Notes: generated by a model not told the origin, from the sequence alone. A stretch of DNA of 62,682 nt, filler included, from Sphacelaria rigidula (GCA_964200075.2; 11 parts of 11 records of this genome joined end to end with filler, not necessarily neighbours in it); one strand, 5' to 3'. Counted from the whole stretch's first letter, positions 1 through 62,682 are shown. Numbers and translations: made by a program.

Positions 1-589
1 ATGCAACGGATCATACAGTCAACCCCCCCCCCCCCCCGCGTGCGCCATTCCCTTCCTCTGGGCCCTCGACGCTGGACCACGACTGCTCCTCCCGGGCGGC
101 CCCGTCGGCCTAACCGCGCGCCATTAAAATAACGAGCAAGCACAAACCTTGAACTCTTCTCCGAGCCGGCCCTTGTCCACGTACAGCTGAAACGACCCCT
201 CGGAGTCCTGTCAACGGAAACAGAAACGGTGCATGCAGCGGCATGTGTCGCAAGAGGAGCTCGGAATTTTCATTGCAGGAACGTAGCCCCCGCCCCCCCG
301 CTACGGGATAAGCGGTTAGGTATGAGGGAGGTGAACCGAACCAGGGCATAAATCGCTGTCACGTTGGGAGAGGAGAGGGGTTAGAGGAGCGGCCGTGGTA
401 CTGTAGAGTTTGTGCGAAAATTATGACCTGTCTTGCCTGCTTTGTGAGTACAGAATACCAAAACATAATGTATGCTGAATACTGTAAATATTTCTCCATG
501 TGTTGGTTGTGCCGGATAAGCTATGAGGCAAGAAAGTACTTTCCGGTTCGCACGAACAAAATCGTGTGATATGACTCATGTTTCATAAT

Positions 590-1420
590 TTGTACAAAAT
601 CAACCATACGATTCGATTCGTACACAATTTGTGATTCGTACGATTTTTGGATTCGTGATTCATGCGGTACGACCTTGAACGTACAACTTCACCATCCGTG
701 ATCCATACACAATAGCTCTTTGGTACATGATTCGCTTATAACATTGTGGGGAGTCAACCTGTCGTGTGAACCCTAATTCGTCCGAACCATGAAGCAGTTT
801 TGTATCTGATACGCCTCGAATATCGGGCGATGTGTTACTCCCATGTTTACCAGAGAACCAGGAGAAAAAATACTGCAAGGACTCAAGGGTGTGAGGCGTA
901 GGGTGAATACCCGGGTACTTACCCTCACAAAAAATTGTGTTACGTGGTCTGATCCATCTTCGAACACTACCGAAATATTGGGTAAGGTTGGGTGAAATCG
1001 CAATACTCTACGCAATATCTGGGTACTGTTGAGTATGAATCTCAATACTTTTCCACCCAAATTTTGGGTGCTCAAAGCACGTTTTTCATAAGAATACTCA
1101 GGTGTACAAAATACCCCACCCAACACACACTTCCAAGGGTCCGGCGAATCGTCACTGATTCGAATAACAAAATCTACGATTTCTGAGGCCTGATTGCTGC
1201 CCGAAAGAGAGGGGAAAATGGATTGACCGCGGGGCGGAAAAAAGCGCTCTGCGCAGATTTTGCACCATTCCATGTGCCTGCTGTGCAAAATACAACGCTG
1301 GAAAATGAAGCCCAGGAATCGATTTGATTCGTACGGATGTTGCACCATTCCATGTGCCTGCTGTGCAAAATGCAACGCTGAAAAATGAAGCCCAGGAATC
1401 GATTTGATTCGTACGGTACG
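590..1420. mobile_element. Non-autonomous DNA-transposon-like repeat rich in GATTCGTAC motifs
   Basis: Many GATTCG(TAC) motifs. 668-790 aligns with 41320-41445 on another contig (TACGACCTTGAACGTACA...CTCTTTGGTACATGATTCGC). No credible ORF. Confidence 0.5.
1260..1416. repeat. 80-bp direct tandem duplication
   Basis: TGCACCATTCCATGTGCCTGCTGTGCAAAAT...GATTTGATTCGTACGG at 1261 and 1341, nearly identical. Confidence 0.9.
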
Positions 1421-2054
1421 AACTAATTACACTACTGAAAGCAAGTGACTTATCAGACGAGTCATAATTCTTCCGACCCGGAAAAGACTGTCCGCAAAAT
1501 CTCAACCTTTGCCGTGCTGGTGTAATTATTTCTTACTTTGTCAGGATGTATCCTCCTTTTCACTCCTCCGTCGTGTCTGTTCTGTTCCCTCCTACTACTC
1601 GTCACATTTTCTCTTACTCACGTTTCCTTCGGCAAAGGCTCCCATTTATTCACCTCGGTTACAGTACAGTGCGTCATCGAATGACGACGGCTGAACTCCT
1701 AGCAGATCAGTTTACGTTAATGAGCGACCATCCAACCAAATACATAGATCAATCGCTGTGTCAAATAAAAAAAAAAAAAGCGCATGAACGCTCGAGCTCT
1801 CCCTTTACCTACACAAAAACCCAGATCAGTAGTACCTCCTCACGCAAAATAAGATAAAGAAAAAAAAACATGTGACGGCGGTCACATGGACCACCGCTAC
1901 TTCAGTGCACCGGCATTCTTGGATTGATATATTGCATGCATTGACTGCTCGTTTGAATCGGTTGATGATATAATAGTGATCGTCACACATGAGCCACGAT
2001 ACATCACGAATCATGCAGCCGTGTGGGGTAAACAAACTTAAACGAGGCCCAAGG

Positions 2055-2410
2055 TCAGAAATAATTATTCAAGGTTGTGTTCTGTAGGGTACGGGTAAAG
2101 TCGATATGGTAGTGATGTCTCTCACAGAACTTGCAGAACTGTCGGGTACCGGTATGAAAGTCTTGACAGAAGTTACAGAACCTGTCAGGAACCGATATGC
2201 AAGTCTCAACATAACTTACAGAACCTGTCGGGTACGGTATGGAGATTGCACAGAAACCATTACCCGACACCGGGTATATCTACAAGGGTATACCGGTGCT
2301 CCGGGTGAGGGTGAACATTTCGTACAGATCTTACAAAACCATCTGCCGGGCACCGGTGTGAGAAGCTTACGAAGTTCACAGAACTGTCGGGTACGGGTAA
2401 TACACTGGTG
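2055..2410. repeat. Repeat built from short GGGTAC(G/C)GGTA and ACAGAA(C) motifs (probable subterminal-repeat transposon remnant)
   Basis: Recurrent CAGAAC(C)TGTCGGGTAC(C/G)GG motifs. A similar GGGTACC-rich block occurs at 40200-40730. Confidence 0.4.
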
Positions 2411-2570
2411 AATACCGCGGGTGTTAAAACTGCGCACCCTAGAGAACTCAACCTTGAATCAATTGATAGTCAGAAACCCTTGCAGAAGAAACGTCGAGAA
2501 GAAAGCACTGTGCATGTCCAGACTTGAGGAACGAAATCAAAATAATTGAAATATGTGTGATGCCGCCATA

Positions 2571-3211
2571 CCTCCCCCCCCCAGAGGCAAAAGTAAGAGA
2601 CATGATAGAAATAAGGGAAAAGGAGCGCTCAGACGAAAGGTAGACGAGGAAGAACACCTGGAGATATACGGGTGGTTAATAGAAGGGATCGGAATGAAAG
2701 CATAGTTGCATGGCCCAATGGACGCTGCGAAAAAAGACGAAATTGCGATTTCGGGTGGGGGACCTAGACCTGCCAGAAACAAGAAAGAGATATATCAGTA
2801 GTCGAGAGGAGGAGGAAGTAGATGGACAGAACTGCCGATGTGGCGAGAGAATAGAGAGTAGAAGCCATATAGTGCCAGAATGTGAATTATACAAGGAGGA
2901 ACGGGACGTGCTAGAGGGGGAAATGCGAGACGTGAACAAATGTGGCATGAAATCGTTTGATGCATTAGACAGTAGGGAGAAAACGATGGCTGTACGAGGA
3001 GATGGATGGTGGCCACAGACGGCGAAACAGGACGGGGATAAGATATGTAAAACGTTTTTATGCAGTGTACGGGAGAAACTTAACGAGCGCCGGAATGTTG
3101 GAGGTGTCTCTATTAGGAGTAGAAACGGTGCTCCGTCTCGAAAAGGATGCGTGGTCAATGGTCAAACGACTGAGGCGAGCAACAGAATAGTACCCCCCCT
3201 CCCCCCCCCCC
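2571..3211 (+). mobile_element. 5'-truncated non-LTR retrotransposon (family A), ORF2 C-terminus and 3' end
   Basis: ORF 2710-3255 has KLRFRVGDLDL..RKRY followed by the C-terminal zinc knuckle CRCGERIESRSHIVPECELY typical of LINE ORF2 ends. It ends in the family-A terminus (GTGGTCAATGGTCAAACGACT..GGC..GCAAC..AGTAC) and is flanked on both sides by CCTCCCCCCCCC. Confidence 0.8.
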
Positions 3212-3417
3212 GTCCAGGTAAGAGGCTGGTTCGAGGAGGTAGAATCTTCATGTAAATCAAAATGACAAGAGCCGAGTACACCGAGCATCTGGTTTTTAAC
3301 TTCCACCCTTGGGATCGTTTTCGCCGATGTCGTTCATATGAGGCGCTTCATGCAGTCCGACACCAGCTATCAAGCGCTGTATGAGCATTTTCTTAGAGAA
3401 AGCTTTGGTGCTGGTTT

Positions 3418-3677
3418 GGGGTATACTCACCATCTTGCATGCCATAGTCATGACCTAGCATCCCTACAAAGCCGGGACGGAGCACGCCGGGTTTACGCCG
3501 GACCAGGCTCGCAATCAAACACCAAGCGCGAAGCGCCGTGGTGTGTTCGGTGAATCGCATGAAGGGTGAGCTGCATCCTGCCAAGATCATTCGGCCCGAA
3601 GCGTACCGATTATCTTGCATTTGGATGATAGCCTCCAGTGACTGCTTTTTTCTTTGCTTTGGGGGGGGCGGGGGGGC
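3418..3677 (-). mobile_element. Retroposon family B 3' fragment
   Basis: Homologous to 31546-31860 and 45200-45480. The minus strand ends GACTATGGCATGCAAGATGGTGAGTATA-CCCC, with G-runs on both flanks. Confidence 0.75.
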
Positions 3678-5509
3678 TACCGCGGTGTCACTTTTGGAAA
3701 ATGCTGACCATACACCACTAGCCTTACATTACAATTTAACCAAATTAATCTTGCAAAACGAAACAGCACTAGAGCGACTGCATTATGAATATTATCAGAC
3801 AATGTATTTACGAGACGATCAATAATGAGTCGCTAAATAATGACTACCATAATCCTTCAAAGCTAGGCGAGGGTGGCCATGCCATAAAAACCCGTAGCTA
3901 ACGGACGAGAATTCGGATTCCTTTCGTGAGAGAGAAGGCCTCGACCTTCACCCGTGTATCATCTGGGATGCGGATGGAACCGATAAACCTGGGCAAGGCC
4001 CCTCCACGTGAGTTACCGAGTGCATGTCGCCTCGCCCGGGTGGTGTAAATTAAAAAAGTAAGAAAACAAACAAACGCGAATTCGATTCCTTTATATTTAT
4101 TTTCTCATCGGTATCCGATTTCCAACTTTGAAAGCATGAGGACGTGAGCGACTGAAGGAGTTTGTTCGACTGGGCTTGTTTGAGGAGAGTCCACGTGGTG
4201 CGAGAGTGGTCATCATCCAATCCGCCAGACCAAAATACACGCAAGTACGGGGAGGGAGATGGGTTGATCCCTTGAACAGCGGACTCGTTCCGAGGAAGGG
4301 AAAGGGTTGGAAGAGTGACGAAAAAAAAAGTCAGCTGGCGTCTGTCCAATCGTAAAGTGGGGCACCTTGTACAATAGCGTATAACAGAGGTCATGCGTGG
4401 CAAACATGAGTTGGTGATGTACGTGCATTGACGTACAATTGTAGGGTACGAGGCGTTTGATATTATAGCAATTGCAGCACAAGACAGATTCGAGACAACG
4501 CGGGGTGTGCCTGCCCGCGCCAGCTGCTGAAGCAGCTTCGCACGAGGTTTGACAAGCGGATAATAAGTGCTGACGCCGTGCCATGCGGCGATGGTAATAT
4601 TTTATGCTGCGCTGCGCTGCCATGTGTATCACTATAACGAACGCTACTGTACTCTCCTAGCTGTTGCCGCTGTACTTGAGGGGTGATGTGCGGCACTGCA
4701 CTACCGAACTCTACTCGTCCACCGTTTGTTCACTACTCTCGCAAAACCGACTGTGCCATCATGTACCACCACGCAGCATTATCATGTACTGTAATGATGG
4801 AGTGTCCTGCCGTGTATAAACCTAGGTACCAAGGTACGACACCGTAATCGAAGGATTATCCACAGCCCGCCTGCTCTTCGGCTTTATGCACTAGTACGCA
4901 TCACCACACTTATGCAGAAAATGACCGTCTGTGTACATAATTGTTTCACAAATCTGTGATACTGTTCACCTATATCATAAAACCGTACCCCCAATTTTGA
5001 GTTCGCGAATTTGAGTCCCCCCGATTTTGAAGAAATCGGGGTTGAAAAAATCGAGATTCGATACGATAAAAGATGGTCTTGACCCTTTTGGAACCCTCCC
5101 CTCCCGTCCCCGGGCCAGACGCCTCATTATTCCAAGTTTTGACGAAGAAAAGATGGAAGCAGAGAGGACCGACGGCAATCATTATTACTGTGAAGGGCCA
5201 ACGAAGAGTTCAGAAGCATACGTGACGGATGCACCGAAAATGAAGCGCTGGAACGGTCGAGCTGAGTTTGTCCAATAATACGACGCAACGGGCGAAGTGT
5301 GTCCAATGGTATGCATCGGCAGAACTCTCGCCTAACAGTACAAACTCCCATATGTGACCTTCGTCTGTGGGAAAAACGTCAATTTGGATTCGGTGCACGA
5401 ATATTCCACATCGGTATACTTGAGCTTAGACTGGTGCACCGTTTCGGTGGGCTGCATCATTAAGAGTTGGCGACCGTAGGAAGCCATACTTCACGGCGAG
5501 ACAATGATA

Positions 5510-5608
5510 TGGCCGAGCAAGTGAAAATCTAGTCACCATCTGACGGTTGGGTCGTGGGTTCAATTCTCGGAGCAATCCGGGATTTTTTCTCACACCATGC
5601 TCAACAGT
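5510..5608 (+). mobile_element. tRNA-derived SINE (degenerate, cut by contig end)
   Basis: B-box-like GGTTCAATTC followed by TTTTCTCACACCATGC.CAACAG, matching the copy at 57098-57209. Confidence 0.55.
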
Positions 5609-5708
5609 NNNNNNNNNNNNNNNNNNNNNNNNNNNNNNNNNNNNNNNNNNNNTTAATTAATTAANNNNNNNNNNNNNNNNNNNNNNNNNNNNNNNNNNNN
5701 NNNNNNNN
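5609..5708. other. Artificial contig linker (first of 10)
   Basis: 44 N + TTAATTAATTAA (stops in all six frames) + 44 N. Identical linkers at 11317-11416, 17025-17124, 22733-22832, 28441-28540, 34148-34247, 39855-39954, 45562-45661, 51269-51368 and 56976-57075. Intervening contigs are 5608 bp (x5) then 5607 bp (x6). Confidence 0.98.
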
Positions 5709-5737
5709 TAGTAGCAAGCGAGACATCATTTTGTTTA

Positions 5738-5767
5738 TTAATAATATTGATAATAATAATAATAATG

Positions 5768-5804
<37 letters not shown>

Positions 5805-5805
5805 T

Positions 5806-5850
<45 letters not shown>

Positions 5851-5884
5851 AATAATAAATAATAAATAATAATAATAATAATAG
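5738..5884. repeat. Compound (TAA)n/(CAA)n microsatellite
   Basis: Directly visible; it explains the poly-V/I/L/C/Y ORFs in the track. Confidence 0.95.
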
Positions 5885-6842
5885 AAATAATACAGCCTTG
5901 CGCCAAAATAAAAATACATAATTGTATATATATATACCGGAACGCCCGCACTTGGCCCGCTTACAAAATTCATTGCATTTATGAACAGAAAACTCGCTTG
6001 TTAATTTTTCCACCGTGGGAAAAGTCACCACCATGAAACTTGGTGCACTAGTCGGACATATTACAGCCAACATGTGAACCGGAGAACAGCTCCTTTCGGC
6101 CACCGGGCAAATTTAACTAAGCCAATACCGATATACGTCGATACGCCCTCAAAACGTCTCTCTCGCAGCCCAGATTCTGTGCACTGTGATATAATGCATA
6201 TATGGACATTGGTGCACTCATGTCCACATCATGACCACCTGGTAGAGTGTAGTGGTAGCAAACAAACATAGATCAGCACTGGCACACCCTCTGGATGATG
6301 ACAATGTGTAGAAAACTCGTTCCGGTATCGCCTGTAGAGATGCTCAGCACGAGAGGCACGGTTGTACGCGCGCTGTCGTCGCTGTAAGGCGCTGAAACTT
6401 TGGTCATATGTCATGTACACCACAATCAACAAGCTTATGTGTCTGGATCTGAGGTTGGGCGTTGCAACAGTGGTCAAGGGGATGAAGAGAGCTCAGGTTC
6501 TGTGAAGAAAGGCTCGTTTTTTATTTTGGCACATGATTGAATTAAACACGAATGGTCCGCCCCTGAACATGGCTTCAGGTAAGAAAGCCGTGCAGGAAAA
6601 TGAACACAAACACATAAACAAAGCAAAAACATTTTACACGAAAAGTGTTCGTGAGTGCAGGTTGCAGCTCAGCTGTTAGAGGACAACACTGTTTGGGTAT
6701 GGACTCTAATACACGAGCTCTGCAGGAGCGAGATACAAACATACCAATAGAGGAACGCCAACTGGTCCACAAAGCTTATAAACTCAGGTCTGGACTGTAC
6801 CCTGTACAAGATGCAGCAACTGCGGCAAGAGTTTGTACTCAC

Positions 6843-7156
6843 CATGCATGAAACTTCACGGACCATCGCTTCCCGAGAGATAACAAGACATGGGCACCGA
6901 CTGCGATCAGCATCAGGAGCAAACCACTAACGCTCGGTAGGTATGCCCGGGGCAGCGGCTCCAGCTCTTCGCGTGCGGCAGCCGCTGCAGCCTGCCCAGG
7001 GCCCACGCTTTCAGTCAAACCGTTCTGTTGCGCCAATTGCTCCATCTTTGCCGCCAACATCACCTTTCTTCTGTGGGCCTTCGCCGCCTGGAGTGGGTGA
7101 CCGATGGTACCCAAAACCCTTCGGGCAGCCATCGCGTACAGAGCGAATACCGTTAC
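6843..7156 (-). CDS. Internal exon, probably the N-terminal transmembrane region of a P5A-type ATPase (Spf1/ATP13A1-like)
   Basis: CAG acceptor at 7159-7157 and GTGAGT donor at 6842. Encodes GLLLMLIAVGAHVLLSLGKRWSVKFHAW, resembling the H.L..L...WSV motif at the P5A N-terminus. Phase 0 matches the upstream exon. Confidence 0.5.
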
Positions 7157-7412
7157 CTGCATTGGGGGAGGTTAGTCAAGCACCGGAGAGAGGTCCTGTA
7201 CGGATGATAACTACGTTTTGGGAGCCTAAAATAATGCTGCCCCAAGCCGCCGCGAAACTTACGCGGAAAAACAAACAGCGAAGAAGCTGCGCTGACTATG
7301 GCTACGAAGAATACACAGCTGACTATCGTGTGTTGAAAAATACGCGGGCAGGCTGAAACCTCACAAATAACAGGAGATGGAAATATCCCGAACAAGGAAC
7401 GCCTGAACTTAC

Positions 7413-7784
7413 CCCAAGATCCATGCCCGTCCGCTTCCTGAGAAACTGCAGCCTCTCGATATTGCCGTCCAACAGCGACTGAGACTGCCGGTAGTCGGAG
7501 GCAACGTGCCTGGACCTTTCTCCAGTTCCCGAACCGTTGTGCGAACCGCTATCCGAATCGTTGCTTGTGCCCGTGCTACTGTCCGCATCGGTGTGCTCTG
7601 CACTTGGTCCTGCTCGCACCTTCTTGCTCCCGCTATCTTTCCTACTTCTTGAGTCGCCGGTGGTTGCATTGATTGTCTCAGGTTCGGAACCCTGTGCGCC
7701 ACCCCCCCGCAACCCTTGCAACCGAGCACGCCCCAACAGCACCCCCGCACTGCGCAAACCCGAGATCCGAGGCATGACCAGGCT
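7413..7784 (-). CDS. Upstream exon of the same gene (low-complexity S/G/D-rich segment)
   Basis: TTTTACAG acceptor at 7786-7785, GTAAGT donor at 7412, open frame, phase-compatible with 6843-7156. Confidence 0.55.
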
Positions 7785-10341
7785 CTGTAAAACGATACGA
7801 CACCCAGGGGAATACGTACAGTTGACGCGATACTAGGAGCTGCTCGTTCCACTTGCATGATACTGGTATCAAGTCTCGTCATCGCGTGTAGGTGTTCGTG
7901 TGTGCTGTTCAGTGTTGTGTGAAATGGATGGTGACGTGAATCAATGAATCAATCCCAACGATATTTCAGCCGGGGAGTGCTAGGTAAAGGCGTGGAATGG
8001 GCAAGTGGTCCAGAAGTAGGCATCAACTTCTGCAGGTGAGGAATCAAGATGTGCTGCGTGTTGGTGCTGGGATCATCGGTGCGTGTCAGCGACCAACAAA
8101 TGCGTCACCCGTGTGTGTAATGGTCTAGCACTCACGGAAGTTTAGGAGAGCACCCTCCGTCTCTGGCTCTACGCGATTTGATTGCTGTACTACCGAAAAA
8201 AATGTTTCCAATTTTTGTTGGCTTGACATAGCCATTGGGGCCGAACACCGGGAAATTCGCCAACTGTTGGGGAAGGCAGGGTAAGCTGATATCAAAATGA
8301 AACACAAAAAACGTTAATGGTATTCACAGAACCGCACCGACCACCCGCGTATTCCTCACGACAGAGGGGAGTGCGGTTGCAGCATACAACGTATATCGCC
8401 CCCGCTTACGGTCTGCATAGTTGCCGCTGGAATTACCACACAAAAAGTGAGAGCGTCGCAAGACACTGAGTTTCGGCCGCTACCCCGCTTGGGTAGCCCT
8501 GTGGGATCTCGACGCACAGCAAGCTCATGCGTGCTTCATCTTGGACTACAGTCTCCCGAACAAACACGGGGAAACTTGCAACCGCCGCGGGAAAACGTCG
8601 ACATCTGCCGAGCACTAGAGTTATGTACCGGTACCGACGAGCGAGAGGAAGCGTCGGAAGAATGTTGAGGTGTATCAAAATAAGTCTTCTGTATCAATGT
8701 CGATTGCCCTTTACCCGTCTCGTTTCGGTAGTAGGCCTACTGTTACCGGCCTACGGTACTTCAGGAGTAGCCGGTGCTGATCACAGGCATTCGCACAAAA
8801 GCGGCGTGCAACGATGACCTCACCGCCCAACACGAACCCGGTATGACCACAAGTACAAAGCGTTGTAGAGTATCCTTGAATTTTACTCCCCTATTTCGCA
8901 GAGAAAAGCAGAAGAATGTGCATTGTTCGTCACATATGGAGCTGCTGTCGATCACAGCTGTACGCGGTGCTGACATCGCCGCAGCCGCGCCGCCGCAATT
9001 TCGTCATGGAGATGATCGATGAAGGTCTTCTCTGACTATTACGCCGGGTAGATTTGGTTTTGGTGTTCTTTGTGTGCCCTTCCATGATGCATGGGCGAAG
9101 TGAAAATGTATCGACATTTCAACCGCTTGTTGGACCACGTTGAAGCTGGTGAACCCCTGTCGTCCAGTTCATAGAACGGGGGCCCTTCGAGCCCACCCGC
9201 AATGGAATTTGATAAAAAGGCGTGGACATTTGGTGTGCTAGCTATCTTGTACAGTAGCACATACAAGACGCCATTAACAGCGGGTTTAGGCTATGTTCGT
9301 TCACTGTCGTCTTGCTGTGAAGAGTAAGTGCACTGTGTTGTGGTGGAAATACTGCGCTGCGAAGGGATGGTGTGCCTCTCTCATGGACATGGTGCCAACA
9401 CTGAGCTTTACTGAACATAAGCTGTAGTAAGGTTTGAGTCAAAAACACAGCTTGAAATCACAAACGTTTCTCGTGAAATACGAAGCAAAAAATACGGAGG
9501 TGTCACGCGTAAAGGCGGGTCGTTTCGCGGGGAACTATCGGTCAGGGGGCGACCACAACCTGTCTTACACTGGAGCCATTCAGGGATGAGCAACTGTTCG
9601 TCTGGAAGAGCAATACGCTAAATGGGTAATTGATGCAAGATTGCGGTACGCTGCCTTGTGGGTGATGTTGAAATTTATACACCAATAGCCGAAATTATGG
9701 GAAATTTCGCGGCTTGCTTTGTCCGCGCGTCGACATGATATTCTCCAGTAGCCTTAACGGAGACCAAACCTTGTGCGATACGGGTCGCGTGGCGATGCTG
9801 CGGGGAACATACATTTTGCACAGTTTCATTGTACACAAGGCTTAAGCACAGCGGCACCAGTATGGTACTGCAGATAAACGAGTGCATACCACCCTGCATA
9901 GCAACTTTCGGTGGTTAATCTGAGAATACCTGTGAGAAATTCATACTTTGCCCATAAATAAGGGGCGCCACTCCACTACTGTCGTACCCAACCATTATCC
10001 TGTAAAGAGGGTGTTATATGACTCTTGCAGGAAAGGTTGCAACGCCCCTCACCCATCCGGTTACTTATCGACTGAAGAAGAATCATGCATAAAAAGTATC
10101 CATGCACTCAACGCATGAAATTCCCGAGAGCACGCATATCATCTTCTACGAGCCTCACGTTGAAATGTACTCCATTTTTTGTGATGACGAGCAAACCACG
10201 GGCCTTCACCACAGCAGACTAGTGACTGGGTATATTGTAGTACGGCATCATGCCACGTCGGGTGCAGGCTTGGACGGTGCAAGTTCACGTAGGGCCGCTT
10301 CTTATGGCGAACAAAAAATCTGATCAACTGTATGTTTGACC

Positions 10342-10909
10342 CTTCTGCGTCGTTTTGCACCCTAAAAGAGGCCTAAGCGGAGTTCGACACCTCGGAATAC
10401 CTTGTTGTGCTCGTTGAAGTCGGTAAGATACGACTTAATGGTCGACGAGGATCACGTATTACTGTACACCTCTTGCTATAAAAAATAAATGGAAGCACCG
10501 CAGAAGGAAGGTCGATCACCAAAAACAAACAAAAAAGAAAAATCTCCTGTGTTGACCTTCGTCCTGTGTGACCCCGGCTGGTGCGCCCACATATACCGAA
10601 AGGTGTAGACCGGCGTCCAGAATAGATGGAACCACGACACACACACACACTCGTTGAGACGGTTCCGGCACACCCGTGCGTTTTTCCGGTGGCCGCAGCT
10701 TTTGTCCGGGGCAAACTTGTATTTTCCTCGGAGACCACTGATTTTTGTCGGTGACCGGTCAAGTCCAGAAACATTGCACAACTTGGAAAAAAACTGCTGT
10801 CACCGGAAAAGCGTACAGTTGTGCTGGAACCGTCTCATCGAATACAACAAGGCATTCATAGGTATCAATTTTCTCCTAGCTCTTTTTAGGGCGTAAAACG
10901 ACGCAGAAG
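10342..10909. mobile_element. Element with ~29-bp terminal inverted repeats and a nested dispersed repeat
   Basis: CTTCTGCGTCGTTTTGCACCCTAAAAGAG (10342) pairs with CTCTTTTTAGGGCGTAAAACGACGCAGAAG (10880-10909). 10440-10650 (-) matches 62424-62660 (+). Confidence 0.6.
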
Positions 10910-13250
10910 CTCCACGACGACAGTTTCCCAAAACTTGATCTTTATTTGCCATAAGAAGCGGCTTAGGTATAGTACAGGCCGCAAGTGCAACACAGAGTCA
11001 TCACGGCTCGAACATAATGCCCGCGATGAAAATGATACAACTTCCGCTTCACCAAGACATTCGAGGGTGGCTCTGCCGGTACTTGAAAAGCAATTTCATC
11101 GATGAATTTGAACGATGGGAGCCCGAGGAAGTTCCTGTGTCTCAAGGAAGTCGAGGTTGTAAGTCGAGGATGAGCGGGTGTTATATACCGTATCCTGTCG
11201 TACACAACCTCAGTTATCAGCGTAGTAAAACGGCTATCTGCAGTATAATAACCCCCCCCCCCCCCTCACAACACTTTTTCCGATAGATAAAATGAAGAAA
11301 CAATGGCAGAAAAACANNNNNNNNNNNNNNNNNNNNNNNNNNNNNNNNNNNNNNNNNNNNTTAATTAATTAANNNNNNNNNNNNNNNNNNNNNNNNNNNN
11401 NNNNNNNNNNNNNNNNTTCCGCCATGTCCCGGTGCCTGCACTTCTTATACACTGCCTTCGGGTCTCCCCACCAGGGGGGTGGGGGTGGGGGGGAAAAGCG
11501 ACGTGAACGTTAACATGCGATCCACCTTCGTTTTGTTTCCAATCACCACACTTTCGACCCCTACTTTCTCTTCCTCGGGATGAGATCGTAGTCCGAAGGG
11601 ATCATCAACCCATGTCCCCCGCGGTACAACCCGCGTTGTATTTGGTAAGGTATCGCGGATCGAATCAACCCTCCCGCGCCGCGCCGCACTGCACTGCACT
11701 GCACCATGTCGACTGTCGCCAAACAAACCCTTTTCTGCTACTCACGTCCTCCCGTTTTCAAAGACGGAAATCAAACCGAACACATGTCTTCCGAGGAAGC
11801 CCCATACTTATCTACCGGGAGTCGAATGCGCATACTTCATACCGAATGGATCTCAGTTGTATCATCATATCACTGGGGTGCAGCGGCCACTGCAGAATCC
11901 GAACTGTGACTTCGTGGACCCCCTTCTGCACCAGATGATAATTTGAGCGTTGATGTGGACTGTAGGTTTCTTCTTTCGTCTCATCGTATTTTCAGCATTA
12001 CCCTACCGGGAAACAGGGCGAGGTGGTAACGGTAAGCCGTCGCGCACTGCTTCGCTCGCGGGGACCCAGTACTGAGTCCGATCCATGACGAAGAAAAACG
12101 AGGACATTAAGGGGTGGCTTGATGCCCTTTTCTCCGCGAACAAGAGCCAGCTGATCTGCTTCGTCTCGTAAACCGAAGACATGCGACTCAAAAAGTACAA
12201 GCATATACACAAAAATATGCACCTAAGTCGACCTCATGCAGTACATGGTGCAAGTTACCGCTCTGAGCCCACGCCCATCGTGGTGTTGCTCTTCTACAGT
12301 ATCTGCCTCAGGAATGCACGGGTTCTCTTCGAATCAGATCCACTCATGCCCGACTTCGTATCCGGTAGTATATCTTAGAACTTTACCTATTGACTATTTC
12401 TGGTTTTCAGTACACTATCGTCGTTGTCGTTTGATTGATATCACTGTTACTACAGTACGGTGACTTTCGTCATTATCCAGGTATTGGGCGTCATTTGTCA
12501 TACACTAGACCACTTTCAAATATCTCTAGCTGCAGGTTATGTTTCCACATCCCTGATCTATTAACGTCCTTGACTTGCTCACCTTGAAATAGTACGGCTT
12601 CTACTGAACGAAAATTCCCCCCAAGGACTGGCGCGCTACGGCTTGCGTTGGGCATTATTTCGTGATCAGTTCCTTGACAAATGCCCCATCCTCTACATTA
12701 TTGCTAAAATACTCCAGCTTTCACGCGGCAGCATGGCCCCACGAGTTATCAGGACAAAAAATGGGAAAGAAAGGGTTTTCCCCTCCACATCAGCCCGCTC
12801 ACCCAGACCGCGGTCGAAACACATACGATCTTCCGAAGCCAACAAGTAACGTAAACGTACCACCCTCTCGGTTGGAAGTACAGTACGTTTCCCAGTAGCT
12901 AACTCGCGGCGAGACAGACCAGTAGTGCGGTGGAAGAAAGGAACAAAGAAGATTGAGTGCGATCGATTTTTGCTCTGGGCGACTTTTCGAATCTTGCTAT
13001 GTGTAAGCAGCAATACTCATCGTTGATCTCTCTATTCACAGTTGTTCAGTTTCTTCAACGTCTGTTACTATGGCGGCTACGACATACTGATTCGATCAGG
13101 CGTGAGTGAGTGAATGATTGATTGAATGGTGATTGGTTGAGTGCTGCAAATCAACTAATCCGCTATGAATGCAGTCGAGCTCACCAGACACACGAAGGGA
13201 GATGCGTGAAGGGAATGAAAGAACAGAAGGGCGGAGGAAACTCGAGAAAT

Positions 13251-13330
13251 GGGGGAGGGGGGCGTACTCATCTGCTCCTTGCCTTAGTCGTGTGGCCATT
13301 GACCACGCATCCCTTTCGAGATGAAGCACT
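13251..13330 (-). mobile_element. Retroposon family A, ~70-bp 3' stub
   Basis: GGGGGGCGTACTCAT..GCCTTAGTCG..CCATTGACCACGCATCCCTTTCGAGA. AATGGGGGAG(AG)GGGGG is repeated at 13248 and 13382 (probable TSD). Confidence 0.8.
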
Positions 13331-13716
13331 AATACTGATACTAATATAGTATTGATACAATACTAATAATATAATAGCACTAATGGGGGAGAGGGGGGGG
13401 CTGAAAAGGAAAGGAGAAAGGAATAGAATGAACGGAAAAGCGCAGACGCCGGGCCAAGCCCTAATGCCGATATCGAGAAAAAGAACGATAACTCTCCGCT
13501 GGGGCTTTTCACGTACGGGGGTTGTGCAAGCAAGGTATGCACGTACGCGGCAGTGATGGTATTTGCTCATACGGCGATATAGTGTGGTCAGTCGATTTGT
13601 TCATTACTATCGATGCTAAATTACATCCCAATCGTCGCCTTCAGAAAAATATTACCTGCCACCCCCTCCCCCCTCCCCCCCGCGCGTGCCTATCCTCCTC
13701 ACTTTCAACGGTTTAG

Positions 13717-13791
13717 ACTAATGGCCGGAAAGGGGCCAGGGGCAGCAGAAGGTGGCGCCTTCGACCCGGCGTGGCTGGAGATGAAAAATGA
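13717..13791 (+). CDS. Exon of an ankyrin-repeat gene
   Basis: TTTAG acceptor and GTGAGC donor. Its terminal GA plus the T at 15938 gives LEMKN-D-REDTVLMAA, a natural ankyrin start. Confidence 0.65.
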   Translation, partial: TNGRKGARGSRRWRLRPGVAGDEK

Positions 13792-15766
13792 GTGAGCACA
13801 CAACTTCGGGTTACAATTGGCTATTTAGGGACCAGCAGCGGCTAAGATACTGTGCGCCATGCATGTGAACTTTGGATACACACCTACATATGTATTTGAA
13901 TGAAATTGTATCTTGCGCTCACGATCTGACACCGCAGATACCGAACTACAAGGCAGACTGGACGTATTTTGTACTCTGTGTTATGCAGTTGCAGTTTGGT
14001 GCCTTGCTTCCGTATGGGCCGTGGACCAATATATGGGAACTCATGCCCAGATAGTATGGTCCCAGACAGCTGAGCTGCAATCTGCACCAACCGCATTTTC
14101 TGTTTCGTTTTTCTAATAGGTGTATGATCTTGGCTTTTTTGCGCCCGCAGACTTTTGTCCCACGTGAAGCCATGCTACATAGAGGCCGGTCATTTCTGGT
14201 TTTATTTCATTCATTTCCTATGTATTTTTCATGGAGATCATTTATTTTTCATGAAGATTATTTACGTTTTTCAGTTCTTCTCCTTTCCTTTCCTTTCCTT
14301 TCCTTTCCTTTCCTTTCCTCTCCTTTTCCTCTCCTTGTCCTGCTTTTTTTTTTGCTTGTGTTTGTTGTTGAGCACGCCTTTCAGTTTACCCTGCTCATTG
14401 TATCTTTTGTTTTTTCCACTTTCCTCAGCCACTGTTCCCATTTTTTTCTGTACCTTGGGTACGTCTATATCTCGTGAATGAATAATGACCACGGCTGGGG
14501 AACAAAATCAACCGGGTATCAGTTATTGCGTGACAAAAATCGATCGGATTGAGATCAATCAACCAGTTCTCTTTTCCGTATTACAGAGAACAGAGAAAGC
14601 GATTCACTTGTCTTCACACGTGTACCCGGGTAGTAATCCTTTGTGAGAGATGTGGACAGGAAACTCTCACCTCCACGTGAAGATATACAACACCGTGAGG
14701 GTGGACGTGGCTGTTTTGATTAGCAACACGCAAATCCTGAATTTGAAGCCCCGCTTCGTTTCCCGAAGTTGAAAACGTGATTCGTCAGTGTCAAGCTCGT
14801 TAGGGTTATACATGAGGTTTTAAGGAGGAACGCCGAGGGGACGGAAGAAGTCTCAATTTCAGTATTCGTACCGAACACGAAAGGATGACGCTGCCGCTCT
14901 TCATGTACGAGGTTTGGTAGGGATAGGTCTGGGGTAGCTGAGCTGAATGTAAGGCTACCAGGAGTAGGAGGGAGGAGGGGGGGGGGGGGGGAGGTTTCTA
15001 AGCCTTTGATTCGAAGCTGGGACACTAACAGTCCGAGCATTCGTACATTATTGAACGGTGTCGGAAAACCCATTTTTTAACAGTCCCGGTAAGATTCGTA
15101 AAGTGTAATTGTTCAACGAAGGGAGAAATCTGGGGATCCCGTTTATTTTCATTTTCCAGCACACAACCCCAAATAGAATGCATCGAGCTGAGGAACCGAG
15201 TACGGTCTTCCGGAACGGTCTAGCCTGCTGGACATTTACCCTCACAAAAACACCACGTTGAGAAAACGAAAAGAGAGTTCCTGAGCCCTTCTAAATGGAA
15301 AAGTTGAGTTACGGGCGTAGAATGACTACAGCGCCTGTTCTTCCAAGGGTGTAAGCAGGAGATCAGAGGTTTAAGCTTCTCATCTAACCGTGTTTTGTGA
15401 ATGTCGAACGGCTGCCGGGTTGCGCGGTGCGTTCATGTTCACGTAGCTTCTCCGGTTACAAAGCAACGCTCTAGAGTCACCTGCAGCGTTGCGCAGAGTT
15501 CGGGGCTGTTCCGAAACAGATAGATTCGACGAGAACAAACGACCGTAAAAAGCGAAATAGCCGAAAACCACAAACGAAGCGACGAGCGAGTACCGTGGAT
15601 GATAACAGGAGGACGAACCTTTCGTACTGTATAAAGATACTCCCTCTTTGCATCAAATCGCTCATCTGTGTTTCCTTGTGCACTTGACTTGACTTAACTT
15701 TGACTTAGTCTGCTATGTCGTTCTGTTCGACCCCCCCCCTTTTTTTCTGTTTTTTGTTTTTTTCTC

Positions 15767-15862
15767 AGAGCGTGTTTCGATTTCGTTTTTCTTGGGTACG
15801 TCTATCATGAGATCACGGCTGGACCCCTGGGGGGTCAGTTAAAGTGCGGCAATCAATCAATC
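15767..15862 (+). mobile_element. RTE-type 3' UTR stub with (CAAT)n tail
   Basis: CTTGGGTACGTCTATCATGAGATCACGGCTGGACCCCTGGGGGGTCAGTTAAAGTGCGGCAATCAATCAATCA matches the 3' end of the RTE at 44650-44752. Related stubs lie near 14450-14560, 26400-26482, 26815-26912 and 42240-42335. Confidence 0.7.
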
Positions 15863-15937
15863 ACTCAAGGAACTGCTTCACACCGTTGTTTTGTTTATTT
15901 TGTCGTTGTTTTCTGGGGGTGGGGGCGGGGCGGCCAG

Positions 15938-16076
15938 TCGGGAGGACACGGTGCTCATGGCCGCTTTGCGAGCTGGGCAACACGCTGCGGCCTTCGTGCT
16001 GCTGAAAGCTGGTGCGGTACCGACTGCGGCAGCGCACACATTCCGTTGCTCCTTCGTGATCGCGTGTGCGCTGAGG
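15938..16076 (+). CDS. Exon encoding an ankyrin repeat
   Basis: CAG acceptor and GTGAGG donor; REDTVLMAALRAGQHAAAFVLLKAGA fits the ankyrin consensus. Confidence 0.7.
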
Positions 16077-17178
16077 GTGAGGGCATGTCATGTTTTCCAC
16101 CTAGGGAAGCGCCACCGTGGGGTCTTTTGGGTTTTAGCTGAGTACTGCAGAAAAGGAAAATTAAAGCGTCTTAAAAAGAGAAGAACGCGTCAATACCTGG
16201 TTTTTCCGTGGCAGTTCCCAAGCCTGGCGTTGTCGGAAGGGGTGTACGGTAAGCACCAAATACACCTACCAAGCTTCAGGTGTGCACCCACAAGTTCCAC
16301 AGATCGAAACGCTCACACCACGTTGTGAGACCTTGATATATTTGTCAAACCTTGAGCCATTGATGTCGATGTACTCGGCACCAACAACATCTGGCTGCAA
16401 CAAGGGCATCGAAATAACTACTGATGAGAAGGTTTGTTGAGATCAAACCCAAAACCCTGCATCACCTGTATAAAAATATATATGTAGATACACACAAAAC
16501 CTTCACTCTGTTTCGTAGACGGATGGACTCTGATAAATGCTGTTATTCCACATATATACCACCTGACATTCTACGGAATAAGTGCCGGTAAAACGCAAAA
16601 TGCAAGATACCACCAGCATCGAGCGTCCCCGCCACCCCGCCTGACAGGCGTCGGCGCTGTGTCCATGCCCATCTTGCGTTCTCGGGAGGACAGCCGACGA
16701 GAAGGCGCGCCTTTGCTGCGTAGCACCTACAAGGCAAGTCGCTCAACAATGATAGCACAAAGCGGGGAAGGGGGGAGGAAAAAAAAATAGGGGCAGTTGG
16801 CCGGCATCGCATGGGAAACATGGACCCAGAAACGGAGACTCGGCTGAACCATCTCCGATTTTGCTTCTATATCGTGTTCGTCTCGGGTACCTCTATCATG
16901 AGGATGATGGCTACGCCTGGATCATGGCTCCTGGGGGGGGGGGGGGGGCGGCCCCCGTGGTTGGTTCGCTTACCAGGTTCGACAGTGCTCCATCGAGCGT
17001 TTCAAAGCGGTGACCCTGGCGGGGNNNNNNNNNNNNNNNNNNNNNNNNNNNNNNNNNNNNNNNNNNNNTTAATTAATTAANNNNNNNNNNNNNNNNNNNN
17101 NNNNNNNNNNNNNNNNNNNNNNNNTGGTCCCCCACCGTAGTACTAGCCTGGCCCGACGCTGCCGACAGAGCGGACGGG

Positions 17179-18331
17179 ATGTGGTACAAAAAGGATGGGT
17201 ACACCAACGTCACCAACAAGACGTGCGAGTCCGAAGGTTGCTTGAAACACCCAAGCTTCGGGCTCGTACGGGGCAAGCCTCTGTCGTGTGGCTCACACAA
17301 AAAAGATGGCTTCACGGAAGTCACCAAGAAGATGTGTGAGTCCGATGGTTGCTTGAAACCAAGTTTCGGGCTCGTACATGGTAAGCCTCTGTCGTGTGGC
17401 GGACACAAAAAGGATGGATATATTGACGTCATCAGCAAGCCGTGTGAGTCCCAGGGTTGTTTCAAACGATCACGTTTCGGGCTCGTACGGGGCAAACCTC
17501 TGTCGTGTAGTGAGCACAAAAAGGGTGGCTACGTGGAGGCTCGGAATAAGACATGCGAGTTCGACGGTTGTTTACTAATACCATCTTTCGGGACTCAGCG
17601 GGGGTAAGATTCTCGCATTTTCTTCTCACAAGAAGGACAATTATGTCAACGTGCGACACCGAAGGTGTCAATCGTCAGCATGTATCTTGTTGCCGATGAT
17701 CGAGAGGGGCTGTGGAGACCTCAAAGTCGAAGACGTGCTCCTCTGCGGGCACTGTGTCCGTAGCCAGCACCCTGATCTGGTGAAGACGTTCAAAGTGAGG
17801 ACCGAGCATTTCATCTTGGCCGAGCTGCAAAGGCGCATGCCGGAGTTAGAAGACAATTTCCTCTCGTGGGACTGTCCGTTACCATGTGCGATATCGACCG
17901 AAAGAGCGGATATGTTGTGGCAGATTGGATCAACTTTGCTGCACATTGAGGTGGACGAGACGGCGACTCACGAGGACGACCGGAACCGCCTCATGCGCCT
18001 CCTGGCGGGAACGGATGCCGTAGATCACATCGTAGTCAGGATACACACGCACGGGTACGAAAATTACAAGCCTTGTGTCACCAGAAGTCAGATTAACGGG
18101 GAGTGGGTGGTGGCCTGCCGGAAGAAGGAGTTTGATCGTAGGATGGATATCGTCGTGCCTGAGATTCGAAGGTTGTTGGCGGCGGGCGAGTCTGTCGTGA
18201 AGGTCCTGTTTTTGAACCATCAAGCTCGCTTGCGCTTCTTACGTTTCTGCACCGGCTTCTGTACGCCTCTATCCAAACGCACAGTGGTTTGCGCACAGGC
18301 ATCCGCCCTCCTATTAAAAAAACTGTTATAG
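17179..18331 (+). pseudogene. EsV-1-7 cysteine-rich repeat protein fused to a PD-(D/E)xK-type endonuclease; one frameshift, 5' end missing
   Basis: About 4.5 repeats of KKDGY..V..K.CES.GC.K.PSFGLV.GKPLSC..H (EsV-1-7 motif). Removing one G from GGGGG at 17600-17604 continues the repeat (GKILAFSSHKKDNYVNVRHRRC) into ORF 17651-18331, which carries RADMLW..LLHIEVDETATH..VVRI. Confidence 0.8.
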
Positions 18332-18735
18332 TCGGTACCGTCGGTGTGGACTCGAACGTGTGTAAATCTGGTTTGCCGAAGGGTCATTTGCGAGTCAAGC
18401 GTTTTAATTAAATCAAGGTTTTTGATCTGCGCTCCTCCCGCTTTCTTCCAACTGTTTTTGCGCCACCCCGAAACCCACTTGGTCATGGAATTGACAAGAA
18501 GCATCGAGTCTGTGTGTATGTGCAGCACGCGCTGACGATCGGGATCAATGATATCAGCCTGCTCCCCGGCTTTGATTGCTGCCAAAAACTCTGCTCGATT
18601 CGACGTCCTTGGCGAAAGTGGGTCAAGGAAGAACGCCTGGTCCTCGAATTCTGCGTCGGGCCAGACAGTAGCAGCACAAGCCTTGCGGAGTTGGGGGATG
18701 CATGACCCGTCCGTAAAAACCACTAAGTCCGCCAT
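18220..18735 (-). CDS. rnhA: Ribonuclease HI
   Basis: All catalytic motifs are present: VFTDGSC, SNRAEFLA, IHTDS, W..GW..N.WKK, IKNLDL, HVRVHT, NRRAD. Intronless, with a basic C-tail (KRKKRKRA). Confidence 0.92.
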   Translation of the reverse strand: MADLVVFTDGSCIPQLRKACAATVWPDAEFEDQAFFLDPLSPRTSNRAEFLAAIKAGEQADIIDPDRQRVLHIHTDSMLLVNSMTKWVSGWRKNSWKKAGGAQIKNLDLIKTLDSQMTLRQTRFTHVRVHTDGTDYNSFFNRRADACAQTTVRLDRGVQKPVQKRKKRKRA

Positions 18736-18817
18736 TTGACAGGTGTAGCGGGCGCGCTATTACACAATACCTTTATTATTATTGCCAACACAGTTCCGAT
18801 AACAAATCGAACAAAAA

Positions 18818-19192
18818 TCATCCACATAGGTTACTAAACATTGTCTTCATTTCCCCGAACGTCTTGTGTACGTGTTCCTCGTACGACAAACTTTGGGGAA
18901 CGGGGTGAGTGTACGTAAAAGTCGCACAGGAGGGAAAGGGTGGGTCTCCAGTGCCGAAATGTAGGACGAATACTTTACTCCCCTCTTCTAGAGCTCCACC
19001 TACCGCCACCCAAGTGTAGCAAGACTCCGTTGATACATCAAAAACAAAAAATCTTCTACCGCCTCCGTCCATCATCGCACTACAATCATCGTTGATGTTG
19101 ACCCTCTTGTTTCCTTTGTCGGAAGAGATAACACACAGCCAGTTCTTCTCCTCGTACAGATTCTCGACCATGCTTTCCAGGGTAACGTCCAT
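18818..19192 (-). CDS. Hypothetical protein (124 aa)
   Basis: ATG-initiated intronless ORF with globular composition. It fills the space between neighbouring genes and has AT-rich flanks. Confidence 0.6.
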   Translation of the reverse strand: MDVTLESMVENLYEEKNWLCVISSDKGNKRVNINDDCSAMMDGGGRRFFVFDVSTESCYTWVAVGGALEEGSKVFVLHFGTGDPPFPSCATFTYTHPVPQSLSYEEHVHKTFGEMKTMFSNLCG

Positions 19193-19323
19193 GTTCCATC
19201 GTAAAAGATTTGGATTAAATGAAGGTAGTGGACTCTGGGGTCGATTGGTATGACAAAGTTTAAGCTTTTCTTTAGGGTTGTTTGCTCATGAATTTAATAA
19301 TATAACCAAAACGCAACACCACC

Positions 19324-20516
19324 ATGGCTTGCCACACTTGCAGCAACCAGAATCTCGGCATCTTCGAAGGCATTGTGCTGACTCTGGTCTGTACGTCGTG
19401 CGCATCGGCTGAGGTCACCGACGAGAATCACCCCATCGTCTGCTTCTCAAAGGCCAGGGCTCTGTTTCCGCTGGTACCGCCGAAGCGCGTGCACCAACTG
19501 CGTTCGACTCCGCGCAGAAATCCGCACTACAAAAATGGCTCTCACATGCGTATGTACTCATTGGCCGAGCTGCAGATCCTAACCCAGCACGTGGAGCAAG
19601 AGCTGGCGGTCAAGACCGCTCTACTGAAACAAAAGCGGCAGACGCGCCTCGAAAGAATGGTTCGCGTGCACAAGATAAGCCCTGTGGCACCCATCCATCG
19701 CGCTCTGTTCGACCACATCTTTGGGGATTATCTGTGCGCTACCACGACCCCTAAGAGGACGCTAAAGCAACTCAAGTACAGGTTTTCGGCACACGACATT
19801 TCGGTACGCCTGTGCGCCATCGACCCCGTCTGCGCCATGAACTACATGGAGAACAGGGGCATCACCGCTTTCGTCTTGGACGATTTGCGACAAGGCTTCG
19901 AGTACTCTCTGTTTCTCTCCTCGCGCGTGTTTCGGCTAGAGGGATTGTCCATCGCGCGGTACATCTGTCCTACACAACTGACGGAACTAAAAACGGACCA
20001 CTAAAAGAAATTCCTGCAAGCGTCAATCGCCTCAGGAAGAACGCGCCGAGGATGCTGCGCATGTCTCTAAGGGGTCTGGGATTCGACAGCACTGAGATTG
20101 AGCGTATGATAGGCTGCTCGCCGACAAGGGTACGGCGATGCTTCAAGTATGCTCACGACCCGGAAACGGTCGCGACCAAGATTTCAGAGTTTTGGACAAC
20201 CAGGGAAGATCGCAAGCACAGGCGACAGATTCTCGAGGCAGCCATGAATAAAAAAGGGCTTGAGATACGCGATGATAGTGTGTTTTGCCATGACTTCATC
20301 TGCGGGTTGGTTGACGTCGACCTGGATGAGATCGTGGGCATTCAGTACATCACACGCGAGCTGTTTGATACCGGTGGCTCGCGGTTTTGGAGCGAGTATC
20401 ACCACGATTGCGAGTCCACTTTTAGGCAGGCGTTGCTCGAGAACGGAAACACGGTTGATAAATCCATCAAAATTGCGCTCAGGAGGTGCTCCTCGCGCCG
20501 ACGTTGGTTATATTAA
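19324..20516 (+). pseudogene. Virus-type protein with N-terminal CxxC pairs, an XPA-C-like motif and a GLEIRDDS..C motif; single frameshift
   Basis: ORF 19324-20004 (CHTC..CTSC; RRNPHYKNGSHMRMYSLAEL) joins ORF 19812-20516 (RRQILEAAMNKKGLEIRDDSVFCHDFI) if one A is added to AAAAA at 19989-19993, giving ~397 aa. Confidence 0.65.
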
Positions 20517-20566
20517 TTGTACACTTCGGGAATTGATAACACCCTCGCACATCACAGTCCACCACC

Positions 20567-21442
20567 ATGCTCCGCGACATCCTCAGCCTCGGACCGACTT
20601 CGCTCATCTGTGAGTACGACGGTGGCTGCAACTACTCATACCTGGGTACTCTTTCGAGAAGTGTTCGCGCAACATGGGCTCTCTCGACAACGACTGCGCT
20701 AAGCTGTGTCACGACGTCAACTGCACGGTTGGCCGAGCTTCCCACCGGTCCGTTTCGAACCAAGTGCCTCATACAGGGACTCGTACACGCCGTGGACGCA
20801 CAGGAATGGGACATTGTCCAGTGGATTGTGCCTCGGCTTCCAAAAAAATACGCCCTGTACACCGACAAGTTATCTTCCGCCGTTTTGGAGACGGGCGTAG
20901 TGTCTGCCATCAAGTACGCCATTTCGATCACAGAGACCAAGACCGCGCGGCCCATCTTCAGGGTGGCCCCGGTGAACGCCGTGTGCAAATACCACAGCGA
21001 CGCCGCAAAGCATTTGTGCACACGCTTCGCCGACAGTACGCTACGGAAAAATGTTGCACTGGCGGCTTGTTTGGAGGGGAATACCGCGCTCATTCAATGG
21101 TGTGCTGAAACCATGCACGCTTTTCCCACAGAGTGTGTAAGGGCACTGGCTTATAAGGGTAACGTCGATGCGCTAGAATGGTTGAGAGCAAATAGTAAAG
21201 CATCGGACCTCATAAGTGACCAGTTAGTGCTGTACGCCGCCCTGGGTGGGCATGTACAAGCTTTGGACTGGGTCTTGGACAATAACCCTGGCATTATGTT
21301 TGATGCGGAGGAAGTGTGTCTCATGGTGTGCACGAAGGGAATGCTGAATGTACTCAAGCACTTGGTTGTCATGAGAGGGTTTCGGTTGAAAATGGCAGCC
21401 TGTACTCGGTTTGCCAAGAGAGGGTCGGGTGTTGCTGGTTAG
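20567..21442 (+). CDS. Ankyrin-repeat-like protein of the giant-virus type
   Basis: Degenerate repeats AACLEGNTALIQWC, LAYKGNVDALEWLR, AALGGHVQALDWVL and VCTKGMLNVLKHL; intronless, 291 aa. Confidence 0.8.
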   Translation: MLRDILSLGPTSLICEYDGGCNYSYLGTLSRSVRATWALSTTTALSCVTTSTARLAELPTGPFRTKCLIQGLVHAVDAQEWDIVQWIVPRLPKKYALYTDKLSSAVLETGVVSAIKYAISITETKTARPIFRVAPVNAVCKYHSDAAKHLCTRFADSTLRKNVALAACLEGNTALIQWCAETMHAFPTECVRALAYKGNVDALEWLRANSKASDLISDQLVLYAALGGHVQALDWVLDNNPGIMFDAEEVCLMVCTKGMLNVLKHLVVMRGFRLKMAACTRFAKRGSGVAG

Positions 21443-21524
21443 TTGACTACGCGCGATACATGAGTTCTACTCAAAGGAGACTTCACCTTTTTTAGGGCAG
21501 ACGCCGGCTCTTCTCTCCATCACG

Positions 21525-21675
21525 AGACACACCTTCTCCCGCACAATACGCCCGGCTCCTTCTCTCGCACAAACCACCCCTCCCTTCCCCAAACCCGTCT
21601 CGAGGTCCACTCCACACACCCTTGCCACTGGCTCCTTCTCTCGCACAAAACCACCCCAAACCCGTCTCGAGGTTT
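21525..21675. repeat. Short imperfect direct repeats
   Basis: CCTTCTC(T/C)CGCACAA x3 and CCCCAAACCCGTCTCGAGGT x2. Confidence 0.8.
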
Positions 21676-22229
21676 TGGTGCATGCGTGACAGTCCCGTGG
21701 AAGAGTCATATTCTGCGTTTTGTGGTCTTCCATTGTGCGAGCACAATAAGTCCACAGTTCCGTAGCTTTCAGTGACAAGACAGACAACATGTGATACCTT
21801 TCAGCGAGAGCTTAGCTGACCACCAGATAGCACGTGGCGAACAATGAAAGAAGTACTCGTGCCCACTCTCTTCATTTTGACAGAACACTTTACCCGTCCA
21901 ACCTGGAGACCATTGTAACCCCGCGCACAGATTACCTCGGTATGCGGCAAGCCATCGCGGAAGAGCACAGACTTGGCAGAGCGAGCTGGGTGGAGAAACG
22001 GAGGAGGCGGGAGGGAGGTAGCACGCGAGGTCGATGCGATTACAGTGCTGTTTGACGGGATGTGGCTGAATCACGGGGTTGGTCGAGTTGAGCTGTGCGG
22101 GTGAACACGACGTGAGCAAGGGCCGACCTAGTCGCTGTTGGCCCTATGCGGATATGCGGCAAACATTCGAGCATGAGCAGATGCGTTATCGCACGTGTAG
22201 ACACACGATCAATATCTCAATCTGAGGTA

Positions 22230-22732
22230 GCCCACAAATCGATCATCGGCAAAAAATGTCAGCTTGTGGTGTAAACCTGCCAACTCGCCCACATATCGAT
22301 CATCGGCAAAAAACATCAGCTTGTGGTGTAAACCTGCCAACTCGCCCACAAATCGATCATCGGCAAAAAAGGCAGCTTGTGGTGCAAACTGCCAACTCGC
22401 CCACATATCGATCATCGGCAAAAAAAGGCAGCTCGTGGGGCACAGCCGCCATATTTTGCCCACATATCGATCATCGGCACAAAATGTCAGCTCGTGGGGC
22501 AAACATACCAAATCGCCCACATATCGATCATCGGCAAAAAACATCAGCTTGTGGTGTTAACTGCCAAATCGCCCACATATCGATCATCGGCAAAAAACAT
22601 CAGCTTGTGAGGCCAAGCTGCCAAATCGCCCACAAATCGATCATCGGCACAAAAAGGCAGCTTGTGGTGCAAACCTACCAACTCGCCCACATATCGATCA
22701 TCGGCAAAAAACATCAGCTTGTGAGGCCAAGC
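22230..22732. repeat. 55-59-bp tandem array, at least 9 units, running off the contig end
   Basis: GCCCACA(T/A)ATCGATCATCGGCA(A/C)AAAA..CAGCT(T/C)GTG.. starting at 22230, 22287, 22344, 22399, 22458, 22515, 22571, 22628 and 22685. Confidence 0.95.
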
Positions 22733-22832
22733 NNNNNNNNNNNNNNNNNNNNNNNNNNNNNNNNNNNNNNNNNNNNTTAATTAATTAANNNNNNNNNNNN
22801 NNNNNNNNNNNNNNNNNNNNNNNNNNNNNNNN

Positions 22833-23071
22833 CCCCCCCCCCCAAAAAAAAAAAGTGCACGGTCTTGGGAGGCAAACTCTTCACGTAAATCGAAATGGGA
22901 GAAGCCGAGCACAACGAGAAGCTGGGAATCCCCACGCTTGCGCAGTTCTAGCCAATGTCGCCAGTACGAGGTGCTTCATGCAGCCTGAACCCAAATTATC
23001 AGGCGCTGTATGGCCATATTTTTCGCGACACTTTTGAGCTGGTTTTGGAGGGGGCTATCGTAGAAAGTGTC
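22833..23071. mobile_element. GAC-terminus MITE (left end cut by contig start)
   Basis: Ends GGGGGCTATCGTAGAAAGTGTC. The body is the reverse complement of the complete copy at 35223-35476. Confidence 0.85.
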
Positions 23072-23148
23072 GAACGTCTTCCTGTAGCAGTGCAGCGGAT
23101 GCCGTGGCTACCTTCGGAGCGAGTACTATTGCAGCAGAACGGAGCGAG

Positions 23149-23280
23149 CCCCTCCCCCGAGCCTGGTTCGACGAAAAGCCGGCGTGCTCCGTCCCGGCTT
23201 TGTAGGGATCCGAGGTCAATGACCGCATGGTTATGGCATGCAAGATCATGAGTACACCCCCCTTCCCCCCCAGCCCCCCG
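23149..23280 (+). mobile_element. Retroposon family B 3' stub
   Basis: Ends GGCATGCAAGATCATGAGTACA-CCCCCC. Flanks CCCCTCCCCCGAGCC and CCCCTTCCCCCCCAGCC resemble a TSD. Confidence 0.8.
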
Positions 23281-23522
23281 CCAAAATAGGGGCGGAAGAT
23301 TAGTCCTTCTCGGGCCGACTGTCTTTTTCTGCCACGTTAACCATTGCGCGAGAAGAATAGAACAAATTTTAGTGAAGAACGCCGAAGCTTTCAACCGATA
23401 GTACTTGCGGGACAGAGGAAGTGTATGCTGGAACGATTTCATGGGCAGGTGCGTGTTTCGAGAGGAAGCTCTGTACGGGATGTGGACACTGTTGTTCAGA
23501 GACAGAAGGGGCAGCGACAGTG

Positions 23523-23597
23523 GTCAACATCAACATCAAGATCAACGTCAGCATCAATATCAGCATCAATATCAACATCAACATCGACATCGACAAA
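23523..23597. repeat. (CATCAA)n-type hexamer microsatellite
   Basis: Directly visible degenerate hexamer run. Confidence 0.85.
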
Positions 23598-26500
23598 CAG
23601 GACAAACCAATAGCATCAGCAACAGTAACACTTCTCTCCGACAAGAACTAGTACGTTTCCGACGCTATTTGCACGCACTTTTTATGGCAAATTCTTTCGG
23701 CGCACGGTATATATGCGGCAAAGCTGAACTGCACCACGACGGTCGCACGAACTGTCGCGCTTTTCCACTCAATACGCTTACGCTTCTCTCACCCAGAGAA
23801 CAAGCGTTTGACACCCCGAGTGATTGGAAGGAATCGACAGTCACCAAGACGAAAGCTAACAACAAACGATCGACCAAAGTGATCGTGTGATACGATACCA
23901 AGGATTATCCACATCGACCAGTGGCCGCGCCTCCACCCCCCCCCTTCCAGACGCAGCCTCTCTGACATCGGGCCGTATGCAAGGAAGTACATTATCGCCT
24001 GAACACGTAGGCTGTCGCAACGACCGCGGGGGATTATTCAAAAACACGAATCGAGGCTGAATTTCCTCATCGCTCATGTTGGCTGTTGGTCGAGCCTCTC
24101 TCAAATGTGCCAACGATATCGATCGAGTATTGACACGCACATGGAGACCCCCTTGCACTTCGTAGCGCATCAACCAATGCACCAGTCTATCAGAAGTGCC
24201 GCAAAATATGATACACCTTGCGTTCAACACCATTGAACGACTGGAAGCGTAACAGAATCGTGCCAATTCACTCACTGAACCACCAAATGTCCCAACACAT
24301 GGGGCCGTCGTTCGAACAGCCCGCGAGCCGTCGACATGACAAAACCGAAACAGGCAATCTTCACACATTCGTTTCGCCGTCCTCACTAAACCGACAACCA
24401 AACCTGGCCGACGCATTGCCTGGCGCGGTCCGTTTTCAACGATCATACCCCATCCTTCAAAATCATACCAAAGTCACAAAATTGTGTTCCGTATATCCAC
24501 TGTACGAAGTATATTCGTTGTTTCCCTCCAAACTGAACATAAGCCCGATGTCTTATCTGGTAAATCTCCACGCAATCCCAGTCCTTCATCAAGGCTGAAC
24601 ACGGAGGATAAAGACAACACATGGAAGGAGCTGAAACCCTTGAATTCAACAAAAACAGCAGGGCGGAAAAGAGCAACTGTTTTCGGACGAGTCTAACGTT
24701 TCCGACCGGGAGAGCGATGGCGGATACCCTCGTTCTCTATCCCCGCCTCCGTCAACACTTCCAACTCCCCAGAGGTCGCACATCCGCTAGAGCCTCGCTT
24801 ACGTGGAACGTCGCTCGGAATAGGGGTGTGGCTGGCCGCAGTGCCACAGAAGAAGCGCGAGGGTTCTTTTGGCGTCTGAGCGTCACCTGTCCATGTCGTG
24901 TTCGGTTCTAGTTCAAGAACAGACGAACAGAAAAGTGGTAAAAATGGACAATGACGGATGTTGGAGGTGCTGTGGACATACATCACACGTGAAGGAGATT
25001 GAACTCGTGAGATATCGCTCAGCTTAAGGGAATGACTGGCTGTACAACCAAGCGACAAGATGGTATTTCGTACGCCACGCCCCCGTGGAAATGATTTCCA
25101 TGAGGACACGTTCGTTATACGTTTGAGGCGCGAAAATGCCCTTGACTTGATATTACACTCATCGTCTTCTGGTACGTATTTAAGGTTCTCTCATCTTTCT
25201 GGCAGCTTCGGAAACCCATGCCCGCATCCACAGTACCCTTACGCACTCATAACGCTGAGGGAGCAACGGCAGATCCCCGAAATTCTCCAGCTGACGAAAT
25301 ACACCCTTACAAAGAGTTAAGCTAAGCTAAGAAATGAGTAATTAAATATGTTCATTGATATCTCAGTGTCTAATCGAACACTGTCATCGATCTACTCAAT
25401 AAAATTCGCCTGGCATAGGTTACATGGAAGCTACAGGCAAGATCTAGCCGCCGGGTGCCAGCGGAATAGCCCGTATACGATACTTGTGGGCAGGGTCTGG
25501 TTTCCGTCGATGAAGGCGTGACGACGTGAAGAGCAAAACAGTTTTGTTTTGGCGAGAGTCGACAGGTTGCGGAAATGCTGGTGATCATGATCCAATTCTC
25601 GAATTCAAGCTTTCAGGCAGGGAACCAGAGGACAGATGGGCTTATACAGTCTCTCGAAGGTTTGAATTTATCCCGAGGAAAAGGTGGTCTCAAACGTATG
25701 GCAAGTAAAGAGGGAACGGGAATATGTTGCCTGCAATATCAACACCACCACGACGTCCAAATATGAGCGTTGGGAACATATTTGTGCGCGTGTCGTAGTA
25801 CTTCAGTACGTGGACGACCTGCCAGCATTTGACTTTACATTCAAATTTCGGTAATTATCTGGAATATGCAAGCCTTTGTGCAGCAGGCAAAGCCATGGCA
25901 TGTACTCGCATGTCTCACCTACTGAATCCGTACTGTCGCCACCCATGAACGCCCCCCCTGCGCTGTCTCCAAAGTACAACGGTCCCAGGGTGCGGGCACT
26001 GCCTGGTTGCGTTCGTAGCCCCCTGGTACAAGCAATCTCATCCCACGTACCGGCGCCGTTCCCCGCGGCCTGCAGCTTTGGTGAAAGAGTCCACTCATCG
26101 CGCGCTCGACCTCTGGATGATGACCTGTATGATTAGCAGAGATACTTATCAACGATACTAACCTGAACTAGTCTCTCATTTGGAAATATGATGTGCGATG
26201 CATGTCGGATGCGATTATTCGTGTTTGGCCCTCAATGACGTATAAAATATACAGAATAGCTCAGAATAATCTTTTCCAATATGTATATATATATACTGTT
26301 TGTTGCTTTTTTGTTTTCCTCCGTCCTTTTCCTGCTTTTAGTTCTTCTCGAGGTTTCCCTCCAGCAAGTGTTTGAACCATGCATACCAACTTTTTTTACG
26401 AGCATCCTGAGGCCACGGCCGGACTCGTGACGGACTACAGACCGTGAAAGAACATAGCAATAAAATCATCAATCAATCAATCTCCAAGGACGGAAAAGAA

Positions 26501-27399
26501 AACCTGTTACGATACGACAAATTGAGGTGTATGGACTTCTATGTACACATTCCAGCGTTTGACGGTGGGAACTGAATGCGCACTCGTATTCTGAAGCCAT
26601 ACCGCACTACTCTGTCGAGGAAAATACCTCGGAATCAGTCCTGGATCTACCTTGTTGTTTTTCTTGTTATTCTCTTTTCCTTTCCTTTTCTTTCTTCTCC
26701 TCTTCGTCCATTTCCTTTCCTTCACGTCAATACCCTTTTCCTTTTCTTTTTTCATTGTCCTCTGTTTTTTCCTCTCTTTGTCTCACATTTCTCCTTCCTC
26801 CAGTTTCCTTCAGCGAGTGTTTCTGGTCACTTACCTCGCCTATGCCTGTCTTGTGGCTACGGCTGGATTCCTAGCGGATCAGCTAATTCGCGACAGTTAG
26901 TCAACCAATCAATCCCCCTGTGTGCAGGCGTATGATGGGGTACGTTTCACCCCTCGACCACGACGTATCGCCCTCAATTACGGAGGATACCCTCCCCCCC
27001 CCCGTCAGCGACAGCCTTTTCGACCTCAATTGTGTCAGGGACGACGGCGCTAGTGTCGCCGAGGGCTTAGGCGCTATAAGGACATTTCATTGCTTGCTGT
27101 TCACGCACGAGGTCTTGTGGTGATGCAAGGGTGCAAGGGCCTCTCTGTCCGGAGAATCGGTGCTGAAAAGCTCTGTTGCCGAGGGGCGTCGTCGCCTGTA
27201 AAACTCCACGGCCGAACTGTTGAACGTTTTCACACGTCGGACAGGTCATGAGCTACCTGAATATCACTTCTTAGTATAGACTACTGATGCGGATCATGAG
27301 CTAGCTCATTTGGCCACTCTTTCCGTGTTAGCTCCCAACAGCGATGGCCGTCGAGCACGCCGTGTAGCGAGAGGGTAACGCCTTGGCTTCTCGAACACT

Positions 27400-27883
27400 G
27401 AGTCATGCTACGATAGGGGGGGGGGGAGGGGCGTATTAATTTGTTGCTTGCCTTAGTCGTTCGACCATTGACCACGCATCCCTTTCGAGACGCGGGAGGC
27501 GTACTCATTTGTTGCTTGCCTCAGTCGTTTGACCATTGACCACGCATTCCTTTCGAGACGGAGCAGGGGGGGCGTACTCATTTGTTGCTTGCCTTAGTCA
27601 TTTGACCATTGACCACGCATCCCTTTCGAGACGGAGTACGGAGCAGGGGAGGGGGGTATTTTTCGCCGTTTTCTTCCACGAAATTCTACTTCAATAACCG
27701 TTGAAAGCGGCCAACAATTTTTCGAACGCGCTTGCTTCCGATCAAAAATGCTCATTCATCTTGCTGTACACCGCTTTTATCCAAATACAAGCGCACCGCG
27801 GGTGTTTTAGGTCGTTTGACGCATCTATAAGCCCAGTTTTTCGTGGAATCGAACGCCCCCCCCCTCCTACCGTAGCATGGCTA
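27400..27883. mobile_element. GAG-terminus MITE with 4-bp TSD (CACT), Sola-like
   Basis: GAGTCATGCTACGATAGGGGG ... CCCCCTCCTACCGTAGCATGGCTA, with CACT at 27396-27399 and 27884-27887. The same left end occurs at 28359 and 51174. Confidence 0.75.
27416..27655 (-). mobile_element. Three tandem family-A 3' stubs nested in the G-run of the MITE TIR
   Basis: Three copies of GCGTACTCATTTGTTGCTTGCCT(T/C)AGTC.TT.GACCATTGACCACGCAT.CCTTTCGAGACG, separated by G-rich spacers. Confidence 0.9.
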
Positions 27884-28358
27884 CACTGCTGTCACGTGTT
27901 TTATGTTTTTATACAATGGATCTAAGCGTTGTGTTCGATAAGTTACTACAGGTAGCTCATGAGCTGTCCAACGTGTGAAACTTCGCCTTCTCGCAGACGG
28001 GATGATTCAACGTGTGCCTCGACCTTTGTGCTTCTCGGAGCTCCTATCGCGCAAGTGACCGCGTAACGCGTACTTAAGGCTCGACGAACATATGTTTCAT
28101 GTCGGTTCTCGTCCCAGAGATTTGCCGATCTACGCTATCTCCCAAAACAAGATACCGAAACTTGTTACAACTGTCGTAATACCTACCCTGGCCACGACTT
28201 CAGATCCATTTTGTAGCAGCTGTACCCTGGTCAGCTATTCGGGAGACACATAATGTTTCACAGATATATGCAGTGGAGTATTGCGGAGCACAGCCTTCCA
28301 CATAAGCCACTGTATCCCGCACGTACATCGACCTCGGCAAGTGGTATTGACACAGTTA

Positions 28359-28440
28359 GAGTCATACTACGATAGAGGGGGGTGTACTCATGATCATGCA
28401 TGCCATAGTCATAAGACCATCGACCTCGCATCCCTACAAA
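28359..28440. mobile_element. GAG-MITE left end with a family-B insertion in its G-run
   Basis: GAGTCATACTACGATAGAGGGGGG is followed directly by TGTACTCATGATCATGCATGCCATAGTC. Confidence 0.8.
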
Positions 28441-29329
28441 NNNNNNNNNNNNNNNNNNNNNNNNNNNNNNNNNNNNNNNNNNNNTTAATTAATTAANNNN
28501 NNNNNNNNNNNNNNNNNNNNNNNNNNNNNNNNNNNNNNNNCCACGCTGCTGATGGTCAATGATCAAACAACTTAGGAATGTGGCGAATGAGAACGCCCCC
28601 CTCCCCTCCCCTGCCCCCCCCCACACACACGCTTCTGGAACGTAAGAATGCGTAGACCAGGCCATCATATGTAGTACCATTAATAGTAAAAGAAGTGATC
28701 GCGTATGACCGACAGTAGTGTTCTTCAGGGGTACTACTGACACAATCGTGTAAACCAGATCGAAGTTTTTCTTCAGTTCCTCGGCCGTTTTCTAGTTCGG
28801 ACAAAAGGGCTACACAGCGGATGCACCCCGAACACAGGGTGAAGCCCTCGCTCGTGGGAACATACCGTGTCTTGCTTGCCGATACGACGACATTCGACGA
28901 AGTTGCAGCAGTCTCATAGTCGGCCAATTGGCGAATTAGGTGCCTTTTCCATCACTTCCCCACGATGAGCATGTCATGGAATGCAATAAATTGGATGGGC
29001 GAGTTGCACTGAAAATCTCGCACGGCATATTTTCCCCCCGAGTAGCGGCTTCGATCCTTTTGCAGGGTGCCTTCACTGAATAGTCTATCGTGCAGGTCAC
29101 AAGTGCAGGAAGCTGCAATGTTATCTTCCGGGATCTACCATGTTGTTTACTGTACCACAGCGATATGACTATAAAAAGCGATGAAACATAGTCCCTCTGC
29201 TCCGAAGTCAACCTCCGTAAGCCGCACCGCTATGTACCGTTCAGTCGAGCACAACCAACACAAATGAACCTCGCACTCCAGAGAGAGTTGTGAACTCCAT
29301 AATTGAGCAAAATGAAGGACCTCGTTCAC

Positions 29330-29498
29330 CTCCACATCATCGATACTCCGAGCCATAGCGTCTCCACCGGGGGCGAGCGTGACATCCTCGGGCGCAACGG
29401 GAGCAAATGGGGTGGGGACGTCGGGGACTGGGGTGGCCGCCGGGGAGTCCGTGTTGGCAAGGTTTGCGACCAAGTTGGTGGGGATAGGAGCCAGCTCG
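29330..29498 (-). CDS. Probable exon of a Pro/Thr-rich protein
   Basis: CAG acceptor and GTGAAC donor; ELAPIPTNL..TPVPDVPTPFAPVAP. No family recognised. Confidence 0.35.
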
Positions 29499-29624
29499 CT
29501 GCCGAGAACAATATACACATGGACGGAAACATAAAAAGATGGGGCTTTGAGAGAACGCGCCGGTTTGTGGTGGATAGGCGTGTGTGGTGATTTTGTGGAC
29601 GCAAGATGGATACAGTTGCACATA

Positions 29625-30416
29625 CTTCCTCTGTCCCATAAGTCTGGTCGGTTATGTTTATACGAGCCCTTAACGTTGTCCGATCTGATTTTTAATGTTT
29701 TGTTTTCGATTTCTTCGCCGTTTTTTAGGTAGAACAACGTTTTTTGTTTTGCAGCACGCTGTTGAACCATGCGGCCGAACGGCCGCAAAAAAATCAGTCA
29801 GCCGAAAATGGCCGTAAGAAGGTGCTTGTTGACCTTCTTCAGCGCCGCCACCTTGGTGGGCGTGAGGAGCGACGGACGTCTAGTTTCTTGGGCTGTTCGA
29901 AAGGTCGACCTCCTGGGTAGCGTCCACGTGGGCTCTGGCGTTTTTCCACAATTTAGTCGGGTACTCGGGACCAACACCGTAGCGTTCGCAAATTGGCCCC
30001 AGTGAGCCCTTGGGCACCCTAGTCTTGCCCGGTGGAATAGCGAGCGTAACCTCCATCGCAATCGCATAGCGGCGACCCAATGGAAGTTCACCACCCGTTT
30101 TGCGAGGGGGGGGGGGGTACTCTGGGGCAAGTCCATCGTATTGTGATGTCTGTGGGCTAGATGTGGGGCGGTAATCACGAATTCAAACAAAAGTTATTCA
30201 AAACAAACTCAAGAAATATCTCATCAAAATTCTCAAAAATGGCCAAAATGGGGGATATTCTGACCTAATTTTAGTATTGAATAAGAACTTCTTTTTTTTA
30301 TCCGCTGCGTCCGCGTTTTATCTTTCTAAAGAACCCAACTATAGGGTAATCGCCAACACCGTTCCACCCAAACAAAAAATCTCCCATGACCGACCAGACT
30401 TATGGGACATAGGAAG
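29625..30416 (-). mobile_element. Internally deleted Tc1/mariner element with Stowaway-like TIRs
   Basis: TA|CTTCCTCTGTCCCATAAGTCTGGTCGGTTATG ... CATGACCGACCAGACTTATGGGACATAGGAAG|TA. A frameshifted N-terminal transposase remnant (RVPKGSLGPICERYGVGPEYPTKLW..VDLS../RPSLLTPTK) is present; no DDD domain seen. Confidence 0.85.
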
Positions 30417-31041
30417 TATGTATACACTTATATATACCTACAGCAGAAATACTAACGCGTGCATGCGGCCAGATTGTTTCAAGGTTGGGGAGAACATCGG
30501 TGAGGAAGCGGATTGTTCGGGTTGAGGTTAAAAATAATATAATGAGATATGCAGGAGCATTAATAATATCGAATCCCGCTGGAGGGCATTGAATCTATGT
30601 CGCATCTAACTTACGGCAGCTCCCCCGCTCCCCCCGTTGTTTTTTCGGGCCAAAACGGAAATCTTTCTGCATGGATCAAAACCAGCTGACAAGGACTTGA
30701 GGCACCTCAACCTGGATTGAGATGATTCACAATGACTACGACGTTGATTATTTTGCTGTCAAATCACCACCTCCACCGATTGTCCCCGGCCCGCCTTCCG
30801 CCTCCTTGAGCTGAATACAAGATATAAATATGGTGCCAAGTCAGGGGCGATCGTGCTTGACCATGCGATCGAGTTCTGCGTCATACTGGATGACCCCTGC
30901 TGGTATGCCAGTACTGTTGGTGAGTCTCATTTTCTAGGGTGCGTGTTGTAAACTCGCCTGCAGCCTTTCAAAACCTTGTCCGATCTGACCTCTTTTTGGG
31001 AACAAAAAACATACTAATTGGTTCTGAAAACATCTTCGTCA

Positions 31042-31043
<2 letters not shown>

Positions 31044-31077
<34 letters not shown>
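31044..31077. repeat. (TTA)n microsatellite
   Basis: Directly visible. Confidence 0.9.
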
Positions 31078-31079
<2 letters not shown>

Positions 31080-31545
31080 CCATCACATTAGCTCGATCTC
31101 TCGAACCCGTGGTCATTACAATCTTTATATTTTCCTTCCTGAGTTATCCTCTGCTTTCTGACGTACCAGAGAGAGAACAGGCGGATATAAATATTTTCAT
31201 TAGTCTGCGGTTTTCAGAAAGACAAACATATGTATGTATTAAAAGATAGGAAAGGCCAAAAGGGCGGCACAATGGATATATAATGACATTGTGTCATGCA
31301 TTCGCTGGAAATGGCCAACACTGCATTGGTGCCGCTACACCCCCCCTCTCCCCCCCCATCATCAAATTTCAAGTGCGGCGTATGAAAGCTGTGAGTATAG
31401 TCATGTGGATGAACCGTAGGTAAGATGGAGGAAACTGTCGTCAGGTGTCCCGGTTTGTGTGGGAGAATCGAGCAAAACGGCAACTCCAGCTTCGGGTGGA
31501 AACCTTGGACATTCCTTCTTGTATTTCAGCACCCACAACATCGTT

Positions 31546-31860
31546 GGGGGGCGAGGGACGGTGTACTGATGATCTTGAATGCCGTAGTCATGTGACTATT
31601 TACCTCGCACCCCTACAAAACCGGGAAAGAGCACGGCGGGTTTTCGCCGGACCAGGTTACCGATCAATCCTCGAGCGCGAAGCGCCGTGCATGTGTTCGG
31701 CGAGCCGCGTGAAGGTTGAGCTGCTTCCTGCTGAGATTGTTCGGCCCAAAGCGTACTGATTATTTTGCATATGAATGACAGCCTCCGATGAGTTGCCTCC
31801 TTTCTGGCATCGCCACTTCCAGGGACAGCCACGGCTTACACACTGCCTCACGTGTGTCTC
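31546..31860 (-). mobile_element. Retroposon family B 3' fragment (~300 bp)
   Basis: Collinear with 3418-3677 and 45200-45480; G-rich flank at its 3' end. Confidence 0.75.
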
Positions 31861-34247
31861 ACGTTCTAGACACTACGTAGTATGGTCACCCCCTTCGCGC
31901 GGAATTGAGGTTCTCTCGCCCGGCACAACATGATCTAGCTCGACCACGATCATGGTTACCGCAAAAAAAACACAAGCGCGCAATAGCAATCGGAAACCTG
32001 GTTGCCTAGCTTATGCAGGTAGTGGCGTGTTTTACAGCGTCATGGCCAACAGACGTTAAGCTCATAGGTGGTCGATCCTTACAAAGCCGGGACGGAGCAC
32101 GCCGGATTTTAGCCGGCCCAGGGGAGGGGGGAAGGGGGCTGTTCGGAAGTTATGATGAAAGGTTTTCAAACCCGAAAGACTACGCTACAGAAGAAAACAC
32201 TTCGACCGCCAAGGCGGCTCATCTGTTGAATCGGCGATTTTGTCAACCAACAATGCCTTCAAGACCTCGGCAGTGAAAGGGATGGTGACGACTCCCAAGC
32301 CTAGCTCATTGAACATTTTTGTGCTTGAGTTTACGCCGCCGACCAGATCCACCGACATCTGTGGCGAAATAATTTGAGTTTTTCAGGAAGGATTATGACC
32401 TCAGCTTTGGAACAAATCTGTCCACGATGTTGGAGGTAAATGACCGAATGCAAGAGACGTCAAACAAAAAGCCCCGCCGCACAGGAATGTAAGCAGGTTT
32501 CACCCGAGTATTCATTCATGTGCCTAGCATTCATATTTCAAAATGAAAATTTAAGTATACTGCCATGAAGGGGTAACCGCGTGACCCGTGCTCTCTTGAA
32601 TGCTAGTTTTTCGAGGATCACGCTTCTGTCTGGTCATAAAAACAAGTATTGAGAAACTCTGAGTGGTCTCTTGTCCATGCGATCCGGTGCATGATTTGGG
32701 GTTCGGTGTTTAGTGAGCAATGCGTTTCCAGAAACGGCCCTTCTAGCATCGATGGGAATGGAAGATATTTCATGTTGTTCGACTGACACCGCATGATCTC
32801 TGCCGCTACATCGAGCATACGCTTGCGACAAAATACGTTGAAGAATTTCAGTCTAAAGCCATGCTACAGGAAATTGTCCTCTTCACTAGCAAAAATGAAC
32901 TCGATCTTTCACGGCGCATTTTGACACCGTTACTATTTTTCATTGAAAACATGGCCTGCTCTCTCGTTATCGCGTGCCCGGGTTCAAGATGCTTCAATAT
33001 AATTGGTGCGCAATCGAGGACTGCCCTCTGCATCGAGAAAGACGGCTGCGCTAGCGTGTGTGAAATAACCTCTAGCCACATGGTAACACGCGACCACTTG
33101 GAGAGGGATGATCAAAACTGGCAGACCAACGCTAATTTTGGGCGAGTTTGTGTAGCTTCAAGTCCGGACGACAGGGTTTTTCTCCCTGTTTCCCGCTGTC
33201 CGGAAATCAAAAGCGGAAAATTGCACGAAACAGTATTGAACTAAAGTCGGCCGATCCACGACTCAACATGGCAGATCCTATTGAGCGGGGGGTCGATATA
33301 GTCGGTATATACCAGGGTGGGAATGGGTCAATCCCTCAAGCTTACTTATCGACTCGTCCCGATAACGGAGGGTCAGACTCAGACAACAGAACAGTATACA
33401 TATAAATATGTATGTCAGAATTTGTACTGCATGTGGACATTGAGTGTTTGTTCCTGCCCTCTATTTCCACAGAAGTCGGGTGAGCAATCACGTGCATTTT
33501 GTGTTAATGCATGGACGAATACTTGCAAATAGCATCGCAACGATGTTCCCGCAATCTTCGACGGTAACCGAACGGTATTTGTTTTGCGGTTCATGTACAT
33601 AGTAACACGGCGCATGCCACAATCGACCTGTCGCGAGTACTTCTGACCTAGAGGACGGTGCTGTGGCCGGAGTCGGTATAGCTTCCGAGTCCGTGGCGAG
33701 GTAATACGTGGTGTCAGACCCGTAGGTGGTGACGCTGCCCACCGTAAGTCCAGAGGTCGAGATCTGACAAGACACGAAGGCGGGGGCCAAGGCGAAGCAC
33801 ACCGGCAAAATACGGCACACGCACACCGACACGAGGTAGATGCGGTGATGATATCGGTATAGATAGATCCAAGCACCAGTCGCCCGACTCATAGATCATG
33901 GTTGAGGCTTTCACCATGATCCAGGAGCCGGTCCGCGCAGACGGGGAGTCAGTAGGACTCTCTTTATTTGCTTGACGATACTGCACGGTGTCAACACAGA
34001 GATGAGCCGCCAAAAAGCAAAACCCGACCGAGGTATAGAGCACGGACTGGCGTCGCGCCGAAGAGGACAGCACAAAGTCGAATTCTGGCGGCCTGGTATG
34101 AACATTATCAAAATACACTTCACAGGGCAGGAAGGGAAGGGGGGGGGNNNNNNNNNNNNNNNNNNNNNNNNNNNNNNNNNNNNNNNNNNNNTTAATTAAT
34201 TAANNNNNNNNNNNNNNNNNNNNNNNNNNNNNNNNNNNNNNNNNNNN

Positions 34248-34289
34248 AACCATGCACTTTTGGGGGGGGGGGCTATCGTAAAAAGTGTC
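34248..34289. mobile_element. End of a GAC-MITE inserted into the Gypsy 3' LTR
   Basis: AACCATGCACTTTT-Gn-CTATCGTAAAAAGTGTC abuts TTATCCAGAATCC, which lies mid-LTR in the 5' LTR copy. Confidence 0.75.
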
Positions 34290-34479
34290 TTATCCAGAAT
34301 CCTCCGGAATCCCCACGCCCCCATTCGTTATCCATACTATCACTACCAACCCAACGTGAACGGCGTATTTTCGTCACAGCACCCCCAAAGCGCGTTGGAC
34401 GAAAATCGATCAACAAGCTTGACACATAAAAAACGCCAAAACGGTAAGTTAGTCACAATTGAATACCAAACTCACTCGA

Positions 34480-35992
34480 AATGCGAGCAGCAACTCGGCA
34501 CGAGTCACGCGCAATTTACGTAACTCCTTCATAAGAAATTCCGGAGCGGCCTCAAAAATACCCTTGAAAGGCTCCCACGTACGCCCGTCACTTCGAAACC
34601 AACCCAGTCGACCAACACGATCAACGAACGATCGTCTGCTTTTGCCACTCGGACAATACCAGCCATCTGAAATTGCCCCTGATTGAAAGCGTGCTGGAAC
34701 ACGTCCTTAACGTCGGCCGTAACATTAAGCTACGATGCTGAATAGAAACGTAGACGAGCTGCATGGGCGGTCTGAACACGGCCCGAAACAATGTTTTCAA
34801 TCTCAAACACGTGCGGGTGGTGAGCACCCACCACTCTCCATAGACCAGTCCACGTCACCATCAACGTGGGCGTAACGCCCGGACGACGCACGCGTGCATA
34901 CAGGACATACTCGCCTACCTCAAAATTCGGCAGTTCGAGCCCCGACGATGACCCTTTACATCTACGCGCGCGTTCAGCGGCAACACGTGCTTGCACCAGA
35001 ACGTGGAAACATTCTTGAAAGTCTAGAACTTCTTGCAACGCACGCTTAATTTGAACATCGTCCAAAACATCACATTTCCACTCCCCCGCCGACGGAGATG
35101 CCAGCACCGAGAAAGACGTTCGAGGAGCACGACCAAACATCACGTGATACGGCGCACTATCGTAACGACGACGATACGCTGTATTGAGCACCCATTGCAC
35201 CGCACGCAACACGTCCACCCACGACACTTTCTACGATAGACCCCCCCCAAAACCAACCCAAAAGTGTCACGAACAAATTGGCCATACAACGCCTGATGTT
35301 TGGGGTCAGACTGCATGAAGCGCCTCATATTGGCAACATTGGCGAGAACGAGTCCAACCGTGGAAATTGCCAGCTGCTCGTTGTGCTCGGCTTTTCCCAT
35401 GTCGATTTACAATTTTTTGCCTCCCAAAACCATGCACTTTTGGGAGGGGGGGAGGGGGGCTTTCGTAGAAAGAGTCCCACTCGGAAACCGCTATACACTG
35501 CTCGAGAAGAATAAAGCGGAGAGCACGAACTACTTCTTTGACCACGCGTTTGCACATGCCGTTAGACCACGGAGAACATGCCACCGCAAACTGGTGATCG
35601 ATGGGCAAAGCCTCTCGCAATCGGGCCAAGATCGCATTTTGAAATGCGTGGCGGTATCACTCACCCACACACGCGGCACCCCAAAAGCACTACTTTAGCA
35701 AAGATGTAGCAGTCGATTTAGCAGTACACACTGCTACTGGTTCCAGAGACACGAAGTTGCTCAAATCATCCATGATTACCAAAATGTATCGAAACCCAGC
35801 ATCCTCCGCCAAACCTTAGGAAGCTAGCGGGCCACTCTCGCCCAAGTACAAGAAGTCAAAATGGACGACTTCATCCGGGATGGTCCCTTGAACCGTTTTG
35901 CCGAGCGGGCGGGGAACAACATCGCCCGCCCTCGAACTAGCACAGCGAAGACACTGGCGGACGAATTCGCGCTCATGAGTTTATATCTCCTG
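34480..35992 (-). pseudogene. Gypsy integrase and chromodomain, disrupted
   Basis: HQFAVACSPWSNG, LNTAYRRRYDSAPYHVMFGRAP, WTGLWRVV (GPY/F-like) and VLVDWVGFE../RTWEPF. Split by the MITE at 35223-35476. Confidence 0.85.
35223..35476. mobile_element. Complete 254-bp GAC-terminus MITE with 4-bp TSD (CCAC)
   Basis: GACACTTTCTACGATAGACCCCCC ... GGGGGGCTTTCGTAGAAAGAGTC, with CCAC at 35219-35222 and 35477-35480. Removing it restores the integrase reading SEWVDVL. Confidence 0.92.
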
Positions 35993-37141
35993 CTAGATAT
36001 GAAACTCTTGCAAGCGCACGATCATCGCAGCCACACCACGATGCCCGGCGTCGCGCATGTGCGCGCATATCATCAGACGTACCTGCACAAAACGCTTCGG
36101 CCACGCACATGCACACGAAACAGACCTGCATTGTCCAAAATAGCAGTACCAACGTCCGACTCGAAAAATTGCACATCCGCATCTTCGGCCCCCAAGGTCT
36201 TTTCGTTGCGCTTGGCGGACAACAGATTCGGATAACATCGAGTCATCAGGTTCACACGGACCATACACAGCCACAACGCGCACAGGCAAAGCCGGAATAT
36301 TTCCCCAACGCGAAAGCAAGTCACCCCACGCGTTACAGTCACCTAGAGTGTGGCAAATCGAGTAATGATACTGGCCAAGAATGACTTTCCAACCCTCCAG
36401 ACGTTGTGCCAATGCCTTCGACACAGACGTAACGCACGCTTCCGGGTTGAAAACATACACGAGATTTCCGTGATCCATGAAAATGTGCACGCCATCCCAG
36501 AAAAGATACTTCAAACGACGAAAAGTGTTCACGACAGCGAAACCTTCCTTGTCAAATGTGGCCCAACGCACCTGCGAACCCTTGAAATTACCACTGAGGA
36601 AAGCCAGCGGTTCATGCATCATATCCTCGACCGGCAAGCGTCTTTGCATTTCAACTTCAGGCACCTGCGTGACAAAACTACCCCAATGGCACTCAGATAC
36701 ATCCGGAAACATCAACACCTGACAATCAGGGCGAGGATGGAACAGCATCACGGGATGAGCCACCAGATCTTTCGCTGCCGCCCACGCCGGCAGCCTGCCC
36801 TCCGTCCACGATGCAGTCTTCTTCGGAACCGCCATATCCGGACTGGACCACCCCGCCTGCGAGTTCCGCAACACCAACCCGAGCGCCAAAAGAGGCGCCG
36901 TGCACAACTTCAACCAACTCGACTTCCCCGGATCGTACCGCCGCGGCTTCGTCTTTACCATGGACGCTCCAGCTTTTAGCTGAACACGCATGGGCTCCAC
37001 GCGCGCAGGGGGATCACCCCGCAGCGCACGACGAAATGCGTTGCGCGGAGATGCAATATGCCGCGCAGGCGCTCCGCTTTTGAGACGCTGAGGCCTTTCA
37101 TCACGGCGTCCGTCACGCTCTCCTCCAGCGCGACCTTCCAA
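35993..37141 (-). pseudogene. Gypsy pol: RT N-terminus, RNase H and start of the integrase zinc finger; RT core deleted
   Basis: WSSPDMAVPKK jumps directly to W..AWAAAKDLVAH, then MFPDVS, PLAFLSG, DKEGFAVV, IFMDHGNL, NAWGDLLSR and AH...GHRG. No YxDD motif. Confidence 0.85.
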
Positions 37142-37222
37142 CGGACTCCTCTTCCGCCGGAACCATAAGTACCTTCGGGCCGCGCTCTACCAAGCGTTCC
37201 ACCGCCGCATCGCGCTCCTCGG

Positions 37223-37738
37223 TCACCCGCTCCCCAGCCTCTGGAAAACATCCACCGACAAGCTCACGCGACGACTACCCAAAAAAGCGGGCGTCTCCAA
37301 GCGCGGACCAGGCGGAGACATCCGCGTCTTCATGAAGTCACACAACCGCGCGTACGGGTCGACTTCAACACACTGAAGCGTCGGCAACCCCAGAAGAATG
37401 ACGCCATGCGACCCCGACATGATCGTAAACGAGATTGGAGGCAACGGCGCCGGCCCCCAGGAAGTCGTGAAAGTCAGCTGCAGCGGAAGAGTACGTTCTG
37501 TGACGTAAACATGCTGACCCAACCCGGTGACGGTCTGCCGCGCCCCGAGCGAAAACGGAATGCGCAGCGGCACACCCGGGAGAAGACGCTCCAACATCTC
37601 TACAATCTGCACCGACAGACTCACGTGACTCGTGAGTTGGGCGCCAAAATCCCACATAGCCCGAACCGCAATGGCTCCATGCTCCCGTTGATTTGGAAGA
37701 TACAGCTCCGCAGGAACGTATTTGTCCGCAAAGTCCAC
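37223..37738 (-). pseudogene. Gypsy aspartic protease, degenerate
   Basis: VRAMWDFGAQ (DSG-like) and VILLGLPTL motifs between gag and pol. Confidence 0.7.
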
Positions 37739-38006
37739 TAATACTTGATTTCGCCAACAGATGCGCCGCTAATCGCACTTGACGCCACGGCTGCGCAAGC
37801 TGCGCAGGCGGAGACGACCCGGCAGGTTGAAACGACACCGCCGGCGGGTACGACCCTCAGTCAGCAGACCAAGATTTTGGCGAACCTCCGACCAGCACAT
37901 ACGCAGGCGTCGCGTCTGGCGCTGCTGCCGGTGTCGCCACCGGCGCCACCATCGGCACCGGCGCAGTGTTCGACACTGTAGAAATCGGTCCCACCTGCAC
38001 CGCGCG

Positions 38007-38588
38007 TTACGGAGCAGCAGCACCTACGGCGGCGCCGGACCCAGAACGAGACCCATGCTGACGCCGCTGCCTCTGCTGCTGCTGCTGCTGCTGAGGACTC
38101 GACTGCGACCCTCCACCGTCGGAGAATCTGCCGCCGCCACCATCCCGATTACCTCGTCCTTTGCCCTTGTGCTGAAGATGCTGATGGCGCGCGGCATGAG
38201 GCTGTCCAGACTCTCCACCGGAAGACGTTGGGCACTCCCGCGCGTAATGGCCGACCTGGCCACAACAGTGGTAAGTGCCCGCCTCATGTCCAGCATTCGT
38301 TTTGATCGCCGCAACCAATTGCGGTGGGGTGGTTGTGCTCTTTTCATGTTCCACACGCGCAAACACTTTTTGCGCATGCGTCGGTACTTGTCGAGCCATC
38401 AACACCACCTGGTGCCGCACTGCACCCCCTGCGTTAGCGTGCTCCACACGCTTCTTGTACTCCGTGTACTTGGTATAGAAAGCGCGAGGTGCACTCTCGG
38501 AGTACCTATCTTCGTATTGGGGAGGTCGCAACTCTTCCCGCATAACCACGGGCGTCACGCTGGACGTACTACGCGAGCCGGTAGCCAT
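38007..38588 (-). pseudogene. Gypsy gag with CCHC zinc knuckle
   Basis: YHCCGQVGHYARECP, positioned downstream of the 5' LTR. Confidence 0.8.
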
Positions 38589-38894
38589 ACCTGCAGCGGG
38601 CTATCTGCAAATCTTCCGCAGGCCAGCGGACCTTCGCGACGTGCACACTTCCTTGCTTCGTTGCCGCACCACACAGTCGTAGGAGCCTCCAAACTCCCGC
38701 TGCACGCAGCTTCAGCAAGTCTACAGTCTCGATCAATCACAGGTCAGCCGCCTTTCTGCAGCCACCATCAGCTTGAACTCCCTCCATGCGTCCGTGATGC
38801 TTCGGGTTTTCCACAGCTTCCAGACTCCTCCGCATGAATCCTTCCCGCATGTGCTGCTAGGTATTATTTTAAGCACTAACACTAATATCGATGT

Positions 38895-39156
38895 TGTGAC
38901 GTCAGCCAGAAGAAGAAGAACTGATGGATCACTGCTCTTGAGAGACTCCCCAGTCTTACTGACCTCAGTTTCGGTTGTCAGCCTTCACAACATTTCACCA
39001 TCATGGAGTGCCCTTCCAAGGCACCAACCTTCTAGACCTGCAGGGTACCATCCCCGTTCTCCCGGTCATTATCCAGAATCCTCCGGAACCCCCGCACCCC
39101 TAGTCATTATCCATATTATCACTACCAACTCAATGTAAGGGCGTATTTTTGTCACA
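38895..39156 (-). repeat. Putative 5' LTR (~262 bp)
   Basis: Inverted termini TGTGAC...GTCACA. The distal 88 bp match the 3' LTR remnant; the inner boundary is inferred only from the terminal motif. Confidence 0.65.
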
Positions 39157-41540
39157 CAGCCTCACTAAAATTCCGATTGTCGTCGTTTACACTCAAATCA
39201 AGTATTATCGACCATTCAAAAACGTAGCCCAACGCCGGTAAATTCTACTAAACTAAATTGTCAGCAGATGCCCCTAAAATAGGGTTCACGAGCCCGAGAC
39301 GAAAGAGTATCAAGAAGGCTAAATGCGCCGGTTTATGACTTGCGTGCGATGTCTCGTCTTTTCATGTCGAGAAAAGCAAAGCATGTCGTGGGTCACAGTA
39401 GTTCGTTATCGCATGAAACTGTTGACATCTTCGCAGACTGTAACGTAGGTTCCAACCGTTAGGTTCTGACACGAATATTTCCTTGGTCTGAGATTCGAAA
39501 AAATGCTAATGACCACCGTACACCTGCACCAGCCATCTGGCAACAACATGCCGTATGTGTGAGCAACCATTTTTTAAATATAGCCCAACGACGGCTAAGA
39601 CTGTATTCATGAGATTCAGAGTGGATGCTCTAGCGTTTTTAACAGGCATTTTTCGTTTTTGCTTGAGCACACGCGCTGTGCATGCAGCTACCGTACAGCA
39701 CCCCATTCGAGGAATTCGGCGGTCTGGTTGGTGAGATACCGCACAAAGCATTTTTACGCCTGAGGGGCATTTCGGAACTGAAACTGTTTCAGGCACTAAT
39801 AACAAACAGGGTTGCCAGAAAAATGAGAACGTATTTTGAAATGAGAATCAACCGNNNNNNNNNNNNNNNNNNNNNNNNNNNNNNNNNNNNNNNNNNNNTT
39901 AATTAATTAANNNNNNNNNNNNNNNNNNNNNNNNNNNNNNNNNNNNNNNNNNNNACCCAGCGAGTGGCGTGTTCTATAGCATCAGCGCCAACCGCCGCCC
40001 CCCCCATCGGGGGTCCGCCCCTACAAAGCCGGGACGGAGCACGCCAGGTTCTCGCCGGACCAGGCGAGGGGGGGGGGCGATAATGGCGTAGAAGTAATTA
40101 TGGACACAACAAAACCACCAAGGATACTTATTATTCCGCCAACATCAACAGTGTTTTGTACGCGGCGTGTTCCATCACGTCAGGCCTAAAAACAAGATAT
40201 GCCAGAGGTCGTTGGGGTGACGTAGGGTACCCTCGGGAACCCTCGGGTTCCCGGGTATGTGGAGTACTCAATACCCCCAGAATACCCAGGGGGTATCGAC
40301 AGTCAAAATTTTCCCGTCTTCTAGGGTACCCAGGGTATCGTCACCCGAAAATACCGTACTCTGTATCCTACCCTACCCTAGACACCTGCGTAGAGTTGGT
40401 TAGGGTACCCTGTATATTCAGGGTATTTTGTAGTACACGTTACTCCAATGTACCCCAGGGTATCGGTGGCCAAGAACGCTCAGTATTCTAGGGTACCCTG
40501 ATTACCCAGAGTACAAAGGGTCGACGGTAAAAAGTGCCACGGGGTACCTCGGGTACTCGCCCCCGGAATACCCTGCATGATACCCGAATTACTGCATACA
40601 ATTGGTGAGTATTTTCGAGTACCCAGGGTACCGACTATCATAAGTACTCGGTATTCCAGGGTATCTCGAGTACGCATCCCCCAAATACCCGGCGGTGTAC
40701 CCGTAGTACCCATGGTACCGATTACGCCACGGTTCGAAATCGTTTACTTTCCGTGTTCAACATCTGCACGACTTGGTCATACGATTCGTACACCCAACGT
40801 ACCAATTACCCCAAATACTCTGCGAGTACGGTTCAGACGAATAAAATTGTGATTCTTTCCAAATCAACATTTGCACAAATCAATCAGATGACTGATTCGT
40901 TCCCAAATTGCGATTCGTACATGTTTCGGGTTCGTGATTCGTGCGCCACTACTCAGATTGTACATATTCCCAGTTCGTGATTCGTGCGGTGTACCGTAGA
41001 AGATAAACGTCCCCCACCTCCCATTCCTATGGTATGAATCATAAGTAGATGTTTCATTCATGCACCGTGTATCAAACGTGCACGTTCCCCACCTCCAATT
41101 CCTACGGCATGAATCATAGGTAGATGTTTCCCACCCGTCATTCATGCACCGTGTATCAAACGTACATGTTCCCCCACGTTCCATCCGTACGAGATGAATC
41201 AAGTGTACACGTTTCCCATAAGTGACTCGTGCAGGAGCTGTGATTCGTACATATTTTGCACTCTTCATTTGCGTGACAGTACTTGAAGTGTACACATTCC
41301 CAGCTCATGATTCCTGCTGTACGACCTTGAACGTACATACCTTCACCACCGTCCGTGATTTTTACCGAATGACTCTTTGGTACATGATTCGCACTGAACA
41401 TTCACGGGGAATCAACCCGTATGGACTGTGATTCGTCCGAACCGTGAAATACTCGGTATTTTGGGGGACCCAGGGGACCAACTGTCGAAAAACTCGGTAA
41501 TTTAGGGTACGGAGTACCGAAAATACGCGACACGCTATAC

Positions 41541-41915
41541 GATATGTGGCCAACAGTTGCAATAGGAAAAATTGTACTGCGCAAAGTATAGGCCCATTGC
41601 ACCTATTGCCCGATATGTGGTCAACAGTTCCGATAGATAAAACGTACTGCGTAAAATACAGGCCTATTCAAACTCTTTGTTGGATATGTTGTCAATGGTT
41701 GCAAAAAAAAAAAAACAGCGTGGAGTATAACCCTGTGGCAACTACTGTCAGATATGTGGTCAATAGCTGCAATAGCAAATTGTATGCGTAAATTATGGGC
41801 CTATTTCAACCATTGTCGGATAGGTGGTCAATAGTTGCAATAGCGAATTATTATGCGTAAAGTATGGGCCTACTCCGACCAATGTCCGATATGTGGTCAA
41901 TAGTTGCAATAGAAA
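41541..41915. repeat. 68-71-bp minisatellite, ~5.5 units
   Basis: GATATGTGGTCAA(T/C)AGTTGCAATAG cores at 41541, 41612, 41683, 41751, 41819 and 41888. Confidence 0.9.
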
Positions 41916-42239
41916 GATATTAGGGCAATATACAAAGAAGGGTACACCCTGGTACTTTTGGAACAAAAAAGGGTAATGCATTTTTCGCTTTGGGGCGCAG
42001 CGCTGCACGCGGGCTACACACCTCGAAAACACGTTCCAGCGCCTCAGCCCCACGCCCTAGGTGTCTGGGCAGCATCCCCATCCATTTTATTTCATTTTCA
42101 CAAGTGTTACTAGACTGAACTACGACGCCGTACATGAGAGCCTATGAGAGTACCCTTTTTTGTAAGCAATACAGGAGGGTACACCCTGCCCTCTGCTACA
42201 AAGTGATATTTTACCCTCAGGTCTTCTACTCATTGATTT

Positions 42240-42890
42240 TTTATTGATTGATTGTCGCACTTCAACTGACCTCCCCGGGGTCCAGCCGTGGTCTCGTGAT
42301 AGACGTACCCAAGAAAAAAGAAACTCAAACACGCTCTAAGGAAAAAGAAAAAAAATGAACAGGAACAGAAACAGAAACAGAAAAAAAGAGAGTGGTCGAA
42401 CAGAACGAAATATCAGACTAAGTCGTGGCAAAAAAAGTAAAAAAACTGCTGTTGACCCTTTTTTTGTGACGTCGTGACCGTACCGGCGTCTCAGCACAAG
42501 ATACCCCGAGCAGTCACAACCACAGCCATTTTCGATAAAATTACACCACACCAGAAAAAGTCGAAACCCAACGACCAGAAGAGTGTAGCACCCCTGCTGG
42601 TTGGCCCGAAGACCCGGAAGATCCAACGACGATGCATAGAGATCGCTTGTATTCCGGAGCTCACAAAGATCCAATGAACATGGTTGAACATCTTGCCGAC
42701 ACACGAGCTCGAACGACATCATGCGGCGAAAACATCAGCCGGATCTTCAATTTGCGGCTCTGAAACAGAGATGGACACCGACAGGGTTCCGGATTGGAGG
42801 AAGAACGCCTGAATTCAACGGCGTACACTGTACAATCGGGCTTCGTCCTCTGATCGTTGCCGTTGAACCCATGTCCCTTCCAGTCCAGCG
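42240..42890 (-). mobile_element. Non-autonomous RTE derivative (5' segment joined to 3' UTR and (CAAT)n tail)
   Basis: 42505-42885 is the reverse complement of 43505-43862. 42240-42335 is the RTE 3' terminus. Confidence 0.7.
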
Positions 42891-43504
42891 CTCGCGACCG
42901 ACGCACCACAACTCAAGCAACACATACAGAAAACTGAGTGATTATCCACAGCAGGAAAGGTCAACACGCTACACCGCCGCGGAACAATGACAATGCCCCC
43001 CACAGATAATGCCATGCTGCAAGGCGGTGCCGATCTTTTACCAAACAGCAAATTGTTCACCTTGGCCCACCCTCGCAGAAAAGGAGATTCACGGGCTCGG
43101 AGTGATGATACATTATGGAAGGGTCATAGACGTGGAACAGAATGAGGTCGGGTGAGGAAAATAAATGATCGCACGCTGTGCCGCGTCGTGTACAGAGTCG
43201 GACGTCGACTATACCTTCGTTCATGTGTTTTGTATTTACGAACCCGGCTCACGCTGTGCGCATTCTAGATGCAGTTATGCAGGACCAGGTCTACTAAATG
43301 TGCCGCAGGCACAAGTTTGACTCTTACAACACAGACGCCCCTCACATGGGGTCAGATGAGATGAACGATGTCATATCTGGGTTTCAGAACAGCCGTTTCA
43401 TCTCAGCACAAAACGCCATTTTTTTCAAGGGCCTGTGGATATATTGGGCGGTGCGCCGGTCTCACATGCAGCCTTGAGTACTCAGAGTGGTGGTCTCAGG
43501 TCTC

Positions 43505-44752
43505 GTGGGTGCAACGGCAACAATCAGAGGAAGAAGCCCAATTGTACAGTGTACGCCGTTGGATTCAGGCGTTCTTCCTCCAATCCGGAATCCGGTCGGT
43601 GTCCATCTCTGTGTCCGAGCCGCAAATTGAAGATCCGGTTAATGTTTCCGCCGCATGATGCCGTTCGGGCTGGTGTGTCGGCAAGATGGTCAACCATGTT
43701 CATTGGATCTTTGTGAGCTCCGGCATACAAGTGATCTGTACGTATCGTTGGATCTTCCGGGTCTTCGGGCCAACCAGCAGGGGGGGCTACACTCTTCTGG
43801 TCGTTGGGTTTCGGCCTTTTCTGGTGGGGTGTCATTTTACCGAAAATGGCTATTTGTGACTGAAAAGATCGAAATGGCTACAAGACTCTTTCGTACAGAG
43901 CGGTGCTCGACATGACCAAGTGCGGACGTATCGAGCCGACTATCCGCAAACGTCAACTATGTTTCGCGGGAGCCGTTGTCCGGCAGAAGGACACACACCT
44001 CCCCAAGCGTGTCATGAACGGTCGGCTTTCCACACGAGGACCCAAGAAGGTCGGCCGCCTCCCTCCAAGCAGTGGGAGGATGCCCTAAAGGAGAACCTAC
44101 TTGCGCTAGGGGCTGTCCCGTACAAAGGAGCCCGACGAAAGTGGTTCGTCTACGGTGTATAGGTCACCGATGCATACGATTGGGTCACTGCGGCGAAGAA
44201 CATGGGCAGATGGCATATTGGAGTCGAAAAGGGAGCGGAAGAGTTTGAGGACACGTGGCGACGCGCGGACAAGCGAGAATCAGACCGCCGTCACAAGCGA
44301 GAGGCTGCTGCGTCGAGGGCTGCCAATCGAAGAATCCTGTCCGTCCGTATCGATTGTTGATTATGCACGTAGTAGGCGGCTCTGCGGTGCCCACTGGTGT
44401 GTATCCGTATCAACTCTGCTGCCCTGAATCCCTTGGCCTTTTCCCTATTTGTTCATCGTATTATTTTATTTCGCTTTATTTTCTCTTTACTTCTCTCCTC
44501 TTTCCGTTTTTTTTTTTTTGTTTTAGGTCGGCCATTTCTTTCCGTGCTTTGCTTTTGTGGATTTTTTTCACTATTTTTTTCGGTCACGTCTTAGTCTACT
44601 CTCTTTCTGTTCGACTTTTTTTTTTCTTCTGTTTTTTATTTTCTTCAGCGAGTGCTTCGGTTTTGTTTCGCTTGGGTACGCCTATTATGAGACCACGGCT
44701 GGACCCCTGGGGGGTCGGTTAAAGTGCGACAATCAATCGAATCAAAATCGAT
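43505..44752 (+). mobile_element. Internally deleted RTE-clade LINE
   Basis: The 5' segment is followed by LSYRAVLDMTKCGRIEPTIRKRQLCFAGAVVRQKDTHLPKRVMNG..GR../WEDALKENL (RTE C-terminal signature), a T-rich 3' UTR and a CAATCAATC tail. Confidence 0.8.
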
Positions 44753-45199
44753 CACTCAGAGCACATCCTTGGTACTTCATCTCTCGTGTTACTTAACGCG
44801 CTGCCCATTGTCAGATGGATTCCGCATCGAAAAATCTCGATTGTACACGAGATGGTTCTGTAGCCAGCATCAACTTCGCAAAAGATTTGATTCGCGAAGT
44901 GTACCCACGCATATAAGCGTCTACAGTAGAGGAGCGACTGGACATGCAAACAGCAGAGTAGAGTAAAACAATAGCCGGAATACACCTCCCCTCTTCCTCA
45001 CGACTCCCGTAGTATCATCGCAATAGTATTCAGGTACGGCACAACCTGTTCTCCATCGCTAGGGCTCACCTTCTGACGCACGCGGCTGAACAGTCCACTG
45101 CTATCGTTCTGCTTCTGTGCGCCGGCCACACCACTACCGTCATTCTCCACACCACCCTGTTATACCGCCAGGGACAACAAAAACAACAACGGCGCGCGC

Positions 45200-45561
45200 G
45201 GGGGGGGGTGTACTCATGATCTTGCATGCCGTAGTTATAAGACCATCGGCCTCGCATCCCTACAAAGCCGGGACGGAGTACGCCGGGTTTTTGCCGGACC
45301 AGGTCCGCATCCAATAACCAAGCGCAAAGCGCCAAGGGTGAGCTGCATCCTGCTAAGACTATTCGCCCCGAAGCGTACTGATTATCTTGCATGTGGATGA
45401 CAGCCTCCAACGAGTTGCTTTATTTCCTGGCATCGCCACTTCAGCCACGGTTTATACACTGCCCCATGGGTGTCTCACCATTTGAACACCGGGGGAGGGG
45501 GGGGCGTACTCATTTGTTGCTTGCCTTAGTCATTTGACCATTGACCACGCATCCCTTTCGA
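45200..45561 (-). mobile_element. Family-B fragment (45200-45480) abutting a family-A stub (45491-45561)
   Basis: GGGGGGGGGTGTACTCATGATCTTGCATGCC... then GGGGGAGGGGGGGCGTACTCATTTGTTGC... Confidence 0.85.
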
Positions 45562-46004
45562 NNNNNNNNNNNNNNNNNNNNNNNNNNNNNNNNNNNNNNN
45601 NNNNNTTAATTAATTAANNNNNNNNNNNNNNNNNNNNNNNNNNNNNNNNNNNNNNNNNNNNACAATAATAGGTGCAACGTGTGACTTCAAATCTTGTAGA
45701 CACCGACAAAAGTGTGACGACGCGTCAATGCTAAACTTACACAGCACCCACGAAGAGAACGGGGAGCTGTGCGGGCGGAGACAGCGCCGTACATGTGATC
45801 GAGGGCGAGGCTCGTGGCATATTCCATGCCGGTTGTCAGCTTCATGTGCTGCGGCTGATTTTTCATTCTTTTCATGTACGTACAATAACGACTCGATGAG
45901 AGCATTTTTCTGTTCAGTTGCGGTACAATTTCCGCCCCGCCTTGATTTGTCTCCGTGATAAGGCATCGTCGACAATGCTTGAACGACACATACATGTTAC
46001 TCAC

Positions 46005-49000
46005 TCTCGCAGACTGCCAACACGTGGCGGCAAGGCAGCCCCCATCTGAGCACATATCCGCAGCCGCACTCCATCTGGACTGGCTGGCCCGTGGAGCCCC
46101 ACTCCAGTGTCACCTGATTTTCCATCCTGGGGTTCGTCTTCATGGCTACCGTGTACTTTCCTTCAGAAGACGTCTTCACCAACAGCCTGTATGCCGCAAT
46201 ATGGAAAGGCAACGGTGTCGTCGAATGGCGAAGATGTCATTCGTGAAAGATGGTGACAGAGGTTTGGACAAGCGAGCGGCAACCACGTAGGATATACCTC
46301 ATAATCATCGACAATAGACCACGAGATCATCATGGACGACTGCGGCACGGTCGTGGCCATCACATCTGAGCGCCGACAGCGACTACATATGTGCTACGCT
46401 GAAGTGGTTTACAGTGAAATATGCAGTGGAGTCATTTGACTTACCTTTTAGACCATGAAAGTTCGCGATCTCGGACTTCTTCCAGCCAAGGTGTGAACAC
46501 CTGACGGGTTCCCTTCTTGAGTTGTGCGGCCTCGTGCAACTTTTCCGCCACCATCTCCATCACGCCCTTGGTGAAGTCGAACACTGGCCGCTCCCGCAAC
46601 TGGACATCGCGCACAGAGGAAGAAGTGCGAACGACAGTTTTAGTTTGAAATTCATCCTAGACGCCGGTCCTCCCGATGAAAAAGATTTGAGACCGTTGCA
46701 GCTGTCTAGAAAAGATAACAGGCGCACGAAGTCGTGGCTGTTCGCTGATTACTGTGAAATACACGGTTTGCTCGTGACCTGCGCGGCCAAGGGCGTACCA
46801 CCGAAATATCAATTGTGGCAAACCGCTGGCGCTCATGTAGCCATTTCTCACGGCAACGGGGCCCCCATTTATCGGAGACCAAAATACTTGTCGACAGCTG
46901 CAAAACAACAAGACGCGATGGACGGACGGCGGGCGGTCACCACATTGACCCCACGCAGTATTTTTACTCGGATTCTTACCACGGCTCCAATCATGTTGTT
47001 GCAGCTCTCCACCATGTTTGTCGTTATCTGGTCCCACACTCGATTGTCACGGCGTGTGTGGTACGCCCATAACGTGGGGTCAATTCTCATCCACTTCTCG
47101 TATGCCTGGGGTTTGTCGGCCTTCACCTTGTCCAGGAGATACGTGCTAGACGCCTCGGTCGGGGCTCTCGCTGCGTTGAATATGTGCCCGAAGTTAGTCT
47201 GGCAAGAACAGCATCACATGCATGCGGGCGGGTATCGCGAGATGAGCAATGCATCGTGACGGGCGACAAAAGAGCATCATGTCGGCCACTATTGGAGTTG
47301 GGTTTAGGGATGCGAGGTTAATGGATGACTATGGCATAATTAATTGATTGGTTAATTCTCTCAAGGCATGCATGATCATGAGTCCCCCCCCCCCCCCCCC
47401 CCCCTCCCCCCCCCTCCCGACACACACACTCGCACATACCCGGCTTTACACGCCCGCCTCCTGCCCCAGCACCTATCCGTACATTAGCCCCACGGCATGC
47501 GAACTGATGCCACTCAATCGAACTGTATGATATCCTTGACGCACCGATCCCAGCGCCGGTGTTATGTTGTTCGCCAGATGCCGCACGCACCGCCCTTGCT
47601 CAGCCAGCGGTACCGCTGGTGGCACGCCTGCCTCGGACCCCTTGTGCCCGTCCACGAAGTACGTAGTGGATCGCTTATTCAACCACGCAGACATTTCAGG
47701 ATTTCGCTTCGCGTTGTGAATCATGTATCGATACATTTCTTGGTTTTCTTTGTGTGCCACCACCAGGCATACGATGACCACCTTGTTGTCTGCGTCTTCC
47801 ACGGTGAGCAGAGAGTAAATTCCGTTCCATATGCCCTTCAGGTAAGCGCAGTCCTTGCAGAAAGCCTGTAAATTTTCGCCCGGAGGAAGAGGAGGAGGGA
47901 ACGGTGCGCTCACATACACGTGGAAATGGCCCCCGATTGTGTTCGCAACCCCCCCTCGTATTCGATCACTTTTACGGTCAGTTGGTCATGGCACGTGGTA
48001 CCCGCGTCAGTGCACCACTGCAGGCACGGAACGTTACCGCGCGAATACCACGTATTGAGCACAAATTTGGGCAGAGTGTTGAGTTAATTCCCGAGTGATC
48101 ACCAATGCGCACTTGTTGCTCAAAGTGCTTTCCCGATATTTCGACCGAGAATTAGAGTTCGCATTTAACGCAACCTAAAATTTGGTAGAGTATTTGAGGT
48201 CGTAACCAACGTACACAAGAGTTAGGTGGTCTGTTTTAGCTCGCATACATTCTGCCTCAAAATCGGGTGAATGTTTTTAGGTCGTGCCTTATCTACCCTG
48301 TTTTAGTACAGTGTTGATATCATACCCACGTGATCCTCTATGAAGAGATTTTGCTGAGAGTGCTCAGTCAGTATTCAGGTACAGTATGTGAGGTGGTACC
48401 CAGTCCACGTGAAACTAGGGTCTAGCATTTGAGGCCATACAACATGTACCCGAACCATATGTAGAAGTCTTGGGTACAGCAGATACCCGTGTCTTCATCC
48501 AAGTGTTGGAATTTACTTACCGTACCCGACCTGCACTAGGTATGCCTTGTATACGGTACAGAAAAACGCACCCCCCGGCGGCGGGCGTTCCTGCGTATTG
48601 CGGGTCAAGGTCTGAAAGTCACGCCTTCGGTCTCTCGGGCACTGGCGCATTATCTACGACACCGAAAAATACAGCTGAATCACCCCTTGAGAACTTTTCA
48701 CGGCCACGTTCACCGACTGCCCAAGCATGACGAAGAGGCGTTTGAAGCACCCTTCGGTGTCCCACTGCGCGAGCCGGGTAGGTAGAGCAGACGACGACGG
48801 GGGCGACATTTCAGGGTCTGGCGCACAACGACTACATTTTGGTTGGAGCGCATGACACGGGCGACTCCACTTGGTGTCACCGTGCTCGGATTATATTCTA
48901 ACGCAGAGAGTTCGCGCAGACATATCGAGGACGGAGATATTTCATCATGGGCGTATGGGGACGCCGCCGGAAATGGGGCGGTGAGGGGAAACGCACGCGC

Positions 49001-49959
49001 GTCAACACGGTACTTGCGGTACAGTATTGGATGTATTGCTCTACCCTTTAAAGCATCGTCGCTTTTCACGCTTGCGGGATAAGATACGATGCGCAGCTGA
49101 AAGACAGTTATGGCTATGTATCCCGGTCACGAACGGGTCAGAAAATTGGCGTACTAACTGTAAATGAGTTCACTTGGCCTGCGATGACCCGCAACAACCG
49201 CCATGAGCGTCGCCGATAGAAATCCTCCCCCGCCCCCCTCCCTCTTTCATTGGCAGTCGAGGAATAAAATTAGATTATTGAAAACATTGTTCTGTTCATA
49301 TTTAACCTCTGTACAGAGATGAACAGAACCTCGCTTGTACACAGTGCGGTTACTACCGTCGCCATTATCCAATGCATGACCGCGGGTACTCTCCCCAAAA
49401 GAACGGATACCTCTCACGCCCGACCAGAGTCAGGTTCTCCGAGAGATGAGGTGTGGGGGGGGAGGGTGGTGCATGCATATATCAAGTCGCGTGCCGTCCC
49501 ACTGTAGTCCCAGCCCGCTCAACTTATGTGTGAAAATTCAAACGTGAACGTGTAACGTGCAAAGCCTTGAAATGTTTCCGCAGCTCATCTCCACGTCTCT
49601 ACGGGTATCGTTGTACTTTTTTTGTTGTCTCTTTCGACTGTCTGTACGACGCGCACAACGCTCGATGTTTAGCACATATGCACCGCCGTCGCTACATAAC
49701 TGTGGGTATGGTTTCATGTCGAACACCCGGAAAAAAAACAGGCTGGCGTCTCCCATCTCGAAGCCATCCGTCACGCGAAATACTTTGGACGATGCAAATC
49801 ATACCTATGCTCACTACTATTAGCCGCATTGACTGTTCTACAAATCTGGGTCTACTTTGATTCTTGTTTTTTTGCCAGCCTGTGACCACGGAAGGCGTCC
49901 GCATCAGATGTCCAGTACGAATTCACCAGGCACATATCGGAACGGTTTTGAATGTGGAG

Positions 49960-50014
<55 letters not shown>

Positions 50015-50604
50015 AGGCTGCGCATACTAACCTCGACATCAGTCACGGAACCGCTGCAATCCAGAGCAATCAGTGACAGGTAGGACCCGAGCACAGTGAA
50101 ACCTTCCCGACTGTCCAGGTTGGTGTTGGTCACCGCCGTGCACTTCACTCGACTGGACATCCACCGACTCAAAGTGACCCCCGTTTGGGCCTTCATGATG
50201 TCCTCCAGTGCCCGCGCGCACACGGTGGGGTTGTCAGCCACAATGGCGGTGCCCACATCTTCCATCATAGCAGCGCCCGGACCGCGTTTGCCTCTCGCGC
50301 CCGAGCAGTTCAGGTGTTCGTCATTCACGAACGTCACGTTCCACTCGCCAGTATTGCCGCGGTTGCATCCGTTGATACGAAACATACATCCCATCTCATT
50401 CTTGTTATCGTCTACGACCTGACCCTGGCAGCGATAAACGGCCTGCCTGCTACCGCCGTTGCCTATTTTCACGGTTCTGCCCTCCGAAAGCAACATCTGA
50501 GTGACCGCCTTGGTCAGACTTGGTTTCGAGGCGTATATATCACCCCGCACTACCTTCGCAACCTTCAAACGCGGGGGGCCATCAGCAGCCGCGGCACCAG
50601 ACAT
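46005..50604 (-). CDS. Mutator/MULE transposase with SWIM zinc finger, at least 6 exons (~510 aa, C-terminus not resolved)
   Basis: Exons 50604-50032, 48764-48684, 47865-47545, 47198-46980, 46599-46445 and 46186-46005, all GT-AG and phase-compatible with no stops. Motifs: YRC..CMFRI..W..EHLNC, EGCFKRLFV, KDCAYLKG, FVDGHKG, RCVRHL, TTNMVES, CGC..GLPCRH. Confidence 0.9.
49959..50012. repeat. (CAA)n microsatellite in the first MULE intron
   Basis: Directly visible. Confidence 0.95.
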
Positions 50605-51173
50605 GAGGCTGAGGACACGTCCCGAGCTTCTTGCTCGTCGTTGGTGATTCTCACTCACGATCGAGGTAGATGATGGTTCTGAGTGCGTGTGCTATTCTGT
50701 CGGGCGCATATAGCTCTTTGTCGCTAAACGGTATCAGTGACTGTGCTGTCTCTATATTCATACATGCGTGACGGTTCGTATCCGTTCCTTATACCAACCA
50801 TGAATTATGTGATGACCATTTCTGGTGACGGCACGCTGACGGCACGCTGCCACCAGCCCCAGATCACAACGACACGGCTACACATAACACTCCGCAAACG
50901 CAAAAGACCGACGCGTCGTGAGTTGTGAGTTCAGTTTTTGTGTATCTGCGGAGAGACTCAGGAACTATTTCCGGGGAGAAAGGGGTGTGGTCGTTGTGGC
51001 GTTCGTGAACGGCAAATGAGCGGGAAAAGAGCCGAATGTGTGGGCGCTATCATTAGAGTTGGCACGTAGACTCTCTTGCGCGCGATGTGCCGCATCAGGT
51101 ACAGTTTGGAGAGCGATGGCCTACCACAGGTACGTTCTTGGCCGATCGGTGGCCCAGATAAGGTACGATTGAA

Positions 51174-51268
51174 GAGTCATCCTACGATAGGGGGGGGAGG
51201 TATTTGGTTGCACGAAAAAAGAGGCTCATAAGTGTCTTAGACATCCTTCCACACTTGCGTTGCGCTTG
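51174..51268. mobile_element. GAG-MITE left end with an unoccupied G-run
   Basis: GAGTCATCCTACGATAG-Gn-AGGTATTT; compare 27400 and 27650 (GGGGGGTATTT). Confidence 0.65.
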
Positions 51269-51371
51269 NNNNNNNNNNNNNNNNNNNNNNNNNNNNNNNN
51301 NNNNNNNNNNNNTTAATTAATTAANNNNNNNNNNNNNNNNNNNNNNNNNNNNNNNNNNNNNNNNNNNNCAT

Positions 51372-51461
51372 CCCCCCCCCCGGGCTGCTCCGTCACGAAC
51401 GGGATGCGTGGTCACTGGTCAAACGACGAAGACAAGCAACAAATGAGTACGCCCCCCCCCC
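51372..51461 (+). mobile_element. Retroposon family A stub between two C-runs
   Basis: Cn-GGGCTGCTCCGTC..GGGATGCGTGGTCA..GCAACAAATGAGTACG-Cn. Another copy lies at 56838-56930. Confidence 0.85.
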
Positions 51462-51526
51462 CACGCGCGCGCGCGCCCCTCCTTCCCCTAATCAGTCTAA
51501 TTTCAATATTTTTCATTTTCTCTCAG

Positions 51527-51655
51527 GAATACTTCGAATTCCCGATACTCTTGGGCGGCAGAGAGGGGGCCAGTCGGGCGGATGTCGTCAAGAAAAAGGA
51601 ACGGCTAGCCGAACTGAGTGTCATCCGCGATAGAATGATCCTTCGACGCCTCAAG
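51527..51655 (+). CDS. Exon of an SNF2-family ATPase (RAD54/ERCC6-like subgroup)
   Basis: Pyrimidine tract + CAG acceptor, GTGAAC donor, 43 codons: EYFEFPILLGGREGASRADVVKKKERLAELSVIRDRMILRRLK (FE.PI..G...A....L..L.....ILRR.K). Confidence 0.75.
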
Positions 51656-52769
51656 GTGAACGGACCCTGTGGCACGACGCTTTTCGGGAATACCGGTGGG
51701 GTTCCGGGGCATTGTTGGCCTGCTTTACTTCGGGCGTGTAGGGTTATGAAGGCGGGCTATAGTAGACATATTCCTGGGTCATACTCTCGGTGTAGGTCTA
51801 GTAAAGCACCTCCATCTTTCGGAAGCGGCACTAGTATTTCGTTTGAGGCACTGTGTTGCGGTATTGGTTGTGTGCGCCGCTTCGCTGCTATGTCGAGACG
51901 TTTGTTGGCAATTAGTTGCTCTCGCGGGAGAGCAACTGCACGCCGACGACCTACGGGTATCCTTTTTTTGGTTCCGTGCCGCTTGGGAAGTGCTTCGAGA
52001 ATTACTGTGTAGCTCTCCGCAACCGATGCCATTTCACCGCTTGACGAACGGAAACTGATGGGATTTTCCTCCAATTCCTCATCGCTGTTAACGGAGGGAA
52101 TCGGTGCTTTTTTCAGGCGATAAAAACGCGCTATTCGGTCCGTCCGGCGGACCGAAAACAGTGCGTTCCGATGTTTCAATCGGTGCACAATCCATGTGTC
52201 AAATGGAATGATTGTGTTCTCTAGACAGTCAGGCATGAGGAACGCGAGGTGGTCCAAAGAATTGTGCACACCACCTTCTTCACGCAGAACATACACTCGC
52301 GCCCGGATACTCCCCTCATACACCACCCACCCACCTATGGACGCACGCAAACAATGGTACATACAGCGTTCCCCTGGTACGGCAACACCTGGGAGTTCGA
52401 TACTGCTGCAGACATTGCAGACGCCGACATATTTTCGTGCTCGTTGTGTACATGGAGCACCGTGCCGCGCAGTTTTAAGTTTGGGTTGGCGTGTGCGTCG
52501 TCATTATCACTGGGGCCTCACCAGTGCTCAGTGCGAACCAGGCAGGCTCACTACTTTCGTATCCAGCGCTTTTGCAAAGGCTTTCGGTACACAACCGACA
52601 TCTGCAGTTCGTCGCAGTAGCGTGTGGCTAACAAACATCAACTGTCTACAGTGAGTGCACACCGAGAATATGACACAGTTTCACACCGAAAACCAAACCG
52701 AAACCGGTATCATGACAGGACCAAGGCAGCGGAGATCACGAAACGTCCAGCGGCGGTAACAGCCAAAAC

Positions 52770-53963
52770 ATGTCACCGGCACTCTCGCTCGGGTATTTTG
52801 GAAACGAGATAAGACAGCGATCTTTATCACCCCCAGGCCCTGTTGTTCCGCCGACGGCTGCTGCAGCAGCAGGCGCAGCAGCAGGCGCGAGGGCGGCGCA
52901 TTCTAGATGGACAAATGCTCCCGCTGTGAGCCAAGATTTACACCCAGACGAAGAACGAGAGGTCCATCGCGGCTACTTGAGATTAGACATATTAAGACAT
53001 CGAACCGACACCAGCACCAACACGGCGGATTACATCCTCCCTGGTAGGAACGACCAATCACGCTTTGCTCGTGACGGCGGAGGGGTCGCAACGGCGGCGG
53101 CAATAGCGCCAAGCGTCGCCGTGATCGACGGCATGACCCCAGCGGAGGATGCCGAGGTGCAAGAGGCCATCCGGCGATCTTTACAGGGTTCTAGAGGCAT
53201 TGCTCCCGCCGCAGTGGCGCGCGGGTCGGCGATGACGGCAACTGATGTACACGGCAGGGGACAAGGCGCCCATGTCGTAAGTCAGCAGATGGATGCCTCA
53301 GCATGTGATGATGGCGGCGCACAGGAGCAACCGACACAGCAGCAGCAGCAGCATCAGCAGCAGCAACAACATGAGTGTAACGATGAGAGTCACGAGACGG
53401 GGGGAATGCCGGCGTGGGCGTCGGCCGACACGCAGCCCAGCCTGGCGCCACGCTCTTGCAGCGCTAGCGGTGACCGTGCCGGTAGCCGTAGTACAGAAAG
53501 ATCCAGAAGTCCTTCATTGGCTGGTGCATCCGACGATATTAATTCTACGTTGCTGGAAGAAGTCAGCGAACGAACGCAGCTGGAAGGTGGAGGGAGTCCT
53601 GCGGAGCAGTCGCAGCGCGCTGGTGGGGAAGGCAGCAGCAGGGGTAGAGTGGAGTCGTATGAGGTGGGGTGGGCGGCGGCGATGGGCAGGGGGAAATGCC
53701 AACTCATGCGTTGGGGTTTGGCGCAGTCGGAGAACAGCTTGGGTTCGGGATACCAAGAAGATGGTGGCACCCAGGTCGAACAATTGGAAGGAGGAGAGGG
53801 GGAGGACAGAATGGCGGTGGCATGGACCGGGGAGACACAGAGGGAAAAGGGGAATGACACGTATGTTTCTTCTCGGCCGGTAAGATTTTCCTGCGAATTT
53901 TGCTTGTGCCAGGTCACATGGGCATCTCGTACTCGGTTGATGAGGTCGTTCCGGGGCGCATGA
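52770..53963 (+). CDS. Low-complexity ORF or large exon with a UIM-like motif
   Basis: 397-aa open frame with EDAEVQEAIRRSL and a poly-Q run; possible GTATGT donor near 53861. No family recognised. Confidence 0.35.
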   Translation: MSPALSLGYFGNEIRQRSLSPPGPVVPPTAAAAAGAAAGARAAHSRWTNAPAVSQDLHPDEEREVHRGYLRLDILRHRTDTSTNTADYILPGRNDQSRFARDGGGVATAAAIAPSVAVIDGMTPAEDAEVQEAIRRSLQGSRGIAPAAVARGSAMTATDVHGRGQGAHVVSQQMDASACDDGGAQEQPTQQQQQHQQQQQHECNDESHETGGMPAWASADTQPSLAPRSCSASGDRAGSRSTERSRSPSLAGASDDINSTLLEEVSERTQLEGGGSPAEQSQRAGGEGSSRGRVESYEVGWAAAMGRGKCQLMRWGLAQSENSLGSGYQEDGGTQVEQLEGGEGEDRMAVAWTGETQREKGNDTYVSSRPVRFSCEFCLCQVTWASRTRLMRSFRGA

Positions 53964-54701
53964 CGTATTAAATCGTGCCACGGGTGACTGAAAACCGCTT
54001 CGGGGATGCGTGGAGTGAAATGCTCCCGCGCCTCGGCGCGGCGGCGCGGTACCATTTTATGACGGGTGTAATTACTCTCAGGCGGAATTTTTTAGTAACG
54101 CAAGGGTGGTGGATGTTGACGATCCGATCCCGCAGAAAAAGAGGGGGTGAATGCAGTACTCGGGTTAGGTCGCCCTATCTGTTAAATACAACGAACGGCA
54201 CGCCTATTCAGACATGCCTCCGAATAATGTTCCCGAACCGTGCATGGTAAGTCTGCCGTTTGCTTTGTGCCGACCATGTAATGGTGAGCTTCAAAATCCC
54301 TTTCTCATCGCTGCGGCGGGTCGTATGTCCACACAGGTAACACAAGTCTAGAGCAGCTGAAAAGGCCTTGGGACAATCCCGTGGTTCCCCCTTCTCATCA
54401 GGTTTCGCTCTCCGCCACTGACTCGCCGTGTTCCAGTCTGGTTTGTGAAATGCCAGACACCCTTCGAAGTGCGCTTGCTGTACACATCTTGTTGCCAATC
54501 GCGCACTTTTTAAGCTCTGAATATTTCCTCCAGTACACCCTTATTCATGTTTGAATTGGCTGTTGTTGACTACCCAAAGCTTCGAGGTTTGCTGACCAAG
54601 CTATTCTTTTGTTGGAAGTCTTCAAGTAAAACATGGTAAATGACATTTGAAGATGCAACCTCTCGCTGAAGCCCCCCCCCCCTCCCCCCCCTCCGTCCTC
54701 C

Positions 54702-54740
54702 AATGGTCTGATGACTATGGCAAGCATGATCATGAGTACA
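54702..54740 (+). mobile_element. 39-bp family-B insertion with a perfect 18-bp TSD
   Basis: CCCCCCCCTCCGTCCTCC at 54684-54701 and 54741-54758. Confidence 0.92.
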
Positions 54741-57097
54741 CCCCCCCCTCCGTCCTCCTTTGTTTGGACTGACGGCCGACCTTGTTCCGTGTGTTCCGCA
54801 CCTCGTCGCATTTATGGGTCATCGCGAGCAGGCTACACGCCCCGACAGCGAAGGCGGCGGTACTGCCGCCTCATCTCATCCCGACGAAGATGATGCGGTT
54901 TTCAGGATGGAGACGCAAGTAGAGACATAGCGGGCCCTAACAACTCATCAGCTTTTTTTCGTTCCTTTCCCCCCCCCTTTTTTGGTTTTAGCTACATTTC
55001 CAACCGCTCCTCTTCCTCGGGACGAGTCCGTGCACGACTGCCCCTTGCTTGAACTGAGACTGGTGCGCCGTTTGGTGGGTTAAATCATCAACACTTGCAG
55101 AAAAACAACCATATCTTGCACAAGAAAACGTCAATTATAAATCGTCATTTGCCCATCAACGGTTCCAGAAGGGTTAGTTTATGGTGTCAATTGTACCATT
55201 CCTTCCGCCGGGGTGCGATTTTTGTGCAGCTTGTTGAGCGTATCAGCCTTTTGGCTGGCGCTATCAAGTAGTGTCGCTGAGTACAAAATTATGTTTTTTG
55301 GGGGAGATCTGCAGAGCTCAGGAGCAGCTGGTTTGCGATATGTGCATTTATGTAGCATGTGTAACTGTGCACATGCCAATGAGGATGACGAGAATGACGG
55401 GCGCGAGGTGATCGGTCAGTGAGAGACTATTTTGCATTTGGAACTAGGGTTTTGATTGTTGTGAGCTGTTCATATTTCTCAGTTAAACTTTCGAGAGCCG
55501 GTTTGATTTAACGATTTAACGGAAGATTCTTACATGATTACCCTTCTCCCTTATAAGGCTTGAACAATCGAATTGCTACAGGCAGTGAGTATATGCAGCA
55601 ACGAAATTTCAGCAGTCATCTGGGCTTGATGTACTCCCGACTTCTGCCTGTACGTTGCTCGAAAGCTCTTCTCAGGCAAGACCTTCCTGGTCAGCGCTTG
55701 ACGGCGCGGGTCACGAATTCAGTGGCAGGTGGTCAATCATAGAACACCCTTGTCCCTAACCCTCTCTCGCCTCAGCTTAGGATGACTCTCCTCACATGAC
55801 AATTTTCTGCGACATACACCAACACAACAAACACATCCTTCTACGCACGCGACCGTTTGTACGCAGAAGAGCTCAGATTAGAAGATGCCATGGATCACTC
55901 CAGCAAGAGCTAAGTCACACGAGTGTTTGATTTCGCATACATCCCCCCAACTGGGATGTAGCAGACTGTTGTCCTTGTCCTGCAGACGCCAAGTGGAATC
56001 AACGATTTTACACCCCTGAGCTTGCGATTATTAGATCTTGGTGAAACGGCGCAACCGTCCTTGCTCGTATGTGTGTGTGAAGACAGTAGCAGTGTTGGGA
56101 ACGTCGCCCTGCTTTTCGACGTGTTCTACTGCTCACAGAGGCACGTCCTGTCCAAGCAGAGAGGCAGAGAGAAGTCGATCTTTGCATTGGTCAGCGCCAC
56201 AGACAGGAGACGACAACCGTGGGCATCGCAATCTTGTCTCCGGGGCTGTGCCACAATAACCCGCCTGCCGAAACATGGTAACTAGGGCATGTGATGGTAA
56301 CATGATGCCAATCTCTCGAGCGATTGGGAATCGCCGAACGAGGACACACGAAGGACACCGGCGAGGAGCTTCCTCTCTGCCGTTGCTCCTCTCTCTGGTG
56401 ATATCGTCATCGACACGCGTGTACACGTATTCGTTCGGTGCACACCTAGCCACACCTGCATGGCCGTGTTCAACCAACGAACGGCGGCACACACCTCGTT
56501 TTTTCAAGATAGCCTCCTTTCTAGCGTAATCTTGTTGCGTATTAGCCAAAATCGCTTCAGATTCCGTGACGCAGGAGATTCTTACGTACGCAGCAAAGCA
56601 AACCGCGTTGAATTCCGTTTTCTCGATGAGAACTGCCATCAAGCAGTTAGTAGCGCGTCATATCATTTGATTCATTTCAGTCCCTCTTGTTTCAAAGGGA
56701 AATATACCTTGACACACACGACTAGAAGTCCTGGGACCAACGAGATTGTATGTATTTATTTTATTTGTCGCACTTTGAACCCCTCCCCTTCCTTGGGACG
56801 AGTCCGTGGTCTTAGGGGATCAACCCATCTTACCCCGGTACACGCCTGCTTCGTCTGGAAAGGGATGCGTGGTCAATGGTCAAACGACTTAGGCAAACAA
56901 CTAATGAGTACCCCCCGAGCCCCCCCCCCGCTCCGCGCCGCATCATTCAAAAACCGAAGGTGGACGCCGCTCTGTNNNNNNNNNNNNNNNNNNNNNNNNN
57001 NNNNNNNNNNNNNNNNNNNTTAATTAATTAANNNNNNNNNNNNNNNNNNNNNNNNNNNNNNNNNNNNNNNNNNNNTACCCACGACATAATCGCTCTC

Positions 57098-57209
57098 CAC
57101 TGTTTGGCATGGTGTGAGAAAAGATTCCAGATCGCTCCGGGAGTCGAACCCCCCTATTCAACCATCAGAAGGTTGCGAGGTTACCACCTGAGTCACCGGG
57201 GCGACCGGT
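57098..57209 (-). mobile_element. tRNA-derived SINE
   Basis: The minus strand has A-box-like GTGACTCAGGTGGT and B-box GGTTCGACTCC, then a non-tRNA body shared with 5510-5608. Confidence 0.7.
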
Positions 57210-58582
57210 GTATTAGAGGCTGATGGGTATAATCAGCGAAAACGTGTACTCTAAATTCAAGCAAAGAAAAAAGGCTGGCTTCTCAGAGGTCCATAGAAGG
57301 ATGGCCCTGAAAGATATGTACTCTGAAACGAAGTGAAGAAATACAGCAAAAGTGCAACTATCTGCAGGGCTTGAAAATGAGTCGAAATGTATCCTGTATA
57401 TCATGTATTGCCCATTTTCTTCTGTCTCGGTTTACCCTTTTTTTCGAGTTATCTCCAACGGATGTGTCCGTTGGATCACCGTGGGTACGTGTATCATAAT
57501 ACTATAGCTAGATTCGTAGCGAGCCACTTGATGCGCGGCGATCAACCCATCAATTGATGCATATTCTGCACGGTGGGACCCACTAATTTAGGTCAGTGCC
57601 TCCGCCGCACGCACTGCTTTTGCAGCGCAAGTCTGTTGCCTACTGAAAAAACAGCAGTATGGTATGGTTACGGCAAAAAACAGGTCTCTTGTGGATTTTT
57701 GCCCCCAGTTTTTGTCTGGATTTCAGTACCTTGCTTTATCCCGTCACTGGTTATTCTTGTGTCATATGGTGGCCTGTGCGCTGTAGACTTGTCTGGATTT
57801 AGAGTATCTCAGCGCTCGCTCCAAAATGCTTCCTCCTCAGCAGGGCTTCCGAGACTCCAAGACAGAGCAGTTATACCAATAGATGTCTTCGCTAAACCGA
57901 AAGTGACCGACTTTGCTCTCCTCGCAAACACGATATGCTACGCATTCGATAGTCATCCTCCAAACAATCATAACATAAACCGAACTCATGTCCACATGCT
58001 ACTGTACTCGTCATGCTAGAGGTGCTACTGTATTTGCCATACAGCGCCCCCAAGCCACGTTCTACTTAACGGTTGAAAAACGAGTTTGATCATCAGTAGG
58101 CACCGATGATACCCTAGGATGTCGACAAGGGACACTCATTCAATATCGTTGCTGCATGAGGGACTACTTTCGTGACGCTCAATTTCTCTTTCACGCAAGA
58201 AGGTCAAATCACTATCCATTTTTCTTTTGTGAAACCAATTCATAACACCAGCACGAGCTGCGCTGCATATATTAGGCAAACGATAACCAAGGTATACTCG
58301 CCGCCAACACATAGTCACCAACCATGAAATTTGGCAACCGTCGTCCTTCATACGTGGATACGATTTCGCGGAAGGTGCAACCTGTATTTTTTTCCCTCGC
58401 TGATGAAAGCGTAGATACCGCTTCAACATGTGGGTAATGCGGCGATGGTATTGTTCTAAGCGAACGGCTTGGGAAGTCGGCCCTTATATGTACAAGCATC
58501 AGATTCTGTGTCTGATTTCGTCACACACAGCACATAATGCGTAGCGAGGTTAGGGCGCTGCAGCCAAATCCAGCACAATACT

Positions 58583-60526
58583 ATGTCCCACGCGTTATGT
58601 CCCGAACCCGTCTTTCTTACCTCAATGTGTTGGGAGCAGATACTGCCCCTGCCATCCCGTCAGCTAAAGGAGGAGAAAAATCAACAACAAACGGAGAACA
58701 GTCCACTGCCCTGGCGGGCTCCCGGGGTCACCGTCGACTATCCAGATTGCTGCATGCAAAAAAATGGAGAAGAGCATCCAAAGATGCACAGACACCAAGA
58801 GCAGGAATCGCCGCGAGGCAGTTTGGACGAGCAGAGTGAGGACGAACGAGATTCGGATAATGATGGAGAAGAAACGGAGTTGGAAGACGGCGACCGACAG
58901 CAGAACAAGAGACAGCGGCCTGGGGAAGAGGGAGAGGACGGAGGAACGGTGGATGATGGCGATAGCCCGGGTTTTCGCTACACTGACGATGAATGTCGTG
59001 AGATATGGCGTTTTGGGTTTATAGACGGCAGGAGAGACTGGGCAAGCCTGGCCGACGAGGCTCGGGAGAAACCGGGTGTTTTCCACCCTAGGCATGCTAA
59101 AGCTAAGAGCCTGGGGAGGAAATTCTCGAAAATGTGCAGTCCTTTGAATATTTCTTATTTCCAGGCAAAATTCGGGGGGGATCTCGCGACCTACCGTGCG
59201 AGGCTGCGGCAGCCCGAAAAGGAGACCGTTGAAAGCAGCGATCGAAGTGACAGCCATCCAAATATGGGCGAAAACAAGGTCATTGTCCACGTGAGGTACA
59301 CCGACGACGAAAGTCGGGAGGTCTGGCGGTTTGGGTACATCGAGGGCAGGACGGACTGGAACGTCCTTGCCGAAGAGGCCAAGAGCAAGCCAGACATTTT
59401 CCACGACTCTCACATGTGTGTGGCCAGCCTGAGCAAACGGTACCGCACGCTGCTTCTGGCCGTGTCCGACGCTCGTGCTAGATACGGAGCAGACCGCAAG
59501 TCGTACACCGCTAAGCTTCGCGCTGCCAAGCTACCCGAGGGAGAGGGAGCGGACTCTTTCCAGGCTGGCGACGGCAAACCGCAGCATCTCGTTTACAGTG
59601 ACGCCGAGAACCGCATGCTGTGGCGTATCGGTTACATTGAAGGGAACAGAGACTGGGAGAGCTTGGCTGAGGAAGCTCGGAAGAGGCCAGACATTTTTCA
59701 TCACAACCACACAAATCCGAAAAGCCTGAAAATGAGGCTGCACCGTATGATGAGCTCGCGTCAAAGTATCGACACGTACACAAAAAAGTTCCGGGCTGAT
59801 CACGAGGCCCATGACGCGAAGGTTGCCGCCGCAAAAAAAGCGGGTGTGCAGCAGGACGAAGAGAACGAGGGGAAGGAGGAGGGTAAAAACGCGGAGAAAG
59901 AAGAGGAAGAGGAGGAGGAGGAGGAAGAAGAGGAGGAGGAGGAAGAAGAGGAGGAGGAGGAGGAAGAGGAAGAGGAAGAGGAGGAAGGGGAAGAAGAGGA
60001 GCAGGAGGAAGAGGGTAGCGCAGTTACGAGAAAGCTCTACACTGAAGAAGAAAGTCAAGCAGTATGGCGCTTCGGCTACACCGACGGTAGGAATGACTGG
60101 GAAAGCCTGGCCCAAGAGGCCAAGAGGAAGCCGAATATTTTCCACGAAAGCCATGCCAATGCATCGAGTCTTAAAACTCGCTTCAAACACATGAAGGCTA
60201 TGAGCCCATCCAGGACCCATCACGTGGACAGCCCCAAGAGTGACGCCTCGCGGAAAAGGTATACGACGGCCGAATGCAGCAGGATATGGCGGTTTGGATA
60301 CGTCGAAGGCAGGACGGACTGGGAGAATCTAGCACTAGAGGCGGCGAGGACACCGTGGGTTTTCCATGAAACACACGCTAACCCCAACAACCTGCGCAGA
60401 AGATTCACCAAAATGGTGCACCCAGATTGTGCGGCGAGATTCCGAGCGAAATTCGGGGCTGCTTGCTTGAAGCGTCGGACCGGTGACAAAGATTGTCCCG
60501 TGAACAAGAAACAGCGTGGTGTTTAG
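58583..60526 (+). CDS. 647-aa protein with five divergent Myb/SANT-like repeats and a poly-Glu tract
   Basis: Repeats Y(T/S)..E...(I/V/L)WR(F/I)G(Y/F)..G..DW..LA.EA...P..FH..H....L..(R/K)...(M/L) start at 58979, 59297, 59594, 60038 and 60260. Uninterrupted ORF; the true start is uncertain. Confidence 0.88.
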   Translation: MSHALCPEPVFLTSMCWEQILPLPSRQLKEEKNQQQTENSPLPWRAPGVTVDYPDCCMQKNGEEHPKMHRHQEQESPRGSLDEQSEDERDSDNDGEETELEDGDRQQNKRQRPGEEGEDGGTVDDGDSPGFRYTDDECREIWRFGFIDGRRDWASLADEAREKPGVFHPRHAKAKSLGRKFSKMCSPLNISYFQAKFGGDLATYRARLRQPEKETVESSDRSDSHPNMGENKVIVHVRYTDDESREVWRFGYIEGRTDWNVLAEEAKSKPDIFHDSHMCVASLSKRYRTLLLAVSDARARYGADRKSYTAKLRAAKLPEGEGADSFQAGDGKPQHLVYSDAENRMLWRIGYIEGNRDWESLAEEARKRPDIFHHNHTNPKSLKMRLHRMMSSRQSIDTYTKKFRADHEAHDAKVAAAKKAGVQQDEENEGKEEGKNAEKEEEEEEEEEEEEEEEEEEEEEEEEEEEEEGEEEEQEEEGSAVTRKLYTEEESQAVWRFGYTDGRNDWESLAQEAKRKPNIFHESHANASSLKTRFKHMKAMSPSRTHHVDSPKSDASRKRYTTAECSRIWRFGYVEGRTDWENLALEAARTPWVFHETHANPNNLRRRFTKMVHPDCAARFRAKFGAACLKRRTGDKDCPVNKKQRGV

Positions 60527-60545
60527 ATTTGGGGGGGGGGGGGGG

Positions 60546-60569
60546 TTACTCATGACCATGCATGCCATA
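60546..60569 (-). mobile_element. 24-bp family-B stub with TSD, at the ORF stop codon
   Basis: GTTTAGATTTG(G/A)GGGGG at 60521 and 60570 flanks TTACTCATGACCATGCATGCCATA. Confidence 0.85.
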
Positions 60570-61197
60570 GTTTAGATTTGAGGGGGTGAAGACGGCGGAT
60601 TTTACTATGTAGTGGCATATTCTTAACGGTCCAGGGCGTCCAGAGGTTACGAAATGATGAACGGAACAAGTAGATGTTTCAGTATCTGCCTATACATTAC
60701 TCCGTAGTGTCGACACGAGGATAGTGATTGTCGTTCATTGCTGCGAATGCCAGGCTTTGACACTGTTGCTGCTGCAGTTCCCGTTGCGTTGGGATAGAAG
60801 GGGATTTCACGTCGTCCTGCGTGTATGTCATGTTGCGACGGCTGAAGTTCGTTCGATTTATTTTCCCTCACATATTCTCGAGTAAGACTGGTTCAGTTCC
60901 AGCAGCAACTATATGAACTCAGGCGTTCGCATTCAGCAACGCGGCATATTATATGCCATCCTGAGCGTCACGGCACCGACAGCGGATGCTGCCGGGGTAG
61001 CGACGCTCGTCGCAGTCTACGTGAAGAAAGCAGGCTTTTACAAGGTGATGCAGTCGAATGCCCGGTACCCCGCCACGATATCTGTACATAGGGTTATACT
61101 TGTACTGTAAGTACATCTGCAATCAGAATCATTGGTTCGGCGGTCAGGGTCGGTCGTTTGTTGATATGGTGTCATGTTCCCTTCAAATTTGACTGAG

Positions 61198-61625
61198 AAC
61201 ACGGGATTTTATTAATTGGGGATGGATCGTTATTGGGGATGAGAACCCGGAGAATTAAAATCTTCGTATCCACACCAAATCTTCGAAGTATGCTTCCATT
61301 TCTTCACTTGCTGGTAGCTGTTGACAACTACTACACGCCATACAAATTTGGATTTCGATGACCGAAATGTCGGGGTCCTACATGAAGAACCAATTTTGGC
61401 CTCCGACCGGACACCTAAAATCCCCAAAATTGGTTTTCATCTAGGACCCCAACATTTCGGTTATCGAAATCCAAATTGGTACGGCGTGTAGTAGTTGTCA
61501 ATAGCTATCAGCAAGTGAAGAAGTGGAAGCATACTTCGAAGGTTTAGGGTCAGTACGAAGATTTCAATTCTCCGGGTTTTCATTCCCAACAAAAGATCCA
61601 CCCCCAATTTGTAAAATCCCGTGTT
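61198..61625. repeat. 428-bp imperfect inverted repeat (arms ~200 bp, loop ~24 nt)
   Basis: AACACGGGATTTTA...AACCAATTTTGG pairs with CCAAAATTGGTT...TAAAATCCCGTGTT. Confidence 0.95.
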
Positions 61626-62423
61626 TGAAACCCACATGGCCTACCCTGGCGGTCAAAGGCTTGACCCTTTCACGCCGAAGAGTTTGATATTTCGGTAGGA
61701 ACAGTCGCACATGACATCGATGCTTCGAGTGAAGAGTTGGCTGCATGGACTACAAGGAAGTGCTTCGCGTGCAGTCATTGGATTGGCACCGCTTGTTATG
61801 GGACCAGAAATTGCAGTAGTACCAGTCGATCATAAGTACATAATATTTCGACCCTTTTGCACCCTTTTCGCGTGAAAAGATGAACACCCGGATAATGCCC
61901 CCTGAAATGACTTGTTGTGGTGGTGTCTTGTGGGAATTTGATACTCCGTACCAACCTGGCTGATTCGCGAGAGAACATGAACCTTCTCATGCGCTTTTTT
62001 GTCAACCGAGGGTAACAACGTTTTCGTGAGATTGAGGGTAGAGCGCATATCCCTTTGAGGCCCTAGGCCAAAAAGGGTTTTACTGGACCGAAATTCAAAA
62101 AGTGTCCTATCCTATCCTACTCCCCGTGTGTCGAATGTCGACGAACGGTGAACGTACGGACGCTTCTGGTCGCAACGTCCGCGGGCGGTGGAGACGTATC
62201 TCGGCTTCCATGGTGATAAATGGAGACTGTACAGGTGCGACCTTGCACTGCTGAAATGTCTGCGCTTGCAGATCTGCGGTTCACACGGGGTTTGACAAGC
62301 GGATAAGAAGTGTTGACTCCGTATCCTGGTGCGATGGTAATTTTATGCTACAGTCTATGTACGTTGTCGTCCCATCTATTCTGGGGGTTGGTTTCAAGGC
62401 ACATATGTTCGAATTTCGTGTAG

Positions 62424-62660
62424 TGTGTGTGTTGTCGTCCCATCTATTCTGGACTCCGGTCTACACCTTTCGGTATATGTGGGCGCATCAGCCGCAGTCA
62501 CACAGGAGGAAGGTCAACACAGGAGTGTTTCTTTTTTTCTTTGTTTTTTGTACTCCACCTTCCTTCTGCGGTGCTCGCCTTTATTTTTTATCTCGAGAGG
62601 GGTTCAGCAGTCCCTTTCCCTCGGCGACCGTGCAGGCTGAGCCAGCAAAGAGTGCCGCAT
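62424..62660 (+). repeat. Dispersed repeat beginning at a (TG)n tract
   Basis: CCATCTATTCTGGAC.CCGGTCTACACCTTTCGGTATATGTGGGCGCA.CAGCCG..GTCACACAGGA.GAAGGTCAACACAGGAG also occurs at 10440-10650 (-). Confidence 0.8.
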
Positions 62661-62682
62661 TTGCATCTCCAACCATAACTCC

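Follow-up and report, generated by a model that had tools for sequence, protein, structure and literature searches.

The window analysed here is a stretch of 62,682 nucleotides made of 11 unrelated pieces of 5,607-5,608 bp joined by N44-TTAATTAATTAA-N44, so that the element under study is exactly one entire contig of 5,608 bp, at 17125-22732 (Table 1). It carries five ORF-genes, g1 to g5, within 4.3 kb (about one per 0.86 kb), and none of them contains an intron, each ORF being collinear with its full-length relatives. ORFs of at least 120 aa cover 0.77 of this contig, the highest value of the 11, compared with 0.07-0.60 in the other ten; by ORF cover and collinearity with relatives, the arrangement is compact, intronless and unlike that of host genes. 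The first-pass annotation had described five intronless genes in about 4.3 kb, a divergent pair at 19192/19324 and a convergent overlap, and all of these are present. The overlap, in which g1 and g2 both cover 18220-18331, arises because g1 extends 37 residues beyond the end of all six homologues compared. The spacers had been described as short and AT-rich, which holds for two of the three (GC 0.39 and 0.37) and fails for the third (0.50); the genes have a GC of 0.48-0.54.

Table 1. Features of the contig, in positions of the window
Feature	Position	Strand	Basis or remark
Left contig end, dispersed high-copy repeat	17125-17184		GC 0.68; read-set contig depth
g1 ORF	17179-17607, then next frame to 18331	+	ORF calling
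g1 first part, some four cysteine-rich EsV-1-7 units	17185-17604	+	PF19114
G5 run, g1 frame shifts by one base	17600-17604	+	downstream homology in next frame
g1 second part, last degenerate Cys unit, domain of about 175 aa and 37-aa tail	17603-18331	+	relatives
g2, stand-alone RNase H of cellular type, 171 aa	18220-18735	-	PF00075
g3, intact orphan, 124 aa	18818-19192	-	very small family
Divergent spacer g3/g4	19193-19323		AT-rich, GC 0.37
g4 ORF	19324-20004, another frame to 20516	+	ORF calling
g4 first part, N-terminal Cys pairs and helical region	19324-20004	+	226 aa before premature stop
A5 run, g4 frame shifts by one base	19989-19993	+	relatives uninterrupted through ...ELKNGPL...
g4 second part, other frame	19994-20516	+	L001 match
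g5, 291 aa, degenerate ankyrin repeats in C-terminal third	20567-21442	+	Ank_4
Non-coding stretch	21443-22229		two short direct repeats
57-bp tandem array, 8.7 copies	22230-22732		reaches contig end

Both contig ends lie in repeats, so the host flanks are not seen. In the read sets, the leftmost 35-63 bp belong to a repeat of very high copy number. Within the bin 17125-17311 the summed contig depth amounts to 24,729-410,502, against 3-65.5 over the remaining contig, and 46 contigs of read set X1, 41 of X3 and 43 of X4 diverge at 17159/17160, with a further set at 17187. The ATG at 17179 is fortuitous, being supplied by this repeat. With regard to a host junction, g1 is truncated at a repeat of thousands-fold summed depth, and the contig shows no unique host gene. 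At the right end, the 57-bp array consists of variant units, has a summed depth of 40.6-318.3 against 14-65.5 in the unique part (X1, X3 and X4), and is probably the cause of the assembly break; its core has no exact match in IMG/VR. The two end repeats are mutually unrelated, and no inverted repeat of at least 18 nt was found within the contig. The earlier claim that host dispersed repeats are missing stands with respect to the other ten contigs, against which blastn gives no match (nine of those ten share repeats among themselves), and breaks down at the ends, where the high-copy repeat occupies the left 35-63 bp and the tandem array the right 500 bp.

The first part of g1 matches PF19114 (EsV_1_7_cys) in three stretches (E 1.1e-27, 96 bits, the cut-off being 25), with an array period of 111 bp and 3.2-3.5 copies; 26 units yield a 37-aa consensus, C-x4-C-x15-C-x2-H. 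Homology to relatives begins only at 17185, and the alignment to one of them, P0017, starts from its residue 79 or 113; the array begins mid-unit, which means that g1 has lost its 5' end. The second part has 13 relatives, of which 9 carry PF19114, and the 37-aa tail, which overlaps the end of g2, is missing in relatives. The relatives of g1 that bear names, like those of g4, are from assemblies of Ectocarpus and Pylaiella, and the host EsV-1-7 family is described as large in a 2024 preprint (10.1101/2024.02.19.579948); both observations count against a viral reading.

Between the last degenerate unit and the tail of g1 lies the conserved domain of about 175 aa, marked by the motif ERADMLW ... 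LLHIEVDETATHEDD, for which no nuclease family in Pfam and no sequence-profile match to PDB chains was found. The structural model of this domain (mean pLDDT 55) displays an alpha-beta-beta-beta-alpha-beta topology. Its first two core strands carry a conserved D ... E-x-D-E-x3-H-E-D-D motif, which we take to resemble the Vsr and EDxHD motifs, and the putative catalytic residues D103, E116, D118 and H123 are kept in at least 90% of rows (10 family members). In a VIA-align comparison with 48,161 chains, Vsr (1cw0_A) came first, with 107 residues aligned at an rmsd of 3.3 and a Z of 7.6, a score within the range counted as common; by title, nucleases fill seven of the top 10 rows. BFVD gave 10 matches at E<=1e-3, the best being EsV-1-115 (E 1e-5), and all six matches with names are giant-virus proteins, three of them titled 'Endonuclease' and with zinc-finger proteins also present. 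These comparisons suggest a putative Vsr-like PD-(D/E)XK endonuclease fold, as predicted from the model, and g1 may be a sequence-directed, possibly selfish (homing-type) nuclease.

The g2 product matches PF00075 (E 1.9e-23, 83.6 bits with the cut-off at 25.8) with an intact D-E-D-D set of catalytic residues (D9, E49, D76 and D145, none of which varies among the 12 aligned rows), a basic C-terminal tail and no reverse transcriptase attached. Its 12 close relatives form a clade (support 99) that is sister (support 97) to a group with L002, an IMG/VR giant-virus MAG contig. For g3, only five matches at E<=1e-3, two of them strong, were found among 1.84 billion representatives, and Pfam and further family searches revealed no known domain or family. 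An independent 2,352-bp metagenome contig, L017, carries g2, g3 and g4 in the same order and orientation at 89%, 80% and 87% amino acid identity, respectively, with a counterpart of the g3-g4 spacer of about 940 bp. The dN/dS values between the two contigs are 0.20 for g2, 0.29 for g3 and 0.15 for g4; by this measure all three genes, the orphan g3 included, are under purifying selection along the divergence from L017.

An alignment-based scan of IMG/VR with g4 returned one locus (68% identity over the full length of g4, E 6e-104), on L001, a 335,593-bp giant-virus record in which the counterpart is intact, 399 aa long and in a single frame (tblastx). The first part of g4 is 68% identical to L001 10001-10669 and the second part 71% identical to L001 10664-11188. 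Another intact 399-aa copy, 68% identical to g4 over its full length, lies on a 12.8-kb metagenome contig, L016, which is syntenic with L001 and encodes proteins 90-96% identical to those of that record. The relatives of g4 are 382-396 aa long, those named being from Ectocarpus sp. 8 and Pylaiella littoralis, and its identity is 68% to the viral record versus 69% to the Ectocarpus sp. 8 protein. Judged from these alignments, g4 corresponds to a conserved phaeovirus ORF of 399 aa, its frame now broken. The other contig genes are absent from the 10 kb on each side of the L001 counterpart, and the contig is thus not syntenic with that virus. In g5, Ank_4 is above its cut-off of 22.7 bits (26.1 bits), the match being confined to residues 193-236, and the nearest Atlas clusters are all ankyrin families, from Chlorophyta and Nucleocytoviricota. 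Scans of IMG/VR for g1, g3 and g5 by a few peptide patterns, a method blind to distant relatives, returned nothing, and a sequence-level counterpart in a viral record was found for only one of the five genes, g4. The non-coding stretch beyond g5 matches nothing in any sequence compared, L001 and L017 included.

Two genes, as first reported, contain single-base homopolymer frameshifts, at G5 (17600-17604) in g1 and A5 (19989-19993) in g4; early decay or sequencing error had been offered as the cause, with a check at 17600 and 19989 proposed. Across three read sets drawn from two studies, contigs are gap-free over 17160-22244 or more: those of 5,129 bp (X1), 5,085 bp (X3) and 5,108 bp (X4) each have no gap over the genes, the two proposed positions included, and differ from the present contig by 0, 0 and 5 substitutions, respectively. 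The frame breaks are thus not errors of the present assembly; decay stands as the explanation, and sequencing error falls away. The lesions of g1 comprise the truncated 5' end, the frame break and the loss of its normal stop. Three runs labelled organism A contain the stretch wholly or almost wholly, one run containing it is labelled algae metagenome, and the sequence is identical between two samples of organism A.

A Pfam scan of nine ORFs of the contig placed three families above the cut-off, EsV_1_7_cys, RNase_H and Ank_4, and found no capsid, polB, packaging ATPase, D5, VLTF3 or integrase; the first-pass annotation had rightly noted the absence of the first three of these. Since the contig spans only 5.6 kb, the absence of hallmark genes says little about the whole element, and its small size without a hallmark gene is at the same time a limit that counts against the viral reading. 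Ankyrin repeats and RNase H are widespread, and the markers originally invoked for a giant-virus (phaeovirus) origin, namely EsV-1-7 repeats, ankyrin and RNase H, are weak by themselves. That origin is now supported chiefly by the viral counterpart of g4 and the structural match of the g1 domain; closest relatives in phaeovirus or giant-virus genomes were found for g4, for the g1 domain and, as a sister group, for g2. The contig is probably a piece of an endogenous viral element (EVE) of phaeovirus-like (Nucleocytoviricota) type, lying in the nuclear genome of a brown alga or a close relative and undergoing erosion. A latent phaeovirus-type genome would have integrated, which is a normal step of the infection cycle of such viruses, and would have been inherited with the host; the insertion would later have been fragmented, with one break inside g1 at a host high-copy repeat, and the leftover genes would now be gathering lesions. 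We infer integration into host DNA, a viral origin for g2, g3 and g5, and nuclease function.

Intact g2, g3 and g5, the long-term constraint expressed by dN/dS values of 0.15-0.29 relative to L017, and neighbours that are not seen because the contig ends in repeats would also suit an element that is not dead, either part of a complete, still competent latent provirus or virus DNA present free in the sample; reactivable complete EVEs are known in Ectocarpus, according to PMC13236599. We consider this unlikely, since the frame breaks in two genes recur across three read sets and two studies, g1 lacks both its 5' end and its normal stop, and the left-end repeat has a summed depth thousands-fold higher than the rest, impossible for a virus-internal repeat. 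Dividing contig depth by repeat depth gives 0.8-1.6e-4, with about a twofold spread over four runs (these being summed contig depths and not copy numbers), and the near constancy of this quotient is a weak hint in favour of a fixed chromosomal copy over free virus of varying titre. It is less likely again that the contig is a domesticated host gene cluster of older viral ancestry and not a recent insertion: the intronless, virus-like spacing, the breakage of two of the five genes, unlike genes retained for host use, and the equal nearness of g4 to the viral record and to Ectocarpus sp. 8 speak against it, as does the fact that none of the listed runs containing the stretch is recorded as RNA, which says nothing on expression. 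Its support comes from the purifying selection, the identical sequence in two samples of organism A, the annotation of g1 and g4 relatives in Ectocarpus and Pylaiella assemblies, and the frequent tandem arrays of the large host EsV-1-7 family (10.1101/2024.02.19.579948).

The first-pass annotation had named a large cargo-carrying transposon as the alternative, and a nuclease with a DNA-binding array could indeed serve the mobility of a DNA transposon or other non-viral mobile element; the contig has repeats at both ends, and an EsV-1-7 domain has been acquired by an Ectocarpus Tc1/mariner transposase (PMC12477816). This proposal is nevertheless very improbable, since Pfam detects no transposase, integrase or reverse-transcriptase family in the nine ORFs, inverted repeats of at least 18 nt are lacking, the end repeats are unrelated, and relatives in giant viruses are seen for both g4 and the g1 domain. 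Finally, the label algae metagenome on one run that contains the stretch might suggest contamination from a bacterium or another non-algal source, or an artefact of assembly. The named relatives are all brown algal or giant-virus proteins, three organism A runs contain the stretch in full or nearly so, and contigs of independent runs match base for base; given these algal and viral relatives and independent contigs, this reading is close to refuted.

As a probable fragment of an endogenous viral element, the contig adds one small decaying piece to a class already known as common in brown algae, so it changes little in that respect; what it offers is a dated snapshot of erosion, with a 5' truncation at a repeat, two frame breaks, a lost stop and past purifying selection. 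It also brings to light a gene family that joins the EsV-1-7 motif to a domain of predicted nuclease fold outside Pfam coverage. EsV-1-7 ranks among the largest expansions of a gene family in brown algae, and the fusion to such a domain makes direct DNA binding by EsV-1-7 arrays testable. As a tentative and rather speculative extension, EsV-1-7 units might be modular, CCCH zinc-finger-like elements of nucleic-acid recognition that target a Vsr-type endonuclease, g1 might be a homing-like selfish gene spreading among phaeoviruses and their insertions, and the host EsV-1-7 family, including the developmental regulator IMM, might derive from a viral nuclease by way of its DNA-binding arm. The parallel acquisition of such a domain by the Ectocarpus Tc1/mariner transposase (PMC12477816) would fit this view.

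Phaeovirus EVEs, including small fragments like EVE 40-2 and EVE 94 of Porterinema fluviatile, are likewise intronless, with genes on both strands at about one per kb, a density given for intact EVEs in Table 1 of McKeown et al. 2025 (PMC11890097). That paper also lists RNase H among the genes of Phaeovirus-like EVEs in another brown alga. Ankyrin-repeat proteins and ribonuclease H are both among the kinds of gene reported from such EVEs, and further common ground lies in degeneration marked by frame breaks and partial genes, with transposable elements implicated in fragmentation. The present contig differs from those EVEs in carrying no core gene and only one viral counterpart, which is non-syntenic, and in showing neither the full size nor the borders of its element, since it ends in repeats.

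The g1 product shares its predicted C-terminal fold with giant-virus zinc-finger and endonuclease proteins (pithovirus, cedratvirus and marseillevirus relatives, and EsV-1-115), which also place Cys/His repeats before the nuclease domain. Foldseek matched the g1 domain to these proteins, taken as BFVD rows titled 'Endonuclease' or 'C2H2-type domain-containing protein', at E 1e-5 to 1e-3 and a probability of 0.99-1.00; g1 differs in having an EsV-1-7 array and not C2H2 fingers, and the identity is 12-20%. Among solved structures, the best are PD-(D/E)XK enzymes of the Vsr, DUF559 and EDxHD (I-Bth0305I) types, namely 1cw0_A (Z 7.6), 3r3p_B (Z 6.3) and 3hrl_A (Z 6.1, 23% identity), and the distance from Vsr-type endonucleases appears in the model pLDDT of 55, the Z below 8 and the lack of a PDB sequence-profile match. 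With the EsV-1-7 family, which includes IMMEDIATE UPRIGHT and hundreds of host paralogues, g1 has the PF19114 repeats in common. According to a 2026 preprint (10.64898/2026.04.27.720984), none of the Ectocarpus EsV-1-7 genes carries another Pfam domain; to this repeat the g1 family adds a conserved C-terminal domain that lies outside Pfam.

Our best reading of the contig at 17125-22732 is that it is a decaying piece of a phaeovirus-like endogenous viral element (EVE). The window strings together 11 distinct contigs of 5,607-5,608 bp, of which this is exactly one, with N44-TTAATTAATTAA-N44 spacers between them; its 62,682 bases come from a fragmented assembly whose contigs were sorted by size and do not form a single locus, and features are not to be read across the spacers. 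Genes were placed by an ORF listing with the standard code and direct reading of the sequence, together with a Pfam scan over nine ORFs, which returned no family for the C-terminal part of g1, for g3, or for either part of g4. All five genes counted in the first-pass annotation lie within 17179-21442, including the divergent pair it described (g3 and g4, 19192/19324) and a convergent overlap in which g1 and g2 share 18220-18331; it called the spacers AT-rich, and of the three, two are so (GC 0.39 and 0.37, the genes having 0.48-0.54) and one is not (GC 0.50). ORFs of at least 120 aa span 0.77 of the contig versus 0.07-0.60 of the other ten, which places its compactness above background, and the claimed absence of the other contigs' repeats was borne out by blastn, which gave no matches to those ten, while 9 of the 10 have repeats in common. 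A retrotransposon RNase H and a MULE transposase account for 2 of the 20 long ORFs scanned in the other contigs, which is consistent with a repeat-rich eukaryotic host. The whole contig contains neither an Rfam family nor a tRNA.

Genes of the contig at 17125-22732 and transposon-related domains of other contigs in the window
Feature	Position	Strand	Basis
g1 (EsV-1-7 units and nuclease-fold domain)	17179-17607, then next frame to 18331	+	EsV_1_7_cys 96 bits (cut-off 25)
g2 (RNase H)	18220-18735	-	RNase_H 83.6 bits (cut-off 25.8)
g3 (124-aa orphan)	18818-19192	-	ORF; no Pfam family
g4 (phaeovirus ORF counterpart)	19324-20004, then another frame to 20516	+	ORF; no Pfam family in either part
g5 (ankyrin protein)	20567-21442	+	Ank_4 26.1 bits (cut-off 22.7)
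RT_RNaseH domain, retrotransposon RNase H-like	35996-37186	-	Pfam E 3e-11, other contig
MULE transposase domain	47476-47985	-	Pfam E 1e-6, other contig

Two of the genes, as had been noticed, are interrupted by single-base homopolymer frame breaks, g1 at a G5 run (17600-17604) and g4 at an A5 run (19989-19993). The array in the first frame of g1 reads ...FGTQRG and then stops, with the rest of the EsV-1-7 unit (...KILAFSSHKKDNYVNV...) in the next frame; the relatives, of 409-420 aa, show no interruption where the window copy changes frame. Likewise, the first frame of g4 finishes in ...TELKTDH and a stop, and the other frame holds ...NGPLKEIPASVNRLRKNAPRMLR; relatives of 382-396 aa carry ...ELKNGPLSQIPASV... 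continuously in one frame. We aligned contigs of four public sequencing runs to the stretch, among them X1 and X3, two samples of organism A from one study, and X4, an algae metagenome from a different study. The X1 contig (5,129 bp, spanning 17160-22288) and the X3 contig (5,085 bp, spanning 17160-22244) align with no gaps and no differences, and the X4 contig (5,108 bp) with no gaps and five substitutions (17250, 17251, 18298, 18631, and 21152). These gap-free contigs reproduce both breaks, which are therefore real in the DNA of at least two sources and not assembly errors; of the two causes originally offered, early decay or sequencing error, decay stands and error falls. Since X4 has five substitutions and X1 and X3 have none, both frame breaks occur in at least two haplotypes or strains that differ slightly, by ~0.1%. 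Of the sequencing runs listed for the stretch, none is recorded as RNA, a blank that says nothing about expression.

The damage to g1 extends to both of its ends. Homology to relatives does not begin until 17185, partway through a repeat unit, and the match to one of them (P0017) begins at its residue 79 or 113, indicating that the first units and the N terminus have been lost. The contigs of the runs reveal a junction at this very place: the sequence at 17125-17159 is common to very many contigs that diverge at 17160 (46 in X1, 41 in X3, and 43 in X4), and an additional contig set matches the left end as far as 17187. This GC-rich repeat (17125-17187, ~35-63 bp) occurs once in the window and recurs in all four runs (summed depth up to 4e5); the bin containing it has a summed depth of 24,729-410,502, against 3-65.5 over the rest of the contig, and it probably represents one end of a highly abundant transposable element. 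At the 3' end, all six relatives fetched terminate at or within ~2 residues of ...VKVMFLNH, and the window copy runs 37 residues farther, into the 3' end of g2, which accounts for the convergent overlap. We infer integration into host DNA from the point where truncated g1 abuts a repeat whose abundance is of host scale and, weakly, from the steady ratio of contig depth to repeat depth, which stays within ~2-fold (0.8-1.6e-4) in four runs that lie more than 20-fold apart in absolute depth, these depths not being copy numbers. Beyond g5, the non-coding stretch 21528-21673 contains two families of short direct repeats (27 nt and 20 nt) with a spacing of 67-76 bp, for which neither a relative nor a function was found; the tandem repeat core of the contig has no exact match in IMG/VR.

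The decisive marker for the viral reading is g4. Among 157 candidates, 15 relatives were found at E<=1e-3, including named proteins of Ectocarpus sp. 8 and Pylaiella littoralis. A single-protein scan of IMG/VR with g4 found nothing and an alignment-based scan found one locus, indicating that single-protein scans are insensitive. That locus (L001), on a giant-virus record of 335,593 bp, a length we take to be that of the EsV-1 reference genome, is an intact 399-aa ORF in one frame with 68-71% identity to both halves of g4; no other gene of the contig lies within 10 kb of it on either side, and there is thus no synteny with L001. L016, a metagenome contig of 12.8 kb, shares synteny and 90-96% protein identity with L001 and likewise has an intact 399-aa copy of g4. 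The g4 model is all-helical (pLDDT 62), with no match at E<=1e-3 among the predicted viral structures of BFVD; profile searches of the PDB found nothing for g4, and nine family members searched against Pfam at E<=5 gave no consistent family. Its N terminus, with two Cys pairs and NPHY..MRMY, bears some resemblance to XPA/Rad14; this lead gained no support, as XPA/RAD14 rows appear in BFVD only at ranks 45 and 49 and the N-terminal profile retrieved no XPA chain at E<=10.

Part of the cassette is conserved elsewhere. A 2,352-bp metagenome contig (L017) encodes g2, g3, and the start of g4 at 89%, 80%, and 87% protein identity, respectively, in the same order and orientation and at 83-91% nucleotide identity. 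Nei-Gojobori dN/dS values between window and L017 are 0.20 for g2, 0.29 for g3, and 0.15 for the g4 N terminus, and 0.13-0.15 between window and L001 for g4; such low values show purifying selection on the compared genes, orphan g3 included, for most of the time since divergence, and the lesions of the window copy are presumably younger than that period. The L017 spacers measure ~345 bp (g2-g3, 397-740) and ~940 bp (g3-g4, 1113-2052), and those of the window 82 bp (18736-18817) and 131 bp (19193-19323). Positions 469-627 of L017 resemble 6033-6191 of L001 (57% over 53 aa), a stretch that also matches L016 at 9905-10033; phaeovirus genomes may thus contain a small element that recurs here. The g2 product is a stand-alone RNase H, with D9, E49, D76, and D145 the same in all 12 rows of the alignment; in a quick tree with SH-aLRT support only, its 12 close relatives (66-88% identity) make up one clade with a support of 99, whose sister group (support 97) has three members, among them a giant-virus MAG contig from IMG/VR. 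Its C terminus (18223-18258) is a basic tail, KPVQKRKKRKRA, that only 3 of these 12 rows have (those of the window copy and of two relatives) and that looks like a candidate nuclear localisation signal. The g3 family is tiny, with five matches at E<=1e-3 in 1.84 billion representatives, two of them strong, and no usable match in the Atlas; the weak repeat-protein matches P0085-P0087 have no family in common with g3. The g5 product is a degenerate ankyrin protein.

The g1 product combines ~5 EsV-1-7 units with a conserved domain of ~175 aa. The unit consensus (n=26 units) is CxxxGCxxxPxFGLxxxKPLxCxxHKxxGYxxVxxKx, and PF19114 is present in 9 of 13 relatives. The AlphaFold model of the domain is weak overall (pLDDT 55.1), and its predicted core follows the alpha-beta-beta-beta-alpha-beta order known from restriction-endonuclease-like proteins. 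When the model was compared exhaustively with solved structures, the top rank went to Vsr endonuclease (1cw0_A; Z 7.6, 107 residues, rmsd 3.3), followed at lower ranks by I-Bth0305I, McrC, an endonuclease-like Neisseria protein (23% identity), BpuSI, Can2, and Bax1; 7 of the 10 top rows are nucleases by title. Predicted viral structures gave 10 matches at E<=1e-3, with EsV-1-115 at the top (E 1e-5); the remaining named matches are 'Endonuclease' or 'C2H2-type domain-containing protein' entries from pithovirus/cedratvirus relatives and one Heterosigma akashiwo virus protein, with a DUF559 protein further down the list. Across 10 family members, residues D103, E116, D118, and H123 (ERADMLW...LLHIEVDETATHEDD) each show conservation of at least 90%. 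Foldseek found no PDB match for the g1 model at E<=1e-3, Pfam at E<=10 no nuclease family for the domain, and PDB sequence profiles nothing; we thus describe the domain, from fold and motif only, as a predicted Vsr-like nuclease.

As an EVE fragment the contig is of a kind already known; what we did not find in print, in a search of the main text of papers and preprints other than Macaisne et al. 2017 (reportedly the original description of the EsV-1-7 family), is a protein in which an EsV-1-7 array is joined to a nuclease-fold domain. The single paper found to mention both EsV-1-7 and endonuclease does so in unrelated contexts, and the word 'nuclease' is absent from the two large brown-alga papers on the family. 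According to one of these two, none of the EsV-1-7 genes of Ectocarpus has another Pfam domain (10.64898/2026.04.27.720984), and a further paper reports an Ectocarpus Tc1/mariner transposase that captured an EsV-1-7 domain (PMC12477816). Such a capture is consistent with DNA binding by the motif, a hypothesis we put forward tentatively and consider rather doubtful.

Several observations count against a viral origin. As first noted, the contig has no hallmark giant-virus gene; a sequence-level viral counterpart exists for one gene only and is not syntenic in L001; and pattern scans of IMG/VR found no match for g1 (single-protein and alignment scans), g3 (alignment scan), or g5 (single-protein scan). 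EsV-1-7 genes, moreover, form a very large host family (10.1101/2024.02.19.579948). Domestication of host genes is quite unlikely, given that the genes are broken and their layout is virus-like. Membership in a competent provirus or a free virus is also unlikely, in view of the repeat junction and of the lesions, of which g1 has three and g4 one. The large cargo-carrying transposon proposed as an alternative in the first-pass annotation finds neither a transposase nor a single inverted repeat of 18 nt or more in the contig, and we regard transposon cargo as very improbable; that the contig is a contaminant or an artefact seems to us extremely unlikely.

The decaying viral fragment that we favor has parallels. 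According to two reports (PMC11890097; PMC12993054), phaeoviruses insert into the genome of their brown algal hosts, where most EVEs are fragments with frameshifts, incomplete genes, and transposon activity; the genes of intact EVEs lack introns and number about one per kb, and RNase H and ankyrin genes are known from phaeovirus EVEs. Reading the contig as a decaying fragment is in line with the EVEs described for brown algae.
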